From Candidatus Zixiibacteriota bacterium (GTDB lineage: Bacteria > Zixibacteria > MSB-5A5 > GN15 > FEB-12): DNA of 17,599 nucleotides. The DNA lies in contig JBGSIV010000061.1 in the NCBI GenBank assembly GCA_041742355.1, forward strand, positions 1-17,599, read 5' to 3'. The position numbers were made by a program, and so were the translations under genes. The notes under the pieces are model-generated. The model saw nothing but the letters and a program-made list of their open reading frames with translations, searched no databases and was not told the origin of the DNA. Shown here in pieces: positions 1-17,599 of the stretch (position 1 is the stretch's first letter; every line of letters starts with the position of its first letter).

Positions 1-451
1 CCCAGATCGCGGCGGCATCGGTGCGGACGATCGGGGTGCCGAGGCAGCCGAGGCCGCCGTACATGTTGGAGTGGCTGTCGGAGGCGACGACCATGGTGCC
101 GGGCCAGGCGTAGCCTTCCTCGCACATGATCTGGTGGCCGATGCCGCGGCCGGCGGGGTAGAAATCGATGCCGTGGGTGGCGGCGAAGGCCTCGATCTTC
201 TTGTATTTGGCGAGGTTGGTGTCGGTGGTGTCCTGGACGTTATGGTCTAATGTGAACACCGGCTGGCGGGGGTTGGCGATTTTCGAGGCGCCGATCGAGG
301 CGAATTTGGGAATGACGGCGCCGGTGTTGTCGTGGGTCATGACGTGGGCCGGTTTGATGGAGAGGTAGTCGCCAGCGCGGACGACGTGGTTGGGTTCGAG
401 GCCGACGGCGTAGAGCTGGGCGATTTTCTCGACGAGGTTTTGCTGGGGCAT
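1..451 (-). CDS. lysF: Homoaconitase (LYS4/LysF-type aconitase-family hydratase), N-terminal part, runs off the left edge
   Basis: Absent from the ORF track because it is truncated. Manual translation from ATG at 451: [17 protein letters not shown]...[15 protein letters not shown]...[10 protein letters not shown]...[59 protein letters not shown] and DSH are aconitase-family motifs; [21 protein letters not shown] is typical of LYS4-type homoaconitases. Confidence 0.85.
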
Positions 452-498
452 ATGGGTTCTCCGCTTGCGACGGTCGTAATATTCTTTCGGGTCTTTTC

Positions 499-526
499 GT
501 CACCCTGAGCGTAGTCGAAGGGTGAC
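499..526. repeat. REP-like palindrome family A, copy 1 (GTCACCCTGAGCGTAGTCGAAGGGTGAC)
   Basis: Terminal inverted arms GTCACCC/GGGTGAC; exact reverse complement of 3968-3995. Confidence 0.85.
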
Positions 527-652
527 GCGGTCAGGGTCGGATCGGGAGATCCCACAGCAAGCTGTGGGGTACTCAGCCAATACCGACAGGTTTATCCAGG
601 TCAATGTCGGATTCCGAGGAGCCTGACATTCAAGAGAGCGTTTTATTCAACC

Positions 653-749
653 AGTCAAGCACGCAGAGCCGTGCTTGACCTACCATCCATTAAAGTCAGC
701 GTCGTCAAGTCGGGTTTCTCGGCGCGGAGCGCCTCGGAACCCGACCTAC
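653..749. repeat. Composite GTAG-type REP doublet, family B, copy 1
   Basis: Palindromes GTCAAGCACG..CGTGCTTGAC-CTAC and GTCGGGTT...AACCCGAC-CTAC, each with a CTAC (GTAG on -) foot. Direct repeat of 4103-4202, with the first 32 nt identical. Confidence 0.8.
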
Positions 750-834
750 GTGCTACGTGCTGACCTACGGGGACAATATAGTCAGTAATCGGTGGATAGT
801 TCAAGGGGTAGATGCGATAGATGTGATAGGGACG

Positions 835-859
835 CACGGACACGCTCTGCGTGTCCGTG
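835..859. repeat. REP-like hairpin family D, copy 1
   Basis: Perfect 11-bp stem CACGGACACGC-TCT-GCGTGTCCGTG; related to 1758-1781 in opposite orientation. Confidence 0.65.
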
Positions 860-877
860 GCACAAAGGCAAAGACCG

Positions 878-908
878 GGACTGGATCCCGGGTCGGAGCC
901 GGGATGAC
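878..908. repeat. REP-like palindrome family C, copy 1 (GGACTGGATCCCGGGTCGGAGCCGGGATGAC)
   Basis: Near-identical to 15413-15444. Confidence 0.75.
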
Positions 909-1039
909 GGTATCTATACGTCACAGCATAGCAGGCCCATACGTCGCAGCCGGTTAGTGGCAGGAGCCTCGGGGTCTCCTGCCCAACAATGTGCTGCCCT
1001 ACCGCTTTCAGTGGGATCCCCCGGCCCCATATCCACCCT

Positions 1040-1392
1040 TCACTCAAACCGCTTCTCATACTTCGGCTGCTACAACTCCACCCGCACACCCCCGCCATCA
1101 CGAAATGAAGCACCCACCCGTACCCGCGGTCCTCAACCTCGTCGATAAATTCCACCGCGCGCCCCTGCAACTCTACGACTGTCCGGTGAATATCGTCGCA
1201 GTAAGACGAAATGTAGTGCTGCCCCGAGACATTCCTCTGTGAGAGATCCACCGGATGGCACCCCATATCAGCTTCCGGCGCTTCGAAAGTCAGCCCCCCC
1301 GCTGACATCGGTCGCCCGATAGCCGAGCTCGTCGCGAAAATATGCCCGGAGTTCCTCCGGCCGCGACGTATAGAACATCGTGTGAACCCCTG
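1040..1392 (-). pseudogene. VOC/glyoxalase (extradiol dioxygenase-like) family pseudogene
   Basis: Stitching three segments gives GVHTMFYTSRPEELRAYFRDELGYRATDVSGG / LTFEAPEADMGCHPVDLSQRNVSGQHYISSYCDDIHRTVVELQGRAVEFIDEVEDRGYGWVLHFVMAG / GVRVEL*QPKYEKRFE*. Frameshifts fall at G runs near 1294-1300 and 1089-1093, there is an in-frame TAG at 1070-1072, and no start codon lies at the expected place. Confidence 0.75.
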
Positions 1393-1757
1393 TAACCTCT
1401 CCGCCGCCCCGAACCCGGCCCCCACGCGCCGTCCCTCGTTACACTCAACCGTCATAATCGACGCTTTAAATCCAAATTGCAACTCCTCCGCACCGCGATC
1501 CGAAAAACCCGCCTTCTCGGGCCCACCCGCGGCCATTTCTATTACGAAAGCTCCCAAGACAAGCCGTACTACTGCGACGGCCTCGTAATCGAAGGCTGCT
1601 GAAACCGACTCCTGAGGCAAATAATCCCTGAGTAGGGCAGTGTCCCGCCCCTGCGCTCCCGTCGCTGTCCTCACATAGCGGAGAGGAGCTGCAGTTGTGC
1701 GGAGAGCGACCGCCATTATGAGCGTCGCGAGGCAATATCTCCCAATTGACTATGCGC

Positions 1758-1781
1758 CATGGACAAACTCGTTTGTCCGTG
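1758..1781. repeat. REP-like hairpin family D, copy 2
   Basis: CATGGACAAAC-TC-GTTTGTCCGTG stem; related to 835-859. Confidence 0.6.
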
Positions 1782-1957
1782 CTTGCCCACCTGCTTCACG
1801 AACACCTTCCTCCTCGTTACTGAGGACTCCACAGTTGTCATTCAGTAGCATTGGTGCCGAATCCCGGGGATTTGACTTCAATCTGTTGTTTACCTCTTGA
1901 CCTCGAAGTTCAACTCCTCTCACGCGCTTGACATTGGCAAGGTGCCACTGGAACTCC

Positions 1958-2251
1958 TCACTTTCCGATAGATCCGATCAGGTAGCCTAGGAGCCAACCA
2001 GCAATGATACACCCAATTACCCAAGCAATGAAGACCCCGAATGGCTCAAAAATCGCTGACCATGAATGATCGCCGGCATGCCTGTTGACCTCTGCAGTTC
2101 CCAGACATTCAAGGCATCCTTGTACGCTACCGCCAATACCAAAGAAGACTGCAAGGATCCGCCCAAAGGTTTTGCCTCGCTCCTCACGCTGGCTCTTGGC
2201 GTTCTTCGCCCCCAACGTCAGAAGCTCCTCAAGCTTGCCAAGTTTTTTCAA
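1958..2251 (-). CDS. Charged helix plus two TM segments; probably the frameshifted C-terminus of the 2229-3248 protein
   Basis: KKLGKLEELL...SQREERGK followed by two hydrophobic segments. TTG start overlaps the end of the upstream ORF in the +1 frame at TTTGAAAAAA. Confidence 0.5.
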   Translation of the reverse strand: MKKLGKLEELLTLGAKNAKSQREERGKTFGRILAVFFGIGGSVQGCLECLGTAEVNRHAGDHSWSAIFEPFGVFIAWVIGCIIAGWLLGYLIGSIGK

Positions 2252-3248
2252 ATCTCTCCAACTCCTGTGTCTTATGAACAGTTGTGATATAAGAATCTGG
2301 CGGCTGATCTCTTAGCGACATGAGCTGATCATAGATATGGCCAAATCGTTCTCCTATCCATTTGTCGGCACCCCTTTTCCTTAAGTCACTCATAGCTGTA
2401 GAGAGGTCTCTGTGGCTCTGCCTCAGAATTGCTCTCTTCTGATCGTGTAATTCCCGCAAAGCGAGATTGGCCGAGTCACGAACTGGTAGCAACTCCGGGT
2501 CCACGAGCGCCTTTGCATAAAACAACGGATAGACTTCGATGGCCTCACGCAAATGCTGCTTCACTCTCGAAAGACAGTCCTCGGAACACGATCGTCCCTG
2601 GGACGCAATTGCTGTGGCGCTGTAGTAATGCGCTTCGGCAAATGCTGCAAAATGAGAAAGAGCTTCACTGTACAAAGAAAGTGCTTCTTCTTGCCTTCCT
2701 AAGCTCGCAGAGCACCGTCCCTCAAGCAGTAAAGCTTGAGCCTGTTGAAGCTTTGTTTCTGCGGCCACCATGCCCAAGTGAAACGTGTCTTTGGCTATTT
2801 CAAGTTCATGAGTCTCGACATATGCGTATCCCAGCGCTATATATGTTCGGTAGAATGATGGATCGATTTGGCGCGCCTCTTGGAGCTTTCTTATGGCCTC
2901 ACTCGCCATCCGGCGATCTAACCTGCTTCTTTGAAGGCACGTATAGCCGATATTGTAATGATCTCTGGCGGCAACAGCTATGGGATGAAGGGCGATGCCA
3001 ATTAAAGTATCAACTTGTTCTCGGATTGCGGCAAATTCGAAGCACAGTACGTCAGTCAAGTCGCGAATAGCCTCAGTAGTAGCCCGTGATTCAATAGCAA
3101 TTTGTTCCAGCTGGGAGTACAGGAAAGAATTGTCCGCGTTTGCCTGTTTAGAAAGCTTCCCCACTAGTGTTCCCACGGACCTAACCGCGCGTGTAGGGCA
3201 GCCATATACTTGATGAGCACTAGATCCGCAATAGAAGCAGCTCGGCAT
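2229..3248 (-). CDS. TPR-repeat protein with N-terminal CCHC zinc knuckle (possibly frameshifted near 2243-2252)
   Basis: SD AGGAGG precedes the ATG. CFYCGSSAHQVYGC matches CX2CX4HX4C. TPR-like helices: ARQIDPSFYRTYIALGYAYVE, LGRQEEALSLYSEAL, FAEAHYYSA, LREAIEVYP. About 50% GC in a sampled line versus about 63% in a cytochrome-gene line. Confidence 0.75.
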   Translation of the reverse strand: MPSCFYCGSSAHQVYGCPTRAVRSVGTLVGKLSKQANADNSFLYSQLEQIAIESRATTEAIRDLTDVLCFEFAAIREQVDTLIGIALHPIAVAARDHYNIGYTCLQRSRLDRRMASEAIRKLQEARQIDPSFYRTYIALGYAYVETHELEIAKDTFHLGMVAAETKLQQAQALLLEGRCSASLGRQEEALSLYSEALSHFAAFAEAHYYSATAIASQGRSCSEDCLSRVKQHLREAIEVYPLFYAKALVDPELLPVRDSANLALRELHDQKRAILRQSHRDLSTAMSDLRKRGADKWIGERFGHIYDQLMSLRDQPPDSYITTVHKTQELERFEKTWQA

Positions 3249-3378
3249 GTTTCCTCCTGTCCGTCATCAAATAACTGCCAAAATATAATTCGTTTTTTGG
3301 CCGTGGCACTACGATACTTGGTTCTTCTCCGGTCGACAATCTTGCCCACCATAAATAGTGGGCCACTGAGAACACGTT

Positions 3379-3912
3379 CTACTTCACCAGATCAAAATCA
3401 ATGAAGTCGCAATGGTGGAAGATGATGCTCTCGGGGAGGCGTTTTTCCCCTTCGCCTTCTTTGCTGTGGGTGGCGATGATGTGCATCACTTCCGACGGCA
3501 CGCCGTGTTTGAAAGCGAGGCCGACGCCGGAGAACGGGTGGCGGATGTGTTTGCCGTAGTCGGACTTCTTCGGCTGACCATCGACGATTTCAAATTCCAT
3601 CAGCTTGCCGACATCGGCCAAAAGCGCGCCGGCGATGAGGAAGTCGCGGTTGACTCGGGTGCGGCGGTCGCCGTGGATGGCGATGAGGACGTCGTCGCAG
3701 GCGAGGCACATGCGGCAGACAGCGCGGACGTGGTCGATGAAGGTGATCTTGACGTTCTGCGCCAACAGCGTGAAGGGGATGTTGCGCAGGAGGTCTTCGG
3801 TCCAGCCGCGGAATTTGATGGCGTCTTCCCAGCAGGCGATGGTTTTCTGGCGGAGCCCGGGGTCTTTGATTTCGTTGACCTCCGGGAGGAGGCGGGTTAC
3901 AAGGTCGGACAT
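3379..3912 (-). CDS. HD/HDIG-domain metal-dependent phosphohydrolase-like protein (AD in place of HD)
   Basis: Motifs IDHVRAV, GALLADVGKLME, IRHPFSG, HIIATHSKEG, IFHHCDFIDF; GC-rich codon usage; GAGG SD. Confidence 0.85.
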   Translation of the reverse strand: MSDLVTRLLPEVNEIKDPGLRQKTIACWEDAIKFRGWTEDLLRNIPFTLLAQNVKITFIDHVRAVCRMCLACDDVLIAIHGDRRTRVNRDFLIAGALLADVGKLMEFEIVDGQPKKSDYGKHIRHPFSGVGLAFKHGVPSEVMHIIATHSKEGEGEKRLPESIIFHHCDFIDFDLVK

Positions 3913-3967
3913 GGGTACCTCGTTGGTATCGTTAGTTGTTGTTCGTCATGTTTCAGCATTGCCTGTT

Positions 3968-3995
3968 GTCACCCTTCGACTACGCTCAGGGTGAC
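3968..3995. repeat. REP-like palindrome family A, copy 2
   Basis: GTCACCCTTCGACTACGCTCAGGGTGAC, the reverse complement of 499-526. Confidence 0.85.
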
Positions 3996-4066
3996 GAGGG
4001 CAGTGTCGTATCTCGAGATCCGGGAGCACGCCGTGGGCGACCCGTTTCGCTCACCCTTCGGCTTCC

Positions 4067-4094
4067 GCCACCCTTCGACTACGCTCAGGGTGAC
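4067..4094. repeat. REP-like palindrome family A, copy 3
   Basis: GCCACCCTTCGACTACGCTCAGGGTGAC, one mismatch to copy 2. A degenerate fourth copy begins at 4208 (GTCACCCCTCGAGTCCGCTCA). Confidence 0.8.
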
Positions 4095-4102
4095 GGCCGA
4101 AA

Positions 4103-4202
4103 AGTCAAGCACGCAGAGCCGTGCTTGACCTACCTTCCATTCAATGCAGCGTCATCAAGTCGGGTTTCTCGGGACCGTTGGTCCCTCGGAACACCGACCT
4201 AC
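4103..4202. repeat. Composite GTAG-type REP doublet, family B, copy 2
   Basis: Direct repeat of 653-749, offset by 3450 nt. Confidence 0.8.
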
Positions 4203-4283
4203 TCGGCGTCACCCCTCGAGTCCGCTCACAGGCAGCGGCCTGGTCGGGCGACGAGGGCATCGGCCGGGCACGGGAGCCGCACA

Positions 4284-4313
4284 ATTATATATACAGGGGG
4301 CTGACGTTGCCAA
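4284..4313 (-). promoter_or_regulatory. Sigma70-type promoter facing the HD gene
   Basis: On the - strand: TTGGCA (4313-4308), 18 nt, then consensus TATAAT (4289-4284). Confidence 0.55.
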
Positions 4314-4422
4314 GAGGTTTAGGGGGAAGGAACGGTTCCATCCGGTGGCAAGATCTGCCGGGGAAGGCAAAGGTGGTTGCAGGAGAATATCTTAGCGAAA
4401 CACCACTAAGTTGTACCTGTTT

Positions 4423-4440
4423 TCGTGAAAAGGTTCACAA
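4423..4440. promoter_or_regulatory. Rex-type operator upstream of the tetR-decaheme-porin unit
   Basis: TCGTGAA-AAGG-TTCACAA matches 13 of 14 positions of the Rex consensus TTGTGAA-N4-TTCACAA. Confidence 0.65.
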
Positions 4441-4468
4441 AAAAGTGGGGTGAATGGTAGCTTTTTGC

Positions 4469-4511
4469 TTGACGGTTTCCGATAAGAACTGTTAGTTAGC
4501 GATAACTAACA
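4469..4511 (+). promoter_or_regulatory. Promoter (-35 TTGACG) overlapped by a perfect palindrome, the likely TetR operator
   Basis: TTGACG at 4469-4474. TGTTAGTTA-GCGA-TAACTAACA at 4490-4511 covers the expected -10/+1 region, 12 nt before the tetR ATG. Confidence 0.65.
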
Positions 4512-4523
4512 TAGGGGTATGGT

Positions 4524-5126
4524 ATGGCGACTGGAACAGACCGAAAAGCGCAAATCCTCGACGGGGCGACGCGGCTGTTTGCCGAGCAGGGGTACGGGGG
4601 GATGACGATGAAGATGCTTGCGACTGAGTGCGGCATCACCGAGCCGGCGCTGTACCGTCATTATGCCTCGAAGGAAGCATTGTACGAGGCGGTGCTGGAG
4701 ACGCTGGCGGCGCGGCTTAATTCGGAGGCGTTTTTCGCCAGTGTGAGCAGATCGGCGGGGCTCGAGGAGGTGCTGTCGGGATTGGCGGAGCATGTGGTGG
4801 AGTACTACACGCGCAACGCTGACACCTACCGGTTGCTGCTTTTTTCGGCGCTCAACGGCCATGCGAAGGCGAAGCAGGTGTTCACGGTACTGCGAGGGGC
4901 GTACGTGAAGTTCCTGGTCGGGCACTTGGACCGTCTATACGCAGAGGGGAAGATCGTGAAGAAGAATAACGAGATTACGGCGCGATGCTTTGTCGGGATG
5001 GTGTTTGATTGTGCGCTGTCGTTCACGCTGTGGCGGGGGTTTTACGGCAAGGTGTACCGGCCGGAAGAGACGATTGCGAACAATGTGCCCATTTACGTTC
5101 GGGGGCTGACGACTGAATCAGTTTAA
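4524..5126 (+). CDS. TetR/AcrR family transcriptional regulator
   Basis: N-terminal HTH RKAQILDGATRLFAEQGYGGMTMKMLATECGITEPALYRHYASKEALY; 200 aa. Confidence 0.95.
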   Translation: MATGTDRKAQILDGATRLFAEQGYGGMTMKMLATECGITEPALYRHYASKEALYEAVLETLAARLNSEAFFASVSRSAGLEEVLSGLAEHVVEYYTRNADTYRLLLFSALNGHAKAKQVFTVLRGAYVKFLVGHLDRLYAEGKIVKKNNEITARCFVGMVFDCALSFTLWRGFYGKVYRPEETIANNVPIYVRGLTTESV

Positions 5127-5177
5127 GAAGTTGCTACAACTGGCTCTATACAGCATGCACCACTCAGAGGAGGTCCC

Positions 5178-6119
5178 ATGGGTTGCTTCCTGAAAGGAGA
5201 AGGCCGGGCGATGCGTCTTGTGCTGCTTCTGGCAGTGCCGTCGTTCGGGCTTTTCTTTGCCGGTAACCTATCGGCGGGCGTTGCCAACAGCGCCTGCGCG
5301 GACTGTCACGAACTTAGTGAAACATTTCACAAAACTCCCCACGGGGTGTACTTCTCGCAGGATGCCGACCTGGCGGAGGCGAGTTGTGAAAAATGTCACG
5401 GTTCGGCGGTCGATCATCTCAATTCGGGCGATCCGAAAGACATACTGAATCCGGCCAAGATGGATCAGTTCGGGTCGTCGTTCTTGTGCCTGAACTGCCA
5501 CAAAGGGCATCAGTTCGATGAATGGGCATTCAGCGCGCACAACACGGCCGGGGTGAAATGCGCCTCGTGCCACACGATTCACGCCGACTACACGGCCGAA
5601 AAGACATCGGAAACCGAGATGTGTTTCGGGTGTCACTCGGAAGTGCGGGCGTCGACGTTTATGCCGTCGCATCACCCGATTGCCGAAGGCAAACTGACCT
5701 GCCGCGACTGCCACAACGTGCACGGCGGTGAGACGATGTTTGTCGAGGATCAGACAGCGGGCGAGTTGTGCTACTCGTGCCACGCGGAGAAGGAGGGGCC
5801 GTTCGTGTACGAGCACGCCCCGGTGCAGGAGGACTGCATGATCTGCCATTCGCCTCACGGGACGGTAGCGGACAACCTGCTCAAGCAATCGGAGCCGGCG
5901 CTGTGCCTGAACTGTCACTCGATGCACTTCCACGCGACAGTGGAGGGGGTCGAGGGGACGTTTATCCCGCCGGCCGAGCCCGACCGCGTGACCGAGTCGA
6001 CGTTGGGCGCCTGGAAGAGCGGCATGCTGACCAAGTGCTCGCAGTGCCACACGGCGGTGCACGGCAGCGACCTGCCGTCGCAAACGATCTCAACCGGCGG
6101 CAACGCCCTCACAAGGTAG
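5178..6119 (+). CDS. mtrA: MtrA/DmsE-family periplasmic decaheme c-type cytochrome
   Basis: Ten CXXCH (CADCH, CEKCH, CLNCH, CASCH, CFGCH, CRDCH, CYSCH, CMICH, CLNCH, CSQCH). Family motifs PSHHPIAEG, CHAEKEGPFVYEHAPVQEDC, CHTAVHGSD. Signal peptide present; SD GGAGG before 5178, alternative ATG at 5211. Confidence 0.93.
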   Translation: MGCFLKGEGRAMRLVLLLAVPSFGLFFAGNLSAGVANSACADCHELSETFHKTPHGVYFSQDADLAEASCEKCHGSAVDHLNSGDPKDILNPAKMDQFGSSFLCLNCHKGHQFDEWAFSAHNTAGVKCASCHTIHADYTAEKTSETEMCFGCHSEVRASTFMPSHHPIAEGKLTCRDCHNVHGGETMFVEDQTAGELCYSCHAEKEGPFVYEHAPVQEDCMICHSPHGTVADNLLKQSEPALCLNCHSMHFHATVEGVEGTFIPPAEPDRVTESTLGAWKSGMLTKCSQCHTAVHGSDLPSQTISTGGNALTR

Positions 6120-6128
6120 GAGGAACCG

Positions 6129-8360
6129 ATGAAGCGTTATGTACTGATGATCGCGGTTGCCCTGACCTTGTGCGCAGTGTCTGTCGGCGCCCAGACCGAC
6201 ACGACCGCGTTCGATCGCTACTCGTTGTGGCTGGGCGGCCACTACACGGATTTCAACGACTACGCCAAGAAGGTCGGGGAGTACCGCCTGATCGACGACA
6301 ACGTGTTCGGCGAATTTCGGCTCGACCTGCTGTCGCGCCGGGGGAGCACGCTGTTCTCGCTGAACGGCCACTTCTTTGACGAGAAGAATATCCTGGGGCA
6401 GGTGAATGTCACGACGGGGAACCGTCTGGCGGCCAGTTTCCAGTACCGGTCGCTGGTGCACCAGCTTGGCCAGGATCTGCTTTCGAACCTGGCTGCGCGG
6501 GAGGCGATCAACGGCGCTCCCGGCGGAAAGATGCTCACGCACGAAATTCTCGATCCGGGAGCGGATTACAACATCCACCGCCAGGAAGTGCTGAGCACGT
6601 TCGACGTGCTCCTGTCGGAGCGCGGCAACGTGCACATGGTGGCGGCGCACCGGATGATCCTGCGCGAGGGAACCGACCAGTCGCGTTCGGTGTCGCACTG
6701 CTTCAGCTGCCATGCGGAGTCCCGCACGCGCCAGGTGCAGAACACGACGCACAACCTGGAACTGGGACTTCAGGCGGATCTGACCGAGGACAAGACGATC
6801 GGCTACCGCTTCGGGTACCGCCAGTTCAAGTCCGACGCGCCGGACGCCTACGCGCCCTATGATGATGCCAAGCACCCGACGGCGATCACGAACGCCGGGA
6901 CGGAAGCGGAGTTCGACTCGCGGCAGGCGTACGAGGATACGACGCTGCGGGTGAATGCGCTGCCGCAGACGGAGAAGATGTCGCACCGGGTGCGGTTCAA
7001 GGGTAACCTGGGCAAGGGGCGGTTCTCGACGGCGCTCGGGTACGCTCGCACGGAGAACCAGGAGACCGACCTCTCGAGCGATGCGGTGACCGGGACAATC
7101 AACTACTCGCATCCGCTCGGCGATCAGACGCGGCTGGTGGCGAAAGTGTACGCGGCGCGGCAGGAGGCGGACGATCCGTTTATCGATCTGCCGACCTATC
7201 GCGCGGGTCGCCCCGGCGGAGCGGCCTTTGCGAACCTCGAGTTCGACTACACCCGTTACTCGGTGATCGACCGGACACATGCCCGGGCGACGGCCGAGGT
7301 GATCCACCGGCTCAACCCGCGGTGGACGGTGTCCGTGCTCGGCGGCTACGAGATGATCGACCGGGACGACTACCCGGTGGCCGATGACGGGCTGCAGACC
7401 AAGCGGTTTATCGGGCAAATCGGAGCCCGATTCCGTAAGGGCCTGAACTACAGCTCCAGGATGAAGTACCGTTTCGAGAAGACATCCGACCCGTTCGTGT
7501 CCGGACGCGGGCTCTTCGAGTATCCGGGCGTGGACAGCCTGGCCCGCGACTGGAACGGCACGGGCGCGACATTCGGGTTCATCTTCTACCACGATCGTGA
7601 AGACCTGCGGTATCAGGCGATCACGACCGAGCCGACCGATTTCCACCAGTTCGAGTGGAATTCCAACTGGCAGGCGACGCCGAAGGTCGGTCTTTCGATC
7701 GGGGTGCGCGGGTTCTACGACAAGAACTCCGATCTGGACAGCCTCGATGTGAGCCACTTCTCGTTCATCCCGAACCTGAATGTCAATCTGACGCCGTCGG
7801 ACAAGCTGGCGGCGACAGTCGGGTATACATACAATCACTATAAGTCAAGAGGGCCGGTCTCAGTCGCCCTCTTCGATGGCTGAGCTGGCCACCTCTTTGC
7901 GGACACCGTGAGTGTCCAAGGCTCGCCCTCGGATTCAGTGATTGCGCCGTTCCACTACGGTTCGGAATACCAGATGGTCGATTACACGACCAACACCCAT
8001 ACGTTCTACCTGAGCGCCGGCCTGGCGGCGACCGCGAAACTGCGGTTGAACGGGCTGGTGACTTACAATCTGGCGGAAGGCTCGCTTGAAGAAGGGATTC
8101 TGCCGGAAGAGGAGATCTTCTACAATGGGGTCCAGGTGCTGGCGCACCAGGATTTCTCGTTTGAGGAAATGTCCGAATACTCCAACCTTGACTACGAACT
8201 GCTGCGGATAGCGGCGGGGATGGAGTACCAGTTGACCCCGCAGATAATGCTGACGGTTGATGGGGAATTGGCCGATCTGACCGACAACGAAGGGTATGTT
8301 TTCGGGAACGAATCGGGTAGTTTCTACATGATCCGATCGGGATTCAGGTTCAATTTCTAG
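6129..8360 (+). CDS. Outer-membrane beta-barrel (MtrB-position porin) with one CXXCH and a probable selenocysteine at codon 585; 743 aa
   Basis: ORFs 6129-7883 and 7908-8360 share a frame and are separated only by TGA at 7881-7883 (ALFDG-U-AGHLFADTV). The signal peptide is only in part 1 and the C-terminal beta-signal GFRFNF only in part 2. Amphipathic beta-strand patterns occur in both parts; CFSCH at residues 191-195; SECIS-like hairpin follows the TGA. Confidence 0.8.
7884..7921 (+). promoter_or_regulatory. Putative bacterial SECIS element
   Basis: Stem GGACAC (7901-7906)/GTGTCC (7912-7917) with loop CGTGA containing GU, 23 nt after the UGA; extendable by CTT/AAG pairing. Confidence 0.65.
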
Positions 8361-8369
8361 GGTACTATG

Positions 8370-8409
8370 AGCCGGTCGGTCACAACCGTGACCGACCGGC
8401 TAACTGTTT
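8370..8409 (+). terminator. Strong hairpin after the porin gene (terminator or stability element)
   Basis: Perfect 14-bp stem AGCCGGTCGGTCAC-AACC-GTGACCGACCGGCT; only a weak U tract (AACTGTTT). Confidence 0.6.
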
Positions 8410-8514
8410 GTCAATACGTCGGTTAAGGTGACGGATTCTGTCCCCGACGGGACAAAAAAGACCGAAATGGTGCGTTTTGGGTGACATTTCGGTGATAATC
8501 TGATCCCTCTTATC

Positions 8515-8566
8515 TTGATTTTGCCCGACGCTTATGCTATGTTGCCGCATGTGAAATTTGTAACCA
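8515..8566 (+). promoter_or_regulatory. Sigma70 promoter with extended -10 and a weak Rex-like site over +1
   Basis: TTGATT (8515-8520), 17 nt, TATGTT (8538-8543) preceded by TG at 8535-8536. ATGTGAA-ATTT-GTAACCA at 8549-8566 matches Rex at 10/14. Confidence 0.5.
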
Positions 8567-8596
8567 ACACTGCTGCGGCAGCAATGATGAAATGGC

Positions 8597-10117
8597 ATGA
8601 ATAAGAATTCTCGCACAAAACGGACACTGTTCGGGCACCCACTGGCGGCTCTCGGCGGCGCGTTGGCGCTGGCCGGCGGGGCGCTGTTTATCATTCTGGT
8701 CCTGATTGATCTGAGCGCCGGCGACGAAAACATGTACCGGTCGCTGGTGGCGTTCGTGCTGGCGCCGGCCGTGATTTTGATCGGTGTCGTCATCTTCCTG
8801 ATTTCGGTGCGTATCCAGATCGGGAATGCGCGACGGGCGGGGGAGGATGTCAGTTTCACCCTGTCGATCGATCCGGCCGACGCGAAGTACGTTCGCAACC
8901 TCTGGCTGTTTCTGGGGTTCACGGCGGTGCTCGTACTGGTGGTGGTATTCGCCGGGACCGAGGCCTACGAGGCCACCGAGTCGGTGACGTTCTGCGGGGA
9001 GACCTGCCACACGGTGATGGAGCCGCAGTATGTGACATACCATAACTCGCCGCACGCCAAGGTGCCGTGCGCGGAGTGCCATATCGGCCCCGGGGCGTCG
9101 TTCTGGGTCAAGTCGAAGATCGACGGCATGCGGCAGGTGTGGGCGACCATGTTCACGACCTACGAGCGCCCGATCGAGACGCCGATTGTGAACCTGCGCC
9201 CGGCGCGGGAAACCTGCGAGCATTGCCACTGGCCGCAGCAGTTCTACGGCGACAAGCTGATCACGCGGACCTACTACCGGACGGACGAGGCGAACTCGCC
9301 GTGGACGATCAGCCTTCGGGTGAAGATCGGCGGCGGGAATCCGAAGGAGTCGGGCTCGCTGGAGGGGATCCACTACCACATGTTGTCGGAGCGGAGCCTT
9401 GAGTATATCGCGACCGACGACAAGCGCCAGACGATCGCCTGGGTGCGGGCGGTGGATTTGAACGGCGACACCACGGTGTATGTCAACCAGGAGGTCGAAA
9501 CGCCGGATCTGTCAAACCCTGAGGTGGAGGTGCGGATGTTCGACTGCATGGATTGCCACAACCGGCCGTCGCACCAGTTCACGCCGCCGGCGACCGCGGT
9601 CAACCGGGCACTGCGGGCGGGGGAGATCTCGACACGGCTGCCGTATATCCGCCAGGTGGGTGTCGATCTGCTCAATGCCCAGTATGCGACGAAGGATTCG
9701 GCGCTGGCGGCGATCGAAACCGGACTGGCAAGCTACTACGAAGAAAATTACACGGGTCTTACGGACTCGTTGCGCGACGAACTCAACCGGGCATCAACAG
9801 TCCTCCAGCAAATCTACAGTCAGAATTTCTTTCCGGAGATGAACACCGATTACCGGGTTCGGGAGAATCACCTGAGCCACTTTGTCAACGACGGCTGCTT
9901 CCGGTGCCACAATACCTCGATGGTGAGCGCCGAAGGGAAGACGATTGCCAACGACTGCCAGACGTGCCACTATATCGTGGCTCAGGGGCCGTCGGCGGAG
10001 ATCGACAGCCTGCAGACGAGCCTGGCCGGGCTTGGGTTTGTGCATCCGGAAGAGATCGATGATGCGTGGAAGGAAGTGAACTGCACCGCCTGCCATACCT
10101 CGGATCAAGGGTATTGA
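8597..10117 (+). CDS. Membrane-anchored NapC/NirT-domain multiheme cytochrome c (6 CXXCH + 1 CX3CH)
   Basis: Three N-terminal TM helices; TESVTFCGETCHTVMEPQY...SPHAKVPCAECHI...KSKIDG is NapC/NirT-like; further motifs CEHCH, CMDCH, CFRCH, CQTCH, CTACH. Confidence 0.9.
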   Translation: MNKNSRTKRTLFGHPLAALGGALALAGGALFIILVLIDLSAGDENMYRSLVAFVLAPAVILIGVVIFLISVRIQIGNARRAGEDVSFTLSIDPADAKYVRNLWLFLGFTAVLVLVVVFAGTEAYEATESVTFCGETCHTVMEPQYVTYHNSPHAKVPCAECHIGPGASFWVKSKIDGMRQVWATMFTTYERPIETPIVNLRPARETCEHCHWPQQFYGDKLITRTYYRTDEANSPWTISLRVKIGGGNPKESGSLEGIHYHMLSERSLEYIATDDKRQTIAWVRAVDLNGDTTVYVNQEVETPDLSNPEVEVRMFDCMDCHNRPSHQFTPPATAVNRALRAGEISTRLPYIRQVGVDLLNAQYATKDSALAAIETGLASYYEENYTGLTDSLRDELNRASTVLQQIYSQNFFPEMNTDYRVRENHLSHFVNDGCFRCHNTSMVSAEGKTIANDCQTCHYIVAQGPSAEIDSLQTSLAGLGFVHPEEIDDAWKEVNCTACHTSDQGY

Positions 10118-10133
10118 GCCGGCCGCAAGAGAT

Positions 10134-13046
10134 ATGAAGCACCGAGCGATTTTGCTGCTGCTGGCCGGAGTGCTCCTGGCGCTGCCGGTCCTGGCCCAGG
10201 ATAACGAGACCTGCCTCATGTGCCACGCCGACGAGAGCCTGACGGGCACGAGGGCGGGTGCGGAGGTGTCGATGCACGTGGCCGAAGGAGTGCTGACGGG
10301 CACGGTGCACGAGGGGCTCGAATGCATTTCCTGCCACGCTGATCTCGACGGGGTCGAGGATTTCCCCCATGCCGAGGATCTGCAGCCGGTTGACTGCGGG
10401 ATGTGCCATGAAGCCGGCGCGGCGCTGGCTAAGAGCGTGCATGGACCGATCGCACAGTGTTGGGACTGCCACGGCAACCACCGAATTCTTTCGCCGACCG
10501 ACTCCGACCCGGGCGGCGACGGTGTGCATTGCGGTTCATGCCATGATGATATTGCGAAGATCTACGCCGGGTCGCTGCACGGCAAGCTGGTACACGAGGG
10601 AGCCGAACTGGCGCCGCGCTGCTGGGACTGCCACAGCGGACACGAAGTGTTGCCGGCGGACAACCCGAAGTCGCAGGTGACGAAGTTCAACATTCCCTTC
10701 ATGTGCGGCGAGTGCCACAAGGAGGGGACGCCGGTCACGCAGCGGTACGATGTGCCGCAGGACAGCATTCTCGAGCACTACTCCGAGTCGATCCACGGGA
10801 TCGGCCTGTTCAAACAGGGGCTGACTGTGACGGCGGTGTGTTCCAACTGCCACACGGCCCACAATGTTCGTGATCACATGGATCCGCAATCGAGCATTCA
10901 CCGGGATAACATCGCCGCGACGTGCCGTCAGTGCCACGGCCGTATTGAGGAAGTGCACCAGAAGGTGATCCGGGGCGAGCTGTGGGAAAAGGAGCCGGGG
11001 AACGTGCCCGTGTGTGTCGACTGCCATTCGCCGCACGAGATCCGGCGGGTGAGTTATGAAGAGGGAATGTCGGACCGGGAGTGCCTGGCCTGCCACGGGA
11101 AGAAGAACCTGACGATGGTGCGGGGCGGGGAGACGATTTCGATCTATGTCGATTCGCTCGAGGCGCACAGCTCGGTGCACCGAGGGACATCGTGCGCGCA
11201 GTGTCACACCGGGGTGACGCCGAATCACAAGGAGCGTCCGTGCGCGACGGTGGTCAACCGGGTCGACTGCTCGGTGTGCCATGCGGAAGTGGTGACTGTA
11301 TACAAGGAGAGCACGCACGGGGTACTGGCCGACAAGGGGGATCCGGAAGCGCCGGAGTGTGTCGACTGCCACGGCGTGCACGGGGTGCTGGATCGCCGGA
11401 ATCCGAAGTCGAGGACATTCCCGACCAACGTGCCGAAGCTCTGCGCGCAGTGCCACCAGGCGGGTGGGGCGGCGGCGAAGCGGATCAACGAGAATCACGA
11501 GCGTATCGACGAGTATGTCGAGAGTATCCACGGCAAGGGGTTGCTTGAGAGCGGGCTGGTGACGACGGCGATGTGCACGAGCTGCCACACGGCGCACCAC
11601 GTGCTGCCGCAGACCGATCCGCGGTCGAGCGTGAACCGGGCCAATATTCCCAAAACGTGCGCGACCTGCCACAACGGCATATACGAAAAGTTTGAGCAGA
11701 GCGTGCACTCGGCGGCGGTGACTGAGACGGACAAGAAGCTGCCGACGTGTTACGACTGCCACCAGTCGCACCAGATCACACGGGCCGACCAGGCGAATTT
11801 CCGCCTGACGGTGCGCAAGCAGTGCGGCGAGTGCCACGAGGATGTGACCGAATCTTACTTTGAGACGGTGCACGGCAAGGTGTCGGATCTGGGCGGGGTG
11901 GCGGCGGCGCAGTGCTACGACTGCCACGGTTCGCACGACATCCTGCCGCCGAGCGATCCGACCTCGCACCTGGCGCGGGAGAATATCGTGGAGACGTGCG
12001 GACAGTGCCACAAGGGATCGCACCGCCAGTTCGCGGGCTACCTGACGCACGCCACGCACCACGACCGGACGAAGTACCCGATCCTGTTCTACGCCTTCTG
12101 GTTCATGACGACGCTGCTGGTGGGGACACTGCTGGTGGCGGGGGCGCACACGATTATGTGGCTGCCGAAGTCGTGGCAGATGATGAAAGAGCACAAGCAG
12201 CTCCGCAGGCAGTACAAGGGGAGCATGGAGTACCGCCGGTTCAAGCCGCTGCACAGCAAGCTGCACATCATGGTGGTGACGAGCTTCCTGGCGCTGGCGG
12301 TCACGGGGATGGTGCTGAAGTTCTCGTACCTCGGCTGGGCGCAGTGGATCAGCGAAGCGCTCGGCGGGTTCGAGTCGACCAGCTACATTCACCGGCTGGC
12401 GGCGATTGTGACGTTTGCCTATTTCGGGATTCACATCTGGGATCTGATTCAGCAGAAGCGGCGAGAACGCAAGACCTGGCGCGAGTTCCTGCTGGACAAG
12501 AATTCGATGCTGCCGAACATGAACGATCTGCGGGAGTTCGGGGCCACGATCAAGTGGTTCCTGGGCAAGGGGGAACGGCCCCGCTACGGGCGCTGGACGT
12601 ACTGGGAGAAGTTCGACTACTTCGCGGTGTTCTGGGGGGTGGCGATCATCGGGACGACCGGGCTGATGCTCTGGTTCCCCGAGATCTTCACACGGCTGCT
12701 GCCGGGCTGGGTGATCAATGTCGCCCAGATCGTGCACTCCGATGAAGCGCTGCTGGCGGTGGCGTTCATCTTCACCGTGCACTTCTTCAACACGCACTTC
12801 CGCCCGGACAAATTCCCGATGGATACGGTGATTTTCACCGGCCGGGTGCCGGTCGAGGAGCTCAAGAATGACCGCCCGGGCGAGTACGAGGAACTGCTGG
12901 CGTCGCGGAAGATCAAGGATCACCTGGTCGAGCCGCTGCCGCCGGTGATGGTGCGGACGGCGAAGATATTCGGGACGGTGGCCCTGACGATCGGGATAAT
13001 CCTAATTCTGCTCATCATTTACGCGGAGATATTCGGGTACCGTTGA
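10134..13046 (+). CDS. CbcL-like fusion: 21-CXXCH periplasmic multiheme c domain plus C-terminal FdnI/HydC-type cytochrome b
   Basis: Signal peptide; 21 CXXCH counted by hand; membrane domain with KLHIMVV, YIHRLAA, GRWTYWEKFDYFAVFWG, IVHSDEALLA...TVHFFNTH. Confidence 0.9.
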   Translation: MKHRAILLLLAGVLLALPVLAQDNETCLMCHADESLTGTRAGAEVSMHVAEGVLTGTVHEGLECISCHADLDGVEDFPHAEDLQPVDCGMCHEAGAALAKSVHGPIAQCWDCHGNHRILSPTDSDPGGDGVHCGSCHDDIAKIYAGSLHGKLVHEGAELAPRCWDCHSGHEVLPADNPKSQVTKFNIPFMCGECHKEGTPVTQRYDVPQDSILEHYSESIHGIGLFKQGLTVTAVCSNCHTAHNVRDHMDPQSSIHRDNIAATCRQCHGRIEEVHQKVIRGELWEKEPGNVPVCVDCHSPHEIRRVSYEEGMSDRECLACHGKKNLTMVRGGETISIYVDSLEAHSSVHRGTSCAQCHTGVTPNHKERPCATVVNRVDCSVCHAEVVTVYKESTHGVLADKGDPEAPECVDCHGVHGVLDRRNPKSRTFPTNVPKLCAQCHQAGGAAAKRINENHERIDEYVESIHGKGLLESGLVTTAMCTSCHTAHHVLPQTDPRSSVNRANIPKTCATCHNGIYEKFEQSVHSAAVTETDKKLPTCYDCHQSHQITRADQANFRLTVRKQCGECHEDVTESYFETVHGKVSDLGGVAAAQCYDCHGSHDILPPSDPTSHLARENIVETCGQCHKGSHRQFAGYLTHATHHDRTKYPILFYAFWFMTTLLVGTLLVAGAHTIMWLPKSWQMMKEHKQLRRQYKGSMEYRRFKPLHSKLHIMVVTSFLALAVTGMVLKFSYLGWAQWISEALGGFESTSYIHRLAAIVTFAYFGIHIWDLIQQKRRERKTWREFLLDKNSMLPNMNDLREFGATIKWFLGKGERPRYGRWTYWEKFDYFAVFWGVAIIGTTGLMLWFPEIFTRLLPGWVINVAQIVHSDEALLAVAFIFTVHFFNTHFRPDKFPMDTVIFTGRVPVEELKNDRPGEYEELLASRKIKDHLVEPLPPVMVRTAKIFGTVALTIGIILILLIIYAEIFGYR

Positions 13047-13085
13047 TTTTCCGCTTGGAGATAGTAGAGTAATGAATATATTACT

Positions 13086-13103
13086 TCGTGAAATATATCA
13101 CAA
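13086..13103. promoter_or_regulatory. Rex-type operator upstream of the second CbcL-like gene
   Basis: TCGTGAA-ATAT-ATCACAA (12/14) in an AT-rich 78-nt spacer, downstream of a candidate promoter TTGATT (13043-13048), 16 nt, TAGAGT (13065-13070). Confidence 0.6.
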
Positions 13104-13124
13104 AATAGATCTGAGAGGTCGAAT

Positions 13125-15095
13125 ATGATGTACGGAAGCGGCGGATGGCGGAAAGCCCTGGGACTGGTGGTCCTGGCGTCTATTCTGCTGACGCCGGCGG
13201 TTTTCGCCCAGGATGACAACGAGACCTGCCTTTCCTGCCACTCGGATGAGAGCCTGACGGGTTTGGATCATGCGGGCAAGGAGGTTCCGATGTTCGCAAC
13301 CCAGGCGTCGCTCGATTCCTCGGTGCACGCCGGGTTCACCTGTGTGGACTGCCATACCGATCTGGCGGGCGGCTCGGAATACCCCCATGCCGATTCGCTG
13401 GCGCCGGTGGATTGCGGGACCTGCCACAGTGATGTCGCCGAGCTGTACCTTTCGTCGGCGCACTTCAACGCGCACAACCCGAGAGCGGCGACCTGTGCCT
13501 CGTGCCACAACCATCACAATATTCTTTCGGATTCGAATCCGGAGGCGTGGACCTCGGCGGGAAAGCTGCCTTATACGTGCAGTAACTGCCACAGCGAGCA
13601 GACGCTGAAGGATGATCCGGATATCAGGCTGGCCGATTCGTTCGACCGCTACATGCGGGGAATTCACGCGCGTGGAATTCAAAAGGGGATCGGCTCCGCG
13701 GCCTCGTGCAACGACTGTCACGGGATGCACGACTTGAAAAAAGCCTCAGATCCGGGGTCCCTCGTGCACAAGATGAACATCCCGAAGACCTGTTCGAAGT
13801 GCCACAACGATATCTATATCCAGTACGCGCGCGGGATTCACGGCAAGGCGCTGGCGGCGGGCATTCTGGATTCGCCGAACTGCTCGGACTGCCACGGCGA
13901 ACATGAGATTCTCGAGATCAACAAGGAAGGTTCGCCGGTCAACCACGCGAACCTCGCCGACTATGTGTGCGGCAAGTGCCACCAGGACCCGCAGATGGTG
14001 GAGAAGTACGGTTTGAGCGAGCGGCAGTTCACGTCGTACCAGGATTCGTACCACGGGTTGGCGGTGCGCGGCGGGTCGCTCAAGGCGGCGACCTGCGTGT
14101 CGTGCCACGAGGCCCACGCAATCCTGCCGCAGTCGAACATAGCCTCGTCGATTCACCCGGACAACGTGACAACGACCTGCCAGCAGTGCCATCCACAGGC
14201 GAACGCCGAATTCGCGCAGAGCTATACCCACGCGGTGTATGCGGCGGGCGGCGAAAACAAGCTCGACAACATCGTAGAGACGGTGTACATCTGGCTGATC
14301 GTGCTCACGATCGGCGGGATGCTCCTGCACAACCTGATCATTGTCGGACGGTTTGTGGTCGAGAAGCAGCGGAAGATGAAGGGCCAGCCGACCGTGCAGC
14401 GGTTCACCGGGGCGATGATCTACCAGCACATGGTGGTGACGATCACGTTCATCACGCTGGTGCTGACCGGGTTCGCCCTGCGGTATCCGGATGCCTGGTG
14501 GGTGGCGATGTTGAATTTCCTGCGTATCGACGAAGGTGTGCGCGGAACGCTTCACCGGATCGCGGCCGTGCTCCTGTGCTACATCGCGCTGCACCACGGC
14601 CTGTACCTGTTCCTCTTCCGCAAGGGGCGGACGGAACTGAAGGCGATCTGGTTCACCATGAAAGACCTGAAGGACATGGTCCAGAATGTCAAGTACCACC
14701 TCGGCATGACCAAGGAGAAGCCGCGTTTCGGACGGTTCGACTACACCGAAAAGGCCGAGTACTGGGCGCTGGTGTGGGGTACAGTGGTGATGGCCCTGAC
14801 CGGGTTCGTCCTGTGGTTCCCGACCTTCTGGACGCAGTTCCTGCCGTCGTGGGTGGTGAAAGTCTCCGAGACGATTCACCTCTACGAAGCGTGGCTGGCG
14901 ACACTGGCGATTGTCGTCTTCCACTTCTTCTTCGTGATTTTCCATCCGGAGCAGTACCCGATGTCGTTTACCTGGCTAACGGGTAAGATGACGGTGAAGG
15001 AGTGCGAGGAGCACCATCCGGAGTGGTATGAGAATCTGAAGAAGGAGCCGGACGGCGTGCAGGCGCCGGAGGACAAGCCGAAGTCGGCGGTGTAA
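13125..15095 (+). CDS. CbcL-like fusion: 11-CXXCH multiheme c domain plus FdnI/HydC-type cytochrome b
   Basis: Signal peptide; 11 CXXCH; membrane domain with YQHMVV, LHRIAA, GRFDYTEKAEYWALVWG, IHLYEAWLA...FHFF. Paralogue of the upstream gene (both mature starts read QD(D)NETCL.CH.DESLTG). Confidence 0.92.
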   Translation: MMYGSGGWRKALGLVVLASILLTPAVFAQDDNETCLSCHSDESLTGLDHAGKEVPMFATQASLDSSVHAGFTCVDCHTDLAGGSEYPHADSLAPVDCGTCHSDVAELYLSSAHFNAHNPRAATCASCHNHHNILSDSNPEAWTSAGKLPYTCSNCHSEQTLKDDPDIRLADSFDRYMRGIHARGIQKGIGSAASCNDCHGMHDLKKASDPGSLVHKMNIPKTCSKCHNDIYIQYARGIHGKALAAGILDSPNCSDCHGEHEILEINKEGSPVNHANLADYVCGKCHQDPQMVEKYGLSERQFTSYQDSYHGLAVRGGSLKAATCVSCHEAHAILPQSNIASSIHPDNVTTTCQQCHPQANAEFAQSYTHAVYAAGGENKLDNIVETVYIWLIVLTIGGMLLHNLIIVGRFVVEKQRKMKGQPTVQRFTGAMIYQHMVVTITFITLVLTGFALRYPDAWWVAMLNFLRIDEGVRGTLHRIAAVLLCYIALHHGLYLFLFRKGRTELKAIWFTMKDLKDMVQNVKYHLGMTKEKPRFGRFDYTEKAEYWALVWGTVVMALTGFVLWFPTFWTQFLPSWVVKVSETIHLYEAWLATLAIVVFHFFFVIFHPEQYPMSFTWLTGKMTVKECEEHHPEWYENLKKEPDGVQAPEDKPKSAV

Positions 15096-15125
15096 CATTT
15101 GACGCCACGACGCACTAGCTCAGAG

Positions 15126-15162
15126 AGAACCGGATTCCTGCGGGATCCGGTTCTTCTTTTTT
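15126..15162 (+). terminator. Rho-independent terminator
   Basis: AGAACCGGATTCC-TGC-GGGATCCGGTTCT stem followed by TCTTTTTT. Confidence 0.8.
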
Positions 15163-15412
15163 GGTGAACGTGGATTCCCGACGTGGGTGCAAGTCAATGT
15201 CAGGATCGCGACGGTCATGCTACGTACAAGGCCCTGTGGAAAGTGACGATGGGGAAAGCACGCGGAAGTGAAACGCGGAAACCGACCAGGCCGGCCCCTC
15301 CTCTACGGACATCGGTAGTGTCTTCCTCTCCGCAGGGGGCGGCCTTCGTGCCGCTCCAAGTCATCGCGGCCAATGAGGACATTTGCCGTGCACTTCCGTA
15401 GCACCAAGACAA

Positions 15413-15444
15413 GGACTGGATCCCGGGTCGTAACCCGGGATGAC
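15413..15444. repeat. REP-like palindrome family C, copy 2
   Basis: GGACTGGATCCCGGGTCGTAACCCGGGATGAC, matching 878-908. Confidence 0.75.
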
Positions 15445-15483
15445 AGTGTCTGAGCGTCAGGTCTGAGTCTTGCCGTGTCCTGC

Positions 15484-15512
15484 TTGCCCCTGCCCCGGCG
15501 ACGACCTATATT
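15484..15512 (+). promoter_or_regulatory. Sigma70 promoter placing +1 at or near the rqcH ATG
   Basis: TTGCCC (15484-15489), 17 nt, TATATT (15507-15512), then CCCCC and ATG at 15518; no SD. Confidence 0.5.
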
Positions 15513-15517
15513 CCCCC

Positions 15518-17185
15518 ATGCAAACCGCACTGCACATACTGGCCCTGGTCGATGAACTTCGCCGCGAAGTAACCGGCGGGCGCGTTGTCTCCACCGAGTT
15601 CTATAAGAAGGACCGCGCCGCGTATATCTTCGTCAAGGGGCCCAACACCCGGGTCGCGCTCGGGTTTCTGTACCATCCGCACGGCTACGGCGTGTTCGTG
15701 ATTCCCGCGTCGAAAGTTAAAATCGACACCCGTGAGAAACCCTGGCCGATATTCGCGCTCGACGGCGCAGCGGTTACAGCTGTCGAACAACTGGTGCTGG
15801 ATCGGCTGTTCACTCTGACGATTGGGGCGGGGGAGACAGAAGTAAAGGTGGTGGTCGAGGCGACCGGCGCGAACGGGAATCTCTGGCTCGTGGATGCCGA
15901 CGGGGCGGTGCGCGGCACGCTGCGCAAGCGGGATGTCAACCCCGGCGAAACCTATACGCCCCCGGAGCCGTTCGGCGGGCTCGATCCGTTCGAACTCACC
16001 GCTGATGATCTGATCGCGCTCGCCGACGAATCGCCGGAGAGCAGCCCGATCATGCTCCTGCAGAAGAACATTGTCGGGTTCAATCGCACGCTGGCGATCG
16101 AGGCGGTGCACCGGGCGGGGATCGACCGCGAGGATCGCACGCCGGATTCATTGGGAGCACTGGCGCGGACAGTGCGCGATCTCGCCAACAGGTTTCGCAG
16201 TGCCGACTCAGGATACCTGCATACAGTGGCCGGACGGCCGGAGGTTTATCCCTTCAAGCTCGCGTCGGCCGGCGAACCGGAGGAGAAGTTCAAGAGCCTG
16301 TCGCTGGCGGTGTACCACATGACCACGGTGCGCCAGACGACAACCGAGCAGGCGGATGAAGAGAAGACGGTACTGTCGGCGGTCAACCGGGCAATCAAGC
16401 GCCTCGAACGCAGGATCGCCAATGTCGAGGGAGATCTTGTGCAGGCCACCGATTTCGAACGGTACAAGCGACTCGGCGAACTGCTCCAGATCAATTTCGA
16501 TTCGATTAAGCGCGGGATGGAGTCAATTACGGTCGAGGATATCTTCCTCGATCCGCACGAAGCGGTGACGATCAAACTGGATCCGGCCCAGTCGCCATCG
16601 GAGAATGTCGACGAGTATTTCAAGAAGCACCGCAAGGGGCGCGAGGGGCTGGAGTTGTTGCAGCGGCGTCTCGAAATCAGCCGGGTCGAACTGGCCGAAC
16701 TTCGGCGGATGCACGAGGAGCTTTCGCAGAATTTCGAGTCGGCCCGCGAGCGGTATCGGATCGACATCGAATCGCTCCTACCAAAAGAGGGTGCGAAGGA
16801 TGAAACGGCGCCAAGGCTTCCGTATCGGGAATACACCCTCTCGACCGGGCTGACGATCTTCGTGGGGCGCGACGGCTCCGACAACGACCGCACGACGTTC
16901 GAATACGCGAAGCCGTACGAGATTTGGCTGCACACGCAGCAGTGCCCGGGGTCGCACGTCGTGATCAAGCACCCGAACAAGTCGTTCGAGCCGTCGAAAG
17001 CGGAGATCGCCGAGGCGGCCGCGATTGCGGCGTGGTTCTCCAAGGCGCGCAACGATACGATGGTGCCGGTGATATTCACTGAGCGCCGGTATGTGCGCAA
17101 GCCGCGCAAGGCGAAACCGGGGCTGGTGACGGTGGAGAAGGAGAAGTCGGTGATGGTCGCGCCGACGAAGCCGTCGGGGGAGTGA
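15518..17185 (+). CDS. rqcH: Rqc2/RqcH (NFACT, FbpA-like) ribosome quality-control protein, 555 aa
   Basis: NFACT-N with VEQLVLDRLF and GANGNLWLVD; coiled coils with GELLQIN and LDPAQSPSENVDEYFKK; NFACT-R IFVGRDGSDND...WLHTQQCPGSHVVI...RYVRKPRKAKPGLV. Start moved from 15470 to the ATG at 15518. Confidence 0.92.
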   Translation: MQTALHILALVDELRREVTGGRVVSTEFYKKDRAAYIFVKGPNTRVALGFLYHPHGYGVFVIPASKVKIDTREKPWPIFALDGAAVTAVEQLVLDRLFTLTIGAGETEVKVVVEATGANGNLWLVDADGAVRGTLRKRDVNPGETYTPPEPFGGLDPFELTADDLIALADESPESSPIMLLQKNIVGFNRTLAIEAVHRAGIDREDRTPDSLGALARTVRDLANRFRSADSGYLHTVAGRPEVYPFKLASAGEPEEKFKSLSLAVYHMTTVRQTTTEQADEEKTVLSAVNRAIKRLERRIANVEGDLVQATDFERYKRLGELLQINFDSIKRGMESITVEDIFLDPHEAVTIKLDPAQSPSENVDEYFKKHRKGREGLELLQRRLEISRVELAELRRMHEELSQNFESARERYRIDIESLLPKEGAKDETAPRLPYREYTLSTGLTIFVGRDGSDNDRTTFEYAKPYEIWLHTQQCPGSHVVIKHPNKSFEPSKAEIAEAAAIAAWFSKARNDTMVPVIFTERRYVRKPRKAKPGLVTVEKEKSVMVAPTKPSGE

Positions 17186-17237
17186 GAGTGCATTGCCGTC
17201 GGTTAAGTTACCCGGAGATGTGGCCGTCAGAAGCGAG

Positions 17238-17271
17238 GAGAGATTGCTTCGTCGCTTCGTTCCTCGCAATG
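17238..17271. repeat. REP-like palindrome (GAGAGATTGCTTCGTCGCTTCGTTCCTCGCAATG)
   Basis: ATTGC...GCAAT arms, plus complementarity between GCGAGGA just upstream and TCCTCGC; single copy in this window. Confidence 0.5.
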
Positions 17272-17360
17272 GGCATAATGCTCAAAATGTGTTGATGATT
17301 TCCCTGTAATGAGTTCTTACTCTTGGAGTTTTGAGGGATAAGTCTGAGGAGTCTCAGAGT

Positions 17361-17599
17361 ATGGGTCAAAAAGGTTTTGTCGGTGTTGTGGAGCGTACGG
17401 TGCAATACGGAATGGACGGAGTCGTGGCAAACAACGGTGGTTGTGCCGCAGCTGTGGCCGCACGTTTGTTGAGCCCGGGTTGCCGCGGCGGCGGGACCGC
17501 CAGTTCATTTGGTTTAAGCGGTGGATGGTGGAAGGGTACAGCATCCGTCAGCTGGCCAGTCTCAGTGGGTACAGCGAGAACACGATCAGACGTATTGTC
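17361..17599 (+). mobile_element. IS transposase N-terminus (Zn ribbon + HTH; IS1 InsA-like or Zn-binding IS256 variant), truncated by the window edge
   Basis: The frame from 17369 reads KRFCRCCGAYGAIRNGRSRGKQRWLCRSCGRTFVEPGLPRRRDRQFIWFKRWMVEGYSIRQLASLSGYSENTIRRIV. SD GAGGAG and the ATG at 17361 are in the adjacent frame. Confidence 0.8.

Follow-up and report, generated by a model that had tools for sequence, protein, structure and literature searches.

The in-frame TGA at positions 7881-7883 of the DNA analysed here (the window, 17,599 nucleotides of a Candidatus Zixiibacteriota contig) is almost certainly a selenocysteine codon, as judged from its conservation, and the apparently broken gene around it is almost certainly intact. 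The encoded outer-membrane barrel is a real selenoprotein and an additional member of a family (GSU2204/OmcL) that is already catalogued yet uncharacterised. Together with the decaheme cytochrome encoded upstream, it very probably forms an MtrAB-like conduit. The explanation that best covers the whole of the evidence is a self-capping conduit, in which an eleventh heme, carried by the barrel, and the selenocysteine would work together; we would accept this proposal about as readily as we would doubt it. The features are collected in Table 1.

Table 1. Features of the barrel locus, with positions in the window
Feature	Position	Strand	Evidence
TetR-family regulator, probable first operon gene	4524..5126	+	PF00440, E 7e-18; homologue at the same position in 9/22 large loci
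MtrA/DmsE-like decaheme cytochrome (GSU2203/OmcK type), 10 CXXCH	5178..6119	+	TIGR03508 229 bits (cut-off 192); NF041028 322.4 bits (cut-off 325)
Decaheme residues H250-F-H252, giving one conserved His beyond the need of ten bis-His hemes	5925..5933	+	H250 47/47, H252 46/47
Shine-Dalgarno AGGAGG of the barrel gene	6118..6123	+	Sequence
Barrel gene, selenoprotein of 743 aa forming an outer-membrane barrel of the GSU2204/OmcL family; model with 26 strands (hand count from DSSP)	6129..8360	+	NF041027 536.8 bits; AlphaFold2 on the 123-row alignment, mean pLDDT 88.6; best structural match MtrB 6R2Q_B
Predicted Sec-type signal peptide of the barrel gene, 21 aa	6129..6191	+	Translation inspected by eye
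H190 and heme c motif C191-FS-C194-H195, tip of the long hairpin between strands 7 and 8, predicted outer face	6696..6713	+	C, C and H each in 122/123 rows; model topology
TGA read as Sec585, tip of extended strand 21, predicted outer face	7881..7883	+	Conservation, Cys homologues, model topology
Apical hairpin of a bacterial SECIS, with a stem of 5-6 bp and a loop of 5 nt whose second position is G	7901..7917	+	91.6% of cells paired across 50 sequences (+22 to +36), 41 compensatory cells (counts inflated by kinship)
Intrinsic-terminator-like hairpin closing the TetR-decaheme-barrel unit	8370..8409	+	14-bp perfect stem and T-rich tail

Under translation table 11 the barrel frame is read as 6129-7883 (584 aa) and a GTG-started piece at 7908-8360 (150 aa), and the 584-residue piece is the product carried in databases. 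With TGA read as U, a single 743-residue chain is obtained over 6129-8360, with one recoded codon, U585, and FRFNF as its C-terminus. The sequence bears out the original prediction that one TGA splits a continuous 743-codon frame, with the signal peptide in the 5′ part and FRFNF in the 3′ part. The GTG of the second ORF, which has no Shine-Dalgarno sequence, does lie, as had been proposed, in the loop of a hairpin (GGACAC-CGTGA-GTGTCC, 7901-7917).

Of the 285 genomes searched in the phylum, 116 gave a match to the barrel. Residue 585 is spanned by 110 matches (tallied by hand from the table), and in 108 of these a TGA is the single internal stop; the remaining two are a same-genus copy with TGA and TAG, apparently broken, and one without any stop. 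A decayed-looking copy, present as two gene pieces only and with additional stops, was observed in a same-genus genome (G099:C5:10438-11531). The codon sits at DG-U-[AG] in all 50 distinct TGA-bearing loci extracted, and among the 120 matches listed of the 169 in the first protein search (one being the entry itself), every one ends in FDG, right before the codon. Distant relatives (22-54% identity to their query) have TGA after Gly, 135-155 further open codons where the contig permits, and the same type of loop. A metagenome scan with these relatives yielded 76 loci, and those that reach the site show TGA after Gly, Cys, or a shorter loop lacking Sec. Gly584 is invariant (123/123 rows). Alignment of 209 proteins revealed Gly-Cys at the Sec column in 40 full-length homologues, which occupy two places in the tree and suggest at least two separate Sec-to-Cys changes. 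The codon was also verified in contigs from two other studies (runs X4 and X5); these span it and every differing letter lies elsewhere, so the TGA does not stem from misassembly.

Pairing of the hairpin 3′ of the TGA was not reached in any of 500 shuffles, and slid windows gave 19-48%. Two-sided changes were found at all five pairs, although kinship among the sequences inflates such counts. Folded as a single sequence, the region could not be told from shuffled versions of itself (z −0.41 to +0.93); the SECIS assignment draws its support from covariation. Rfam gave no match in the window, and a SECIS-like pattern scan of the genome is not specific, since 388 of 127,062 TGA triplets match. A terminator-like hairpin was sought after the TGA and none was found, while the 14-bp stem at 8370-8401 stands directly past the TAG.

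The genome holds selA and selD above cut-off and a tRNA-Sec. The selB gene occurs as two pieces at facing contig ends (G000:C4 and C18), each below cut-off; it stands beside selA, on the same contig as tRNA-Sec. All of selA, selB, selC and selD were hence found, selB being split over two contigs. The selD gene (C212:3483-4403) contains an in-frame TGA of its own, and selA is above cut-off in 258 of the 285 phylum genomes. Cytochrome c assembly genes were found as well. Taken together, the TGA as only internal stop in 108/110 matches, the covarying SECIS, the 40 Cys homologues and the machinery in the genome uphold the readthrough that had been predicted. The Sec column shows a conserved TGA or Cys, and neither a non-Cys column, nor missing Sec machinery, nor a sequence error, nor differing frames of the two parts was found. 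Insertion of selenocysteine at UGA 585 we consider nearly beyond doubt.

The barrel matches NF041027 over model positions 2-580 of 580, far above the cut-off of 350 bits, and the model stops at residue 584, with Sec585 coming next. A distant member of the GSU2204 family had been suspected; the family was correct, and the protein is a full member rather than a distant one. In profile searches the GSU2204-family model is matched; the MtrB/PioB models PF11854 and TIGR03509 leave the barrel unmatched at E ≤ 0.01 and find nothing in the genome at E ≤ 0.001. PF11854 is matched by many relatives of the barrel. Close relatives are labelled Zixibacteria, and the clade that holds the barrel most likely belongs there; MtrAB-like genes in a Zixibacteria genome have been described in a report whose main text is silent on selenium (PMC3903129). 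The NF041027 family appears as a one-Sec MtrB/PioB-like barrel selenoprotein in Table 1 of a 2026 review (PMC13188914); the main text of PMC2398784, apparently cited there, contains none of the words 'GSU', 'cytochrome' and 'barrel'. Nothing on the Sec or the heme of the GSU2204 family is contained in the accessible text of PMC11492766, PMC12977616, PMC13194489, PMC1794560, PMC1914089, PMC2398784 and PMC13741234. A literature search on the family, covering the main text of accessible papers, found no biochemical study and no test of the role of selenium.

In its predicted fold, the barrel is closest to MtrB. Comparison of the model with MtrB (6R2Q_B) gave a Foldseek E of 7e-24 and TM of 0.66/0.73, and a Z of 25.9 with an rmsd of 3.2 Å over 573 aligned residues (runner-up Z 18.8), at a sequence identity of 12%. 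A PDB sequence search with the barrel at E ≤ 10 gave no relative and a plasmid search gave no matches. The motif CFSCH corresponds to residues 191-195, and one CXXCH is present in each of 121 sequences checked. Retention of the motif and the 26-strand model agree with the heme-motif barrel that the original prediction described. The 584-residue product would, according to the model, miss the final five strands and the beta-signal.

The model places CXXCH and Sec on the long-loop (outer) face, about 14 strands apart and on roughly opposite walls. The strand at CXXCH (in the strand 7-8 hairpin) and strand 21, which Sec follows, are each predicted to be 23 residues long as against about 13 typically. 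As the hairpins are long and lie on the same face, Sec and CXXCH could meet over the pore; the outer opening of MtrB is given as about 15 Å in the accessible text of PMC7198977. The Sec loop is poorly modelled (mature residues 563-582, pLDDT < 50), and its length varies among relatives. Sec and the heme are likely to lie within one site if the modelled topology is followed, and both this topology and the covariation described below are compatible with Sec585 ligating the heme or forming a catalytic site.

The barrel protein has Cys at 15, 191 and 194 only, so a resolving Cys is absent. In distant relatives, Cys residues co-occur at columns 463 and 578 (numbering of the window protein), 33 times together against 9.2 expected. 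The Cys at column 578 was considered as a resolving residue and set aside, being paired with Cys463; the pair is likely a structural disulfide joining two outer loops. His588 was likewise considered as a catalytic partner of Sec and dropped, as it is lost in distant relatives.

The decaheme cytochrome lies directly upstream of the barrel in all 22 large loci (one of them clipped by the contig end) and matches the MtrA chain 6R2Q_A with E 1.5e-47, in support of the MtrAB-like pairing proposed at the outset. NF041028 is its best model, the score falling just short of the cut-off. Eleven conserved His residues are found outside the motifs, against the ten required for ten bis-His hemes, and H250/H252 align with the surface-exposed segment of MtrA; exposure of an MtrA stretch at the cell surface is described in PMC7198977. 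Both genes were readable by script in 81 loci with a Sec or Cys barrel (74 and 7, respectively), and the decaheme has HxH in every one of them. The second His is missing in two Sec-less loci (by script) and in four further loci of the second Sec-less group.

A parallel shift was observed at residue 190, just before the heme motif. It is H in 67, K in 48 and M in 6 rows of the 123-row alignment; nearly all Sec/Cys forms have His or Lys, a Sec-less clade of six has Met, and the second Sec-less group is variable. Counting ligands, two spare ligand-type residues are obtained in Sec forms and zero in the Met-type L046. The tracking of Sec/Cys by the extra His suggests that a composite redox site lies at the surface; with only two Sec-less groups behind it, the covariation amounts to few independent events, and it is taken as a lead rather than proof.

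The Met-type clade comprises L046:7786-9930 and P0188, P0206, P0213, P0251 and P0265, with Met preceding CXXCH and a shortened loop; where scored, it falls under the NF041027 cut-off, and one member is from Thermotomaculum hydrothermale. The second Sec-less group of CXXCH barrels (L124, L126, L127 and L129-L131; full length in L124, L126, L127 and L130) resides in cytochrome-rich clusters and has a differing decaheme loop. The idea of Met190 as a general substitute for Sec is weakened, as it is confined to one clade and the second group varies (Q, M, V or H).

No MtrC-type gene is present in the operon. Past the terminator, at 8597-15095, three genes encode a NapC/NirT-like multiheme protein (6 CXXCH and one CX3CH) and 21-heme and 11-heme cytochromes. 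The latter two both carry a fused cytochrome b domain, and homologues occur nearby in 9/22 loci; we take these fusions to resemble CbcL, and the genes could plausibly connect the conduit to quinol. Scanning of neighbours (78 and 65 ORFs, subsets of the ORFs in the loci concerned) revealed no recurring substrate-related, sulfur or enzyme-type gene. Two identical 27-nt palindromic repeats and one inverted repeat, presumably REP-like, occupy intergenic positions 3970-3996, 4069-4095 and 4104-4129. RqcH/NFACT, HD-domain and TPR genes at 15470-17185 (+), 3379-3912 (−) and 2229-3248 (−) are apparently unrelated to the barrel.

Comparison with known systems shows where the barrel departs from them. 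MtrAB of Shewanella (PDB 6R2Q), PioAB and MtoAB share with it a 26-strand barrel (here from the model) and an MtrA-homologous decaheme upstream; unlike them, this barrel has CXXCH and Sec on predicted outer hairpins, in an operon without an MtrC-type gene. GSU2204/OmcL of Geobacter sulfurreducens shares one CXXCH and the adjacent decaheme, and there is no difference in kind. OmcKL was termed a porin:cytochrome conduit in PMC10553843, where OmcK is placed extracellularly and the absence of a periplasmic partner is deemed unusual, the word 'seleno' not occurring in the main text; in contrast to that view, OmcK here looks like MtrA and the barrel itself would provide the outer heme. The fused cytochrome-porins Cyc2 and Cyt572 likewise bear one c-heme on a barrel of the outer membrane; their barrel has 16 strands and the heme sits in an N-terminal periplasmic domain, as far as the accessible text of PMC13741234 describes them, against 26 predicted strands, an internal motif at residue 191 and a decaheme partner in the present case. 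MccSep (ExtKL, GSU2937-2936) resembles the barrel in combining Sec with c-type heme in a single protein and in having a gene split at UGA. It differs in architecture, being soluble and periplasmic, a pentaheme tetramer in which a Cys ligates heme; such a Cys is missing from the barrel (PMC13510729, in part). A search of the genome with NF040886 (MccSep) gave nothing above cut-off. By analogy, MccSep would be the best mechanistic guide to the barrel.

In the proposed self-capping conduit, SelB would read the SECIS and Sec would be inserted at UGA 585 to give one 743-residue selenoprotein, which would be exported, receive heme c at C191/C194 and be inserted into the outer membrane. Its MtrB-type 26-strand barrel would sheathe the upstream decaheme and, in place of an MtrC cap, would itself supply an eleventh heme, borne by a long hairpin on the outer side, with Sec585 on a second long hairpin of the opposite wall. 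Sec585, the barrel heme, residue 190 (His/Lys) and the extra His of the decaheme would probably constitute a redox site at the pore mouth. Sec would then most likely serve as a chalcogen nucleophile, acting next to the heme or, transiently, upon it, and turn over with electrons passing through the wire. Granted a shared site, the analogy tips slightly to a nucleophile rather than a static ligand, since the ligand count is satisfied without Sec and MccSep offers a precedent, a Sec nucleophile next to a His/Cys heme in polysulfide reduction (PMC13510729, accessible text). Against a nucleophile site we count the missing resolving Cys, the non-conserved H588 and the existence of heme-motif relatives without Sec, together with the poorly modelled Sec loop, the failure of any substrate-related or sulfur gene to recur among the neighbours scanned, and the small number of Sec-less groups.

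As substrates, extracellular S-S or Se/Te species would be the likeliest. The sequence itself shows the Sec codon with its SECIS and machinery, the heme motif, the pairing of the two genes and the covariation; fold and topology are model predictions, and we infer that the complex forms, that heme is attached and lies near Sec, what chemistry and substrate are involved, and which way electrons flow. The published expression points to minerals and interspecies transfer over sulfur: on hematite and magnetite, GSU2203/2204 expression is about 1.5-2.7-fold higher in the accessible text of PMC4070692, and high expression of OmcKL in ANME-1/HotSeep-1 consortia is described in that of PMC10553843. A generalisation to OmcKL-type conduits as a two-protein surface heme-selenium centre, in which the barrel would supply the eleventh heme and Sec, possibly as a Sec-ligated heme, and the decaheme its extra His, is offered tentatively, as somewhat short of likely.

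This expression pattern would suit the main rival reading, a pure electron conduit without substrate chemistry, in which Sec585 is a permanent second axial ligand of the barrel heme and gives it a very low potential, suited to electron exchange with minerals, cytochrome filaments or partner cells. Retention of Sec or Cys at the column accords with this reading, Cys being a known heme ligand, as do the Met, a ligand-type residue, at position 190 of six Sec-less relatives and the failure of enzyme-type neighbours to recur. Nevertheless, it leaves H/K190 and the extra decaheme His without a role, even though the latter tracks Sec/Cys in every locus scored, and the Met type is a single clade beside a second Sec-less group with Q, M, V or H. 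In MccSep, a heme-Sec enzyme of solved structure, the heme ligand is Cys and not Sec (PMC13510729, in part). On balance a permanent Sec ligand is rather unlikely. A search of the literature found no natural Sec-ligated heme, and none is known to us.

Sec and heme might also be independent, the heme extending the wire and a Sec on a flexible loop binding soft metals or metalloids, or sensing redox state and gating the pore. The variable length and low modelling confidence of the Sec loop, the placing of the two motifs on opposite walls and the lack of a resolving Cys would agree with this; the invariance of G584 and the shift of both the decaheme His and residue 190 where Sec is lost do not, and we hold such independence to be quite improbable.

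Other readings of the TGA, as a genuine stop in a split gene or pseudogene, as an error of sequencing or as a codon for Trp or Gly, are scarcely credible, even with a 584-residue product in databases and a few records with Gly at the column, given the conserved codon, frame and hairpin, the Cys homologues, the Sec machinery, the agreeing contigs of other studies and a 584-residue product predicted to end short of the last five strands and the beta-signal. As for Gly, P0318, which has it at the Sec position, is 599/600 identical to P0357/P0358, which stop there; this suggests that a gene caller probably read TGA as Gly. No Gly was seen in the DNA of the metagenome-scan loci, and the Gly forms are doubtful as true losses of Sec.

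The conduit with a composite heme-selenium site at its outer end, our preferred reading, bears on a family which is common, with named relatives in Acidobacteriota, Aminicenantes and Deltaproteobacteria besides its wide presence in this phylum. Since gene callers truncate at UGA and this member escapes the MtrB Pfam model, the family is probably under-represented in surveys of extracellular electron transfer. To what is catalogued, the present analysis adds the tracking of Sec/Cys barrels by the extra decaheme His, and the covarying residues mark positions of interest. If Sec and the barrel heme share one site, this would be a new way of ending a trans-membrane wire without MtrC, and selenium supply would be tied to mineral, sulfur or interspecies electron exchange. 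If the composite centre is real, an MtrAB wire would become an oxidoreductase that faces outward or an electrode of low potential, and selenium would be required by a conduit that is highly expressed in a syntrophic partner of ANME.
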